In this document: positions 1 through 64,000 of the stretch, in pieces
Layout: every line of letters starts with the position of its first letter
Position numbering within the stretch: the stretch's first letter is position 1
NCBI GenBank assembly: GCA_963708785.1
Contig: CAVPTJ010000010.1
Span: 111,399-175,398, forward strand
Reading direction: 5' to 3'
DNA length: 64,000 bases
From: an uncultured Gammaproteobacteria bacterium
GTDB lineage: Bacteria; Pseudomonadota; Gammaproteobacteria; Xanthomonadales; Rhodanobacteraceae
Made by a program: the position numbers and the translations under genes
The notes under the pieces: generated by a model
Told to the model about the DNA's origin: nothing
The model's input: only the letters and a program-made list of their open reading frames with translations
The model's database searches: none

Positions 1-570
1 GGTGGTAACCGCGGGCTGGGTTGCCAATGGATGGCGGGGATCCCACGACCGCGCTTGACGTTGCCAGCCGTCAGTCGACCAACCGCCCACGACCAGGAGC
101 CGGCCGTCCGTCACAACGGTCGCCGTGTGGCCCGCGGTCGGCACGAGCGCAGCAATGGCAGCCGGCTCGACGGAATCGCTTGCGGTATCAAACCATAAAC
201 CGGTCGCCTGGATTTTGCCGGTTGAGTCAATACCACCCCACACGAGTACGCGCCCATCCGGCAGCAGTGACGCACTGGCGTACAGCCGTCCCTCGCGAGC
301 TATTTGCGTCATATGCGCTTGTGTCGAGACCAGCCACACGCCGTCAGCCGTAACCTTCAGGTGCCGCCCGTCAGGCAGAAGGGCATCGGCGTCGCTTGGC
401 ACAGCGCGGGCCGAAGCCAGATGCAGGAGGTCCGTTAGCGATGACGGAGTCGGCGATGCGCCGATCTCGTCGGCCGAGGCCGAGCAACATCCCACAGCCC
501 AAACACCCCAAACGATCCGTCGAGCCAGCGTCATTGATCCCATAACCATCCTTTCCAACATCACATTCAT
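1..570 (-). CDS. N-terminus of a secreted kelch-repeat (beta-propeller) protein, probably a large RHS/YD protein; runs off the window
   Basis: Manual translation of the minus strand gives an open frame from ATG 570 (or ATG 543 after GGAAAGGA) to base 1. It has a signal-like segment RRIVWGVWAVGCCSASA and kelch-type blades ASASLLPDGRVLVWGG and GHTATVVTDGRLLVVGG. It starts 11 bp after the stop of the 582-3623 gene. Not in the ORF track. RHS identity is inference. Confidence 0.75.
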   Translation of the reverse strand, partial: MNVMLERMVMGSMTLARRIVWGVWAVGCCSASADEIGASPTPSSLTDLLHLASARAVPSDADALLPDGRHLKVTADGVWLVSTQAHMTQIAREGRLYASASLLPDGRVLVWGGIDSTGKIQATGLWFDTASDSVEPAAIAALVPTAGHTATVVTDGRLLVVGGWSTDGWQRQARSWDPRHPLATQPAVTT

Positions 571-581
571 GGAGGAAACGC

Positions 582-3500
582 TCAAGGAGAAGTCACTTGC
601 CCGGTCACTGATTCCGTCGAACTGCTCGGATTGACCGAATAGACAATGGAGTACACACCAGTGACAGGTAGATTTGCGAGCGACTGCGTGCACGAGGCCA
701 AACTGCACGTTCCTTGCACCCAGAGGTATCCCGGCTCATAAATGCTGTACGTGATGGAACCGCCCGCTGGACTCGTCGCGACATTGGTCATCTTCAAGGT
801 CATATTCTGTCCGGCGGTACCCGAGAACGATTGATAGGCGGCTTCGCCGCCTGGATAGTGCGTTGTTACCGTTGCCGCGGAACCGTTCACCGTCAGTGGC
901 GTGTACGGATTGGTAGTCAGCGTGAGCTGAGAAGTCGAGGTGTCGGCGTAGTCGGCATCGATCTCCACCGTGTACGTACCCGTCGTCGTCAGCTGCGGCA
1001 GGTTGAGGAACGTGGTCGACGCCGTGTAGGTCGTCATCGTGTAGTTGGTCGTTCCATCCGGGTTGTAGTCGGTGATGGTCACGTTGCCGCCGGCGGGCGT
1101 CGTGGCGACGTTTGCGAGCGATAAGCCAATGCTGTTACCTGATGTGCCGCTGTAGCTAAGTCTCGCTATTTGACCGGGTTTGGTCAGATTGGACGAAAAC
1201 GGGCTATCCATGGCTAGCGTTCCGGTCACATCGCTCGACAGGGTGGCTGTAAACGTAATCGTTTCCGCTGTGCTCCCGTACGGCCCGAAGACCATGGTGT
1301 AAGTTCCTGTCCACGGCAGACTCGTCAGCGGATAGTGCGTTCCTATCGTGTTGAAGTTGAGCGGACCCGCGTAGAGCGACCCATTTTCATATACCCAGAG
1401 CGACAGCGTGCCTGCCGACGGAGACGTCGATATGTTGCTCAGTCCCAAACTAAGATTTTGTCCAGCAGTTCCAGAAAACGTCATGTAGGTTTCTTCGCCG
1501 GCGTAGGTCGTGCTTTGACTGACCGATGAACCATCGACGGTGATCGAGTTGGTCGGCAACGGCACGAGGGTGACTGTGGCCGATGCCGTGTCCGCATAGT
1601 CAGGGTCGAGCTGCACCGTGTACGTGCCGGTCTGAGACAACTCGGACAAATTGAGGAACGTGCTTGACGTTGTGTGAGTGGTTTCGGTGTAGTTCGTCGT
1701 ACCGTCCGGGTTGTACACGGTAAGAGTGACGTTCCCGCCAGAGGGCGTTGTCGATACACCACTCAAATTCAAACCGAAATTCTGTCCGGTCGTGCCCGTG
1801 AAGGTAAGTCGCGCGATCTGTCCGGGCTTGGCAAGATTGACGGTTTTCGGTGAATTGGCCGTCAGTGTTCCCGTCACGTCGGTAGACAGCGTGGCTGTAA
1901 ATGCAATTGTTTCGGCACTACCTCCATACGGACCGAAGGCCATGGTGTACGTTCCGGTGAGCGGCAGATTGAACAACGGATAGTGCACGCCGGTCCCGCC
2001 GAAGTTGAGCGCTTCTGTGTAAGCCACTCCACTGGGCTCGTATATCGTCACCGTCTCGGCACCCCCAGATGGATTGGTCGTGACATTGCTCAGCCCCAAG
2101 CTGACATTCTGTCCGGCTGTTCCTGAGAACGTCATGTACGTGCTTTCACCAACCACCGTTGAACTCTGGCTTACCGATGAGCCATTGATGCTGATAGCGG
2201 TCACCGGGTTCGCGGCCAGCGCGATTTGCGTGGACAGTGCGGTGCCGGGGCTGGATCCGATGATGACGTTGCTCGTCCCGGTCTCGGTCAGGGGTGAGAG
2301 GTTGTAAAACTGCGGAAACGCGTAGCTCGGGTAGGGAATCATCGCTTCCCCGATCGGCCCGAGAAACTGGATCGCCGAGACGGTTCCACCTGAAGGGGTG
2401 GTTGATGGGGATGTGGCCGCAAAGTAGAGGTATTGCTTAGCCAAGCCAGTGAACAGGACGCGTTTCGTTTGATTTGCCGCGGCCGTCGAAACGGTCGTTG
2501 GCGAAGCCGTCGTAAGAACGACGTTTGTTTCCACATTGACGGCAAATTGCGCGGTACTACTCGGCGCATTCATCACGACGGTGTAGGTCCCGGACTGCGG
2601 TAGCGGGGGTAAGTGCAGGGTCAGCGGGTACGCAGTTGAACCGACGTCGCCGCTCGCGATCGCTACGCCTGCCGGATCGTAAACCGTCACGCCCACATAG
2701 TTGCCGCTCGGCGTCGTCGTGAATGAAGCAAATTGCAGGCTCAACCATTGATCGGTGGCACCCTGGAAAACCGCTGCGGCATATTTACCTGCGGTGCTGA
2801 TATTGAGCGTCTGAGCCGATCCGTTGACGGTGAGCGTGGTCGTGGCGACAACATTGCCGGCGCCCACCGAAGCCGGTACAACGATGAGCGGTGTGGCGCT
2901 TTGCGCTGAGCCATAGGGTGTCGCTACGGTGACCGGACCCGACCCCGATTGTGCCGGGACGGGGAAAGCGAGCTGCGTGTCGCTCGTCGGGGTCACCGTT
3001 GAAGTAAACACGTCCACACCGGCCTGTGTCGCACCGGCGGTGGTGACAAAGTGGGTACCCGTGACGGTAACGGACGAACCGGAATTGGCCAGGGTCGGCG
3101 TGAACGAAGTGACCGTGGGCGGCAAGCCGCCGTCATCGGTAGTCACTGTGAACGTGTCCGCACTGGTCACTGTCGATGTTCCGACCGTGACCGAGATCGG
3201 ACCCGTCGTTGCGCTCGACGGCACAGTCACGACCAATTGCGTCGTCGTCGCCGACGTCACTGTTGCTGCGATGCTCCCGTTGAACTTTACCGTGTTACTG
3301 GCAGGCGTCGCGCTGAATCCCTGCCCGTTGATCGTTACCCCTGTCAATCCGAGCGGACCTCGACTAGGCGTGAACGCAAATATCGCGAGTTGGCCAGCAG
3401 GAACGGATTGGACACTCAGTATGTTTCCGAGCTTGTCGTAGACGAATTGACTTGACGCGCCCGTAGTGCTGGTGACCGCGCGCACGCGACCGTTGCTGTC

Positions 3501-3623
3501 GTAAACATAAGTGGCTGCTTGGGCAACAACTGCGACGAGTACCAAGCTCAGGAGAAAAAGCCCGAGGATTCGGCGCGGCCACGGCGTTTTCTGAGAAACG
3601 CGCGCGCGGTGATTGAGTCCCAT
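582..3623 (-). CDS. Secreted protein: N-terminal YD repeats, two IPT/TIG domains, then repeated beta-sandwich domains
   Basis: Signal peptide ending AQA; TYVYDSNGRV...FVYDKLGNI (YD); FTPSRGP...VTINGQGF...LVVTVP...TGPISV (IPT/TIG, twice); about seven repeats with F.GTAGQ...LP.TGTY; Ser/Thr rich. Confidence 0.88.
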   Translation of the reverse strand: MGLNHRARVSQKTPWPRRILGLFLLSLVLVAVVAQAATYVYDSNGRVRAVTSTTGASSQFVYDKLGNILSVQSVPAGQLAIFAFTPSRGPLGLTGVTINGQGFSATPASNTVKFNGSIAATVTSATTTQLVVTVPSSATTGPISVTVGTSTVTSADTFTVTTDDGGLPPTVTSFTPTLANSGSSVTVTGTHFVTTAGATQAGVDVFTSTVTPTSDTQLAFPVPAQSGSGPVTVATPYGSAQSATPLIVVPASVGAGNVVATTTLTVNGSAQTLNISTAGKYAAAVFQGATDQWLSLQFASFTTTPSGNYVGVTVYDPAGVAIASGDVGSTAYPLTLHLPPLPQSGTYTVVMNAPSSTAQFAVNVETNVVLTTASPTTVSTAAANQTKRVLFTGLAKQYLYFAATSPSTTPSGGTVSAIQFLGPIGEAMIPYPSYAFPQFYNLSPLTETGTSNVIIGSSPGTALSTQIALAANPVTAISINGSSVSQSSTVVGESTYMTFSGTAGQNVSLGLSNVTTNPSGGAETVTIYEPSGVAYTEALNFGGTGVHYPLFNLPLTGTYTMAFGPYGGSAETIAFTATLSTDVTGTLTANSPKTVNLAKPGQIARLTFTGTTGQNFGLNLSGVSTTPSGGNVTLTVYNPDGTTNYTETTHTTSSTFLNLSELSQTGTYTVQLDPDYADTASATVTLVPLPTNSITVDGSSVSQSTTYAGEETYMTFSGTAGQNLSLGLSNISTSPSAGTLSLWVYENGSLYAGPLNFNTIGTHYPLTSLPWTGTYTMVFGPYGSTAETITFTATLSSDVTGTLAMDSPFSSNLTKPGQIARLSYSGTSGNSIGLSLANVATTPAGGNVTITDYNPDGTTNYTMTTYTASTTFLNLPQLTTTGTYTVEIDADYADTSTSQLTLTTNPYTPLTVNGSAATVTTHYPGGEAAYQSFSGTAGQNMTLKMTNVATSPAGGSITYSIYEPGYLWVQGTCSLASCTQSLANLPVTGVYSIVYSVNPSSSTESVTGQVTSP

Positions 3624-3881
3624 GGTTTGCTCCCCGGGCCGGTATCAGCCGGCATGCACGATTGATTGCCGATTACAAAAATGAATAGGCCGCAGCCACA
3701 GAGTGCCTCCGCCCGATTACAGTGTTGGGACACATGGGCAAAACGGCGCGGAAAAAGCGATCACGATTGTCAGCTCCCCTAAATCCCGACGCCGACAAGA
3801 CAGTCGGAACTTGTTCGGGATGAAGTTCAGCACACCCTACTTACCCGATGCAAGCTGACATGACTGTAGCGGCGCTAAGGA

Positions 3882-4286
3882 CTAACGCGACCGGGAAGTG
3901 ATGCCTACAAGCAGATTGCACAAGGCTTCGCGGGCCTTGAGCGGCAACCGGCGATAGCGGTCCAGCAAGAGCTCTTCATTGGCGTCGTGGGCGAACGTGC
4001 TCAGCACAACCGCCGGAGGGTCATCCGCAGGCGCCGGCGATCGGCGCGCGTTTCCGCCGATCCCCGTGGCGAGCCAATCAAAGGCCACACCCGTCGCCGC
4101 TGCAACTGCCTGCAATCGCTCCACGCCTGGGCGCGTGCCGAGGCGACTCTCCCATTGCGCGACGGCGCTCGGCGTGACGCCCACCGTTTTTGCCAGTACC
4201 GCCTGCGTGAGTTTTGCGGCCGCGCGTGCGAGACGAATCCTCTCACTCATCAATGGCACCGACTTAGCCTTACTTATTTTTTTCAT
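3882..4286 (-). CDS. XRE-family HTH transcriptional regulator
   Basis: RIRLARAAAKLTQAVLAKTVGVTPSAVAQWE...AAATGVAFDWLATG, typical Cro/C1 HTH. Confidence 0.9.
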   Translation of the reverse strand: MKKISKAKSVPLMSERIRLARAAAKLTQAVLAKTVGVTPSAVAQWESRLGTRPGVERLQAVAAATGVAFDWLATGIGGNARRSPAPADDPPAVVLSTFAHDANEELLLDRYRRLPLKAREALCNLLVGITSRSR

Positions 4287-4472
4287 TCAGCAGCACTAAA
4301 CATTAGCCATAGTGGAGGTGTCACGAATACTAGATGCCGGTCCTTGCGTCAACCTGCATCGCTTTGCGTGGCGTTGGTGTCATGCCTGCTTTCAAGTAAA
4401 GTTGCGCGATCGGCGGACCGAACTGCCCGTCAAGAACGAACGTTCTGGACCACGCCCATTGCTTTGACCGCT

Positions 4473-5513
4473 ATGAGGAATAAACGTCACTCGTCTTGGA
4501 TAGCGCCGGCGTTTGCTGGATGGTTGGTATTGGCTCTTTTGCGAAGCGCTTTCGCGAGTGGTCCCAATCCTTTGATCAGCTTGGGACAGCACCTGTTCCA
4601 AGACAAAACACTTAGCAGCGATGGCACCGTCAGCTGCCAGACCTGTCACGATCCTACGCATGCTTTCGCTGATTCGCGTGCACGCGCCATCGGCGCCAAC
4701 GGCAGGGTTGGAACACGCAACGCGCCGAGCCTGATCGGTATCGGCAACGATAGTGCCTTTTTCTGGGATGGACGCCGCGACCGGCTTGAAGATGCGGTGA
4801 TGGATCCGTTCACCAATTCTGTGGAGTTGGGGCTTTCCTCCGTCAACGTCGCGCTTCGACGCTTGGAGCACGATCCTGACATGATGACGAAGTTTCGTGC
4901 AGCCTATCCGACGGCGCCGACAGTTCCAACCGTCGAACAAGTACAAGCAGCGTTAGCATCGTTTGTTCGTTCTCTCTCATCCGAAATGAGTCCTTACGAT
5001 CAAGCTCAGTCGACACATCGCGCTATGTCGGCGCAAGCCGAACAGGGACACCAACTGTTTGACGGTGTCGCCGGTTGTGCAGAGTGCCATAGCGAAGACG
5101 GGCGCGATGGGTTCTCTGACGGACGCTATCATCACTCCGGGATCGAACAAATCGCGATCACCGCACGCTTGCCTGGCATCACACAAGCGATTGTCGACAA
5201 CAAATTCGAACCCACTACGATTGGGCCGAAGGTGCTCGCCGATGCTGATTGGTCGGCCATGGGACGCTTCGTCGTCACGCGAAAGCCAGAGGACATCGGG
5301 GCCTTTAGAACGCCGTCGTTACGTAACGTGGCCTTGACCGCGCCTTACATGCATGACGGCAGCATTACCACGCTCGCTGATGCCGTCGATCATGAGATTT
5401 ACTACCGTGGCGCCAGCCGCGGGCATCCCATCGCCCTTGCGCTTTCGGAGCGGCAGGCGCTTGTGGCATTTCTGAAATCGCTGTCGGATGCGCAATACAC
5501 GAAACAAAAATAG
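4473..5513 (+). CDS. Di-heme cytochrome c peroxidase / MauG-family protein
   Basis: Signal peptide after ATG 4473; LF.DK.LS.DGTVSCQTCH, RNAPSL, FFWDGR, CAECH, GAFRTPSLRNVALTAPYMHDGS. Confidence 0.92.
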   Translation: MRNKRHSSWIAPAFAGWLVLALLRSAFASGPNPLISLGQHLFQDKTLSSDGTVSCQTCHDPTHAFADSRARAIGANGRVGTRNAPSLIGIGNDSAFFWDGRRDRLEDAVMDPFTNSVELGLSSVNVALRRLEHDPDMMTKFRAAYPTAPTVPTVEQVQAALASFVRSLSSEMSPYDQAQSTHRAMSAQAEQGHQLFDGVAGCAECHSEDGRDGFSDGRYHHSGIEQIAITARLPGITQAIVDNKFEPTTIGPKVLADADWSAMGRFVVTRKPEDIGAFRTPSLRNVALTAPYMHDGSITTLADAVDHEIYYRGASRGHPIALALSERQALVAFLKSLSDAQYTKQK

Positions 5514-6131
5514 CTCGTGCTTCTGCTGACGTGTTCTAGTCTCGCTGTGTGCCGCCGTGAACCTCCACAGATTTAAGTTCTAGTCGCAACAATGCAGACC
5601 GCAACCGAGTTCGTTTCTTGAAGGACTCCATCAAATATCGGCATTGTCGACTGTGTCCCGACCGCGGCCCTAAGCTTGCGGTGTAATTCGAGTGCTTCGC
5701 GCGGACGCGAGATATCAGCGTCACCAGATGAATTTTCTGACCTTTTGATCAAGTTGACATCTGGCCTACCCCGTCTCGCACCCCGAAAAAATTGTTAGTG
5801 CTGTGAGACCACACGCAGAAGCCGAAAAGATTGCGTTCCTTCATGAACTCTATGAGTTACGGCTAATCCCGTCGTTGGACGCATCCCTTCATACACCCCT
5901 CGAAAAATTCAACCTTCTTTAACTGTAAAGCGGCCATTCAAATAGTGGCTTTGGTCCACCAAAAGGTGGTTGGCTCCATACGGCGGTCCAGCATCCCATC
6001 GCCGAAATGAAAGAGCGTCTACGTCCAATATAGGTATCCCTTCCGTGCAAATTGGGCAGTTCTGCCGATGCGGCCGCGCGTTTTAGTGCGGCACGATTCT
6101 CCACGCCCTTGGCGCCAAGCCAACACCGGAG

Positions 6132-6410
6132 ATGACCGTGCCTCGCTACCTGATTGAACGAGAATTTCCCGACGGCCTGAGCATCCCGCCCAACGATGTT
6201 GGCGCCAATCTTTGCCGTGCGGTCGTCGATAACAACGCGGAAGAAGGCGCCACCTGGGTCCATTCGTACGTGACGCCGGATCGCAAACGTACGTTCTGCA
6301 TTTACGACGGGCCGACACCAGAGGCGGTACGTCGAGCAGCCACCCGCAATAAGTTACCGATATCGCAGATCACCGAAGTTCGCGTACTCGATCCGTACTT
6401 CTACAAGTAG
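6132..6410 (+). CDS. DUF4242 (SCO4226-like) small protein
   Basis: PRYLIEREF...WVHSYV..D..RTFCIYDGPTPEAVRRAA...LP...ITEV.VLDPYFY. Confidence 0.88.
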   Translation: MTVPRYLIEREFPDGLSIPPNDVGANLCRAVVDNNAEEGATWVHSYVTPDRKRTFCIYDGPTPEAVRRAATRNKLPISQITEVRVLDPYFYK

Positions 6411-6481
6411 ACGGCGACTTGTAAGTCGGCAAAACGAACTTGTATCGAAGACCAACTACTTACTTTGACGGGGAGTGAATC

Positions 6482-7608
6482 ATGACAAGCACTTTGAGCG
6501 GCTTTTCCGCGCTCCTGAAGCATTTTAGGAAATTAGCGATCGTTGCGGCCGCGACCGTGATGCTCGTCGTCGCAGTCGTTGCGCGCGCGCAGAGTTCATC
6601 GTCGGACGAGCTGACCATACAGCTCACGCCCTCCGATCAACGTGCAGCGCTTGCTGCAAAAGTGGGCGCGCATCACGCGCTTCCTGCGAACAATGCGGCT
6701 GGTCAAGCGTTGCGTGCTCTACAAAGCGCAGAGCGAAGACCCATCAACAATGCCTCGGATGACAGGCGCCCGGGTGGGAAGATTCTTCAATACCCGGGCG
6801 ATTTAACCTTCTTTGGTGGGCACGTGGTGACGTCCGCAGTCTCACACGCGATATACCTGCAAAGGCAGCCGGGCGGCGACTGCGCAATCGCCACGTGCTG
6901 GGGTGATCCGGAAGGATTTCTGCGTGATCTCGGCCATAGTGAATTCATCCATGTCATCGATCAGTACGTCGGGATACGTGATGCGAACCGGTATACCGTT
7001 GGATTTCACGCCACCGTGAATTACCAATCTCAGGCGACACCGCTGCTTGACTCGGACATCGCGGCGTTTGTGCATGCGGTCGCGGCCCAAACCGGCGCCA
7101 CGGGTTACGGTCACATCTACCACGTATTCTTGCCGCCGGGACAGGATGAATGTTCCGACCCTCCCTTTTCGACGGAGTGCTATTCACCCGACAATCCGGC
7201 GACATTTGAATTCTGCGCGTTTCACATCAGCGCGGATTTCCCCGACATCGGCCACGTCCTATATACCGTCCATCCGTATGCGAACGTGCCGGGATGCCAG
7301 GTTCAACCCGGCACCCTTAATGGCGAACTCGTCGATTCGACCGACAGTACCCTAAATCACGAGACGTTCGAAACCATCACTGACCCAGATCCACAGGATG
7401 GCGATAGTGCCGGATGGAAAGAGTTCGGCTCTTCTTATTTAACTTTGCAGAAATCGCCGACGAATGCCAGTTGCGTGTGGTCGTTGCCGACCAGGGCTAT
7501 AACGAAGTACCGACATTTTTGATCGGCGCGCACCGATACGCGGTGCCATTGATGTATTCAAACGAACAGCACGCCTGCAGTTCAGCACCAACGAGGGGAA
7601 CGCCATGA
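6482..7608 (+). pseudogene. Secreted Phi-1/EXORDIUM-like protein, paralog 1; one frameshift near 7435 (error or decay)
   Basis: Signal peptide, FCAFH and HETFETITDP in the 6482 frame; AEIADEC...YSNEQHACSSAP continues in the 7414-7608 frame. Confidence 0.7.
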
Positions 7609-8671
7609 AAACGTCCCGTTCTTTTTTTGCACGCTCGCTATCGCCGCTGCAGTGACTATGTTCTTTGCACTCCCTGCGTGGGCACAGAGTTCGCTCTCTG
7701 GCGAGGTGACGATTCAAATGACGGCCGCCGATCACGAGCTGCCGCAATGGCCGCCCAGTTGCGCTACCGCCACGCGCGTCCCGCGAATAATGCGGCCGGC
7801 CAAGTGTTACGCGCTCTGCAGACCGCAGAGCACACATCGTCATTCAGCAGCACGAGCGACTGGGGCAAAGGCGGCGCGCTTCTTCAATACTTTGGCGATG
7901 TGACGTATGGGGGCGGAAGCGTCGTGAAGTCCGCGGTCTCCCATGCGATATACCTGCAGCCCCAGACCGGCAACCAATGCACGATCGCCGCCTGCTGGGG
8001 TGACCCGGAAGGATTTCTGCTCGACCTGGGGCACAGTGATTTCATCCACGATGTCGATCAATATGTCGGTCTGTACGGTGGAGACCGCTATACGGTTGGA
8101 TTCCATGCGATGGTGAACTATTCCCCGCCGGCGACGCCGCTGCTGGACACGGACATCCAGGCATTCGTGCATGCGGTAGCGGTAAAGAGCGGCGCTTCGG
8201 GACATGGCGACATTTACCACGTGTTCCTGCCACCGGGGCAGGACGAGTGCTTCGATTCGACTTTCGCGACCTGCTATTCACCCGACAATCCTGCGGCATT
8301 TTACTACTGCGGGTATCATTCCAGCGCGGATTTCCCCGAACATCGGCCACGTACTGTACACCTTGCAGCCGTATCAGGACGTAGCTGGTTGTCAGGATCA
8401 GCCCGGCACTCCCAACGGCACGCTGGTGGACTCGGTTGACGAAGACCTTGATCACGAAACGATCGAAACCATAACCGACCCGGACGGAGACGCGTGGACA
8501 AACACCAACTCCGCTGTCTTACGCGGCTCCGAAATCGCCGATGAATGCGATTTTTTTGACATTCAGAATTTTGAATATTTTGAAGTTCTGACGTTTCTGA
8601 TCGGAGCGCATCTGTACGCGGTGCAAACGGTTTATTCAAACGAACAACACGCCTGCAGTTCAGCGCCATAG
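7605..8671 (+). pseudogene. Secreted Phi-1/EXORDIUM-like protein, paralog 2; about three frameshifts
   Basis: ATGA overlap with paralog 1. Segments in the 7652, 7627 and 8204 frames align to paralog 1 (CWGDPEGFL.DLGHS, YHVFLPPGQDEC, HETIETITDP, EIADEC, YSNEQHACSSAP). Confidence 0.7.
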
Positions 8672-8695
8672 GAAAATGCCGAAATCGTGGCGCAG

Positions 8696-11275
8696 TTATG
8701 CTCCACCACCGGCTTGTCGGCGTGCCATCGCGATTGCTTCAGCGCGCGATGGCACGCCGAGCTTCATCAAGATCGCCGAAACGTGATGGTCGATCGTTTT
8801 CGTCGATACAAACAGGCGCTTGGCGATCGCGGAATTGCGCAGACCTTCTCGAGCAGATCAAGCACTTCCACTTCGCGTTGGGTGAGGCCATGTGGATTGC
8901 GCAACGTTGAGGTACTGAGCCACGAGGAATGCTGCGAACGCCCTTTGCCCGCATCTGTCCGCAGAGCCAATGCTGCTGGCGCGGCGCCGAGCTGCTCGAA
9001 GATCACGAGAGCTTCTCGCTGCTCGACTTCTGTCGTACCACGCAAGCATGCTTGCGTGCTCATAAGGGCAATCCAGCGCTTGCCAGGAGCTTGCCGCACC
9101 ACGCCAGTCGCCAGAAATCTCGCACGCGTAGGTTTCCGGAATATGGTTGGATGTTTTTTTAGAGCTTCGACGCGCCAAAGCCAGGCTGCAAGATCGCCTT
9201 TCATCCGCGGATCTCGTCGCTGGCATACCAATTCGTAGGCTGGCTGCACTGCACTGACGACACCGTTACGATCGCCTGCCAGCCACGCGGCTTCAGCCTC
9301 GATTGCGGCAAGCGTACCGATACGCTGCAGCGACGGCGCAGGTCCAGCGAGCGCCCCTGCTTTTTCGAGCGGCGAGCGCGCATCAGGGTCGCCGCGCCGA
9401 ATGCGTACGAGTCCGAGAATCCTTAGCGCCGGAATGAGGCTGTGTGGTGTGGCGTGTGGATGTCGCACACGGCTTCTGCATCTTCGCTGGCACCGTTCCA
9501 GTCTCCTTGCTCGAATTTCAGGCGAGCCCTAAATGCGAGCATGTAGAGCCACCATGCATCCAGATCGCGCGCTTCGCAGTACACGAGCCCTTCACGAAGG
9601 TGACGCGATGCCCGCTCGTATTCACGACGAGAAATGGCCATAGCGACCAAGCTTGAATAGGCCGCCCCCACTCGATCCGGAAGGTCGGCGGTCATCGCAA
9701 GTTCCAGACTTCGGTCAAGATCGGCCCAACCGTCGGTGTTGCCACTGATGAGTCGCACCGTGCCCAAAGTACACAGCGCATGACTCAGAATTTCAGAATC
9801 TCCCCACGGTTGCGCAAGCGTAATGGCACGCTGTCCCCATTCAACCGCGGCGTGCTCGTCGTGAGATTTCAAATACACGTAGAAGTCCGCTATTTCGCAA
9901 TATGCCATGGCCAGCTCCGGGCTCGCCTCCAGCGACTCGAGTGCGGCGACAGCATCGATTCCGTACTGGCCGGCCGCCACCGTGTCACCGGTAAACGAGC
10001 TCAGTCGCGACAACCACCGCAACGCGTTGTCTTCCTTCCGACGCTGTCCCAAAGCTCGCCAAGTCTCTATCGCCGAGCGCTGGGTTAATGGCGCTTCGTG
10101 CTGGCCGGTCAGATGACACTCGTACGACAGTTGTTCCTGAAGGTTTGCACGCTCCTCAGGCGTGAGACGCGCCGCATACTCAAGCGTTATTTGATAGTGC
10201 GATGTCGCTTCACGATGGGCACCTACCGATGCGGCCTGAGCGGCGGCAATTGGTGCGAAGCGCAAGACTTGCTCTGCATCGCGCGCGCCCCCGGCGTGAT
10301 GTGCGAGACGGGCGACCGGAATGCCAGGCCGCGCCGTAAGACCGCGAGCACCTTCGAGTGCAGATTCTGTAACCGCGGCGGACTTAGCGAGTCGAGGAGC
10401 GCGCGCCGGACAAGCTCGTGGCGAAAGGCTAGAGCGCCCTCCTTGTCACGTACCATGCCCATACTCAGGCAGTCCTCGATTCCCGCTTCATCCGGTTGAA
10501 CCGCTTGCTCAAGCAGCCACGGCTCGGCTTGACCGGGAACAACGCAGACGAGTTCGGCGATTTCGCGTGCCGCCGGAGAAAGCCGGACCGTACGCGCGAG
10601 CACGGCATCGCGAACAGTGACGGGAATGGCGCCTCCATCTGTTGCCAGTACCTCGCTTATGAAGAGAGGGTTGCCACCGGTGGCGTGGTGCAGGCCCTTA
10701 GGAGAGCGGCCGGCTGACTTGGCAAGTTGCGCGACGGCGGATTCAGACAGCGGTCGGAGCGTCATTCGGCGCGTACTCGCGCGCGGCAAGTCGCCGATGA
10801 CGAAGCGCAGTGGATGGCGCGGACCAACCTCGTCATCACGATACGTCACTGCAATCATGACGCGCATGCGATGAATGCGCCTCCCCAAATATTTGATCAG
10901 ATCGAGTGTCGCTTCATCGGCCCAATGCATGTCCTCGAATACGACTAGCGTGCTTTCTCCATGCTCGAGTTCGTCGAGCATGTCGGAGAACATTGCGTTC
11001 CGGTTCGCTCCTGAATTGACAGCTGCGAATAGCGCGCCTTTTGTCTGTCGCGCGATATCGTGCAGCGGAGCGAGCGGCAAAGGAGTAAACAGCGCGTCAC
11101 ATGCCCCCCAGAGAACCGTTGCCCCTTGCTGCCGAATAGAGAACTCCTGCAGCAGAGCGGTCTTCCCAATACCCGCTTCGCCGCCGACAAGTGCGATACA
11201 GCCGCTGCCCTCGGCTGCAGCATGCAGCCATGCCATCAAGTCCGCGAGACATCGTTCGCGCTCGAGCAGTTCCAT
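8696..11275 (-). pseudogene. Large AAA-ATPase (STAND)-TPR-LuxR regulator, multiply frameshifted
   Basis: Walker A GEAGIGKT, Walker B VVFEDMHWAD, GGNPLF, FRHELVR, a TPR-like middle, and a C-terminal HTH NPHGLTQREVEVL...GLRNSAIAKRLFVSTKTIDHHVSAILMKLGV, pieced together across frames; stop TAA 8696-8698. Confidence 0.85.
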
Positions 11276-11607
11276 CGATAATTACCCGGGTGCCAGATGC
11301 GATCGCGCCATTATGGAGCCAATATATAGCGATCGCGCAAAGGACAGACAATCCGCGAACGCCGCTTAAGCACCGTGTCGAATCGCTTTCCTAGCGGCAA
11401 CCACTCGGCAAAGGCCGCTAAGGGTCGTAGACATTCGCTGTTTTACCAAAGCGACAAACAGATCGACGCCCGCGGCTTAACCAGAAAAGGTCAGGTTTTT
11501 ATTGCTGGCCGTCATGACTTTTTAGGCCGCAAGCCGTACATATACTGAATCGCCAGATTTCGTAGACACCAGTCAGCCATAAACTATGGCGATGACGGAG
11601 GTGTTTT

Positions 11608-11880
11608 GTGGGCACGAAGCGATATACGGATGAGTTCAAGATCGAAGCGGTTCGGCAGGTCACCGAGCAGGGTCACCGGGTAGCTGAAGTTGCCGAACGA
11701 TTAGGTGTGACCGCGTTTAGTCTCTACGCATGGAAGCGACAGTTTGGTAAAGGCGAAGTGGTTCGTCGCGTGGAGCAAGACCAGAGCGCTGAGGTACGTC
11801 GTCTTAAAGCTGAGCTGCGACGTGTCACCGAAGAGAGAGACATCCTAAAAAAAGCCGCCGCGTACTTTGCCAAGGGGTAA
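11608..11880 (+). CDS. IS3 transposase OrfA
   Basis: KRYTDEFKIEAVRQV HTH; ERDILKKAAAYF; slippery A7G at 11847-11854. Confidence 0.95.
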   Translation: MGTKRYTDEFKIEAVRQVTEQGHRVAEVAERLGVTAFSLYAWKRQFGKGEVVRRVEQDQSAEVRRLKAELRRVTEERDILKKAAAYFAKG

Positions 11881-11897
11881 AGGCGAAGTACGCCTTC

Positions 11898-12749
11898 ATG
11901 CGTGATCACGCGCGTGAGTTTCGATTGATTGCGATGTGTCGCGTGCTGGGTGTCCAGCGCAGCGGCTATTACGCGTGGCAGCGTTCACCGCACAGTGCGC
12001 GTGCAAAGGAAGATCAGCGACTACTCGGTCTGATCAAGCACGCGTGGCTGGACAGTGGATCGATCTATGGCCATCGCAAGATCGCCATAGACTTGCGCGA
12101 GCTGGGTGAGGTTTGCAGTCGTCATCGCGTGCGGCGTTTGATGAAGCAAGACGGCCTGCGTGCGCTGGTGGGCTACGGCAAGCGTCCGCGTGCCTTGAAC
12201 GGTCCGACCGGTGCAGTTGCCGGCAACGTGCTGTCGCGTGCGTTTAATGCGCCCGCTCCGAACCAGAGCTGGGTTACCGACATTACTTACATCCGAACCT
12301 ACGAGGGATTTCTCTATCTGGCCGTCGTGCTCGATCTGTTCTCGCGTCAAATCGTCGGCTGGGCCACGCGTTCCACACCGCACACCGATCTGGTGTTGCA
12401 GGCGTTACTCGCGGCGGTGTGGCGACGTAAACCCAAGGCAGGCTTGCTGCTGCACTCCGATCAGGGTTGCCAGTTCACCAGCCAGGATTGGCAGAGCTTC
12501 CTCAAAGCGCACGGCATCGTGTGCAGCATGAGTCGGCGTGGCAACTGTCACGACAACGCCGCGATGGAAAGCTTTTTCCAGTTACTCAAACGAGAGCGGA
12601 TCAAGCGAAAGATCTACAACACGCAAGATGAAGCACGCAGCGACGTGTTCGATTACATCGAGATGTTCTACAACCCGAAACGACGACACAGTGCCAATGG
12701 TGGCGTGTCTCCGGTAGAGTTTGAGAAGCGGTACTTACTAAGCGGCTGA
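11898..12749 (+). CDS. IS3 transposase OrfB (DDE integrase core)
   Basis: WVTDITY, LDLFSR, HSDQGCQF, CHDNAAMESFF, YNPKRRHS. Confidence 0.95.
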   Translation: MRDHAREFRLIAMCRVLGVQRSGYYAWQRSPHSARAKEDQRLLGLIKHAWLDSGSIYGHRKIAIDLRELGEVCSRHRVRRLMKQDGLRALVGYGKRPRALNGPTGAVAGNVLSRAFNAPAPNQSWVTDITYIRTYEGFLYLAVVLDLFSRQIVGWATRSTPHTDLVLQALLAAVWRRKPKAGLLLHSDQGCQFTSQDWQSFLKAHGIVCSMSRRGNCHDNAAMESFFQLLKRERIKRKIYNTQDEARSDVFDYIEMFYNPKRRHSANGGVSPVEFEKRYLLSG

Positions 12750-13339
12750 AAGCTGTCTACAGAAAGCTGGGCGATTCAATCGGTCTTTCGCCCTCGCGTT
12801 TCATCGTTACGCTACCTTTCCTAGATTCGATGTGACCCATCTGGGCACAGAATGAAATCAAAAGCGTTCGCGGCGCTAGTTTTCGTTTGGTTTGCTGGGG
12901 CCTTGGCTCGTATCCGCAGATGAGGGATCGGCCGAGAAGCTAGGCTCAAGCACCCCGGCGATTCCGGCGCGCAACGAAGTCGTGACAATAATCGAATCTA
13001 CCACTACGCTTGGGAGCGCCTATGAGTTTAGCGTCCGAAGCTGACCGGTGAACGGTAATCAGCGCAATTTTGCAGCTAGGTAGATTCTCCGAAAAACCAA
13101 GCGATGCCTCCGTCCAGGACTTTGTGCGTCATCGATTCTTGTTGCAGACCTCCGGTAAGAATCCAGCAAGAAGTCATACTCCGAGCAGTGCCACATTCAA
13201 TCCTTACTCTGGGCGGTAACTGAAATGAGTGCTTCCGCTACCGGGCGCGGACAACCGTATTTCCTGGGTAATGAGGCGGGTAACGCATCGGCCGAAAGAC
13301 GACCAACTCCTAGCTTATCTGTAACTTACACAGCAAGAC

Positions 13340-13362
13340 CGAGTCCTCTCCTGGGGGCACCA
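13340..13362 (+). mobile_element. 3' fragment of a tRNA-Leu gene, probable att site closing the island
   Basis: CGAGTCCTCTCCTGGGGGCACCA resembles the T-arm/acceptor/CCA end of proteobacterial tRNA-Leu(CAG) as recalled (...TTCGAGTCCTCTCCTGGGCACCA). There is no 5' tRNA half upstream, and base composition changes here. Confidence 0.75.
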
Positions 13363-13667
13363 TTTCACGATCAATGGCCTGATGCCGCTAAATGTGGCAT
13401 TTTGCACATTTATACAATCTCGCCAGACTCGCCATCGAGAGCGAATCCCACTGACCAATTCGGCAATTCTCTTCCAGACGCCGGATCAGCGAGCCGCAGA
13501 TGTAGCCGACAAGATATTTCTGCGGCAACGAGCGAACGCGACAGCGTGAAGAACATCGACCCGACGCGCGCGAGCGTGCCAATGCGCGCTCTGGAAAGAC
13601 TTAACGAGCCATATGGTACTTGCAAGGTCGGAATAGAATGTCTCGCCTTTGTTCGCGAGCTCACCCA

Positions 13668-16589
13668 ATGAAAGCGTCCGCAGTGTTTCCCGACGTCTCT
13701 CGCATGCGAGCAACGTTTCTTATCGTCGCCTCTTCGTTCCTGGCATTCGCGGCGAGCGCGGGCGCGGCAGGTGTCACGAAATCTGATTTCGCACCTGCGC
13801 GCAATCTGGTGACCGAGAACGTGGACGTAAGCCGAGCCACACGTCTCGCCGAGCCTCCGACGCAGTGGTTCACGCGAGCGGCGGACGTCGCTGCAGCTCC
13901 GGGCGATCTCACGCTGCGCGGCCTGAGCGTGGTTCTCAACCGGCCATCGGAAAGAGAACAAGCGCTCCAGGAACGGCTTGTGCAACTGCAGGATCCGCGA
14001 TCGCCGCAGTACCACCGCTGGCTTTCACCGACCGACTTCGGCAAACAGTACGGCAGTTCCGACGAGGACATCGAAGCGGTAACGAAGTGGCTCTCCGCGG
14101 CGGGAGTGCACGTCGACCGCATTTCGAACAACCGGTCGCAGATTTTTTTCAGCGGAACCGTCTCCGTCATCGAAAATGCGTTCGCGACGCCGCTGCACGT
14201 CTTCAGCCGCGATGGCGACGTGCGCATCGGCAACACGCGCGAGCCGCAAATTCCCGATGCGCTGCTTCCCGCCATCCATTCCATCCGCGGATTGCACGCG
14301 TGGAAACAGCACCGGACGGCAAGCGCCGTTCGAAAATCTCTCTCGACTTCTGCATCCGTCAAAAGACCCGCCGACACCTATTGCCCGAACGGCGGTGCGT
14401 GCTCTTACACGGTTTTCCCCGCGGATTTCGCGAAAATCTACGACCTCGATGCGGCCAACGTAAGCGGTCTTACCGGCAGCGGCCAGACGATAGCGATCGT
14501 GGGCCGCGCACGCATCGACCCGAGCGATCTGACCAACTTCCAGAAAATCACCGCCATCACGTTCGGTGCGCCAACGGTCATCGTGCCGCCGGACGGAGTC
14601 GACCCGGGCAGCGCCGCAACCACGTGCACGACGTCGAATCCCGACACCTGCGATTCACCGCCGGATGCGGTGCTCGATCAGGTCGAGGCTACGCTGGATG
14701 TCGAGCGTGCGGCGAGCATTGCTCCGCAAGCGACGATTCTTCTTATCGTCAGTTCCGACGTGAAGGCATCCAACGGCACCTTGCTGGATGACGGCAGCGA
14801 TATCGCCACCCAGTACGCCATCGATACGGACCCTGTGCCGGCGAAGATCCTGAGCATCAGCTTCGGCGTGTGCGAAGCCGACGTCGGGCGCGCCGGAACG
14901 GCAGAAGAAGATTCGCTTTTTCAGCAGGCGGCAGCGGAAGGTATTTCGGTGTTCGTCTCGTCGGGCGATGCCGGCGCTGCCGGTTGCGGCGGCGATTCGG
15001 GCAGCACGCCGACCGCGAATCAAACGCTCAGCATCAATGCGTTGTGCGCGTCGGGTTATGTCACCTGCGTCGGCGGCACCGAATTCGCCGATACCAATGA
15101 TCCGAGTTTGTATTGGGCGGCATCCGATGGAGTGAATTTCGTTTCAGCGCTCGGCTACATACCGGAAGGCGTGTGGAACGATCCGCTGGACGACAACGGA
15201 AAGCCGCAATACGCGGCGTCGGGCGGCGGCGTCAGCGTTTACCTGCCGACGCCAAGCTGGCAAACCGGTGTCGGCGTTCCCGGCAGCCAAGGCCGCTACG
15301 TGCCGGACATCGCATTCGCCGCCTCCAGCCGCGAATCCTATTTCACGTGCATCGCGGCACGGGGCGGATCTTGCGTCCTGGACAGCAACAACGAGTTCAA
15401 CTTCATCGGCGGCGGCGGCACGTCGGCAGCCACGCCGAGCATGGCTGCCATCACGGCCCTGCTCGATCAGCAAACAGGCGCTGCGCAGGGAAACTTGAAT
15501 CCGCGCTTGTACGCGCTGGCGGCGAACGCGGGCAACGGCGTGTTCCACGACGTCACCATCGCCAGCAGCGGCGTGGCGAACTGCTCCGTCGCCGTTCCGA
15601 GCTTGTGCAACAACAGCACGCCGGGACCGGACGGGCTGAGCGGCGGCCTTGCCGGTTACCTCGCCGGCGTCGGCTATGACGAGACCACCGGGCTGGGTTC
15701 GCTCGACGTCGGCAACTTCATCGCGAACTGGAACGTGCAGACGTCGAGCGGCGTGAACCTCGATCAGCATGGTTTGACCGGATCGTGGTACAACCCGTCG
15801 ACGAGCGGACAGGGATTCGAGATTGAAGTCTATCCCGACGCTGCCGGCGCCGGCGAAGGCATCTTCACCGCAGGATGGTTCACCTATGACGTGGTCGCCG
15901 GCGGTGGACCGCGATGGTATTTCTTGTCCGGCAACGTGAGCAGCGCGGACACCACCGCTGAGCTTGAGATCGCTGCCAACTACGGCGGAAATTTCAATGC
16001 GCCCTCGCCGATGATAAGCAAGCAACTGCTCGGCACGGCCACCGTCCATTTCAGCGATTGCAACCACGGCACCCTGGTGTACAGCTTCACCGACGGAAGC
16101 GGTCGCGCCGGCACGGTGCCGCTCGCGCGAATCGATCCCAACACCGGCTGCGGCGCGAGCGGTGACAGCGGCGCAGACCCGGCGAACTCGCTGCTTTCCG
16201 GGAATTGGTACAACAGTGCAACCAGCGGACAAGGATTGATCTTCGACATCAGTCCGAGCGTCACCAACCTGTTCGCGGCCTGGTATACCTTTGCGGCCGA
16301 CGGTGCGTCGATCGGCGGCCCGGCAAGTCAACGCTGGTATACATTGCAATTCGGACAGTTCTCGTCCAGCACGACATCGGCTACCGTGCCCATTTACGCC
16401 ACGAGCGGCGGCAAATTCGACGACCCGGCACCAGTCACGGCGATCCAGGTCGGCACGGCGGACGTCAGTTTCCAAAGCTGCACATCCCTCACTCTTGCCT
16501 ACCACTTCACCGGTGGCGAGAACGATGGGTTGAACGGAACCATCAATCTCACTCGCGCCGGCCCGACACCGGCGGGCTGCAAACTGTAG
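13668..16589 (+). CDS. Secreted S53 (sedolisin) serine peptidase with prodomain and duplicated C-terminal domain
   Basis: Prodomain DP.SPQYHRWLSP..F...YG; EATLD (Glu/Asp), SSGD (oxyanion), GGTSAATP (Ser), GYDETTGLGS (Ca). Start may be 13704. Confidence 0.92.
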   Translation: MKASAVFPDVSRMRATFLIVASSFLAFAASAGAAGVTKSDFAPARNLVTENVDVSRATRLAEPPTQWFTRAADVAAAPGDLTLRGLSVVLNRPSEREQALQERLVQLQDPRSPQYHRWLSPTDFGKQYGSSDEDIEAVTKWLSAAGVHVDRISNNRSQIFFSGTVSVIENAFATPLHVFSRDGDVRIGNTREPQIPDALLPAIHSIRGLHAWKQHRTASAVRKSLSTSASVKRPADTYCPNGGACSYTVFPADFAKIYDLDAANVSGLTGSGQTIAIVGRARIDPSDLTNFQKITAITFGAPTVIVPPDGVDPGSAATTCTTSNPDTCDSPPDAVLDQVEATLDVERAASIAPQATILLIVSSDVKASNGTLLDDGSDIATQYAIDTDPVPAKILSISFGVCEADVGRAGTAEEDSLFQQAAAEGISVFVSSGDAGAAGCGGDSGSTPTANQTLSINALCASGYVTCVGGTEFADTNDPSLYWAASDGVNFVSALGYIPEGVWNDPLDDNGKPQYAASGGGVSVYLPTPSWQTGVGVPGSQGRYVPDIAFAASSRESYFTCIAARGGSCVLDSNNEFNFIGGGGTSAATPSMAAITALLDQQTGAAQGNLNPRLYALAANAGNGVFHDVTIASSGVANCSVAVPSLCNNSTPGPDGLSGGLAGYLAGVGYDETTGLGSLDVGNFIANWNVQTSSGVNLDQHGLTGSWYNPSTSGQGFEIEVYPDAAGAGEGIFTAGWFTYDVVAGGGPRWYFLSGNVSSADTTAELEIAANYGGNFNAPSPMISKQLLGTATVHFSDCNHGTLVYSFTDGSGRAGTVPLARIDPNTGCGASGDSGADPANSLLSGNWYNSATSGQGLIFDISPSVTNLFAAWYTFAADGASIGGPASQRWYTLQFGQFSSSTTSATVPIYATSGGKFDDPAPVTAIQVGTADVSFQSCTSLTLAYHFTGGENDGLNGTINLTRAGPTPAGCKL

Positions 16590-16768
16590 AAGGTCGATTG
16601 CGATTTCTGAAATACGCTTGCACCCCCGCGCCGGCGCATATATCGGATCGGATGCGGCCACCTGGACACCGGCATTGTCATTTCGCTTGGCCTTCGAGCG
16701 GCACTTCGAGGGCACGTCTTTTGCTCGGGAAATACGGGCTCTTTTCCGACGAACACATGGAGGTTGTC

Positions 16769-17785
16769 ATGAGCAGGAATGCAGAATTTTCCTCAGAGCG
16801 GCGCGAGTGGATGACCACCGCCGCGGCCGGCGTGGCGGTTGCCGGTCTCGGCGGCAGCAGCGCCGCGCACGGTGCGGCGCAATCGTCGAATCTGCCTGCG
16901 CCGATGCCGCTGCGCAATCCGACCGAGCTGTACAAGAAGCCGCCGTTCGAAGCGCAATCGCAGGAATGGCCGGGCCTTGCCAGCAAGATGAATCCGCCGC
17001 CGGATCATGGCGAGAAGAGCTACGTCGGACGCGGACGGCTGACCGGCCGCAAGGCGCTCATCACCGGCGGCGATTCGGGCATCGGCCGCGCCGCGGCGAT
17101 AGCGTTCGCGCGCGAAGACGCCGATGTCGCCATCGGCTATTACCCGAGCGAAGAACCCGATGCGCAGGACGTGGCCAAATTGATCCGCGATGCGGGCCGC
17201 AAAGCGGTGCTGTTACCCGGCGACATCCGCGACGAGAATTTCTGCAAGAAGCTCGTCGCCGACGCCGTGACGCAACTCGGCGGTCTGGATCTGCTGGTCA
17301 GCAATGCCGCGCGTCAGCAATCGCGCGATTCGATCCTCGACATCAGCACCGAGGATTTCGACTGGACCTTCAAGACGAACGTGTACGCGATGTTCTGGAT
17401 CACCAAGGCGGCGATCCCGCACATGCCGCCCGGCTCGGCGATCATCAACACCGCATCCATCAACGCCTACGATCCGGGCGAGAACATCATCGACTACGCC
17501 GCGACCAAGGGCGCAATCATGATCTTCACCAAAGGTCTGGCCAAGCAGATGGTAAAAAAAGGAATCCGCGTGAATGCGGTCGCGCCCGGCCCGTTCTGGA
17601 CGCCGCTGCAGGTTTCGGGTGGCCAAACACAGGAAAAGCTCACCAAGTTCGGCGGCGACACGCCGATGGGCCGACCCGGCCAGCCGGCAGAGATCGCGTA
17701 TCTCTACGTCGATCTCGCAGCGAGCGAAGCGAGCTACGTTACAGGACAGGTATTTGCTGCGACGGGCGGACGCGGCGGTCCGTAA
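16769..17785 (+). CDS. SDR oxidoreductase, YghA/YhdF-like, with a Tat-like N-terminus
   Basis: RBS GGAGG; PDHGEKSYVGRGRLTGRKALITGGDSGIG; DYAATK; NAVAPGPFWT; PMGRPGQPAE. Confidence 0.9.
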   Translation: MSRNAEFSSERREWMTTAAAGVAVAGLGGSSAAHGAAQSSNLPAPMPLRNPTELYKKPPFEAQSQEWPGLASKMNPPPDHGEKSYVGRGRLTGRKALITGGDSGIGRAAAIAFAREDADVAIGYYPSEEPDAQDVAKLIRDAGRKAVLLPGDIRDENFCKKLVADAVTQLGGLDLLVSNAARQQSRDSILDISTEDFDWTFKTNVYAMFWITKAAIPHMPPGSAIINTASINAYDPGENIIDYAATKGAIMIFTKGLAKQMVKKGIRVNAVAPGPFWTPLQVSGGQTQEKLTKFGGDTPMGRPGQPAEIAYLYVDLAASEASYVTGQVFAATGGRGGP

Positions 17786-18324
17786 CCGCTCGACAACAAC
17801 GGCCGACGCCACGAGGCGAGCACGAAATCGCGGTCCGCGTGCTCGTCCGTGCGTTCCAGGCCCAGCCAGTGTTCGAGGATCTCGTGTGCGGCGTCGCCTG
17901 AAAAATCCGATTCCGGAATCGGATGGCGCCAATGGCAGGCGATGATTTCGCCGCCCGCTTCCAGCGACTGCGCCGCACACGCGGCCAGCGTCGCGATCGA
18001 AACCTTCGGAAGGTAGTAAAGAAATTCCGCTAGCACGATGAGATCGAATTTTTCCCGCGGCCACTGCGTCGGCACGCACGTGTGCTCGATCGCCACGCCG
18101 CGGTGATGCGCAAGGCGCTGGCGCGCGCGCTCGACCGTGGCGGCGTCCGCATCCGTTGCCAACAGGCGCGTGCAGCGACGCGCGAGCAATTCGGTGAGAT
18201 GTCCGTATCCGCAACCGGGTTCGAATGCGCTTTCATAGTGCTCGCGCGCCAACAGAGCGATCGTGCAGGCGCGTTTGCGCCGCTCGTACGCCGAATGCGT
18301 GTAGTGCGCTTCGCTCAGGCGCAT
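17734..18324 (-). CDS. SAM-dependent methyltransferase, NodS-like
   Basis: YERRKR, FEPGCGYG, FDLIVLAEFLYY, ACHWRHP. Confidence 0.85.
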   Translation of the reverse strand: MRLSEAHYTHSAYERRKRACTIALLAREHYESAFEPGCGYGHLTELLARRCTRLLATDADAATVERARQRLAHHRGVAIEHTCVPTQWPREKFDLIVLAEFLYYLPKVSIATLAACAAQSLEAGGEIIACHWRHPIPESDFSGDAAHEILEHWLGLERTDEHADRDFVLASWRRPLLSSGYGPPRPPVAANTCPVT

Positions 18325-19076
18325 ATCAGCGTCTCAAATGGGCGCTCGAAGTAGGCGAGCGTGGCATCGGAAAGAATCGGTGTCTGCGGCACGTCCGGAT
18401 CGACGGTGCGCTGCGTCTGGAAACGCGACAATGCGCAACGTTTGGCAAGCCGCGCGCGCGGCGTCAGCGCTACGCGAAACACCTGTGCCAGCGGCAGGTC
18501 CGGCGCCTCCGGCGTCGCCCAGTTCCAGAACCACACCGGGAAAAAAGCCCGTCGGCATTGCCGTTGCTGCGCCGCAATTCGCACCGCGCGACCACACGCT
18601 TCGTGATCCGGATGACCGTCGCGCCACCACGTGGTCACGACCAGATCGTCCGGTGCGAGACGCCGCAGAATCGCCGCGATCAGTTCGTCTTCGTCATGCG
18701 CCAGTTCGCCATCCGGCAACTGCAGACGATCGATGCGCTCGCGCTCGCCGCCGAGCAGTTCGAACGCCGCTTCGCTTTCGCGCACGCGCTGCGATCGCAA
18801 GCGGGCGCGGTTCATGCTGCGCGAACCGGCGTGACTGGCCTCGCCGTCGGTCGCCAGGATGAGCTGCACAGGCGCACCGACGTGATGCGCCAGCCGGATG
18901 AGTCCGCCGACACCGAGCACCTCGTCATCCGGATGCGGCGCGATGACCACGAGCCGTCGCGCGCCATCCAGGAAACTCCGCGCGCTTCGCATTTTCGTCG
19001 ATCGCAGACTGCGCGCGCACGACCATTCCCGTTCGCTGCGGCCTGTGCGCTGGATCTCGCCGCTCACGGCATCCAT
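18315..19076 (-). CDS. PIG-L/LmbE-family deacetylase
   Basis: APHPDDE, TDGEASH, DGHPDH; start MDAV at 19076. Confidence 0.9.
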   Translation of the reverse strand: MDAVSGEIQRTGRSEREWSCARSLRSTKMRSARSFLDGARRLVVIAPHPDDEVLGVGGLIRLAHHVGAPVQLILATDGEASHAGSRSMNRARLRSQRVRESEAAFELLGGERERIDRLQLPDGELAHDEDELIAAILRRLAPDDLVVTTWWRDGHPDHEACGRAVRIAAQQRQCRRAFFPVWFWNWATPEAPDLPLAQVFRVALTPRARLAKRCALSRFQTQRTVDPDVPQTPILSDATLAYFERPFETLICA

Positions 19077-20053
19077 TTTGCGCTGTCCTCGGCAGCACAC
19101 AGCCTGCCCAATGCTTCCAGATCGTGCTCGGCGTGGCTCTGCCGAACGAAAACGCACAGATCGGCCAGGCGCTGCGCATGTTCGGCGTCGCAGCACAATG
19201 GCGCGGCACCGAGCGCGCGGCCGCTGCGTTCGACGACGTCGGCGACCGTCCGCTCGACGGTGGCCCGCGTCGCCAGCGCGAGCGCCCGTGCATCGTCGTG
19301 CGGATGCTCGTCGATGCTGCGCGCCGCATCGCGCAACGCCGCGCGCGCGGCGCGGATCGAGGCGTCCACCGCGCCGAGATGCGCGAACAGATGCGGATCG
19401 TCGCGCCGTGTCGCCGCAACGCGCAACTTCTCGGCGATCGCGACCGCACCGCCCAGCCAGCACGCGGCAATGCCAATCGCGCCGTGCCAGAACCCGGGCC
19501 GCTGGACATAGCAGCCGGCCGCGCCGACGAGTGTGGCGGGGACGTCATCGAAGTGAACCTCGCACGTATCGGCCGCACGCATGCCGCCGTTGCTCCATGT
19601 GCTCGGATCGACGCGTACGCCGCGCTCGTCCATTGCGACGGCCGCGAGCCATTCGCGCGATCCGTCGTGGCACACCACTAGTGCGTGCGTCGCGGCATGC
19701 GCGCCGGAACACCACGGTTTTACGCCGGACAACTGCGCGTGTGATCCGTCGATGCGCACCTGCAGGCGTTGCTGCGGAGGATTGGCAGCCCACACCGCCC
19801 ACAGACGATTTTCGCCGACCAGCGCGGCCGCATCGCATTCGAACAAAATAGCCAGCGCATCCAGGTGCGCTTCGACCAGCTTGACCAAGGCCAGGCAATC
19901 GCGCGCAACGGAAAACAGAATGCTCCAGCGCGCATAGGTTTCGCCAAGTCCGGGCAACGGCACCGCTGCGGCTTTGGTTTCGGCGAATTCGCGCGCGCGC
20001 TGCGCGACGAGTTGTGCGCCCGGGCGCACGTAGCGTTCGTTCGAACCATCCAT
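19064..20053 (-). CDS. Acyl-CoA dehydrogenase-like protein
   Basis: EAHLDALAIL, LSGVKPWCSGA, Y..RPGFWHGAIGIAACW.G, DL..FVRQSHAE.DL. Confidence 0.85.
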   Translation of the reverse strand: MDGSNERYVRPGAQLVAQRAREFAETKAAAVPLPGLGETYARWSILFSVARDCLALVKLVEAHLDALAILFECDAAALVGENRLWAVWAANPPQQRLQVRIDGSHAQLSGVKPWCSGAHAATHALVVCHDGSREWLAAVAMDERGVRVDPSTWSNGGMRAADTCEVHFDDVPATLVGAAGCYVQRPGFWHGAIGIAACWLGGAVAIAEKLRVAATRRDDPHLFAHLGAVDASIRAARAALRDAARSIDEHPHDDARALALATRATVERTVADVVERSGRALGAAPLCCDAEHAQRLADLCVFVRQSHAEHDLEALGRLCAAEDSAKWMP

Positions 20054-20192
20054 GGATGCAACCTGTCGCGCCGAATGCATTCGCTCAGCACTCCGCATGC
20101 CATGCGCGCTGCTGCGAAGTGATGCGAACGCGCACATCGCCGGCGCAGCGGCGCCGCAAAATGCATGGTGCGCCGTCACGCGTCGCGCAAAA

Positions 20193-20903
20193 TCAAATAG
20201 CTGGCGCGGTGAGCGCCGGAATCGCCCGGCCGTCCGACGCCCACACCGGATGCTCTTCCAGACAACGCGCGATGCGCGCGCCGAATCCTTCCGGTGCGCG
20301 GAAGTCCAGACGCGCACTGGTCGTGACGGCCGCATCAGCCGACCAGGCCACGCGGCCGCCGATACGTTCGATGCGCTCGATCAGTCGCACGTCCTCGTGG
20401 CAGGCAACGGGAGCGAAGCCGCCCGCGGCGAGATAAATGTCGGCGCAGAAGCCAAGGTTGGCGCCGTGGATATGCCGATGACCATGACGGCGCTGATAGC
20501 CGGCGAGCACGCGATCGATCACGCGCGCATGCAGACCGTGCCACGTGTTGACGCGCACCAGTCCGCAAAATGCATCGGCGTCGACGCGTGCTTGCACCGC
20601 CAGCCAGTCGCTCGGCACTTCGCTGTCGGCATCCGTGCACGCGATCCAGCGCGCACCGCGCGTGAGCAGGCGGCGCACGCCCGCATCGCGCGCGACACCA
20701 ACGCAATGCGCGTGTATTTCGACGACGTCTACGCCGCAGCGCCGAGCGATATCGACCGTGGCGTCGCTGCACGCATCGGCGACCACCACGACGGCGACTT
20801 TCTCGCCCACCATCGCGCGATGCGAAACGGCGCGCGATATCGACCGCAAACAGGCCGGCAGCAAGCGCTCTTCATTGTGCGCAGGAACCACCACACCGAA
20901 CAT
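20193..20903 (-). CDS. Glycosyltransferase family 2
   Basis: VVVPAHNEE, DACSD, TDAD, HGANLG, Y..AGGF...HED, TSAR. Confidence 0.9.
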   Translation of the reverse strand: MFGVVVPAHNEERLLPACLRSISRAVSHRAMVGEKVAVVVVADACSDATVDIARRCGVDVVEIHAHCVGVARDAGVRRLLTRGARWIACTDADSEVPSDWLAVQARVDADAFCGLVRVNTWHGLHARVIDRVLAGYQRRHGHRHIHGANLGFCADIYLAAGGFAPVACHEDVRLIERIERIGGRVAWSADAAVTTSARLDFRAPEGFGARIARCLEEHPVWASDGRAIPALTAPAI

Positions 20904-21023
20904 CGCGACACTCCCTGTCCCGAATCGTCCCCGGTACAAAGCAGAGGTTGTGCCAGCGCATGTGCGTTGCGTCCGCGGCGCGCGCACCGGTAAGGTAGTG
21001 GGCCATCAGAACGAGTTGCATCC

Positions 21024-21428
21024 GTGACCGCTGCTGTACCCCGCTCCGTGCTAGTCGTCGACGACGACATTTCCGTAGGACAAACTATCGCCGAAGCGGT
21101 GCGGCTCGCCGGACACCGTTGCGAAGTGGTGTTCGATGCGCAGGCGGCATTCGCCCGGCTGAACGGACCGCATTCGTTCGACGTCGTGTTCCTCGATCTG
21201 CAACTCGGCGAGGAGCGCAGCGAAGATCTCGTGCAACGCCTCGCGCAAGACGGCGTGGCGCTGCCGCCGTTCGTCATCGTCTCGGGTCGGCCGAACGCGG
21301 AACTGCGCGTGGCCGGACGCGTGACGCAGGCCGCCGCGTGGCTGAAGAAACCGATTTCCCTCGCCAGCGTCGAGGCGGCCATCGAGATCGCGCTCAACCC
21401 CGCGTTTCGCGCCGCACCGTCGCCATAG
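21024..21428 (+). CDS. Stand-alone response regulator receiver
   Basis: VLVVDDD, FLDL (phospho-Asp), VSG, KKP. Confidence 0.85.
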   Translation: MTAAVPRSVLVVDDDISVGQTIAEAVRLAGHRCEVVFDAQAAFARLNGPHSFDVVFLDLQLGEERSEDLVQRLAQDGVALPPFVIVSGRPNAELRVAGRVTQAAAWLKKPISLASVEAAIEIALNPAFRAAPSP

Positions 21429-21499
21429 CGCAACACTTGTCGGAGAATTAGCGTCGCGCTTGGGCAGTTCGCGGTGGAGCTGAGGCTCACGGAGCGCGG

Positions 21500-21596
21500 C
21501 TGGAACCGAAAACCGCAATGCCCGAACTCGGCGAGCGAACCCGACGCGCACGATATGGCGGCTTATCTGTACACGCTGAACTCAGTGCGCGGCTAG
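21500..21596 (+). pseudogene. C-terminal relic of a c-type cytochrome gene
   Basis: With one frameshift it reads EPKTAMPELG-SEPDAHDMAAYLYTLNSVRG*, matching the P.TAMP.LG...A.D.AAYL.TL tail of class I cytochromes c. No CxxCH seen upstream. Confidence 0.6.
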
Positions 21597-21601
21597 AGCG
21601 G

Positions 21602-22105
21602 TCAAGCGGCGTCCGACAACACACGCTCGCCGCAATCCAGCGCCGCGGTTCCGCTGCGCGCCGTCTCGACGATACGCGCGATGGTGGCGAGTTCCTCGAG
21701 GAACGCGTTGAGTTCAGCGTCGGTGCCGGTGATCTGGATGGTCCGGGTACTCTCGGCTTCATCGAAGAACGTCGCCCGTGGATGCCGGCGCACACACGCG
21801 GCGATTAGCTGCGCGCTGCCCGGCTTGATGGCGACCTTGACGATCAGCAGTTCGCATTCCAGGTGATCGCGGCGCGTCAGATCGGCGATCTCGATCACGT
21901 CGACGAGCTTGCGCGTCTGCTTGATGATCTGGTCGATCACCAAATCTTCGCCGTTGGTGACCATGGTCAGCCGCGACACCGCCGGATCGTGCGTGGTCGC
22001 GACGGTCAGCGAATCGATGTTATAGCCGCGCGCTGAAAACAGATTCGCCACGCGGGCCAGCGCGCCGGCTTCGTTCTGCAGCAGCATTGAGATGATCCGC
22101 CGCAT
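21602..22105 (-). CDS. ilvN: Acetolactate synthase small regulatory subunit
   Basis: NEAGALARVANLFSARGYNIDSL ACT domain; directly after the large subunit. Confidence 0.93.
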   Translation of the reverse strand: MRRIISMLLQNEAGALARVANLFSARGYNIDSLTVATTHDPAVSRLTMVTNGEDLVIDQIIKQTRKLVDVIEIADLTRRDHLECELLIVKVAIKPGSAQLIAACVRRHPRATFFDEAESTRTIQITGTDAELNAFLEELATIARIVETARSGTAALDCGERVLSDAA

Positions 22106-23970
22106 CAGAACATTTCCGATAATTCGGTCGGCTCACGCGCCACTTCCTTGCGCGACGGAATCCAGTCACCCGTGATCATTTGCGCATAACTCTTGCCGGG
22201 GCCGACCATCGGATACACGCACGCGTCCGGATCGATCATCACTTCCAGGAATGCCGGGCCGTCGAAGGCGATGAAGTCGGCGATGGTCCGTGTCACGTCG
22301 GCAGGTTTCTCCAGCCGCCGCGCCCACGCGAAGCCGTCGGCTTCGGCGGCCTTGACGAAATCCTTCTTGTGCAGGCTCTTGTCGCTCGCCGAGAAGCGGC
22401 CCTGGAAAAACAGCTTCTGCCACTGCCGCACCATGCCGTCGCCCTGGTTATTCATGACGACGATCTTCACCGGCAGCTTGTACGTCGTCACCGTCTCGAG
22501 TTCTCCGATATTCATGCGGATGCTGGCGTCGCCGTCGATGTCGATCACCATCGCATCGCGCCGCGCGAACTGCGCGCCGATCGCCGCCGGCAGGCCGAAA
22601 CCCATCGTGCCCATCGAACCGGAGGTGAGCCACAGCCGCGGCTCGCGGAATCCGAAATACTGCGCCGCCCACATCTGGTGCTGCCCCACACCGGTGCTGA
22701 TCACCGCGCGGCCCTTCGTGTGCGCGTTGATTTCTTCGAGCACCGCGTACGGCTGAATCAGCGGCGCGTTGCGGTCGTAATTCATCGCGTAGGTTTTCTT
22801 CAGTTCCGCGATGTGCGCATGCCATGGCGCGAACGTGTTCTGCTGCTGCGGCCGATAGCCGCGCTTCGCGCCGAACGTGCGCAGACGATCGAGCGACGGC
22901 GACAGATTGCCGAGGTGATGCCAGTCCGCGTGCTTGACCTTGTTGATCTCCGCCGCATCGACATCCAGATGCGCCACGTGACGCGCGCGCTCGGCGAACT
23001 TGTGCGGCACGCCGGCCACACGATCGTCGAAACGCGCGCCGATCGCGATCAGGAAATCGCAATCCTCCACCGCGTAATTCGCGTACGCCGTGCCGTGCAT
23101 GCCGAGCATGTGCAGCGATAACGGATCGGTCGTGTCGAACGCGCCGATACCCATCAATGTCGTCGTGACCGGGATGCCGAACGCGTGCGCGAAATCGCGC
23201 AGCGCGCGCGAGGCATTCGCCGCGATCACGCCGCCGCCGGCATAAATCAACGGACGTTTCGCATGCCAGAGCAATTCGAAAAATTTCGCACAGCTCGCGC
23301 GATCGATATGCGCCGACTCAATGGCCTCCAGCCGTGCGCGGTATCCCGGCACCGGGAGCGAACTGGCGCCATCGAACGTCAGCTCCACGTTCTGGATGTC
23401 CTTCGGAATATCGATCACGACCGGGCCGGGCCGCCCGCTGCGCGCGATCTCGAATGCCGTGCGCAAGGTCGCTTCGAGTTTCCGCGCATCGGTGACCAGG
23501 AATACGTGCTTCGCGCACGAGGCCATGATGCTGCTGACCGGCGCTTCCTGAAACGCATCGGTGCCGATCGCCGCCGTCGGCACCTGGCCGCAGATGACGA
23601 CGATGGGGATCGAATCGGCCATCGCATCGCGCACGGGCGTGACCGTGTTGGTCGCACCGGGACCCGATGTCACAAGCGCAACGCCGACCTTGCCGGACGC
23701 CCGCGCATAACCTTGCGCCATGAAACCCGCGCCTTGCTCGTTCGCCGGCACGATCAGCGGCATGGGTTCGCTGCCGTCGTCGCGCACATTGTCGTGGTTG
23801 TAGCGGAACACGGCGTCGTACACCGGCAGGATGGCGCCGCCGGAATAGCCGAACACGACCTCCACGCCTTCGTCCGCCAGTACCTGCACCACCACATCGG
23901 CGCCGCTCAGGCGCGCGCCGGCCAGCGGGTGCGCGGACGTTTCGATGTGAGTTTGCAGTCGTGCGTTCAC
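22105..23970 (-). CDS. ilvB: Acetolactate synthase large subunit
   Basis: FGYSGGAILP, TSGPGATN, FQE, MLGMHG, GQHQMW, GDAS..MN. Confidence 0.95.
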   Translation of the reverse strand: MNARLQTHIETSAHPLAGARLSGADVVVQVLADEGVEVVFGYSGGAILPVYDAVFRYNHDNVRDDGSEPMPLIVPANEQGAGFMAQGYARASGKVGVALVTSGPGATNTVTPVRDAMADSIPIVVICGQVPTAAIGTDAFQEAPVSSIMASCAKHVFLVTDARKLEATLRTAFEIARSGRPGPVVIDIPKDIQNVELTFDGASSLPVPGYRARLEAIESAHIDRASCAKFFELLWHAKRPLIYAGGGVIAANASRALRDFAHAFGIPVTTTLMGIGAFDTTDPLSLHMLGMHGTAYANYAVEDCDFLIAIGARFDDRVAGVPHKFAERARHVAHLDVDAAEINKVKHADWHHLGNLSPSLDRLRTFGAKRGYRPQQQNTFAPWHAHIAELKKTYAMNYDRNAPLIQPYAVLEEINAHTKGRAVISTGVGQHQMWAAQYFGFREPRLWLTSGSMGTMGFGLPAAIGAQFARRDAMVIDIDGDASIRMNIGELETVTTYKLPVKIVVMNNQGDGMVRQWQKLFFQGRFSASDKSLHKKDFVKAAEADGFAWARRLEKPADVTRTIADFIAFDGPAFLEVMIDPDACVYPMVGPGKSYAQMITGDWIPSRKEVAREPTELSEMF

Positions 23971-24019
23971 GGGTCACCTCGTAGGGCGCGATGCGGGCGC
24001 GACAGATCGCGCCACGACA

Positions 24020-26727
<2,708 letters not shown>

Positions 26728-26728
26728 G

Positions 26729-27808
26729 TCAGGCGGCGGCGCGATCTGCGGATCTGGCATTCAACGCATCGAGTACGGCGCGGGTCACGTCCTCGGTGCT
26801 TGCCGTGCCGCCGAGATCGCGCGTCAATGTGCCGCGCTCGATCACGGCATCGACGGCCGCTTCAATCGCGCGTGCGTCGCTGTCGAGGTCGAGGGAATAG
26901 CGCAGCAGCAGGGCCGCGCTCAGGATCGCGCCGAGTGGATTGGCTAGACCTTTGCCGGCGATGTCCGGCGCGGAGCCATGGATCGGTTCATACAAACCCG
27001 CCTTGCCTTCGCCGAGCGATGCCGATGGCAGGAGGCCCAATGATCCGGCGAGTGCCGCCGCTTCGTCGGTCAGGATGTCGCCGAACAGGTTTTCGGTGAC
27101 GATCACATCGTAGGCACTCGGACGCGTCAGCAGCAGCATCGCCATCGAATCGACGAGTTGGTGTTCGAGCGTCACATCCGGAAATTCTTTCGCGACCTGC
27201 GTAACGACGCTGCGCCACAAGCGCGAGGTTTCCAGCACGTTGGCCTTGTCGACGTGCGTGACGTGCTTGCGCCGTCCGCGCGCAAGCGCAAAGGCGCGGC
27301 GCGTCGCGCGTTCGATTTCGGCGACGGTGTACCTGCATTCGTCGGTCGCAGTATCCGCGGTGCGCGTCTTTGCGCCGAAATAAGCACCACCGGTCAGTTC
27401 GCGCAGGAACAACAAATCCACATTGTGCAATTTTTCATTTTTCAGCGGCGAAAGCGAAGCGAGTTTCGGATGCACGCGCACCGGCCGCAGGTTGGCGTAC
27501 ACGCCGAGTGCCGCGCGCAATCCGAGCAGGCCCTGCTCCGGACGCACTTTCGCGTTCGGGTCGGACCACTTCGGGCCGCCCACCGCGCCGAGCAGCACTG
27601 CGTCGGCAGCCTTGCAAGCGGCCAGCGTCGCCGGCGGCAACGGATTTCCGTGCGTATCGATGGCAACACCGCCCATCGGATATTCGGTGAATGCGAATTT
27701 ATGGCCACCGTGCGTCGCGACGGCCTGCAACACCGCGACCGCGCCTGTTGTGACTTCGGGCCCGATGCCGTCGCCCGGCAGTACGGCGATGGTTGCATTG
27801 ACGCTCAT
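26729..27808 (-). CDS. leuB: 3-isopropylmalate dehydrogenase
   Basis: [44 protein letters not shown]. Confidence 0.97.
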
Positions 27809-28386
27809 GCGGCCTCCCGCTGACGCTCGAACGCGGCGATGGCGTCGCCGTTCTGCAGCAGGAAACCGAGCTGATCCACACCGCTCAGCAGGCAGTGCTT
27901 TGCAAACGATTCGAGCTCGAAGCTGAAACGGCCGCCGTCCGGCAGTTCGATGAATCCGCCGGCGACGTCGATGGTGAGTTCGATGCCCGGATGTTCGAGT
28001 AGGTAGCGATGTTCGCCTTCGCTCAGCACGACGGCGAGCAATCCGTTCTTCAGTGCGTTGCCGCGGAAGATGTCGGCGATCTCGCTCGACAGCACGGCGC
28101 GGATGCCGAAATCGAGCAACGCCCACGGCGCGTGTTCGCGCGAGGAGCCGCAGCCGAAATTGCGTCCCGCGACGAGGATCTCGCAACCGCGCGCGTCGGG
28201 TTTGTTCAACGCGAAATCCGGATCGGGCGAACCGTCGGGTTTGTATCGCCAGTCGTTGAACAGCGATTTGCCCAGGCCGGTGCGTTCGGTCGTCGTCAGA
28301 AAACGCGCCGGGATGATACGGTCGGTGTCGATGTTCTGATGCGCGAGTACGACGGTGCGCGAATGCAGGTGCGTCAACGGTTTCAT
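27805..28386 (-). CDS. leuD: 3-isopropylmalate dehydratase small subunit
   Basis: [24 protein letters not shown]. Confidence 0.97.
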
Positions 28387-29792
28387 GCCGCCGCCTCCGC
28401 CATCAGCTCGCGCGGATCGGCAATGTGCCCGGCGATCGCCGACGCAGCCGCGACGAGCGGACTCGCCAGCACGGTGCGCACGCCCGGTCCTTGCCGGCCT
28501 TCGAAATTGCGGTTGCTCGTGCTGACGACGAGTTGTCCCGGCTTGCCGATGTCGCCGTTCATGCCGAGGCACATCGAGCACCCCGCTTCGCGCCACTCGG
28601 CACCTGCGGCCTTGAACGTTTCATGCAGGCCTTCGCGTTCGGCGTCGCGTTTGATCTGCTCGGAACCCGGCACGACCAGCATGCGCACGCGCGGCGAAAT
28701 ACGCTGGCCGCGCAGCATGTCGGCGGCGGCGCGCAGATCGCTCAGCCGCGAGTTGGTGCAGCTGCCGAGGAACACGATGTCGACCGGCGTGCCCAGCATC
28801 GACTTGCCCGCTTCGACGCGCATGTAGTCGAGCGCCCGCTTTTCCTGCGGATTTGCGGCGGCGGGGACGAAGGCATCGAGTGTCGTCACCATGCCGGGAT
28901 GCGTGCCGTAGGTGATGCTCGGCTGGATTTTCGCGGCGTCGATGCTCACTTCGCGATCGAAAGTTGCGTCGGCATCGGACTTGAGCCGGCTCCACGCCGC
29001 AACCGCGTTGGTCCACGCGTCGCCTTTCGGCGCGCGATCGCGGCCTTTGAGATAGTCGAATGTCGTCGCGTCGGGCGCGATCAGCCCAGCGCGCGCACCG
29101 GCTTCGATCGACATATTGCACACGGTCATTCGTTCTTCCATCGACAGCGCCTCGATCGTGCTGCCGCGATATTCCAGGACGTAGCCGGTGCCGCCGTTCA
29201 CGCCGATCGTGCCGATGATGTGCAGGATCAGATCTTTCGCTGTCACGCCCGGCTGCAATTTCCCATTGACGGTGATGGCAAACGATTTCGGTTTCCGCTG
29301 CAGCAGGCACTGCGTCGCCAGCACGTGGCCGACTTCCGTTGTGCCGATGCCGAAGGCGAGTGCGCCGAACGCGCCGTGCGTGGAGGTGTGGCTGTCGCCG
29401 CAGACGATAGTCATGCCCGGTTGCGTGGCACCGAGTTCCGGACCGATCACATGCACGATGCCGCGGTGTGGACTACCCCAGCCTTGCAGTTCCACACCGT
29501 ATTGCTTCGTGTTGGTTTCGAGTTGCGCCACCTGCGATTCGGCTTCGGCCGTCACGTACGGGCGCTTGCCGGATGCATCGGCCGGCAGTGTCGGCGTGGA
29601 GTGGTCGAAGGTCGCGAGCGTGCGATCCGGCCGGCGCAGTTTCAGTCCGCGCGCACGCAGTTCGGAAAACGCCTGCGGCGATGTCACTTCGTGCACCAGG
29701 TGCAGATCGACGTAGAGGATCGCCGGCGTGGCGTCGGTTTCGGCACGGACTTCGTGCGCGCCCCAGATTTTGTCGAGAAGTGTCGTGCCCAT
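28383..29792 (-). CDS. leuC: 3-isopropylmalate dehydratase large subunit
   Basis: [43 protein letters not shown]. Confidence 0.97.
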
Positions 29793-30766
29793 CACGCGGC
29801 TTCCATTTCGATGCTGTCGTGCATCGTGAGCTGTCTCGGCGTGAACTCGCGGATCGGCGTGAGCCAGCCGCGCGTGTCCGGCGTGCCGCCGTCGAACAGG
29901 CCGAAAAACGCTTTTTGCAGTGCGCGCGTGATCTCGCCCGGCTTGCCGGCGCCGACAGGTTTGCGGTCGACTGAGCGAACCGGCGTCACTTCGGCGGCCG
30001 TGCCGGTCATGAACACTTCGTCGGCGAAATAGAGCAGCTCGCGCGGCAGGATCTGTTCGACGACGTCGATGCCGAGATCGCCCGCCAATGTCAGCACGGA
30101 ATCGCGGGTGATGCCGGCGAGGATGCTCGAACCGGTCGGCGGCGTATAAATTTTCCCGCCGCGAATGACGAACAGGTTTTCGCCGGCGCCTTCGCTGAGC
30201 AGTCCGCCGGGCGCAAGCGCGATGCCTTCTGCGAAGCCGCCGCGCACGGCTTCCTGCGCGATGAGCTGGCTCGACAGATAGTTGCCGCCAGCCTTCACGC
30301 CGGTCGGGTACGTGTTCGGCGCGGCGCGATTCCACGAGCTGACGCAGACATCTACGCCGCTCTCCAGCGCCGCGGCACCGTGCATCGAGCCCCATTCGAT
30401 GGCGATGACGGCGAATTCGATCGGCGTCTCGCGCGGCGGCGCCAAGCTGAAGGTGAAGCCGGCGCGATAGGCGATTGGTCTGACGTACGCGCTTTTCAGG
30501 CCATTCGCGGCGACGACTTCCTCGCAGGCGCGATCGATTTCCTCGGCCGAATACGGAATGTCGAAATCGTATACTTTTGCAGAAAGCAGCAAACGCTCGG
30601 TGTGATCTTTCAGACGGAAATAGCGCGAGCCGCTCGGCGTGGAATAGACACGCACACCTTCGAACACCGATGAACCGTAGTGCAGGGCGTGGGCGCCGAC
30701 GTGAACCGTCGCCTCAGCCCAGGGTTTGAGTCGTCCGTTGTGCCAGATCTGTGCGGAAGCGTTCAT
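29792..30766 (-). CDS. ilvE: Branched-chain amino acid aminotransferase
   Basis: [38 protein letters not shown]. Confidence 0.96.
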
Positions 30767-30776
30767 GTGTTTGTCC

Positions 30777-32363
30777 TCAGGCCTGTGCGGCAACGACGGG
30801 AATCGGAGTGGGTTTCTGGCTCAATCGTTCGATGCGGTTGATGACTTCGAGCGCGGCGAGCGCGGTGGCTTCGACGATGTCCGTGGACACGCCGCGGCCG
30901 CGAAGTTCACGCCCGGCGAAACGCACGTCGAGCGTGGCGCGGCCTTGCGCGTCGGCGCCGAAACTCAATGAACGCACCTGGAAATCGGCGATGTCGAGCT
31001 GCACGCCGGCGGCGCGTTCCATGCCGCGCAGCACGGCGTGGATCGGTCCGTCGCCGATCGCCGCTTCGGTGGAAACACGTCCGTCTTCGTGCTTGAGTTT
31101 CACCGATGCGGAGGCGCCGCCGCCGAGATGCGTGGTCGCGTGCAGGTTGTCGAGTTTCCACGGACCGATGGCTTCGGGATCCTGACCGAGCGCGAGCGCG
31201 TCGAGATCGTTGTCGAACACTTCGCGTTTCTTGTCGGCGAGCGTTTTGAAGCGCGTGAACACATCGTCGAGTTGCGCATCGTCGAGCTCGTGGCCGAGAT
31301 TCGCCAGCCGCTCGCGCAATGCGTGGCGGCCGGAGTGTTTGCCGAGCACGAGCTGCGTGCGCGAGAAACCGACGTCTTCCGGCCGCATGATCTCGTAGGT
31401 CTCGCGGTTTTTCAGCATGCCGTGCTGATGGATGCCGGATTCGTGCGCGAACGCGTTGTCGCCGACGATCGCTTTGTTGCGCGGGATCGTCGATCCAACC
31501 AGATCCGACAACAGCCGCGCGGTGGGATACAGCAACGGCGTGCGGATGTTCGTTTCGAGCTGGAATCGATCCAGCCGCGTGCGCAGGGTCATGACGATTT
31601 CTTCGAGCGCGGCGTTGCCCGCGCGCTCGCCGATGCCGTTGATGGTGCACTCGACCTGCCGCGCGCCGGCCGCCAGCGCCGCGACGCTATTGGCCACTCC
31701 GAGGCCGAGATCGTTGTGGCAATGGGCGCTCAAGGTGACGTTTTCGATGCCTTTCACCTCGCGTTTCAACCGCAGGAACAGCGCGTGGATTTCCTCCGGC
31801 GTGGTGTAGCCCACGGTGTCGGGCACGTTCACGGTCGTGGCGCCCGCTTCGATCATCGTCGCCAGCGCCTGGATCAGGAATTCCGGTTCGGTGCGGATCG
31901 CGTCTTCGGCGGAAAATTCCACATCCGCACAAAGTTCGCGTGCGCGGCGCACCGCCTTGAAGCCGGTTTCCAGTACCTGCTCGCGGCTCATGTTGAGCTT
32001 GTGGCGGCGATGGATCGGGCTGGTGGCGAGGAAGATGTGGATGCGCGCGTGCTCCGCTTTCTCGGTCGCGCGCGCGACGGATTCGATGTCGCCGAACTGC
32101 GCGCGGGCCAGCCCGCAGATGATCGGCCCGCGAATGTCGGTGGCGACGGCGCGGACGGAATCGAAGTCGCCGTCGGAGGCTTGCGGGAAGCCGGCTTCGA
32201 TGACGTCGACGCCCAGTTCGGCCAACGCGTGGGCCATGCGCAGCTTCTGCACCCGGCTCATGGAAAAGCCGGGCGCCTGTTCGCCGTCGCGCAGGGTGGT
32301 GTCGAAAATCCGTACGCGCTCGCGTTCGGGACGTACTACGTGCAGTTCGTTCGTTTGCGTCAT
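30777..32363 (-). CDS. leuA: 2-isopropylmalate synthase
   Basis: FDTTLRDGEQ, HCHNDLG, NGIGERAGN, HESGIHQ, GKHSG. Confidence 0.97.
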   Translation of the reverse strand: MTQTNELHVVRPERERVRIFDTTLRDGEQAPGFSMSRVQKLRMAHALAELGVDVIEAGFPQASDGDFDSVRAVATDIRGPIICGLARAQFGDIESVARATEKAEHARIHIFLATSPIHRRHKLNMSREQVLETGFKAVRRARELCADVEFSAEDAIRTEPEFLIQALATMIEAGATTVNVPDTVGYTTPEEIHALFLRLKREVKGIENVTLSAHCHNDLGLGVANSVAALAAGARQVECTINGIGERAGNAALEEIVMTLRTRLDRFQLETNIRTPLLYPTARLLSDLVGSTIPRNKAIVGDNAFAHESGIHQHGMLKNRETYEIMRPEDVGFSRTQLVLGKHSGRHALRERLANLGHELDDAQLDDVFTRFKTLADKKREVFDNDLDALALGQDPEAIGPWKLDNLHATTHLGGGASASVKLKHEDGRVSTEAAIGDGPIHAVLRGMERAAGVQLDIADFQVRSLSFGADAQGRATLDVRFAGRELRGRGVSTDIVEATALAALEVINRIERLSQKPTPIPVVAAQA

Positions 32364-32398
32364 GGCCGCTACCGCGGGCTTCGAGCGTCAAACCTGGC

Positions 32399-32435
32399 AA
32401 AAAAAAACCCCGCATCGGTTTCCCGGTGCGGGGTT
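32399..32435 (-). terminator. Attenuator terminator of the leu/ilv operon
   Basis: Minus strand: AACCCCGCACCGG-GAAA-CCGATGCGGGGTT followed by a T run, 35 bp upstream of leuA. Confidence 0.92.
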
Positions 32436-32466
32436 CTAGGTTCTTGTCTGGTTTTCTAGACGCGCC

Positions 32467-32595
32467 CTAACCCGCACCTCCGTTGGTAATAAGAAGTACG
32501 AGGACGAGAAGGGAAATCGAGCGCGCCGCCACGAGCTGCGAGGTCCGCTGCAGGCTCGTCAGGTTCATGGCATTGGCGCTGTTGCGATGCGACAT
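32467..32595 (-). CDS. Ile/Leu/Val leader peptide
   Basis: MSHRNSANAMNLTSLQRTSQLVAARSISLLVLVLLITNGGAG* (alternative start 32568). Its 3' end GGTGCGGGTTAGG is complementary to the 5' arm of the terminator. Confidence 0.88.
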   Translation of the reverse strand: MSHRNSANAMNLTSLQRTSQLVAARSISLLVLVLLITNGGAG

Positions 32596-32735
32596 GGAAC
32601 CGACCTTAAGCGAAGCATGAAGGTCGTGTCAACACCTTTTTCAAAAAATATCCGGCGGCGCCGTTCCTGACGCATTCTCGCGAGGTTTGGATGGATAGAC
32701 GGCTGGATGTCTGGACGTCTTCAGATCGACCCTGC

Positions 32736-33296
32736 TCAACGACCGCGGATCGTCTCGACCCATTTGCCGAACGCATCCATGAATTTGCGCAGGAATTCGC
32801 GCGTGTCGGGCTTCTGCAACTCGCCGTTTTCATTGAACAAATCGGCTGCCTTGCCGAGGTAGACCTCCGGCTGCGGCAGGCACGCCAGACCCACGGCGAC
32901 GAGGGTCTGGCGGATGGCCAAAGCCGATGCCATCGCCGCAGTAGCGCCGATGGAAACGGTGGCCAACGCGCAAGGCTTGCCGCGCCAGGCGTTTTTCGGC
33001 GGCGGACGCGAACCGACGTCGATCGCGTTCTTCAGCGCCGCGGGAATCGAGCGGTTATATTCGGGGCTGACGAACAGGATCGCGTCGGACGCTTTCACCT
33101 TGTCGCGGAAGTGGACCCACGGCTCGTACGGATTTTCTTCGGCATCCTGGTTGTAGAGCTGCAGGCCGCCGATGTCGAGCGTCTCGAACGTCAGGTGCGC
33201 GGGCGCCACGTCCTGCAGCACTTTCGCCGTCATCTTGTTGTACGAACCTTTACGCAGACTGCCGACGATCACCGCGACGTTTCTTGTATCCGGCAT
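32736..33296 (-). CDS. NADPH-dependent FMN reductase
   Basis: GSLRKGSYN, PEYNRSIPAALKNAIDVGSRP. Confidence 0.93.
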   Translation of the reverse strand: MPDTRNVAVIVGSLRKGSYNKMTAKVLQDVAPAHLTFETLDIGGLQLYNQDAEENPYEPWVHFRDKVKASDAILFVSPEYNRSIPAALKNAIDVGSRPPPKNAWRGKPCALATVSIGATAAMASALAIRQTLVAVGLACLPQPEVYLGKAADLFNENGELQKPDTREFLRKFMDAFGKWVETIRGR

Positions 33297-33332
33297 GACA
33301 AACTCCGTGTCGCTGCGAACACGCGCCGAGGC

Positions 33333-33704
33333 TCAGGCGACATTCTCGTTGCTGACGCGGAACCGGTTGCGGCGGTTCTCGACGATCCATTCGCACAGCC
33401 GCCAGCGCATGAAGTCCAGGCATTCGATGCCCGGTTTTTCCGCCGACAGCGTCAGCAACAGGTCCATCAGTTCCACGGCGAGACTGCTCGGCGATTCGTG
33501 CGAGTCGGTGACGCGTGAGACCATAGCTTCGAGCTGGCGCGGCTCGCAGATTTCCGCCATGAGACGGCCGCGGCGCGCGCCGGTCAGAGCCAGCGGCGCG
33601 TTCGACAGGCGCAACGCACTCACTCGCTCGCCGGACGTTTCCAGCGACAGCGACCACGTGCGATCGATATCGTCGCAAAAAACCTGGAGCGGCTGTGGCC
33701 TCAT
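33333..33704 (-). CDS. Hypothetical protein
   Basis: 123 aa ORF with GC3-rich codons, co-oriented with its neighbours; no motif recognised. Confidence 0.6.
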   Translation of the reverse strand: MRPQPLQVFCDDIDRTWSLSLETSGERVSALRLSNAPLALTGARRGRLMAEICEPRQLEAMVSRVTDSHESPSSLAVELMDLLLTLSAEKPGIECLDFMRWRLCEWIVENRRNRFRVSNENVA

Positions 33705-33894
33705 CGCGTGTCGGCCTCCGCGGCCTTGGAACGAACGATTGCTGCCGCAGGTGACCGCATCGCGGCCACTGATCGAAGTCCGGCAGGACGGTGGATTCTA
33801 GACCAAAACCCTATCGAATGTATCATGCCTATTGCGGCGCAGCAAAAACGAACATGCGGCACGGCCGTCTAGCCGTCTAGCCGCCCATTCGAGG

Positions 33895-35377
<1,483 letters not shown>

Positions 35378-35396
35378 GTCTATTCCACTTTATCGA

Positions 35397-35582
35397 TCAG
35401 TTCAGGAGTTTCAACGCAAGCACGCCGAGCGCCATCATCACGCCGCCGATGATGCGCAGCTGCTTCGCGTCGAGCTGGCGCATCTGCTCGGCCATGCGTC
35501 GCCACACACCGGGCGCGGCGAACAGGAACAAGCCTTCTAGCACAAGAACAAGACACAGCGCCGACGTGAACACGTGACCCAT
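35397..35582 (-). CDS. DUF2065 (YjeT-like) small membrane protein
   Basis: ALCLVLVLEGL..FAAP..WRR...LRIIG; canonical position between hflC and purA. Confidence 0.9.
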   Translation of the reverse strand: MGHVFTSALCLVLVLEGLFLFAAPGVWRRMAEQMRQLDAKQLRIIGGVMMALGVLALKLLN

Positions 35583-35590
35583 GCCGCAGC

Positions 35591-36484
35591 TTATTGTTTG
35601 CCTTCGAGCTTGCTCTCGCCGAAGTAGCGCATGAATTCGGATTTCGGGTCGAGCACGATGACGCCGCCGTTCTTGAACGCATCGCGGTACGCCTGCAGGC
35701 TGCGGTAGAACGCGTAGAACTCCGGATCCTTGCTGTACGCCGCGGCGTAGATTTCCGCCGCTTTCGCGTCGCCTTCGCCGCGCACCTGCTGCGCGTCGCG
35801 TTCGGCTTCGGCCTTGACCACCACGACCTGCCGATCGGCGTCGCCAGCAATCTTGGCCGCCGCTTCCTTGCCGTTGGAACGCTGTTCGTTGGCCAGGCGA
35901 TTTCGCTCGGCGCTCATTCGCTTATAAACCGAATCGAGCACCGCATCCGGGAATTCGACACGCTTCACGCGAACGTCGACGACGTGGATGCCGAGCGCCT
36001 TCTCGGTCTGTTTGTTGGCTTGATCGAGCACGCGCTCGGTGATGTCGGAGCGGGCGCTGGCGATCAAGTCGCCGAGCGTGCGCGAGCGGAATTCGGAATT
36101 GAGCGCATCTTTGATGATCGGCGAGAGACGCTGGTTGGCGAGCGTCTGGAAGTCGTCGCTGCCGAATGACTGGTAGTAAAGCGCCGGGTTCGCAATACGC
36201 CATTTGACGTAGTAGTCGACCAGAACCGCTTTCTTTTCCGACGTCAGATACTGCTCGGGCGCCGCCTCCAGATTCAGTATGCGGCGGTCGTAACGTACGG
36301 TCTGCTGGACCAGCGGCATCTTGAAATGCAAGCCCGGTCCGTAGTCAGAACCCTGGTCCGTCTCGAAGCCTTCGATGCGGCCGAATTGCAGCAACAGGAC
36401 GCTTTGGCCTTCCTTCACCACGAACGCGCAGTTGACGATGATGATGATCAGGACGAACGCGATGATCGGCGAGATGATTCTCAT
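35591..36484 (-). CDS. hflC: Protease modulator HflC
   Basis: SPFH domain, PGLHFKMP, VDYYVKWRI, DPEFYAFYRSLQAY. Confidence 0.95.
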   Translation of the reverse strand: MRIISPIIAFVLIIIIVNCAFVVKEGQSVLLLQFGRIEGFETDQGSDYGPGLHFKMPLVQQTVRYDRRILNLEAAPEQYLTSEKKAVLVDYYVKWRIANPALYYQSFGSDDFQTLANQRLSPIIKDALNSEFRSRTLGDLIASARSDITERVLDQANKQTEKALGIHVVDVRVKRVEFPDAVLDSVYKRMSAERNRLANEQRSNGKEAAAKIAGDADRQVVVVKAEAERDAQQVRGEGDAKAAEIYAAAYSKDPEFYAFYRSLQAYRDAFKNGGVIVLDPKSEFMRYFGESKLEGKQ

Positions 36485-37548
36485 TGCTCGCCCTCCCGGT
36501 GATTGCGCAGCGTCGCCGCGGCGGCGGCGCTCGGTTCGTCCTTGAGTCTGTCGACGGGCAAGTACAGCAGGTTCTTGCCGTTGGTGCCGTCGATGATCTT
36601 GGTGTTGTTGCTCAGCACGTTTTGCAGCGTTTCGATGTACAAACGCTTGCGCGTGATCTCCGGCGCGGCTTTGTATTGCTGCTCGATCAGGCTGAAGCGC
36701 TGCGTGTCGCCGGTCGCGTTGGCGGTCTGCTCGGCCTTGTAGCCTTCGGCCGCCGCACGGATCCGCGCCGCGTCGCCGCGCGCTTCGGGCACCACTTTCG
36801 CCGCGTAAGCGAGCGCGTCGTTGATGAATTGCTGCTGGTTGTTGCCGGCGTTGTTGGCGTCGTCGAAAGCCTGCTTCACTTCGCTCGGCGGCTGGATCTT
36901 CTGGAAGTTCACGCGACTGACGAGCAGGCCGATCTTGTAGCTGTCGAGCGTCTGCTGCATCAGCTTTTCGGTCTCGGTGACCAGTTCGCTGCTGTGGCCG
37001 GACAGTATGGTGTCCATGTCGCTGCGGCCGATGACCTGGCGCAGCGCGCTTTCCGCGGCCTGCTTCAGGGCTTCGTCGGGATCCTTCGCCGAAAACAGAT
37101 ACTGCCGCGCGTCGCTGACCGTATATTGCACGTTGAAATCGATGACGACGATGTTCTCGTCCTTGGTCAGCATGCGCACGTCGTCGGAGAACGGCTTCAC
37201 GGTCGTCGCGTCGACGGCGATCACCTGCTCGAACGGCGAGGGCCATTTGAAGTTCAGGCCGCTGCTCATGATGCGGTTGAATTGTCCGAAGCGCAGCACC
37301 ACGCCGAGCTGGCGTGCGTCGATCTTGGTCCACGAACTGAACGCGGCCCAGATCAGCACGACCGCGACGACAATCAGCGCTACGCTGCCGAAATTTCCGC
37401 CGCCGCCGGTCGATCCGCCGCCGCCACCGCCGCCGAAGATGCGGCCGAAGCCTTCACGCAGACGCTTGAGCAGCGCGTCCATGTCGGGCGGGCGCGGCTT
37501 CTGCTGCCAGGGATCGCGTTTGCCGCCGCCGGGTTCGTTCCACGCCAT
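36481..37548 (-). CDS. hflK: Protease modulator HflK
   Basis: MAWNEPG...DPW...PPD, MLTKDENIV, APEITRKRLY. Confidence 0.95.
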   Translation of the reverse strand: MAWNEPGGGKRDPWQQKPRPPDMDALLKRLREGFGRIFGGGGGGGSTGGGGNFGSVALIVVAVVLIWAAFSSWTKIDARQLGVVLRFGQFNRIMSSGLNFKWPSPFEQVIAVDATTVKPFSDDVRMLTKDENIVVIDFNVQYTVSDARQYLFSAKDPDEALKQAAESALRQVIGRSDMDTILSGHSSELVTETEKLMQQTLDSYKIGLLVSRVNFQKIQPPSEVKQAFDDANNAGNNQQQFINDALAYAAKVVPEARGDAARIRAAAEGYKAEQTANATGDTQRFSLIEQQYKAAPEITRKRLYIETLQNVLSNNTKIIDGTNGKNLLYLPVDRLKDEPSAAAAATLRNHREGEQ

Positions 37549-37675
37549 TGCATCTACTCCATGAGTTCGCCGGAACGCGCGCGGCGCGTCACGCCGCACT
37601 GATCCGAGGACAGGCAACCAAACGCAAAGGGGGTTGCCGACGAATTGTAGGGCCAGTCGGGGCTTTTCGCGAGTT

Positions 37676-39025
37676 TCAGTGCGTGAGCGCCGCAGGATTT
37701 CCGCTGCCGATCTGCTCGCGCAGCCACTTTCCTTCGGGCATGCCGAACAACGGCTCGATGAGTGCGCGCGGCGCGTCGATCTCCAGTTCCCAGCCGTGCT
37801 CGGCGGCACGCTCGCTGGCGACCAGGCCCTGCTCGAACAGTCTCGCGCGCAGACGGCCCGCATCGCCCGGCACGCGCACCCAGCAGTGCACGCGCTCATG
37901 CTGCAGCGTGCGAGCGAGCGTGTCGCGCAGCAAACCCAGTCCCCTGTTTTCCATCGCCGACACCCATACCCGCAATGTGCGCCCACCATCGACACTGTCG
38001 ACGCGCGGCGGGACCGGCTTGGATTCGCCGGACTCCTCAGACGCGGCAAGCCGGTCGATTTTGTTGAAGACCAGGATCTGCGGCACGTCCTGCGCGCCGA
38101 TTTCCTCGAGCACGCGCTGCACTTCCTCGATGCGATCCCGGTGATCCGGATCGGCCGCATCGACCACGTGCAGCAACAAATCCGCATCGCGTGTCTCGGC
38201 GAGGGTGGACTTGAACGCCGCAACCAGATCGTGCGGCAGATCGCTGATGAAACCGACCGTGTCGGCGAGGATCATCGGACCGCACGACAGACCGTCGATG
38301 CGGCGCAAGGTCGGATCGAGCGTCGCGAACAATTGATCGGCGGCGTAAACGTCCGCGCCCGTGAGCGCATTGAACAACGTGGATTTGCCGGCGTTCGTGT
38401 AACCCACCAGCGACACGACCGGCACCGCGTTGCGCTGCCGCGCGCGACGCGCCTGTGCGCGCTGCGTTTCGACTTTGCGCAGGCGCTGCTGCAACTGCTT
38501 GACGCGGTTGGCGAGCAGGCGGCGATCGAGTTCGAGCTGCGTTTCGCCGGGACCGCGCAAACCGATCGCGCCGCCGCGCTGGCGCTCCAGGTGCGTCCAG
38601 CCGCGAACCAGGCGCGTGGACATGTGCCGCAATTGCGCGAGTTCGACCTGCAGCTTGCCTTCGTGCGAGCGGGCGCGCTGCGCGAAGATATCGAGGATCA
38701 AACCGGTGCGATCGACCACGCGGCACTGCGTGAGCGCTTCCAGATTGCGCTCCTGCACCGGCGACAAGGCGTGATTGACGAGCACCAGATCGGCGTTCGT
38801 CGATTCCTTGTGCACCTTGATCTCCTCGGCCTTGCCGCTGCCGACGAAGAATTTCGGGTTCGGCCGCTCGATGCGCGCCGACAGCGAACCGACGATGGTT
38901 GCGCCGGCCGAGCGCGCCAGTTCGCTGAATTCGGTCAGCGCGCTGCCGCCGTGTTCACCGACCCACTGCGGCTGGACCAGCAGCGCGCGCTCGCCTTTGC
39001 GTGAACGATCGAACAGGACGATCAA
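37676..39025 (-). CDS. hflX: GTPase HflX
   Basis: [30 protein letters not shown]; exact start uncertain. Confidence 0.96.
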
Positions 39026-39288
39026 CCTTCCGCGGTTTCTTCCACCGAGGACTCGGCGTGCGAATCCTTGTCCGTGGTCATGCGCACGTTGCGCCCCGGG
39101 ACAATGGTGGAAATGGCGTGCTTGTAGACCATCTGGCTGACGGTGTTACGCAGCAGCACGACGAACTGGTCGAACGACTCGATCACGCCCTGCAACTTGA
39201 TGCCGTTGACGAGATAGATGGAGACGGGAACGCGCTCGCGGCGCAGGGCATTCAGGAAGGGATCCTGCAAGGACTGTCCTTTGGACAT
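39022..39288 (-). CDS. hfq: RNA chaperone Hfq
   Basis: [16 protein letters not shown]...YKHAIST. Confidence 0.99.
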
Positions 39289-39428
39289 GATTTTTCTCCC
39301 ACACTTTTGATTGTAATTATGCGAACCGGAAAAAGCGGCGTAGCGGAAACCAGATGTGGCCCGAAACGCTCCGATTCAAGGTTCTGAAAGTATACATATT
39401 TCCGGCCGCTTTTGAAGCGGCGCAACAT

Positions 39429-40370
39429 TTATTTGCGCGGCAGGAAATCGCCGACGGCAGCTTCGGCGAGCAATCCGTACCCTGCGATATCGGGATCCAA
39501 GACGCGCGCATCAAGCTCCGAACGCAGCCAGGTGATCTGCCGTTTGGCGAGTTGGCGCGTGGCGAAAATCCCGTAGTTGCGCAATTCGGCGGCGTCGAAA
39601 GCGCCTTCCAGATGCTGCCAGGCCTGCCGGTAGCCGACCGCGCGCAGCGCCGGCAGATCGGCGTGAAGATCGCCGCGGAGCTGCAGCCGCGCCACTTCGT
39701 CGAGCAGCCCGGCAGTCAGCATTGCATCGAAGCGATCGGCGATGCGGGCGTGCAAGGCGGCGCGGTCCTCAGGAATAAGCGCAAGCTTGAGCACGCGGTA
39801 GGCGAACGGTACCGGCAGCGCGGTTTGCTGAGCCGACATGGGCCTACCGGTGAGTTCGATCACTTCGAGCGCGCGCTGGATGCGCTGCGCATCGGCCGGA
39901 CCGATGCGGGCGGCGGCGGCCTGATCGAGTTCGGCCAGACGCGCATGCAAGGCGGCCCAGCCGAGCGACTCGGCCTCTTCGATCAGGCGCTCGCGGATAT
40001 CCGGATCGGCTTGCGGCAGATCGGACAATCCGTACTGCAACGCGCGGAAGTACATCCCGGTGCCGCCGACGAGCAGCGGCAGGCGGCCGCTGGCGACGAT
40101 CGAGGCCATTTCGCGCAACGCGTCGTCGCGAAACTCGGCGGCGGAATACGGCTGCGAAGGATCACGGATGTCGATGAGACGATGCGGATGACGGCGCAGC
40201 GTTTCCGCATCGGGTTTGGCCGAGCCGATGTCGAGCCCGCGGTAAACGAGTGCGGAATCGACGCTGACGATGTCCAGCGCGAATTTCTCGGCCAGTGCGC
40301 AGGCGAGCGCGGTCTTGCCCGAGGCGGTCGGGCCCATCAGGAATACGGCGGGTGGACGTTGGTCAATCAC
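39429..40370 (-). CDS. miaA: tRNA dimethylallyltransferase
   Basis: [41 protein letters not shown]. Confidence 0.97.
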
Positions 40371-40383
40371 GATTTGAATCTTA

Positions 40384-40398
40384 ATCTCAATTTGAGAT
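40384..40398. promoter_or_regulatory. Perfect palindrome, probable HigA operator
   Basis: ATCTCAA-T-TTGAGAT between the divergent miaA and higB starts. Confidence 0.7.
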
Positions 40399-40410
40399 AT
40401 GCTTCACGCG

Positions 40411-40695
40411 GTGCGAGTCATATCGAACAAAACCCTGCTCGCATTCTCGGCACTGCACCCGCAAGCCGCCAAGGCGCTGCAATTATGGCGCAAAGCGGTC
40501 GAGGCGAAGCCGTACCCGAACTTCGCCGCGTTGAAAGCGGTGTTCGGGTCAATCGACAAGGCGGGTGATTTCTACATATTCGATCTCGGCGGCGATAAAT
40601 ACCGCCTGATTGCCGCCGTTCACTTCAATCGGCAGATACTTTTCATCCGCCACGTTTTCACGCACAAACAGTACGATCGCTGGAGACCGCAATGA
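40411..40695 (+). CDS. higB: HigB-family toxin
   Basis: RVIS...F...HP...L..W...F...D....IFDLGG.KYRLIA...FIRHVFTH.QYD. GTG 40411 preferred (ATG 40399 possible). Confidence 0.9.
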   Translation: MRVISNKTLLAFSALHPQAAKALQLWRKAVEAKPYPNFAALKAVFGSIDKAGDFYIFDLGGDKYRLIAAVHFNRQILFIRHVFTHKQYDRWRPQ

Positions 40696-41105
40696 ACGCA
40701 CTGGCCATTCAGAAACTCTCCAGGCACTACCAGGCGCTCAGCGCTGCCATTCCGCTGCACCCGATCCGCACGAGGGCAGACTACGCGCGCGCTGTGCGTG
40801 CGATGGACGATCTCCTCGATGCCGGCGCTGCCGACGAAACCCATCCGCTGGCTGATCTTGCTGCAACGCTAGGTGAGTTGATCGGCGATTACGACGATAA
40901 ACACCATCCATTACCCGCCGGGTTGTCCGGAATCGACATGGTTCGCTTCCTGATGCAGCAGCAGAACCTGCATCAGGCCGACCTGAAAGAACTCGGCAGC
41001 CAGGGTGTGGTATCGGAATTGTTGTCCGGAAAGCGTGAATTGAACGTGCGTCAGATAAAATTGCTGAGCGTGCGGTTCAATTTGCCTGCCGCCGCCTTCA
41101 TCTGA
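40692..41105 (+). CDS. higA: HigA-family antitoxin (HTH)
   Basis: [38 protein letters not shown]; ATGA overlap with the toxin. Confidence 0.9.
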
Positions 41106-41139
41106 TTACCGAACGGCGCTGCGAACTAGGAGATTCACG

Positions 41140-42174
41140 ATGCAAGCAACCATGAAAGCCCTGGTCAAGAAAGAAGCCGCCAAGGGCATATGGATGGAAC
41201 AGGTGCCGATTCCCGAAATCGGACCGAACGACGTGCTGATCAAGCTCGAGAAGACTGCGATCTGCGGCACGGATCTGCACATCTACAAGTGGGATGAATG
41301 GTCGCAGCGCGTGATCAAACCCGGCCTGGTCATCGGCCACGAGTTCGTCGGTCGAATCGTCGACATCGGCGCGGGCGTGCGCGGTTATTCGCTCGGTCAG
41401 CGCGTGTCTGCGGAAGGCCACATCGTGTGCGGCGTGTGCCGCAACTGCCGCGCGGGCAAGCAGCATCTGTGTCCGCACACGATCGGCATCGGCGTGAACC
41501 GCAACGGCGCGTTCGCGGAATACATCGCGATGCCGGCGTCGAACCTGTGGCCGATTCCGGATCAGATTCCTAGCGAACTTGCGGCGTTCTTCGATCCGTA
41601 CGGCAACGCGGCGCACTGCGCGCTCGAATTCGATCTGATCGGCGAAGACGTGCTGATCACGGGTGCGGGCCCGATCGGAATCATCGCCGCGGGTATCGCG
41701 AAACATGTGGGCGCACGCAATGTCGTAGTCACCGATGTCAACGACTACCGTCTCAAGCTTGCCGCCGACATGGGCGCGACGCGGGTGGTCAACGTGTCGA
41801 AGCAGTCGGTGAAAGACGTGATGAAAGACCTGCACATGGAAGGCTTCGATGTCGGCCTTGAGATGTCCGGCAATCCGCGCGCGTTCAACGACATGCTCGA
41901 TTGCATGTACAACGGCGGCAAGGTCGCGTTACTCGGCCTATTGCCGAATGGCGCGGGTATAAATTGGGACAAAGTCATCTTCAAGGGCTTGGTGCTGCAC
42001 GGCATCTACGGCCGGCGCATGTACGAGACCTGGTACAAGATGACGCAGATGCTCCTCACCGGTTTCCCGCTGCAGAAGGTGCTCACGCATCAGATCACCA
42101 TCGACGATTTCCAGAAAGGCTTCGACCTGATGGAAGCCGGCAACTGCGGCAAGGTGGTCTGTTCCTGGAACTGA
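41140..42174 (+). CDS. tdh: L-threonine 3-dehydrogenase
   Basis: [20 protein letters not shown]...C, GAGPIG, GIYGR.MYETW. Confidence 0.97.
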
Positions 42175-43601
42175 TGGCGCGTCGGACGCGACTCACCCCT
42201 CGGTTCCATCGTCGCACCGTGCGATTTCCATTTGTTCTGCTGATCGGTGTCTGCGCACTCGCGCACGCGGAAGCGCCGCCGAAATGCCAGCGCGACTGCG
42301 AGCCCGAACCCGTACTCGCCGCGCCGGCACTGGCACCCGCGGCGCTGTTGAGCGGACCCGGCTACCGCGTCATCCCGGAAGTGCGCGTGCGCGGTTACAT
42401 GGCCGATTTCCTGATCGATACGAAGTTCGGTCCGCTGCGCGCCGACAGTGCGGAATTGCTATCCGTGCGGATCTCCGAAATCCCGGCGATGGAAGCGCTC
42501 GATCGCGCCAGCCGTACCGAAGCGTTCTCGCATGCGATCGCCGAACGCGGGCGCAAGACCGGCGCAGCGGTCCTGCACGTGGTCGAACATCCGGTCGACA
42601 CGATCACGGGTTTGCCGCTTGGCGTGGTGCGCTACATCAACGCGAAGTGGAAGAGCGTCACCGACAAGGCCGAATCGCTGTCGGATCGCGGCACCAAGGA
42701 ATTCGAAAACAAAGGCGACGCATTTCGCGCACCGCCTGGCCCGATGACGGCCGATCGCGACGCGCCCGCAACGGAGGGCTATCCGCCAGACAAGAAAAGC
42801 CGCGCGTGGTATGCGCGCACCGAATCGGAAGCCGAGCGCGAGACCAAACGCTACCTCAAGTACAGCACCGAGAAGCGCGACATGGTCAAGCTGCTCGGCA
42901 TCGATCCGAATTCGACCAATCCCATTCTCAACGACAAGCTCGACGAACTGGCCTGGGCCGCGGTGTGGGGAAATTTCTCCGCCGGTGCGGCGCTCGGCAC
43001 GATCACCGGCGGCGCCGCGCAAGCGATCACGTGGACCGGCCGACTCAACCAATATGTGCTGGAAAAAACGCCGGAGGACCTGCGCGAGGAAAACCGCACG
43101 CGGCTGGCGAAATTCTGCAGCGACGATTTCGCGGTGCGCCAGTTCCTGCGGCGCGGCGGATTCACCGACACGCTGCGGACCGCGCTGGCGCAGACGTACG
43201 AGAAACTGAAGCCGGAAAGCGGCTGCAATGAAGTGGTCGAACTCGCGGCGACCACGCGCGGTGAAGTCGAAGCGCGTTATCTCACTGACGCGCTGAAGAT
43301 GGTGCAGAAACGCGCCGGGCCCGGCAAAGGCCAACTGATCGTCGTCGACGCAGCGCTCGTGTGGCAGACCGATGACGGCAGGTTGCTGCTGCCCCTGCCG
43401 GTCGATTACCTGACCTGGAGCCACGACATCGGCGATTTCTTCGACGCTCCGGTTTTCAGAGCGAAAGACCGCACCGTGCTGATCAGCGGCAACGCTTCTC
43501 CGCTGGCGATGCGCAAGCTGACCGAGCGCGGCTGGAGCATCGTCTTGCGCGCGCCGTTCGATGGCGCGCCGACCTATCCGCCGGACTCGCAAAGTCCATA
43601 G
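42174..43601 (+). CDS. Hypothetical exported protein
   Basis: TGATG coupling to tdh; signal peptide ending AHA; GC3-rich codons; start uncertain. Confidence 0.75.
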   Translation: MARRTRLTPRFHRRTVRFPFVLLIGVCALAHAEAPPKCQRDCEPEPVLAAPALAPAALLSGPGYRVIPEVRVRGYMADFLIDTKFGPLRADSAELLSVRISEIPAMEALDRASRTEAFSHAIAERGRKTGAAVLHVVEHPVDTITGLPLGVVRYINAKWKSVTDKAESLSDRGTKEFENKGDAFRAPPGPMTADRDAPATEGYPPDKKSRAWYARTESEAERETKRYLKYSTEKRDMVKLLGIDPNSTNPILNDKLDELAWAAVWGNFSAGAALGTITGGAAQAITWTGRLNQYVLEKTPEDLREENRTRLAKFCSDDFAVRQFLRRGGFTDTLRTALAQTYEKLKPESGCNEVVELAATTRGEVEARYLTDALKMVQKRAGPGKGQLIVVDAALVWQTDDGRLLLPLPVDYLTWSHDIGDFFDAPVFRAKDRTVLISGNASPLAMRKLTERGWSIVLRAPFDGAPTYPPDSQSP

Positions 43602-43673
43602 CGGCGCCCAACGCCAGCTTTTCGTCGCGATTTACGTTACCTCGGATGACTGGTCGGTTTCCGAGGTGGCGCC

Positions 43674-46100
43674 ATGTTCCCGATTTTCCTGCGAATCGCC
43701 GTTGCCGCAACGGTTGCGCTGCCCTTCGCTGCGCAGGCGGCGAACGACTTTTGCGTAACCAGCGACGCGCAACTGGCCCAGGCGCTTCTCAATGCGGAAA
43801 ACCTGCCGGCGCGCATCAAGGTCGTGCAGGGCAGCTATCACCTCGACGCAACGAAGTGGCATTTGCAAGACGTCTATTTCGATCCCGAAGATTCGCGCAT
43901 CGCCGACGGTTCGAGCGTGCTCGGCGGCTACCTAAACAACGATTGCAGCTCGCGAGATATCGCAGCGGGAAACACGATCTTCACCGACAACAGCGCAGTC
44001 GCAGGCACGGGAACGGTGTTTCTGGGCAACTTGCTGATCGAAGGCATCACGTTTCGATTGAAGCAAGGCCTGTCGCTGAAAAACGATATCTACCCCGATG
44101 AGGTCTTCAAGCCGAACCCGCATCCGCAGGTCACGATCCGACGCAGCGTATTCGAGGACACCGTCGGCGCCGTGGCGCTCTACGTGGACACCTACGAATC
44201 GACCGTCATCCTGGAAAACTTGCTGATCAAGGGCAACCCCACCGACGGCAGCAACTGCACCGCGTTTGTTTTCGACTCCAACGGCAGCGACACGGTCGAG
44301 GCGATCAACAACACGCTGGTCGACAACAACGAACAGGGCTTGTGCATTGCCAATCGCGGCGCGAACAGTCACGCGCACGTATACGTCTACAACAACATTC
44401 TCTACGACAATAACGGCACCGACGATCTATATACCGATTCCGACAACGCGATCATCGTCGACAACATCATCGGGCATCGCGGATCGGGCGCGAGTTTGAA
44501 CACGCCGCCGGCAGGGACGATCAACGCCGATCCGCAGTTGACAGCCAGCTATCGCCCGACCGAGCCGACCTCCCCCGCCATCAACTCCGGCAGCAACGCG
44601 GTTCCCGGTGGCTTGCCCGCTTCCGATCTGGACGGCGGCCCGCGCGTCATCGGCAGCGCGGTGGATCGCGGCGCTTACGAGTCCCTGACCGACGACAGCA
44701 CGACTCTGACGGTCACCACGACAGCCGATTCCGGCGCGGGTTCGCTGCGGCAGGCGATCATCAACGCGAACAATTCCTCCGGCGCGAATTCGGTCCACTT
44801 CGATATCGGATCGGATTGCGGATCGCCGCACGTGATCACGCTCGCATCAGAGCTGCCGCTCATCACGTCGAACCTGTCGATCAAGGGTTTCACGCAACCG
44901 GGCGCCTCGGCGAACGACCTGGACATCGGCAACGACGCGACGATTTGCGTGGTGCTCAAGGCCGGCAGCGACAGCGTGAGCCACGCCTTGCACGTCGGCG
45001 CGTCGAGCACCGCGGTGCTCAACGTGTCGGGACTGGCTTTCAGCGGTTTCGCCGGTTCGGCTATCTATCTCAACGGCGGCAGCGCGCACACCGTAGCCGG
45101 CGTCCACATGGGCGGCACGGTCGGCGGTGTCGGTCTCGATCCTGTCGGCCGCGGCATCGATATCGGTCCAGGCGTTTCCGGCGTGACGGTCGGCGGCAGC
45201 GACGATTCCGCGCGCAACATCATCGGGCAATCCGCGACGTCGGGCGTATACATCGCCGGTCCGTCGCCGCCGCTGCTGGCCGCGCACGACAACCAGGTGG
45301 TGAACAACTACATCGGCGTCGGCTGGAACCTGTCGGGGGGCTCGTTCAACAATCGAGGCAACGCGACCGTGGGCGTCTATGTGGCCGGCGATCACAACAC
45401 CGTTTCGTCCAACGAAATCGATGCCAACGGTTCGGACGGCGTGCGACTCGACTCGAGCACGGCGACGAACAATTTCGTGATCCTGAACGACATCGGCACG
45501 ATCTTTCCGAATCTCGGCAATGGCCTCGCGATCGAAAACAGCGCATCGTCGAATGCCGCGCTGATCAACACCATCACGCAAAACGCCGGCGCAGGAATCC
45601 GGATCAGCAGCGGCCAGGACAATCTGTTGTCGTTCAACACTATCTACGCGAACAGCAATCTTGGCATCGATCTCGCCGCCGCCGGCGTGACGCCGAACGA
45701 CGACGATTCGGCGACGCAGCCGGTGGACTACGCCAACCGCGGCCTCAACTTTCCGGTGATCGGCAGTGCGATCGGCGGCCACAGATCCGGCTATGTCGCC
45801 GGCACGCTGACGACCACGCCCGGCACGTACAACGTGCAGGTTTACGGCAACGGCGCCTGCGACCCTTCCGGCTACGGCCAGGGCGGCAACTACGCGGGCG
45901 GCGCACAGGTGACGATCGTGGCCGACGCGGGATCCGGCCAAGGCACAGCGTCCTTCGTCGCGCCTGTCGACATCACCTTCAGCCTCACCGGCCAGACTGT
46001 TTTCAGCGCACTGGCCATCGATGGCGCCGGCAACACATCGGAATTCTCCGCCTGCCAGAGTTACCTCGACGATACGCTGTTCGCAGACGGATTCGACTAG
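43674..46100 (+). CDS. Secreted parallel beta-helix protein with choice-of-anchor Q-like segment
   Basis: Signal ending AQA; Asn-rich repeats; SPAINSG...DLDGGPR...VDRGAYE; DSGAGSLRQAI..AN; GNTSEFS; ends DTLFADGFD. Confidence 0.85.
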   Translation: MFPIFLRIAVAATVALPFAAQAANDFCVTSDAQLAQALLNAENLPARIKVVQGSYHLDATKWHLQDVYFDPEDSRIADGSSVLGGYLNNDCSSRDIAAGNTIFTDNSAVAGTGTVFLGNLLIEGITFRLKQGLSLKNDIYPDEVFKPNPHPQVTIRRSVFEDTVGAVALYVDTYESTVILENLLIKGNPTDGSNCTAFVFDSNGSDTVEAINNTLVDNNEQGLCIANRGANSHAHVYVYNNILYDNNGTDDLYTDSDNAIIVDNIIGHRGSGASLNTPPAGTINADPQLTASYRPTEPTSPAINSGSNAVPGGLPASDLDGGPRVIGSAVDRGAYESLTDDSTTLTVTTTADSGAGSLRQAIINANNSSGANSVHFDIGSDCGSPHVITLASELPLITSNLSIKGFTQPGASANDLDIGNDATICVVLKAGSDSVSHALHVGASSTAVLNVSGLAFSGFAGSAIYLNGGSAHTVAGVHMGGTVGGVGLDPVGRGIDIGPGVSGVTVGGSDDSARNIIGQSATSGVYIAGPSPPLLAAHDNQVVNNYIGVGWNLSGGSFNNRGNATVGVYVAGDHNTVSSNEIDANGSDGVRLDSSTATNNFVILNDIGTIFPNLGNGLAIENSASSNAALINTITQNAGAGIRISSGQDNLLSFNTIYANSNLGIDLAAAGVTPNDDDSATQPVDYANRGLNFPVIGSAIGGHRSGYVAGTLTTTPGTYNVQVYGNGACDPSGYGQGGNYAGGAQVTIVADAGSGQGTASFVAPVDITFSLTGQTVFSALAIDGAGNTSEFSACQSYLDDTLFADGFD

Positions 46101-46163
46101 GCCGCCGGAAAATCCGCGCGCATGACGCGCTAAAATGGTCGTCCGACTTCACGGACATGCACC

Positions 46164-47354
46164 ATGACCTACGCCGCAAAGGACCGCCTCGCCGCCGAAC
46201 TGGAATCGATCCGCGAACAAGGTTTGTACAAGACCGAGCGCGTGATCACCACGCCGCAGTCGGCGCAGATCAGCACGACCGACGGCGAAGACGTGCTGAA
46301 CTTCTGCGCCAATAACTATCTCGGTCTCGCCGACAATCCGGACGTCATCAAAGCCGCGAAAGATGCGCTGGACACGCACGGTTTCGGTCTGGCATCGGTG
46401 CGCTTCATCTGCGGCACGCAGGATTTGCACAAACAGCTCGAAGCGACCATCTCGAAATTCTTCGGCACCGACGACACGATTTTGTATACCAGTTGCTTCG
46501 ATGCCAACGGCGGCCTGTTCGAAACGATTCTCGGTGAACAGGATGCCGTGATTTCCGATTCGCTCAACCATGCCTCGATCATCGACGGCATCCGCCTGTG
46601 CAAGGCCGAGCGCCGCCGCTACGCCAACGGCGACATGGCGGAACTTGAAAAGCATCTGCAACTCACCAAGGACAAGCGCACGCGCCTCATCGCGACCGAC
46701 GGCGTGTTCTCGATGGACGGTTTCATCGCCAAACTCGACGAGATCGCCAGGCTCAAGGAAATGTACGACGCGTTGCTGATGGTCGACGATTCGCACGCCA
46801 CCGGCTTCGTCGGTCCGACCGGCCGCGGTTCGGCCGAGTTGCACGGCGTCATGGACAAAGTGGATGTCTTTACGTCCACACTCGGAAAGGCGCTCGGCGG
46901 CGGCTCAGGCGGTTTCACCACCGGCCGCAAGGAAATCATCGACCTGCTGCGCCAACGCTCGCGGCCGTACCTGTTTTCGAACACGTTGCCGCCGCCGCTC
47001 GTTGCCGCGTCGATCAAGGTGTTCGAGATGCTATCGGCCAGCACCGCGCTGCGCGACAAGGTCAACGATAACGCCCTGTATTTCCGCAAACGCATGACCG
47101 AAGCCGGCTTCGACATCCGCCCTGGCACGCATCCGATCGCGCCGGTGATGCTGCACGACGCAAAGCTCGCGCAGCAGTTCGCCAAGGAATTGCTTGCCGA
47201 AGGCATCTACGTGATCGGTTTTTTCTATCCGGTTGTGCCGCAGGGACAGGCGCGCATCCGCACGCAGATGAGCGCGGCGCACTCGCACGAGCAGATCGAT
47301 CGCGCCGTCGCGGCGTTCGTGAAGGTCGGCAGGAAACTCGGCGTGACGAAGTAG
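46164..47354 (+). CDS. kbl: Glycine C-acetyltransferase (2-amino-3-ketobutyrate CoA ligase)
   Basis: [45 protein letters not shown]. Confidence 0.97.
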
Positions 47355-47361
47355 GTTTGCG

Positions 47362-48135
47362 ATGCGCTTTCATCGCGCCATCGTTCGTCCACCGTCGCGC
47401 ACGTTCGCCGACGGCTTGACGACATCCGCGCTCGGCCGGCCCGATCTCGACAAGGCCCGCGCGCAACACGCAACCTATTGCACGGCGCTGGAACGCTGCG
47501 GATTGCAGCTCACGCGCCTGTCGCCGGACGATGCGTTTCCGGACTCGACGTTTGTCGAAGATCCGGCCGTGCTCACGCCGAAACTCGCGATCGTCACCCA
47601 ACCCGGCGCGCCGTCGCGTCGCGGCGAAGTCGCGAGCATTGCAGCGGCGCTGCCGGAATTTTTCGATCGCATCGCGCGCATCGAAGCGCCCGGAACGGTC
47701 GACGGCGGCGACATCTGCCAGGCGGACGATCATTTCTTCATCGGGCTGTCCGCTCGCACCAATGAGCAAGGCGCGCGCCAACTCGCCGCATTGCTGGCAG
47801 CGGAGGGATTCACCTCGAGCCTTGTCGACATCCGCGACTCGGCGACCGTGCTGCATCTGAAAACCGGCATGTCGTATCTCGGCGACCGGCGCATCGTCGC
47901 CATGCGCGGCATCGCCGATCACCCGGCATTCGGCGGTTTCGACGTGATCGCGGTCTTGCCGGAGGAAAACTACGCGGCGAACCTGCTGCGCATCAACGAG
48001 TTCGTCGTGCTCGCCGCGGGCTTTCCGGAAATCGCCAAAACGGTGGCCGACTTGGGGCACACTGTCGTTCCTCTCGATATGTCCGAGTTTCGCAAGATGG
48101 ACGGCTCGCTGAGCTGTCTGTCCCTACGATTTTAG
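47362..48135 (+). CDS. Dimethylarginine dimethylaminohydrolase (amidinotransferase superfamily)
   Basis: FPDSTFVED, SRRGE, DGGD, RTN, HLKT, GSLSCLSLRF. Confidence 0.9.
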   Translation: MRFHRAIVRPPSRTFADGLTTSALGRPDLDKARAQHATYCTALERCGLQLTRLSPDDAFPDSTFVEDPAVLTPKLAIVTQPGAPSRRGEVASIAAALPEFFDRIARIEAPGTVDGGDICQADDHFFIGLSARTNEQGARQLAALLAAEGFTSSLVDIRDSATVLHLKTGMSYLGDRRIVAMRGIADHPAFGGFDVIAVLPEENYAANLLRINEFVVLAAGFPEIAKTVADLGHTVVPLDMSEFRKMDGSLSCLSLRF

Positions 48136-48141
48136 GTTCTC

Positions 48142-49269
48142 ATGAAACGACGGGAATTTCTCATGTCCGCCTCCGCACTCGCCGGCGCTGCCGCGCTGCC
48201 CGCTTCCGTCCTCGCCGCGGGTGATCCGCACTGGGCGCCTTACCGCAACGCGATGATTGTGGATGCCTGCGGTGCCGTCGGCGGCGGCAACAGCCTCGGC
48301 GCGAAACATCCATTGCTCGACGAGACGGAAGTCGCCGATGCGAAACGCTCCGGCGTGACGCTGGTGAACTACACGGTCGGCACCGTCGGCAGCTACACCG
48401 ACGACTACCGCAAGACGCTCGAGAACATCTCGTTCTGGGATCAGGAATTCGAGAAACGTCCGGACGTGCTGCAAAAAGTCGTGAGCGGCGCGCAGATCGC
48501 GGAGCTCAAGAAATCCGGCCGCATCGGCATCATCTACGGATTTCAGGACACGACGATGTACGGCGAGAACCTCGACCGGTTCGACCTGTTCCACAACTTC
48601 GGCGTGCGCATCGTCCAGCTCACCTACAACCGCCGCAACCTGATGGGCGACGGCTGTCTGGAAAGCGGCAACGCGGGCCTGAGCAAGCTCGGACGCGACA
48701 TGATCGCGCTGATGAACGAACGCGGCTCGCTGGTCGACTTGAGCCATTGCGGCCAGCGCACCACGCACGAAGGCATCGAGGCATCGACGAAACCGGTGGC
48801 GGTCACGCATTCCGGCTGCGCGGCGCTGGCCGACATGCCGCGCAACAAGCGCGACGAGGAAATGAAACTGCTCGCCGATCGCGGCGGCGTGTTCGGCGTT
48901 TACGTTATGCCGTACCTGCGCACGCAGGGTCAGGTGATGGCCGAGGACGTGATCAGGCACCTCGAATACGCGATAAAGATTTGCGGCGAGGATCATGTCG
49001 GTATCGGCACGGACGGTGCGACGTCGGCCGTTGCCATCACGCCGGAATTCAAGAAAGAATTTGCCGAGGAAATCGCCGAGCGTCAGCGCCGCGGCATATC
49101 CGCGCCGGGCGAGCGGCCGGATTCGTACACGTTCGCGTTGGACCTCAACGCGCCGACGCGCTTCGAGATCATCGCGGCGAAGCTGTCCTCGCGCGGCCAT
49201 TCCGATGCACGCATCGAAAAAATCCTCGGCGCCAATTTCGCGCGGCTATTCCGCGACGTGATCGCCTGA
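48142..49269 (+). CDS. M19 membrane dipeptidase-family protein, Tat-exported
   Basis: MKRREFL; QLTYN, DLSH, THS, RNK.D, DHVGIGTD, KILGANF. Confidence 0.9.
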   Translation: MKRREFLMSASALAGAAALPASVLAAGDPHWAPYRNAMIVDACGAVGGGNSLGAKHPLLDETEVADAKRSGVTLVNYTVGTVGSYTDDYRKTLENISFWDQEFEKRPDVLQKVVSGAQIAELKKSGRIGIIYGFQDTTMYGENLDRFDLFHNFGVRIVQLTYNRRNLMGDGCLESGNAGLSKLGRDMIALMNERGSLVDLSHCGQRTTHEGIEASTKPVAVTHSGCAALADMPRNKRDEEMKLLADRGGVFGVYVMPYLRTQGQVMAEDVIRHLEYAIKICGEDHVGIGTDGATSAVAITPEFKKEFAEEIAERQRRGISAPGERPDSYTFALDLNAPTRFEIIAAKLSSRGHSDARIEKILGANFARLFRDVIA

Positions 49270-50037
49270 CGCCGCACGCAGTGCCGCCACTTCGGCGGCG
49301 CTGAGCACGCGCCATCGACCTTTCGCAAGATCGGCAAGCGGCAGCGGACCGATGGCGACGCGGATCAGCCGCAGCACGCCGATGCCGTGCGCCGCGAGCA
49401 ATCGCCGGATGTGACGGTTGCGGCCTTCGTCGAGCACGATTTCCAGCCACGCGTTTTTACCACCACTACGCAACACCGCGATCGATTTCGCGGTGAGAAA
49501 TACGCCGTCTGCATCGACGCCTCCGCGCAACCGTTCGAGCAACGCGGCATCGGGCACCGCGTCGATCTGCACGTGGTAGGTCTTGTCCAGATGCGATGCG
49601 GGATCGGTCAGTGCCGCCGCCCATGCGCTGTCGTTGCTCAGCAGCAGCAAGCCTTCGCTGGCCTTGTCCAGGCGCCCGACCGGCGCGAGCCAAGCATCCA
49701 GCGCGAAGTCGGCCTCGCGCAGCACGTCGTACACGGTGGTGCGGTCGTGTTCGTCGCTAGCGGTCGTCACTGCGCCGCGCGGTTTGTTCATCGCAATGTA
49801 TACTTTTTCGGCGGCGGCGACGGGGCGGCCATCGAGCGTGATGGCGGCGCGATCGGCATCGACGGGAAATTCCGGATCGCGGACCACGCGGCCGTCCACC
49901 GCCACGCGTCCCGCGCGCACCAGCGCCTGCGCCTGCGCGCGCGAGCAGGCGCCGCGCTTGCTCAGCACGCGCGCGACACCAAAGCGCGGCTCAGCGCGGT
50001 GACGGCTCGGCGACGATGCGTTACGCTTGGGTTTCAT
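49246..50037 (-). CDS. RsuA-family pseudouridine synthase
   Basis: S4 domain, NKPRG, PVGRLD..SEGLLL, EGRNRHIRR. Confidence 0.92.
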   Translation of the reverse strand: MKPKRNASSPSRHRAEPRFGVARVLSKRGACSRAQAQALVRAGRVAVDGRVVRDPEFPVDADRAAITLDGRPVAAAEKVYIAMNKPRGAVTTASDEHDRTTVYDVLREADFALDAWLAPVGRLDKASEGLLLLSNDSAWAAALTDPASHLDKTYHVQIDAVPDAALLERLRGGVDADGVFLTAKSIAVLRSGGKNAWLEIVLDEGRNRHIRRLLAAHGIGVLRLIRVAIGPLPLADLAKGRWRVLSAAEVAALRAASGDHVAE

Positions 50038-50089
50038 GCGCCAACGGTGCCGCATCGGCGCGTTCACGTCAAAACGGGGAGTGGCGAGG

Positions 50090-50536
50090 ATGTCCGAACA
50101 CCGTATCGAGCTGGAATGGTTGCGCAAGGGCGGCCCGTTCGAACGCGGCAACTATCTGTCGGCGCACGAGATCAAGTTTTCCGACACCCAGACCATCAAG
50201 GGCTCGCCCTCGCCCGCTTTCGGAGGCGATGATGCGACGGCCGATCCGGAGCAGTTGTTCATCGCCTCGATTTCGGCCTGCCACATGCTTACGTTCCTCG
50301 CCGTCGCGGCGAATCGCGGCTACGTGATCGACACCTATCACGACAGCGCCACGGCGACACTCGGCAAAAACGCGCAAGGCCAGATGACAGTCACGCGCGC
50401 GGTGCTCAAGCCCAAGGTCACGTTTTCCGGCGAGAAACGGCCGACGGCGGAGGATTACCGCAAACTCCACGACCGCGCGCACGCCGCCTGCTTCATCGCC
50501 AATTCGGTGAAGAGCGAGGTCGTGGTCGAAGTGTAG
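50090..50536 (+). CDS. OsmC-family protein
   Basis: DPEQLF.ASISACHMLTFL, AH..CFIANSV. Confidence 0.9.
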   Translation: MSEHRIELEWLRKGGPFERGNYLSAHEIKFSDTQTIKGSPSPAFGGDDATADPEQLFIASISACHMLTFLAVAANRGYVIDTYHDSATATLGKNAQGQMTVTRAVLKPKVTFSGEKRPTAEDYRKLHDRAHAACFIANSVKSEVVVEV

Positions 50537-50647
50537 ACGGCGCGGCACCGTGCAGTCCGGGTGAACGCGGCGACGGTCCACGTTCACCGATTCATCACCG
50601 CGCAACCGGGACACTGCGCGGCGTAACCACGGGGAACAAACCCACGC

Positions 50648-51583
50648 ATGAGTTCGTCCGCACGAGCATTGACGCCGATCGTCGAACGCACGCGCATCGC
50701 CATCGCGCGCTGGTTCGACACGACGCAATACGACGACGACGCCAGCGATGCGATCGACTGGCTGCGCGTGGTGCCGTTCATCGCGATGCACGCGGCGTGT
50801 CTGGGCGCGATCTGGGTCGGCGTTTCGCCGGTCGCGTTGATCGTGGCCGGCGCACTTTATGTGTTGCGCATGTTCGCGATTACCGCGTTCTACCATCGCT
50901 ATTTCTCGCACAAGGCGTTCAAGACGTCGCGCGCAACGCAGTTCGTGTTCGCCGTCATCGGCGCGAGCTGCGTGCAGCGCGGGCCGCTGTGGTGGGCCGC
51001 GCATCATCGCAACCATCATCGCCATGCCGATACCGAACGGGATCTGCATTCGCCGGCGCATCGCGGTTTCTGGCGCAGTCACGTCGGCTGGTTCCTGACG
51101 CGGCGCGGTTTCCACACCGATCGCGGCGTGATCCCCGATCTGAACCGCTACGCGGAATTGCGTTGGCTCGATCGCTACGACGCGATCGTGCCGATCGCGT
51201 TCGCCACGGCGCTGTATTGCCTCGGCGCGTGGCTCGGTGCTGCTTATCCGTCATTGCACACGAGCGGCGCGCAGATGCTGATCTGGGGGTTTTTCATCTC
51301 GACCGTTGTGCTGCTGCACGCGACGGTGACGATCAATTCCCTCGCACACCGCTTCGGCTCGCGCCGCTATGCGACGCGCGACGACAGCCGCAACAACTGG
51401 CTGCTCGCGCTGATCACATTCGGCGAAGGCTGGCACAACAATCATCATCATTTTCCCGGATCGGCGCGGCAGGGATTCCGCTGGTGGGAGATTGACGTGA
51501 CGTACTACGTCCTGCGTGCGATGGCATTGTGCGGGCTGGTGTGGGATCTCAAGCCGGTGCCGGCCGGCCTGCGGCGGCGCTGA
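50648..51583 (+). CDS. Acyl-CoA/lipid delta-9 desaturase
   Basis: His boxes HRYFSH, HRNHH, HNNHH; FGEGW. Confidence 0.93.
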   Translation: MSSSARALTPIVERTRIAIARWFDTTQYDDDASDAIDWLRVVPFIAMHAACLGAIWVGVSPVALIVAGALYVLRMFAITAFYHRYFSHKAFKTSRATQFVFAVIGASCVQRGPLWWAAHHRNHHRHADTERDLHSPAHRGFWRSHVGWFLTRRGFHTDRGVIPDLNRYAELRWLDRYDAIVPIAFATALYCLGAWLGAAYPSLHTSGAQMLIWGFFISTVVLLHATVTINSLAHRFGSRRYATRDDSRNNWLLALITFGEGWHNNHHHFPGSARQGFRWWEIDVTYYVLRAMALCGLVWDLKPVPAGLRRR

Positions 51584-51584
51584 C

Positions 51585-52829
51585 GTGCGCATCGCGGTGA
51601 TCGGTGCCGGCATCGCCGGTATGGCGAGCGCGTGGCTGCTGTCGCGCGAACACGAGGTGGTGCTGTATGAGCGCAACGATTATCTCGGCGGGCACACGCA
51701 CACTCACGATGTGGCGATCGGCGGGCGGAGTTTTGCAGTGGATACGGGTTTCATCGTGTTCAACCCGCCGCAATACCCGCTGCTGAGCCGCATGTTCGAT
51801 GAACTCGGTGTGCCATCGCAACCGACGACGATGAGTTTCTCGCTCAGCAACCGCCGCAGCGGACTGGAATACAACGCGACCAGTCTCGACGGCCTGTTCT
51901 GCCAGCGCCGCAATCTGGTCTCGCCGCGTTTCGTCGGCATGGTGCGCGACATCCTGCGTTTTTATCGCGAGGCGCCTGCGCTGTTGGAGCGTACCGACAA
52001 CGGGCCGAGCATCGCTGACTATCTCGACGAACAGCGTTACGGCGCGGCATTCCGCGACGATCATCTGGTGCCGATGGCGAGTGCGCTGTGGTCGTCGCCG
52101 TCGCAGGCGATCATGAATTCCCCGGCGAAGTATCTGGTGCAGTTCATGGCCAACCACCGCATGATGCAAGCTAACGGACGTCCGCAGTGGCGTGTGGTCA
52201 AGGGCGGATCGCGTGAGTATGTGCGGGCTTTGCGCAAGGTCTGGAATGTCGGCGAACGCGTCGATTCGGCGGTGACGCATGTGCGGCGGCAGGCCGATCA
52301 TGTCGAGGTCGCGACGGCGGCCGGTTCGGAGCGGTTCGATCATGCCGTCATGGCCAGCCACAGCGACCAGGCCCTCGCGCTGCTCGACGACGCGACCGAG
52401 GCCGAACGCGATGTGCTCGGCGCGATCACCTATCAGGAAAACGACACGGTCCTGCACACCGACGCCACACAGTTGCCCGCCAAGCGCAAGGCGTGGGCCG
52501 CGTGGAACGCGATCGTGCCGCGCGAGCCGGGCGAACAGTGCACCGTCAGTTATTGCATGAACCTGTTGCAGTCGCTCGATTGCGCCGAGCCGATCGTCGT
52601 CACGCTGAACCGCACGGCACACATCGATCCGGCACGCATCATCAGACGCATGCGTTATCACCATCCGTTGTATTCGCACGCGAGCGTCGCCGCGCAAACG
52701 CGCAAGGGCGAAATCCAGGGACAGCGACGCACCTGGTTCGCCGGCGCGTACTGGGGCTGGGGTTTCCACGAAGACGGTATGCGCAGCGCGGTGGACGTCG
52801 CGCGCGGACTCGGCGTGCGCTGGCCATGA
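51585..52829 (+). CDS. FAD-dependent oxidoreductase (UfaD-like)
   Basis: GAGIAG, GGHTHT, DTGFIVFN...YP, W.AWN, GFHEDG. Confidence 0.9.
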   Translation: MRIAVIGAGIAGMASAWLLSREHEVVLYERNDYLGGHTHTHDVAIGGRSFAVDTGFIVFNPPQYPLLSRMFDELGVPSQPTTMSFSLSNRRSGLEYNATSLDGLFCQRRNLVSPRFVGMVRDILRFYREAPALLERTDNGPSIADYLDEQRYGAAFRDDHLVPMASALWSSPSQAIMNSPAKYLVQFMANHRMMQANGRPQWRVVKGGSREYVRALRKVWNVGERVDSAVTHVRRQADHVEVATAAGSERFDHAVMASHSDQALALLDDATEAERDVLGAITYQENDTVLHTDATQLPAKRKAWAAWNAIVPREPGEQCTVSYCMNLLQSLDCAEPIVVTLNRTAHIDPARIIRRMRYHHPLYSHASVAAQTRKGEIQGQRRTWFAGAYWGWGFHEDGMRSAVDVARGLGVRWP

Positions 52830-53605
52830 CCGCGCCGCTGGCAAGTTGCATCTACGAAGGCTGGGTGCGCCATCGCCGCTACGCGCCGCATGCGCACGTG
52901 TTCCGCTATCGGTTGTACATGATGTATCTCGATCTGGCCGAGATCGATCGCGTTTTCGCGAAACGCTGGCTGTGGTCGACGCGCCGGCGCAATGTCGTCG
53001 AATTCCGCCGCAGCGACTATCTCGGCGATCCGGCGATTCCGCTCGATATCGCCGTGCGCCGACGCGCCGCGGAGGTGCTCGGGCAAGAACCTGCCGGGCC
53101 GATCCGTATGCTCACGCAACTCCGCACGTTCGGCCACTGCTTCAATCCGGTGACGTTCTACTACTGCTACCGCGAGGACGGCGCGACGCTCGATTGCATC
53201 GTCGCCGAGATCACCAACACGCCGTGGAAGGAACGTCACAGTTATGTGTTGTCCGTCGGCGCGGCGGTCGCGCACGGTGGCGCGCTCGGATGGGATTTTC
53301 AGAAGCGCTTTCACGTCTCGCCGTTCCTTCCGATGCAGCGCGATTATGCGTGGCGTCTCACGCCGCCCGAACAGACGTTGCGCGTGCACATGGACGTGCT
53401 CGCCGGCGGCACGCGTGATTTCGACGCGACGCTCGTGCTAGAACGCCGCGCGCTCACCGGCATGCGTCTTGCGCGCATGTTGCTGCGGTTCCCGGCGATG
53501 TCGCTGCGCATCGTCGCCGCCATCCACTGGCAGGCGTTGTTGATCTTTCTTCGACGCAACCCTGTTTACGATCATCCGACAAACCTCGACGGGAAGGCGC
53601 ACTGA
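52826..53605 (+). CDS. DUF1365 protein (UfaO-like)
   Basis: G.V.HRR..P..H.F.Y, FNPVTFYYC, EITNTPW.ERH.Y, K.FHVSPF, IHWQA. Confidence 0.9.
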   Translation: MTAPLASCIYEGWVRHRRYAPHAHVFRYRLYMMYLDLAEIDRVFAKRWLWSTRRRNVVEFRRSDYLGDPAIPLDIAVRRRAAEVLGQEPAGPIRMLTQLRTFGHCFNPVTFYYCYREDGATLDCIVAEITNTPWKERHSYVLSVGAAVAHGGALGWDFQKRFHVSPFLPMQRDYAWRLTPPEQTLRVHMDVLAGGTRDFDATLVLERRALTGMRLARMLLRFPAMSLRIVAAIHWQALLIFLRRNPVYDHPTNLDGKAH

Positions 53606-53608
53606 GTC

Positions 53609-54901
53609 ATGGCGACAGATTCCGCCCGCACGCTTCCGCTCGCGCCGATCGAATTCGGCGCCATCGACAAATTCCTGCGCGCGCGTCTGTTGAAACAGAT
53701 GGCGCTGTTGCGCGACAGCCAGTTGCGCATCGTCGACGCGATGGGTGAAACGGTGCTCGGCATTCCTGCGCCGGACGCCAAAGCGACATTGCACGCGACG
53801 ATCGAAGTCTACGATGCGGCGTTCTATCGCCAGGTCACGGCGAACGGCAGCGTCGGCGCCGGCGAGGCGTACATGAGCGGTTGGTGGCAGTGCGACGACC
53901 TCGTCGCGCTGATGCGCATGCTGGTGCGCAACCGCGATCTGCTCGATGCGATGGAAGGCGGACCTGCGCGTCTGGCCGGCATGGCGATGCGCGCGTGGCA
54001 CGCGCTGCGCAAAAATACCCGCAACGGCAGCCGCAGGAACATCGCGGCGCATTACGACCTCGGCAATGATTTCTTCCGGCTGTTCCTCGACGAGACGCTG
54101 ATGTACTCCTCGGCGATCTACGCGAACGAAACCGAGTCGCTGGACGCGGCGTCGGTGCGCAAGCTCGACCGCATTTGCCGCAAGCTCGATCTGCGGGCGC
54201 ACGATCGCGTCGTCGAAATCGGCACCGGCTGGGGCGGTTTCGCGCTGCATGCCGCCGCGCATTTCGGCTGCCGCGTCACCACCACGACCATTTCGCGCGA
54301 GCAGTTCGATCTCGCACGCGAACGCGTGCAGGCCGCAGGGCTCGGCGAGCGTGTCACCGTGTTGCTCGACGACTATCGCGACTTGCAGGGTCAATTCGAC
54401 AAGTTCGTGTCGATCGAAATGATCGAGGCGATCGGCCACCAATACCTGCGCGACTACTTCTGCAAGGTCGGCGCGCTGCTCAAGCCCGATGGCATGGCGC
54501 TGATCCAGGCGATCACGATCGAGGATCATCGCTACGAACAGGCATTGCGCGCGGTCGACTTCATCAAGCGCTACATCTTTCCGGGAAGTTTCATCCCTTC
54601 GGTTTCGGCGATGACCTCCGCGATGGCCCGATCGAGCGACCTGAAACTGTTTCACTGCGAAGACATCGGCCCGAGTTACGCACTCACGCTGGCCGCGTGG
54701 CGCGAACGATTCCACCGTCGCATCGCCGACGTACGCGCGCTGGGCTACGACGATCGCTTCCTGCGCATGTGGGATTTCTATCTGGCCTATTGCGAAGGCG
54801 GCTTTCGCGAACGTTCGACCGGCAACGTGCAGATGCTGCTGGTCAAGCCCGGCTGCCGTCGCGCGTCGTTCCTGCCCGATCTCCAGCCGGCGTGCGTGTG
54901 A
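53609..54901 (+). CDS. CFA-synthase-family phospholipid methyltransferase
   Basis: NIAAHYDLGN, YSSA, EIGTGWGG, SIEMIEA, YIFPG, YLAYCEGGF. Confidence 0.93.
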   Translation: MATDSARTLPLAPIEFGAIDKFLRARLLKQMALLRDSQLRIVDAMGETVLGIPAPDAKATLHATIEVYDAAFYRQVTANGSVGAGEAYMSGWWQCDDLVALMRMLVRNRDLLDAMEGGPARLAGMAMRAWHALRKNTRNGSRRNIAAHYDLGNDFFRLFLDETLMYSSAIYANETESLDAASVRKLDRICRKLDLRAHDRVVEIGTGWGGFALHAAAHFGCRVTTTTISREQFDLARERVQAAGLGERVTVLLDDYRDLQGQFDKFVSIEMIEAIGHQYLRDYFCKVGALLKPDGMALIQAITIEDHRYEQALRAVDFIKRYIFPGSFIPSVSAMTSAMARSSDLKLFHCEDIGPSYALTLAAWRERFHRRIADVRALGYDDRFLRMWDFYLAYCEGGFRERSTGNVQMLLVKPGCRRASFLPDLQPACV

Positions 54902-54947
54902 TGGAAATTTTTGCACAGCCAGTTCATCGCGCCGCGAGATTCACGTC

Positions 54948-55736
54948 GTGAATCTTTGGCACGTGCTGATCGTCTGGATCGCGGCGAGTATCGTCATGGT
55001 CGTGGCGTGGCTGGTGCAACTGCGGACGCGCAACGCGGGTATCGTCGATGCGGTGTGGGCGCTGGGCATGGGCGCCAGCGCGCTGTTCTATGCGTGGGTC
55101 GGTGGCGGACATCTGATTCCGCGCCTTACGGTCGCGATGCTCGGCGGCATCTGGGCGTCGCGCCTGTGCCTGCACATTTTCGCACGCGTGCTGAGCGAAC
55201 CGGAAGATGGCCGCTACGAATATCTGCGCACGCACTGGCACGACGATCAGCTGAAATTCTTCGCCTTTTTCCAGGCGCAGGCGATCGTGATCGTTCTGTT
55301 CTCGCTGCCGTTTTACGCCGTCGCGGAGAACACGCGCGATTCGCTCGGCGTATGGTGCGTGTGTGGCATCGCGGTGTGGATCGTCAGCATTGTTGGCGAA
55401 TCCATCGCCGATGCGCAGCTTGCCGCGTTCCGCAAAAATCCGAAGAACCACGGCAAGACATGCGATGTCGGATTGTGGCGCTATTCGCGCCATCCAAACT
55501 ATTTCTTCGAGTGGCTGCATTGGTTCGCCTACGCGTTCCTTTCGGTCGGCACGCCGTTGTCGGTGTGGCTCCTGAGCTGGACCGGTCCTGTGCTGATGTT
55601 GGTGTCGCTGATGTGGGTGAGCGGCGTGCCGTTCACCGAAGCGCAGGCGCTGCGTTCGCGCGGCGAGGACTATCGCGCGTATCAGCGGCGCACCAGCGTG
55701 TTCATTCCATGGTTTCCGAAAAAGAGTAACTCATGA
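54948..55736 (+). CDS. DUF1295 membrane protein (steroid 5-alpha-reductase-like)
   Basis: VD..W, EDGRY, ADAQL..F, GLWRYSRHPNYF.E. Confidence 0.9.
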   Translation: MNLWHVLIVWIAASIVMVVAWLVQLRTRNAGIVDAVWALGMGASALFYAWVGGGHLIPRLTVAMLGGIWASRLCLHIFARVLSEPEDGRYEYLRTHWHDDQLKFFAFFQAQAIVIVLFSLPFYAVAENTRDSLGVWCVCGIAVWIVSIVGESIADAQLAAFRKNPKNHGKTCDVGLWRYSRHPNYFFEWLHWFAYAFLSVGTPLSVWLLSWTGPVLMLVSLMWVSGVPFTEAQALRSRGEDYRAYQRRTSVFIPWFPKKSNS

Positions 55737-56806
55737 ATCGAGCGATATCCGAAGCGGCGATATCGCAACAGAACCGCGCGAGAGGTTTGATCGGACTCGC
55801 CGAGCGCGGTCTGCTGCCGGACGCAGCGGTCCGGTTCGGTATCCGGCGGTTGTGCGAACAACGTCTGCGCGACGAACAGGCCGGTGATGCGGCCGCGATG
55901 TCGCAGCGTATGCAAACCCGCATCGACGCGTTGCGCACAGCGCCAGTGGCGATCCATACCGATGCGGCCAACGCGCAGCACTACGAATTGCCGCCGCGCT
56001 TCTTCGAGCTGTGCCTCGGCCGGCGCCTGAAATATTCGAGCTGCTATTTCGCGACGGGCAACGAATCGTTGGACGATGCGGAAGAAGCGATGCTCGCGTT
56101 GTACGGCGAGCGCGCGCAACTGGCGGATGGGCAGCTGATCCTCGAACTCGGCTGTGGCTGGGGTTCGCTGACATTGTGGATGGCGGAGCGTTTTCCGAAC
56201 AGTCGCATCACGGCCGTTTCCAATTCGCGGCCGCAACGCGAATTCATCGAGGCGCAGTGTCGCGCTCGCGGATTGCGCAATGTGCACGTGATCACGCACG
56301 ACGTGAACACATTACACCTGGAGCCGGAGCAGTTCGATCGCACCGTGTCGATCGAGATGTTCGAGCACATGCGCAACTACGGCACGCTGCTCGCTCGCGT
56401 TGCGTCGTGGCTGCGCCCCGGCGGGAAGCTGTTCGTGCACATCTTCTGTCACCGCGCGCTGTTGTATCCGTTCGAGACGGAGGGTGACGACAACTGGATG
56501 GGGCGGTACTTCTTCACCGGCGGATTGATGCCGTCGGCGGACACGTTGCTGTGGTTCCAGAAGGATTTGCGGATCGAACAGCAGTGGCGGTTGTCAGGAG
56601 TGCACTACGAACGGACTGCCAATGCGTGGCTGGCGAATCAGGATGCGCATCGCGAGGAAGTAATGCGCGTGATGCGCGAGGCGTATGGCGAAGACGCGCC
56701 GGTTTGGAATCAGCGCTGGCGCATGTTCTGGATGGCGTGCGCGGAGCTGTTCGGCTATCGCGGGGGGAATGAGTGGATGGTGGCTCACTATCGGTTTGTG
56801 CGCTAG
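55733..56806 (+). CDS. Second CFA-synthase-family methyltransferase
   Basis: ANAQHYE.P, KYSSC, ELGCGWGS, SIEMFEHM.NY, FFTGG.MP. Confidence 0.92.
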   Translation: MNRAISEAAISQQNRARGLIGLAERGLLPDAAVRFGIRRLCEQRLRDEQAGDAAAMSQRMQTRIDALRTAPVAIHTDAANAQHYELPPRFFELCLGRRLKYSSCYFATGNESLDDAEEAMLALYGERAQLADGQLILELGCGWGSLTLWMAERFPNSRITAVSNSRPQREFIEAQCRARGLRNVHVITHDVNTLHLEPEQFDRTVSIEMFEHMRNYGTLLARVASWLRPGGKLFVHIFCHRALLYPFETEGDDNWMGRYFFTGGLMPSADTLLWFQKDLRIEQQWRLSGVHYERTANAWLANQDAHREEVMRVMREAYGEDAPVWNQRWRMFWMACAELFGYRGGNEWMVAHYRFVR

Positions 56807-56845
56807 CGCTGTCGCCTGCGGCTCATTATTGCGGCGCTGGCTGCC

Positions 56846-57120
56846 GGAGAAGGTTGGGGTGAGGGGGCAGTCACCTCTCGCAACGTATCATAGGGCGATC
56901 TCCTTCCAGTCCGTCGTTCCCGCGAAAGCGGGAGTCCAGTGACTTTGTTTTTTAGGCCTTATGAGCAACAGCTTCCGCTGTCCTGCGGCCAGCGGGTAAC
57001 TTTCTTTGCCGGTGCAAAGAAAGTCACCAAAGAAAGCACCTTTGTCGTTCGAAGGTTATTGTCCGCAGAGAGCACGTCCCTGATGCTCGCTGCGGACCGC
57101 GCGCTTCCTGCGCGCGATCA
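56846..57120. repeat. Mosaic of REP/MITE-like palindromic elements
   Basis: GGAGAAGGTTGGGGTGAGGGG (~56846-56866); GTCGTTCCCGCGAAAGCGGGAGTCCAG (56913-56939); GGTAACTTTCTTTGC-CGGT-GCAAAGAAAGTCACC (56995-57028); CGCGCGC-TTCCT-GCGCGCG (~57098-57116). Confidence 0.7.
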
Positions 57121-57290
57121 CCGCTTTCTCAAACCTTCGCGCTTTCGCAGAAGACGCCGCAAGCTGACAATCGATCTCGTCGCGTAGCGACGACAGGTCG
57201 CTGTACACCATCTCGCACCGCACCCCGCACCGAAGACTCGGCTTTCGCAGGTGCCGCGCACGGTTATCGCGTCAAATGGTTGGGTGGGTG

Positions 57291-57320
57291 AAAAAAAAGC
57301 CCGGCTTTCGCCGGGCTTTT
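57291..57320 (-). terminator. Intrinsic terminator of ompA, probably bidirectional
   Basis: AAAAAAAAGCCCGGC-TTTC-GCCGGGCTTTT. Confidence 0.9.
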
Positions 57321-57346
57321 GATTTTTGTTGCTGTTCGCGGAGAAC

Positions 57347-58456
57347 TTATTGTTCGACTTTGAGTTCCGTACGACGGTTGCGCTGGCGACCGGCGGCGGT
57401 GTCGTTGGTGTCGATCGGCTGCGTCTTGCCGAAGCCCTTCGGACCGTCGAGCTGACTGGACGGCACGCCGTGCTCGGTGAGGTAGTCGTACACACCCTTG
57501 GCGCGACGCTCCGACAGCTTCTGGTTGTAAGCGTCCGAACCGACGGAGTCGGTGTGACCATCGACTTCCACCTTCACGTTCGGGTTGCGCTTCAGCGTGT
57601 CGATCGCTTCGTCGAGAACCTGCACGGAGTCGGCAGTCGGCGCCTTCAGCGACGGGACCAGCTTCTCGCCGGGACGCGGATGGTCGAACTTGAACTCGAC
57701 GCCACGCAGGTCGATCGTGGTCTGCTGCTGAACAGCCTGTTCACGGGCCGGCGGCGGCGGTGGCGGCGGCGGGGTCGTCGTGGTCTGCGTGACGGCGGCC
57801 GCGGCCGCATGGCCGCCGAAGCTGTACGTCAGGCCGATTGTGGCGATGCCGTCGGTGAAGCCGCTGTGCTGCTTGAAGCCGTACTGCGCCGGAAGGTTGA
57901 CCGGCGAGCCGTTGAACGCGTACTGCGAATTTTCACTGTTGTTGTCGTGGTCGTAACGGGCCGCGATTTCGCCGCGGATCGACAGACGATCCGACAGGTT
58001 GTACGCGATGCCGACGCCCAGGGCCGCCATCGGATCCCAGCCGCCGCCATTGGCGCGGAAGTTACCTTCCAGCAGGAAGCCCGAGTAGGCCTTGTGACGC
58101 ACGGCGCCCAGCGCACCCATGATGTAAGGACGCCAGCTGTTGCCTACGTCGCCGAAATACCAGCGGCCGGCAACGTCAAGCTGCACGCTTTCCCACTGAT
58201 GGCCCGCGCGCGGCGAGCTGTCTTTGAAATCGGCATTGTTGATGCCGTATTCCAGGTCGACGGACAGGTTCGGATTGACCCACGCGCCCAGACCGATACC
58301 CGAATACAGGGACGACTTGGTGGTGCGGTTGCTGTCGGGAATGTCCACGCCAACGCGCGGTGCGAGATACCAACTGCTGACGAAGTCCTGCGCCTGAGCG
58401 ACGCTGACGCCGCCCAGTCCCAGGGCGATCAGCACAAACAAGGTGTTACGTTTCAT
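57347..58456 (-). CDS. OmpA-family outer membrane protein (MopB-like)
   Basis: Signal peptide, beta-barrel ending GLTYSF, poly-Pro linker, GHTDSVGS..YN.KLS.RRA, NRRTE. Confidence 0.93.
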   Translation of the reverse strand: MKRNTLFVLIALGLGGVSVAQAQDFVSSWYLAPRVGVDIPDSNRTTKSSLYSGIGLGAWVNPNLSVDLEYGINNADFKDSSPRAGHQWESVQLDVAGRWYFGDVGNSWRPYIMGALGAVRHKAYSGFLLEGNFRANGGGWDPMAALGVGIAYNLSDRLSIRGEIAARYDHDNNSENSQYAFNGSPVNLPAQYGFKQHSGFTDGIATIGLTYSFGGHAAAAAVTQTTTTPPPPPPPPAREQAVQQQTTIDLRGVEFKFDHPRPGEKLVPSLKAPTADSVQVLDEAIDTLKRNPNVKVEVDGHTDSVGSDAYNQKLSERRAKGVYDYLTEHGVPSSQLDGPKGFGKTQPIDTNDTAAGRQRNRRTELKVEQ

Positions 58457-58675
58457 CGGAGTCTCCTTTACTTAGTTATTCTAGAGCGACCGCGAATACC
58501 TTTTGCGGCGCGCTTACACGTCAACAGCCGGCTCACATCTATACCGCGTTAAGTATATGTTATCACAACGCTAACACGCCCGGCGGAGTCTAGCACTATG
58601 ATTTCGCTGGCTCCAGCCCTGCCCGTTCATTATTTAGTCAGAAAAAAGCCATAAATTTTTAGCGGCGGTACAGGC

Positions 58676-60124
58676 TTATAGCGCGAACAGCGTCATCCAT
58701 TCCTGAACAGGCATTTCGGACATGCGCTTCGGATCGCCCGCGATCTCGAGAATGCGCGACACCTGCCGCGACGGCAGATGCCCCGCCAACGCGTCTTCCA
58801 CCTTGCGCACGAGCACCGGGATACCTTCGCCGCGCCGTTTGCGATGACCGATCGGATAGTCGATCGAGATCTTCTCGCTCTTGCTGCCGTCCTTGAAGAA
58901 CACCTGCACGGAATTGCCGATATAACGTTTCTCGGGGTCGAAATAATCTTTTGTAAATTGCGGGTTCTCTTTCACCGTCATCCTGGCGCGCAGCGCGTCG
59001 ATGCGCGGATCGGCGGCGACGGCATCTGCGTAATCGTCGGCGGTCAACCGTCCGAAGATCAATGGAACGGCAACCATGTACTGGATGCAGTGATCGCGGT
59101 CGGCGTAGTTGGCGAGCGGACCGGTCTTGTCGATGATGCGCACACCGGCTTCTTGCGTTTCGATTTCGATGCGCTCGATCTGATCGATCTTCATCGCGAC
59201 ATGCGGGTGCAACTGCATCGCCGCCTCAACCGCTGTCTGCGCGTGGAATTCGGCCGGGAACGAAATCTTGAACAGGACATTTTCCATCACGTAGCTGCCG
59301 AACGGACGCTCGAAGTCGAACGCCTTTCCCTTGAAGGCGACGTCGTAGAAGCCCCACGTCTTGGCGCTCAGCGCGGACGGATAACCGACGCAGCCCTTCA
59401 CCGCGTTGAGCGCATGCGTGACGGCACGGCGGCACGCGTCGCCCGCTGCCCAGCTCTTGCGCGGGCCGGTATTCGGCGCGTGGCGGTAGGTGCGCAGCAC
59501 GCCGTTGTCGATCCAGCTATGCGAGACGGCGTTGACGATGTCGTCCTTGCTGCCGCCGAGCATGTGCGTCGCGACAGCAGTCGAGGCCAGACGCACGAGG
59601 ATCACGTGATCGAGTCCGACCCGATTGAACGAATTTTTCAGCGCGTAGCAACCCTGGATTTCGTGCGCTTTGATCGCATACGTCAGCACGTCGCGCACCG
59701 TCAGCGGCAGCTTGCCTTCGCGCAGGTTCTTGCGCGAGACGTAATCGGCAACGGCGAGGATCGCGCCGAGGTTGTCCGACGGGTGGCCCCACTCCGCCGC
59801 GAGCCAGGTGTCGTTGAAATCCAGCCAACGCACCTGCACGCCGATGTTGTACGCGGCCTGCACCGGATCGAGTTCGAAACTCGTGCCCGGGACACGCGCA
59901 CCGCCTGGCAATGTCGCGCCAGGTACCAGCGGACCCAGATGCTTCACGCATTCGGGAAACTTCATCGCCAGCATCGCGCAGCCGAGCGAATCGAGCAGCA
60001 TGTAGCGCGCGGTGTCGTACGCTTCCTTCGAATCGATGGTGTAGTCGGCGACATAATCGGCGATGTCGACCATCGGCTGGTCGGGGTCCGGCCGCGCGGC
60101 CGAGCGGATGTCGTGATGACTCAT
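58676..60124 (-). CDS. prpD: 2-methylcitrate dehydratase
   Basis: RWLDFNDTWLAAEWGHPSDN, RKSWAAGDA, FKISFPAEFH, DRDHCIQY. Confidence 0.97.
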   Translation of the reverse strand: MSHHDIRSAARPDPDQPMVDIADYVADYTIDSKEAYDTARYMLLDSLGCAMLAMKFPECVKHLGPLVPGATLPGGARVPGTSFELDPVQAAYNIGVQVRWLDFNDTWLAAEWGHPSDNLGAILAVADYVSRKNLREGKLPLTVRDVLTYAIKAHEIQGCYALKNSFNRVGLDHVILVRLASTAVATHMLGGSKDDIVNAVSHSWIDNGVLRTYRHAPNTGPRKSWAAGDACRRAVTHALNAVKGCVGYPSALSAKTWGFYDVAFKGKAFDFERPFGSYVMENVLFKISFPAEFHAQTAVEAAMQLHPHVAMKIDQIERIEIETQEAGVRIIDKTGPLANYADRDHCIQYMVAVPLIFGRLTADDYADAVAADPRIDALRARMTVKENPQFTKDYFDPEKRYIGNSVQVFFKDGSKSEKISIDYPIGHRKRRGEGIPVLVRKVEDALAGHLPSRQVSRILEIAGDPKRMSEMPVQEWMTLFAL

Positions 60125-60214
60125 GGGATGAATTATCGGTAATGTGAATCCGTTATTTTGCCAGACCGCGCTTGCTAATGTATGCGCGAGTCGAAACCGG
60201 CCCGGAGATCAGCT

Positions 60215-61231
60215 ATGAAAGCCGTCGGACTGACCCGTTACCTGCCGCTCGACGATCCCGCTTCGCTGCGCGACGTCGACATCGCAACACCGACCGCACA
60301 AGGCCGCGATCTGCTCGTGCGCGTGAAAGCGGTTTCGGTCAATCCCGTGGACACCAAGGTCCGCTCGACGGTCAAGGAAGAATTGCCGGTTCCTAAAATC
60401 CTCGGCTACGACGCAGCCGGCACCGTTGAAGCCGTCGGCAGCGACGTCACCCTGTTCAAGCCCGGCGACGAGGTTTTCTACGCGGGCGACGTCACGCGGT
60501 CCGGCACAAATGCCGAACTGCATCTGGTCGACGAACGCATCGTCGGCCGCAAACCGGCAGCGCTGGATTTCGCCGAATCGGCAGCCCTCCCGCTGACCAG
60601 CCTCACGGCGTGGGAGCTGATGTTCGAGCGCATGCGCATCGATATGAACGGCACCGACCGCGGCAAACGTCTGCTGATCCTTTCCGGCGCCGGCGGCGTT
60701 GGTTCGATGGCGATCCAGTTCGCCAAACTCGCCGGACTCGTCGTGATCGCCACCGCCTCGCGTGCCGAGACGCAGGACTGGTGCAAGGCGCTGGGCGCCG
60801 ACTATGTCATCGACCATCGCAAACCGATCAAGGACGAATTGCACACGGTAGGTTTCGAGCGCGTCGATTACATCGTCAACCTCGTCGATACCGACGGCTA
60901 CTGGAAACTGATGGGCGAACTGATCGCGCCGCAGGGTCACATCGGTTGCATCGTCGAGCCGAAGAAAGAGGTATACGTCGGCAATCCGCTCAAGGACGCC
61001 AGTATCGGCATCCATTGGGAAAGCATGTTCACGCGGTCGCGGCATAAAACCGCCGACATGATCGAGCAGCACAGGATTCTCGATCGTGTCGCCGATCTGA
61101 TCGACGGCAAGAAGATCCGGACGACGCTGCGTGAGCGGCTTGGGCCGATCAATGCGGTGAATCTCCGGCAGGCGCATCGGATCGTCGAATCGGGGAAGTC
61201 GATCGGGAAGGTGGTGCTCTCGGCGTGGTGA
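60215..61231 (+). CDS. Zinc-binding ADH-family (quinone oxidoreductase-like) protein
   Basis: SVNPVDTK, LGYDAAG, AALPLT..TAWE, GAGGVG. Confidence 0.92.
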   Translation: MKAVGLTRYLPLDDPASLRDVDIATPTAQGRDLLVRVKAVSVNPVDTKVRSTVKEELPVPKILGYDAAGTVEAVGSDVTLFKPGDEVFYAGDVTRSGTNAELHLVDERIVGRKPAALDFAESAALPLTSLTAWELMFERMRIDMNGTDRGKRLLILSGAGGVGSMAIQFAKLAGLVVIATASRAETQDWCKALGADYVIDHRKPIKDELHTVGFERVDYIVNLVDTDGYWKLMGELIAPQGHIGCIVEPKKEVYVGNPLKDASIGIHWESMFTRSRHKTADMIEQHRILDRVADLIDGKKIRTTLRERLGPINAVNLRQAHRIVESGKSIGKVVLSAW

Positions 61232-61318
61232 ATGGGCTTGGCCCGACGACCGTCTCATGGACTGAGAATCCGGAAGGGCATTATTCACATCCAAGCCCGC
61301 GCGGAGGACAATCCCATC

Positions 61319-64000
61319 ATGGCGCTAGAACATTTCCATCCCGCCGTCGCCGCATGGTTCGCAAGCGCGTTTCCCGAACCCACGGCGCCGCAGTTGCGCG
61401 CCTGGCCTGCGATCAAACAACACCGCCACACGCTGATTGCGGCGCCGACCGGTAGCGGCAAGACATTGTCGGCCTTCATGGCCGCCATCGACGATCTGGT
61501 CCGCCGCGGCCTCGAAGCGCCGTTGCCGGACGAAACGGCCGTCGTCTATGTTTCGCCGCTCAAGGCGTTGTCCAACGACATCCGCATCAACCTCGACGCG
61601 CCCATCGCCGGCATCCGCGACAAGCTGCTCGAGATGGGTTTGCCCGATGTCGAGATCCGCACCGCGGTGCGCACCGGCGACACTCCGCAGTCCGACCGCC
61701 TCGACATGCGCAAGCGCCCGCCGCACATCGTGGTGACGACGCCGGAGTCGCTGTACATCCTGCTCGGCTCGGAATCCGGCCGCGCCATGCTGGCAACGAC
61801 GCAGAGCGTGATCGTCGACGAAATCCATGCGCTCGCGCCGAGCAAGCGCGGCGCGCACCTGGCGCTGTCGCTGGAACGCCTCGAAGCGCTGTGCGGACGC
61901 AAGCTCACGCGCATCGGTCTGTCCGCCACGCAGAAACCGATCAGCGAAGTCGCCAGGTTCCTGCTCGGCGGCAACCCACCCGAGGATTGCGAAATCGTCG
62001 ACGTCGGCTATTCGCGCAAACGCGATCTGGCCATCGAAGTGCCGCCCGCGCCGCTGCAGGCGGTCATGTCCGGCGACGTGTGGGAACAGGTTTACGCGCG
62101 CCTTGCCGAACTGATTCAGCAACATCGCACGACGCTGGTTTTCGTCAACACGCGCCGCATGGCCGAGCGCGCTGCGCGCCATCTCACCGAAAAACTCGGC
62201 AAGGAAGCGGTCAGTTCGCATCACGGCAGCCTGTCGCGTGAATTGCGGCTCCATGCCGAACAACGTTTGAAGCGCGGCGAATTGCGCGCGCTGGTGGCGA
62301 CCTCGTCGCTGGAACTGGGCATCGACGTCGGCGACGTCGATCTGGTCTGCCAGCTCAGTTCGCCGCGAGCGATCTCCACGTTCCTGCAGCGCGTCGGCCG
62401 CTCCGGCCATGCCGTGATCGGCACGCCGAAAGGCCGGCTGTTCCCGCAATCGCGCGACGATCTCATCGAATGCGCGGCACTGCTCGACTGCGTGCGCCGC
62501 GGCGAACTCGATGAACTGAAAGTGGAGAAGAACGCGCTCGACGTGCTCGCGCAGCAGATCGTCGCCGAAGTGGCGTGCCGCGAATGGAACGAAGCGGAAC
62601 TGCTCGCGCTGTTCAAGCGCAGCTATCCGTTCGCGGAATTGTCGAAAGAAGTGTTCACCGGCATCCTGCGCATGCTCGCCGAAGGTTATTCGACCCGTCG
62701 CGGCCCGCGTTCGGCGTACCTGCATCGCGACGCGGTGAACGGCGTGCTGCGCGCGCGCAAAGGCGCGCGGCTCACCGCGATCACTTCGGGCGGCGCGATC
62801 CCCGACACCGCCGACTACGAAGTGATGCTCGAGCCGCAATCGCAACGCGTGGGCACGGTGCACGAGGATTTCGCCGTCGAAAGTCTCGCCGGCGATGTGT
62901 TCCAGCTCGGCAACACGTCGTATCGCATCCTGCGCGTCGAAGCGGGCCGCGTGCGCGTCGAGGATGCGGCCGGCCAACCGCCAACGATCCCGTTCTGGCT
63001 CGGCGAAGCGCCGGGCCGCACCGATGAACTGTCGTTCGCCGTTTCGCGATTGCGCGAGGAAATTTCCGAACGCCTCGAGGACAGCGCCGACACCGCGCTG
63101 AAATGGTTGCGCGATGAGGTCGTGCTGCCCGAGTCGGCGGCGCGGCAGATCGTCGACTATCTCGGCGGCGCGAAAGCCGCACTCGGCATCCTGCCGACAC
63201 AAACCGAAATGGCGATGGAACGTTTCTTCGACGAGTCCGGCGGCATGCAGCTGGTCATCCATACGCCGTATGGAAGCCGTCTGAATCGCGCGTGGGGATT
63301 GGCGTTGCGCAAGCGTTTCTGCCGCTCGTTCAATTTCGAATTGCAGGCCGCGGCGACGGAAGACGCGATCGTGCTGTCGCTGTCGACCAGCCACAGTTTC
63401 CCGCTCGAGGAAGTCACGCATTATCTTCACTCGAATTCCGTGTGCGACGTGCTCACGCAAGCGCTGCTCGACGCGCCGATGTTCGGCGTGCGCTGGCGCT
63501 GGAACGCGACGACCTCGCTCGCGCTGCCGCGTTTCCAGGGCGGATCGAAAGTGCCGCCGCAACTGCAGCGCATGAAGTCGGAAGATTTGTTGGCGACGGT
63601 GTTCCCCGATCAGGTCGCGTGCCTGGAAAACATCGTCGGCGAGCGGCAGATACCCGAACATCCGATGGTCGCGCAGACGTTGCACGATTGCCTGTACGAG
63701 GCGATGGATCTTTCCGGTCTGGAAAAACTGTTGCGCCGGCTCGAAGCCGGCCAAGTGCGTTTCTTCTGCCGCGATCTCACCGCGCCCTCACCGCTCGCCG
63801 CCGAAGTGCTGACCGCGCGGCCGTATGCCTATCTCGACGACGCGCCGCTCGAAGAACGCCGCACGCAGGCGGTGATGAGCCGGCAATGGGGCGACATCAA
63901 CTCGACCGACGATTTCGGCAAGCTCGATATCGACGCTATCGTCTCGGTGCGCGAGGAAGCGTGGCCGCAAGTACGCAACGCCGACGAACTGCACGAAGCG
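61319..64000 (+). CDS. lhr: Lhr-family DEAH-box helicase, truncated by the window end
   Basis: Manual translation: [14 protein letters not shown]...[49 protein letters not shown]. Not in the ORF track. Confidence 0.93.

Follow-up and report, generated by a model that had tools for sequence, protein, structure and literature searches.

The sixth ligand of heme 2 in di-heme enzymes of the CCP_MauG superfamily is Met in canonical CcP and Tyr in MauG and MbnH. Both MauG and MbnH are exported, lack the Met ligand and have a fixed gene partner (MauG/preMADH and MbnH/MbnP; PDB 3L4M, 6E1C), both enzymes oxidize Trp in this neighbor-encoded partner, and one source describes TTQ formation by MauG and kynurenine formation by MbnH in their partner proteins (PMC11951088). 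A further MauG-like enzyme, BthA, is reported to be a catalytic H2O2-reducing peroxidase for which a protein substrate is not known (PMC6405878). A second group of relatives is formed by T6SS Rhs proteins, TcB-TcC shells and teneurin-like proteins, which share with the proteins described below a YD shell, a DPxG core, variable tips and small downstream ORFs. To our knowledge, no Rhs or other polymorphic toxin has an enzymatic oxidative maturation step, and our literature searches found neither such a toxin nor a description of a Rhs/peroxidase system. In the main text of a paper on teneurin-like proteins, the words 'peroxidase', 'cytochrome', 'kelch' and 'carboxypeptidase' do not occur (PMC13018210).

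The window analyzed here is a stretch of 64,000 nt on contig C10 of an uncultured gammaproteobacterium, and its locus (Table 1), whose toxin gene is broken, is one copy of a widespread Rhs/heme-peroxidase family. The ORFs and their Pfam domains bear out most of the gene set of the original prediction, namely a YD/IPT protein, an XRE gene and a divergent di-heme protein. The ORF at the left edge, which had been called a kelch protein, does contain Kelch repeats behind a signal-peptide-like stretch, but these are a domain of a Rhs protein and not a separate intact propeller protein. This frame is open from GTG 708, with a likely start at ATG 570, 549 or 534, and extends left to C10:109914, encoding 730 aa with Kelch, Big_5 and CarboxypepD_reg domains, which is the first 40% of a Rhs gene of roughly 1,800 aa that reaches to about C10:106500. 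A frameshift-aware alignment against an intact homolog revealed 14 frame changes and one stop between about C10:109910 and 107000, as assembled, and the DUF6531-like, YD and Rhs-core parts are spread over several frames. The claim that all four frames are intact thus fails for the Rhs gene, which is interrupted about 15 times 3' of C10:109914, while the Sec-type Rhs assembly predicted to lie left of the window is present, with YD repeats, a DPxG core, a variable tip and a small downstream ORF. The same three genes (Rhs, YD-IPT and di-heme) occur twice in this genome, and in the second cassette, on contig C11, the Rhs gene is intact with an open frame of 1578 aa. The Kelch domain is missing both from the C11 copy and from those actinobacterial proteins that were inspected; it is therefore dispensable and unlikely to be the substrate of the enzyme, and it was rejected as such. 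The XRE gene was likewise rejected as a core part, in contrast to its proposed membership of the system, because BLAST found it at few loci only, these being the window locus, one Rudaea MAG locus (L004, the same as L088) and L121, where it lies 4.4 kb downstream of the di-heme enzyme. In the YD-IPT protein, the signal-peptide-like N-terminus is followed by the YD repeat, the IPT/TIG domains and then beta-sandwich repeats. IS3 and integrase genes surround the window locus.

Table 1. Positions within the window of the genes and enzyme motifs discussed in the text.
Feature	Position	Strand	Remark
Rhs gene, 5' end (Kelch-Big5-linker-CarboxypepD-DUF6531-YD-Rhs)	1..570	-	runs off the left edge
YD-IPT protein, 1013 aa	582..3623	-	one YD repeat, two IPT/TIG domains
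XRE-family HTH regulator (HTH_3)	3882..4286	-	local passenger
Di-heme CCP_MauG-family enzyme, Rhs-linked ExYY clade, 346 aa	4473..5513	+	signal-peptide-like N-terminus
Heme-1 CxxCH, C55-H59	4635..4649	+	
W98 to E118	4764..4826	+	bridging Trp, distal Pro112 and Glu118 retained
Heme-2 CxxCH, C202-H206	5076..5090	+	
Clade motif E308-I-Y310-Y311	5394..5405	+	heme-2 sixth-ligand position

The association of the Rhs, IPT and di-heme genes is far above chance. Among 401 genomes of the host family, 34 contain an enzyme of the clade and 32 a strong Rhs match, with 31 containing both, three the enzyme only and one a Rhs fragment only, and the module is scattered patchily over 11 of 30 genera. In a tree with canonical CcP, MauG, MbnH and MtoB as reference rows (BthA has no row), a single clade of 57 di-heme enzymes (FastTree support 0.93) holds all 48 of the 48 Rhs/IPT-adjacent sequences, and none of the 82 outside it is Rhs-adjacent. 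The original prediction would have fallen had the enzyme not co-occurred with these genes or had it grouped with canonical peroxidases and left its partner unmodified; it co-occurs with them, and it sits in a clade of its own apart from all four references. The same three genes are found in an identical layout on two Burkholderia plasmids. A GTDB single-protein scan found only two loci, and a sample of 400 genomes across the Pseudomonadota gave no further full match and one weak match to CarboxypepD only, which indicates that the system is rare outside the host family in that sample. An unrelated Rhs protein without CarboxypepD near L108 has no such peroxidase link, and the additional Rhs copies of G161 and G021 have no adjacent enzyme, although the enzyme is present elsewhere in both genomes.

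The enzyme has the two CxxCH motifs, the Pfam CCP_MauG domain (PF03150; E 1.6e-47, 162 bits against a cut-off of 25.6) and the di-heme peroxidase fold of the CCP_MauG superfamily, and it shares the bridging Trp and the distal Pro/Glu with MauG and MbnH. Among 120 homologs, two CxxCH motifs are present in 117, the equivalent of Glu113 in 118 and that of Pro107 in 110. It differs from MauG and MbnH in its separate clade, in a Glu that likely sits at the Tyr-ligand position, in a Gln103 that is mostly lost (Ala or Val in 97/120, Ala108 in the window enzyme) and in having a Rhs toxin, rather than a quinoprotein or copper protein, as its partner. The MbnH model TIGR04039 scores 208 bits against a cut-off of 363, and the neighbors are IPT and Rhs genes, not MbnP; the MauG model TIGR03791 scores 156 against 444, there are no mau genes and the MauG reference falls outside the clade. 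The fold (Z 28-29) and the N-terminal heme domain are shared with canonical CcP and YhjA, but the enzyme lacks the Met sixth ligand of canonical bCcP, belongs to a separate clade and, in the loci examined, canonical copies are never Rhs-adjacent. BthA, which has a phosphatase as its neighbor gene, is a weak sequence match (51 bits). A Glu occupies the canonical Met-ligand position in 117 of the 120 homologs, and the ungapped register, together with a continuous predicted helix (301-316), places Glu308 there in the window enzyme, whereas MAFFT and HMMER place Tyr310 at this position with a two-residue insertion. The sixth ligand of heme 2 is likely Glu308, with Tyr310 as the alternative.

In actinobacteria, the same Rhs family is found with the region equivalent to the YD-IPT protein fused to the Rhs chain, and a different type of peroxidase accompanies it. 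A gene for a Tat-type DyP or a DyP-like DUF7405 protein lies within 20 kb of Rhs at 28 of 37 loci, whereas the two genomes in which the baseline was determined have 1-2 DyP genes per 10 Mb. A DyP adjoins all five Streptomyces plasmid Rhs homologs, a DyP or DUF7405 gene is present at two of five loci of the phylum sample and at 21 of 27 further actinobacterial loci, and five of the six plasmid DyPs with more than 60% identity lie next to Rhs. Six loci with adequate flanks (L170, L174, L184, L187, L202 and L209) have no peroxidase. DUF7405 gave no matches in a sequence search and is connected to a DyP cluster by the ESM Atlas (score 0.95). The actinobacterial enzymes resemble EfeB-like class A DyPs in exceeding the Dyp_perox cut-off, in a Tat-like motif and in the proximal His, whose motif is retained in 17/17 matched DyPs, but they score 200-214 against the EfeB equivalog cut-off of 428, the distal Asp is replaced by Glu in 14/17 and they have a Rhs neighbor. 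With a di-heme enzyme in proteobacteria and a DyP type in actinobacteria, two unrelated peroxidase folds accompany one toxin family, and such a near-constant neighbor suggests that the toxin is likely dependent on the enzyme for an oxidative maturation step.

The Rhs proteins themselves are likely antibacterial toxins. The hallmarks of Rhs toxins (YD repeats, DUF6531 and a DPxG-delimited core) are all found in the intact homolog L004 and in the C11 copy, and in the window copy they are present in pieces. The C-terminal tips are variable, with 16 that differ, and two of 15 scanned tips match plausible toxin folds (YkuD and CHAP); actinobacterial homologs are followed by SUKH-3, SMI1/KNR4 and Imm11 genes. 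Where known Rhs and teneurin-like proteins have PAAR/VgrG or FN-plug/NHL at the N-terminus, these have a signal-peptide-like stretch followed by Kelch, Big5 and CarboxypepD, and they differ further in the separate or fused YD-IPT partner and the neighboring peroxidase. The intact Rhs homolog gave no match to PAAR, and VipB had no match in the host genome, which is only 60% complete. A PDB search with a sequence profile of the Rhs N-terminus returned Ig-like matches only, Foldseek with a model of this region returned only Ig/CopC-type matches, and PDB sequence matches of the Rhs protein cover only its C-terminal YD/core region.

We propose, with about as much confidence as doubt, that the module comprises a Sec-exported antibacterial Rhs toxin, its YD-IPT partner and a dedicated exported peroxidase that would oxidize or cross-link Trp or Tyr residues in the toxin assembly. 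The evidence that points this way is the linkage, the dedicated clade, the retained heme and distal residues, the variable tips and the DyP-type replacement in actinobacteria. All three proteins would be exported, as suggested by their signal-peptide-like N-termini and by the Tat-like motifs of the DyPs, and the YD repeat at the N-terminus of the IPT protein may pair with the Rhs shell, given that actinobacteria have both chains fused into one. Heme 1 would be activated by H2O2, the oxidizing hole would travel via W98 to heme 2, and it could leave heme 2 for the partner through the conserved Tyr pair, much as MauG uses a surface Trp. The lead candidate target is a W/F-x-P...G-x-W motif directly before the CarboxypepD domain, followed in rank by a Tyr cross-link within the YD region. 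The linker Trp, which in the window copy lies at C10:110654, 744 nt left of the window, is present in 36/36 proteobacterial Rhs rows and in 24/25 peroxidase-linked actinobacterial rows; the comparison behind the latter count left out 17 proteobacterial rows and one actinobacterial row in which the anchor motif is missing. Among 249 database proteins it is present in 181 of 194 anchored rows, a count that is supporting only, with 55 rows unanchored and some anchors misplaced. The one counterexample, L208, has a DyP and lacks the Trp, and the Trp is retained at four of six loci without a peroxidase; hence it is not the only target that the enzyme could require. AlphaFold models the linker as ordered (pLDDT about 80-93), and so the Trp may be purely structural. 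The actinobacterial loci with adequate flanks but no peroxidase, the extra Rhs copies with no adjacent enzyme, the clade enzymes with no Rhs/IPT gene and the example of BthA also speak against the proposal. Modeling the di-heme enzyme as a complex with residues 140-442 of Rhs gave a score of 0.00 against a mark of 0.32, which counts neither way.

It is conceivable, though we lean slightly against it, that the module represents a new class of signal-peptide-exported polymorphic toxins needing extracytoplasmic oxidative maturation, in which a private peroxidase, independently recruited from the MauG-like, DyP and DUF7405 families, would lock or arm the Rhs shell by installing a cross-link or cofactor derived from Trp or Tyr, and in which the proteobacterial enzyme would have a His/Glu c-type heme. 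If true, MauG-like enzymes would gain a third kind of substrate, and a subgroup of bacterial DyPs, whose natural roles are largely open, would gain a concrete protein substrate; there would also be a first functional lead for DUF7405 and possibly a His/Glu c-heme.

The peroxidase might instead act elsewhere, on the surface of the target cell or on material such as heme or iron from killed cells, as a co-delivered weapon or a scavenger. A heme or iron role has been proposed for EfeB-like DyPs, which the actinobacterial enzymes resemble down to their Tat-like motifs, any peroxidase fold seems to suffice, as would fit a job of low specificity, and a complete genome (G064) contains a clade enzyme with no Rhs match. 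We nevertheless regard this reading as unlikely, as the hemes of c-type di-heme enzymes are covalently bound and do not suit heme stripping, the link is confined to one Rhs family, being absent for the L108 Rhs and the other 82 di-hemes, and both peroxidases form dedicated subgroups, as with the plasmid DyPs. Rather less probable is a role in plain H2O2 scavenging, by which the enzyme would shield the producer or the Tyr-rich toxin shell in competition. Fold matches across YhjA, BccP, MauG, BthA and MbnH span Z 25-29, with YhjA (29.3), BccP (28.3) and MauG (28.1) nearly tied and MbnH at 24.8, and BthA reportedly turns over H2O2 with a MauG-like site (PMC6405878). Orphan copies of the enzyme also exist, four of them with no Rhs/IPT gene in the available sequence, which covers at least 10 kb upstream at L011, L102 and L105 and a 6 kb contig at L025. 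However, the electron-storing heme of canonical enzymes has a Met ligand that is missing here, with Glu in its place, canonical CcPs of the host family lie beside Rhs/IPT genes at 0 of 21 control loci, and generic protection would give no reason to expect a link with just one Rhs family.

Oxidative maturation of the toxin also has to be weighed against the idea that these are degenerate, non-catalytic heme proteins that assist the exported assembly as chaperones or form structural subunits of it, an idea which we judge to be improbable to a still greater degree. Both folds have substitutions at catalytic positions, the di-heme enzyme with Ala/Val for Gln and Glu for Tyr/Met and the DyPs with Glu for Asp, and these replacements count against maturation as well. 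It would not be expected, however, that two unrelated folds converge on one binding role with their heme ligands kept; the Trp, Pro, Glu and Asn/Thr-Pro positions, the last of which we take to be the Ca site, are invariant in an alignment of 34 rows; and canonical GFKDG DyPs fill the peroxidase slot at L169, L208 and L210. That the genes merely co-travel on a mobile island is very improbable, despite the IS3 and integrase genes around the window locus and the several plasmid copies, as no flanking genes are shared between the loci, the pairing is maintained across Xanthomonadales and Burkholderia at 40-65% protein identity, and it recurs in another phylum with unrelated peroxidases located upstream or downstream of Rhs and on either strand.

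The window is C10:111399-175398 in a genome that is 60% complete; its close homologs carry the names Rudaea, Dokdonella, Dyella and Rhodanobacter, which makes Rhodanobacteraceae the probable family of this genome. All four ORFs of the original prediction are present (Table), but what it took for an intact kelch protein is the first 730 codons of a broken Rhs gene, and the role it gave to the XRE regulator is judged wrong. Its proposal to look for Rhs parts to the left of the window was borne out: the Kelch ORF runs leftward through Kelch, Big_5 and CarboxypepD_reg regions, and beyond these come a DUF6531-like region, YD repeats and a DPxG core, followed by a tip and then by a small ORF. From C10:109914 onward the gene is fragmented by 14 frame changes and one stop, and its core motif has non-consensus residues. 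The 24 genes examined as controls, 10,887 aa in total, are all unbroken, and hence real decay of this copy is plausible, the alternative being a local assembly problem. No break interrupts the ~7 kb that holds the 5′ end of the Rhs gene together with the IPT, XRE and enzyme genes, unlike the apparently frame-split regulator region. The table also shows where the low-GC island ends on the left, and a second cassette on contig C11.

Table. Coordinates of features in and around the window and at homologous loci (window positions unless a contig or locus is named; signal-peptide-like starts read from the sequence)
Feature	Position	Strand	Remarks
Kelch ORF	runs off left window edge	minus	signal-peptide-like start
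YD/IPT ORF	582-3623		signal-peptide-like start
XRE ORF	3882-4286		sole one of the four without such a start
Di-heme CCP_MauG protein	4473-5513	divergent	signal-peptide-like start
Regulator region	6482-11275		two paralogous secreted-looking ORFs and LuxR/AAA regulator gene
Left end of low-GC island	G000:C10:101226-106223		left of window; tyrosine integrase beside rnr, IS3 element
Second cassette	C11:78852-87460		enzyme paralog P0060 (50% identical), YD/IPT gene, open 1578-aa Rhs frame without Kelch
Type II secretion-like operon behind the peroxidase gene, Burkholderia plasmids	L162:1-7106, L163:1-6732
~170-aa ORF	L147:1157-1735		Rhs copy without enzyme
Variants with different repeat	L090:8796-10940, L209:4948-12975
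DUF7405 gene	L172:9277-10770		Tat-like motifs

Peroxidase and Rhs genes form a genuine module that is conserved and seems not to have been described before. A tree was built from 139 di-heme sequences, with MauG, MbnH and MtoB as reference rows and with fragments, duplicates and BthA left out; in it the Rhs-linked enzymes form a clade of their own (57 members, support 0.93). All 48 Rhs/IPT-adjacent di-hemes fall inside it, compared with 0/82 outside, although many of the metagenome contigs among the latter are short. Of the nine members without such neighbors, five have no flanking DNA and four are orphan-like (loci L011, L102, L105 and L025). In the family sample, with the window genome excluded, IPT/Rhs neighbors accompany 35/37 clade loci vs 0/21 other CCP_MauG loci. 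The clade enzyme is encoded in 34 of 401 genomes, a strong match to the Rhs N-terminal profile is present in 32, and both occur together in 31, the Rhs matches being patchy (11/30 genera) and kin among these genomes not independent. The enzyme occurs without Rhs in G064 (a complete genome), G308 and G240 (where the IPT gene stands at the end of a contig), and the single converse case, G196, is a gene fragment with which a contig begins. No further full match of the module was found in 400 genomes sampled across the phylum.

The same gene layout is present on two Burkholderia plasmids, where an operon resembling type II secretion genes (GspG, F, E and a secretin) comes after the peroxidase gene, and the flanking genes of metagenome loci L017 and L018 are similar to it; this operon is possibly a dedicated outer-membrane export route. 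A ~170-aa lipoprotein-like ORF with no Pfam match recurs in Dyella/Luteibacter-type loci, directly upstream of the di-heme gene in L091-L098, L019 and L022 and downstream in L009 and L010; it is missing from the window. Further members of the Rhs family are recorded for Xanthomonas campestris pv. campestris and Stenotrophomonas rhizophila (P0180, P0208).

In the actinobacterial members of the same Rhs family, YD-IPT part and Rhs chain are fused into one protein, and the neighboring gene encodes a heme peroxidase of unrelated kind, which lies on either side of the Rhs gene and in either orientation. A DyP gene comes after the Rhs gene in 5/5 Streptomyces plasmid homologs; five loci from a 391-genome phylum sample (one Big5-only match excluded) gave one DyP and one DUF7405 gene, and 27 further loci gave 18 and three, so that one or the other is present at 28/37 loci overall. 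The DyP baseline is one and two genes in two 10-Mb genomes, well below 1% per 20 kb. Of the nine loci without a peroxidase, three are truncated (L176, L203, L207) and six are negative within the flanks covered; Pfam revealed no other oxidase among the ORFs scanned from five of these six, and none for the L174 flanks. The Streptomyces DyPs have Tat-like motifs and are a subgroup, Rhs-adjacent in 5/6 plasmid matches above 60% identity. The proximal His motif is kept in 17/17 matched DyPs of the second set, with the distal Asp replaced by Glu in 14/17. In L172 and L204-L206 the place of the peroxidase is taken by DUF7405 proteins that carry Tat-like motifs, a functional lead for this DUF; their 0.95 likeness to DyP by ESM language-model features is a lead, not an alignment.

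The enzyme has the CCP_MauG fold (AlphaFold pLDDT 88), with structural matches to YhjA (Z 29.3), BccP (28.3), MauG (28.1), BthA (26.6) and MbnH (24.8), and scores under both the MauG and MbnH NCBIfam cut-offs. Its 120 best homologs keep two CxxCH motifs (117), the equivalents of Glu113 (118) and Pro107 (110), and have Ala/Val at the Gln103 position (97; MauG numbering, from PDB titles). W98, which we take to be the equivalent of MauG W93, is invariant in the 34-row alignment. Whereas canonical CcPs have Met at the ligand position and MauG and MbnH have Tyr, in an ungapped register 117/120 of these homologs have Glu; x-Tyr-Tyr comes next, its two Tyr being present in 113/120 and 117/120. MAFFT and HMMER instead place Tyr310 there, with a two-residue insertion; the predicted helix 301-316 is continuous, which favors Glu308 as the probable ligand.

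The 16 C-terminal tips compared, all taken from intact homologs, differ from one another, 2/15 scanned match peptidoglycan-related folds (YkuD, CHAP) and known immunity families lie downstream of actinobacterial homologs, which fits with putative interbacterial polymorphic toxins.

We propose, at an even chance, that the peroxidase matures an exported Rhs assembly through Trp/Tyr oxidation, because two unrelated folds converge on one toxin family and have nothing but export and the chemistry of heme peroxidases in common. A candidate target is the motif W/F-x-P-x(5-12)-G-x-W before CarboxypepD, in an otherwise variable linker. Its second Trp is present in 36/36 proteobacterial rows, both Burkholderia proteins and 24/25 peroxidase-linked actinobacterial rows, and missing in 2/6 peroxidase-less loci. 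The weak point is that this lead Trp has a counterexample, L208, which lacks the Trp and has DyP, and that the oxidized product is only predicted. The model shows this segment as ordered, and thus the Trp may be structural. Many Tyr positions are as conserved, and since the minimal L208 protein is reduced to its N-terminal YD repeat, IPT, CarboxypepD and shell, a Tyr cross-link is still a candidate. Action of the peroxidase on targets or released material is unlikely though credible; H2O2 scavenging is rather more doubtful, and a non-catalytic chaperone role is improbable. Hitch-hiking, or linkage without function, is very improbable. The predicted tie between di-heme enzyme and Rhs/YD partner survives computational tests, including the neighborhood comparison, and gains further weight from the replacement of the enzyme by DyP. 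In the literature compared, including PMC6405878, PMC11951088, PMC12398576 and PMC13018210, we found no description of Rhs genes with a peroxidase partner, although a mention in a genome-neighborhood table or supplement could be missed.

Tandem or orphan Rhs modules, typical of tip exchange, lie downstream of the main gene in L118, L093, L101, L103, L148 and L155. L090 and L209 are variants in which another repeat, beginning PVRLLDTR or PARLLDTR, takes the place of the IPT-type partner or the Rhs N-terminus or is added to it, and such variants are found in both phyla.
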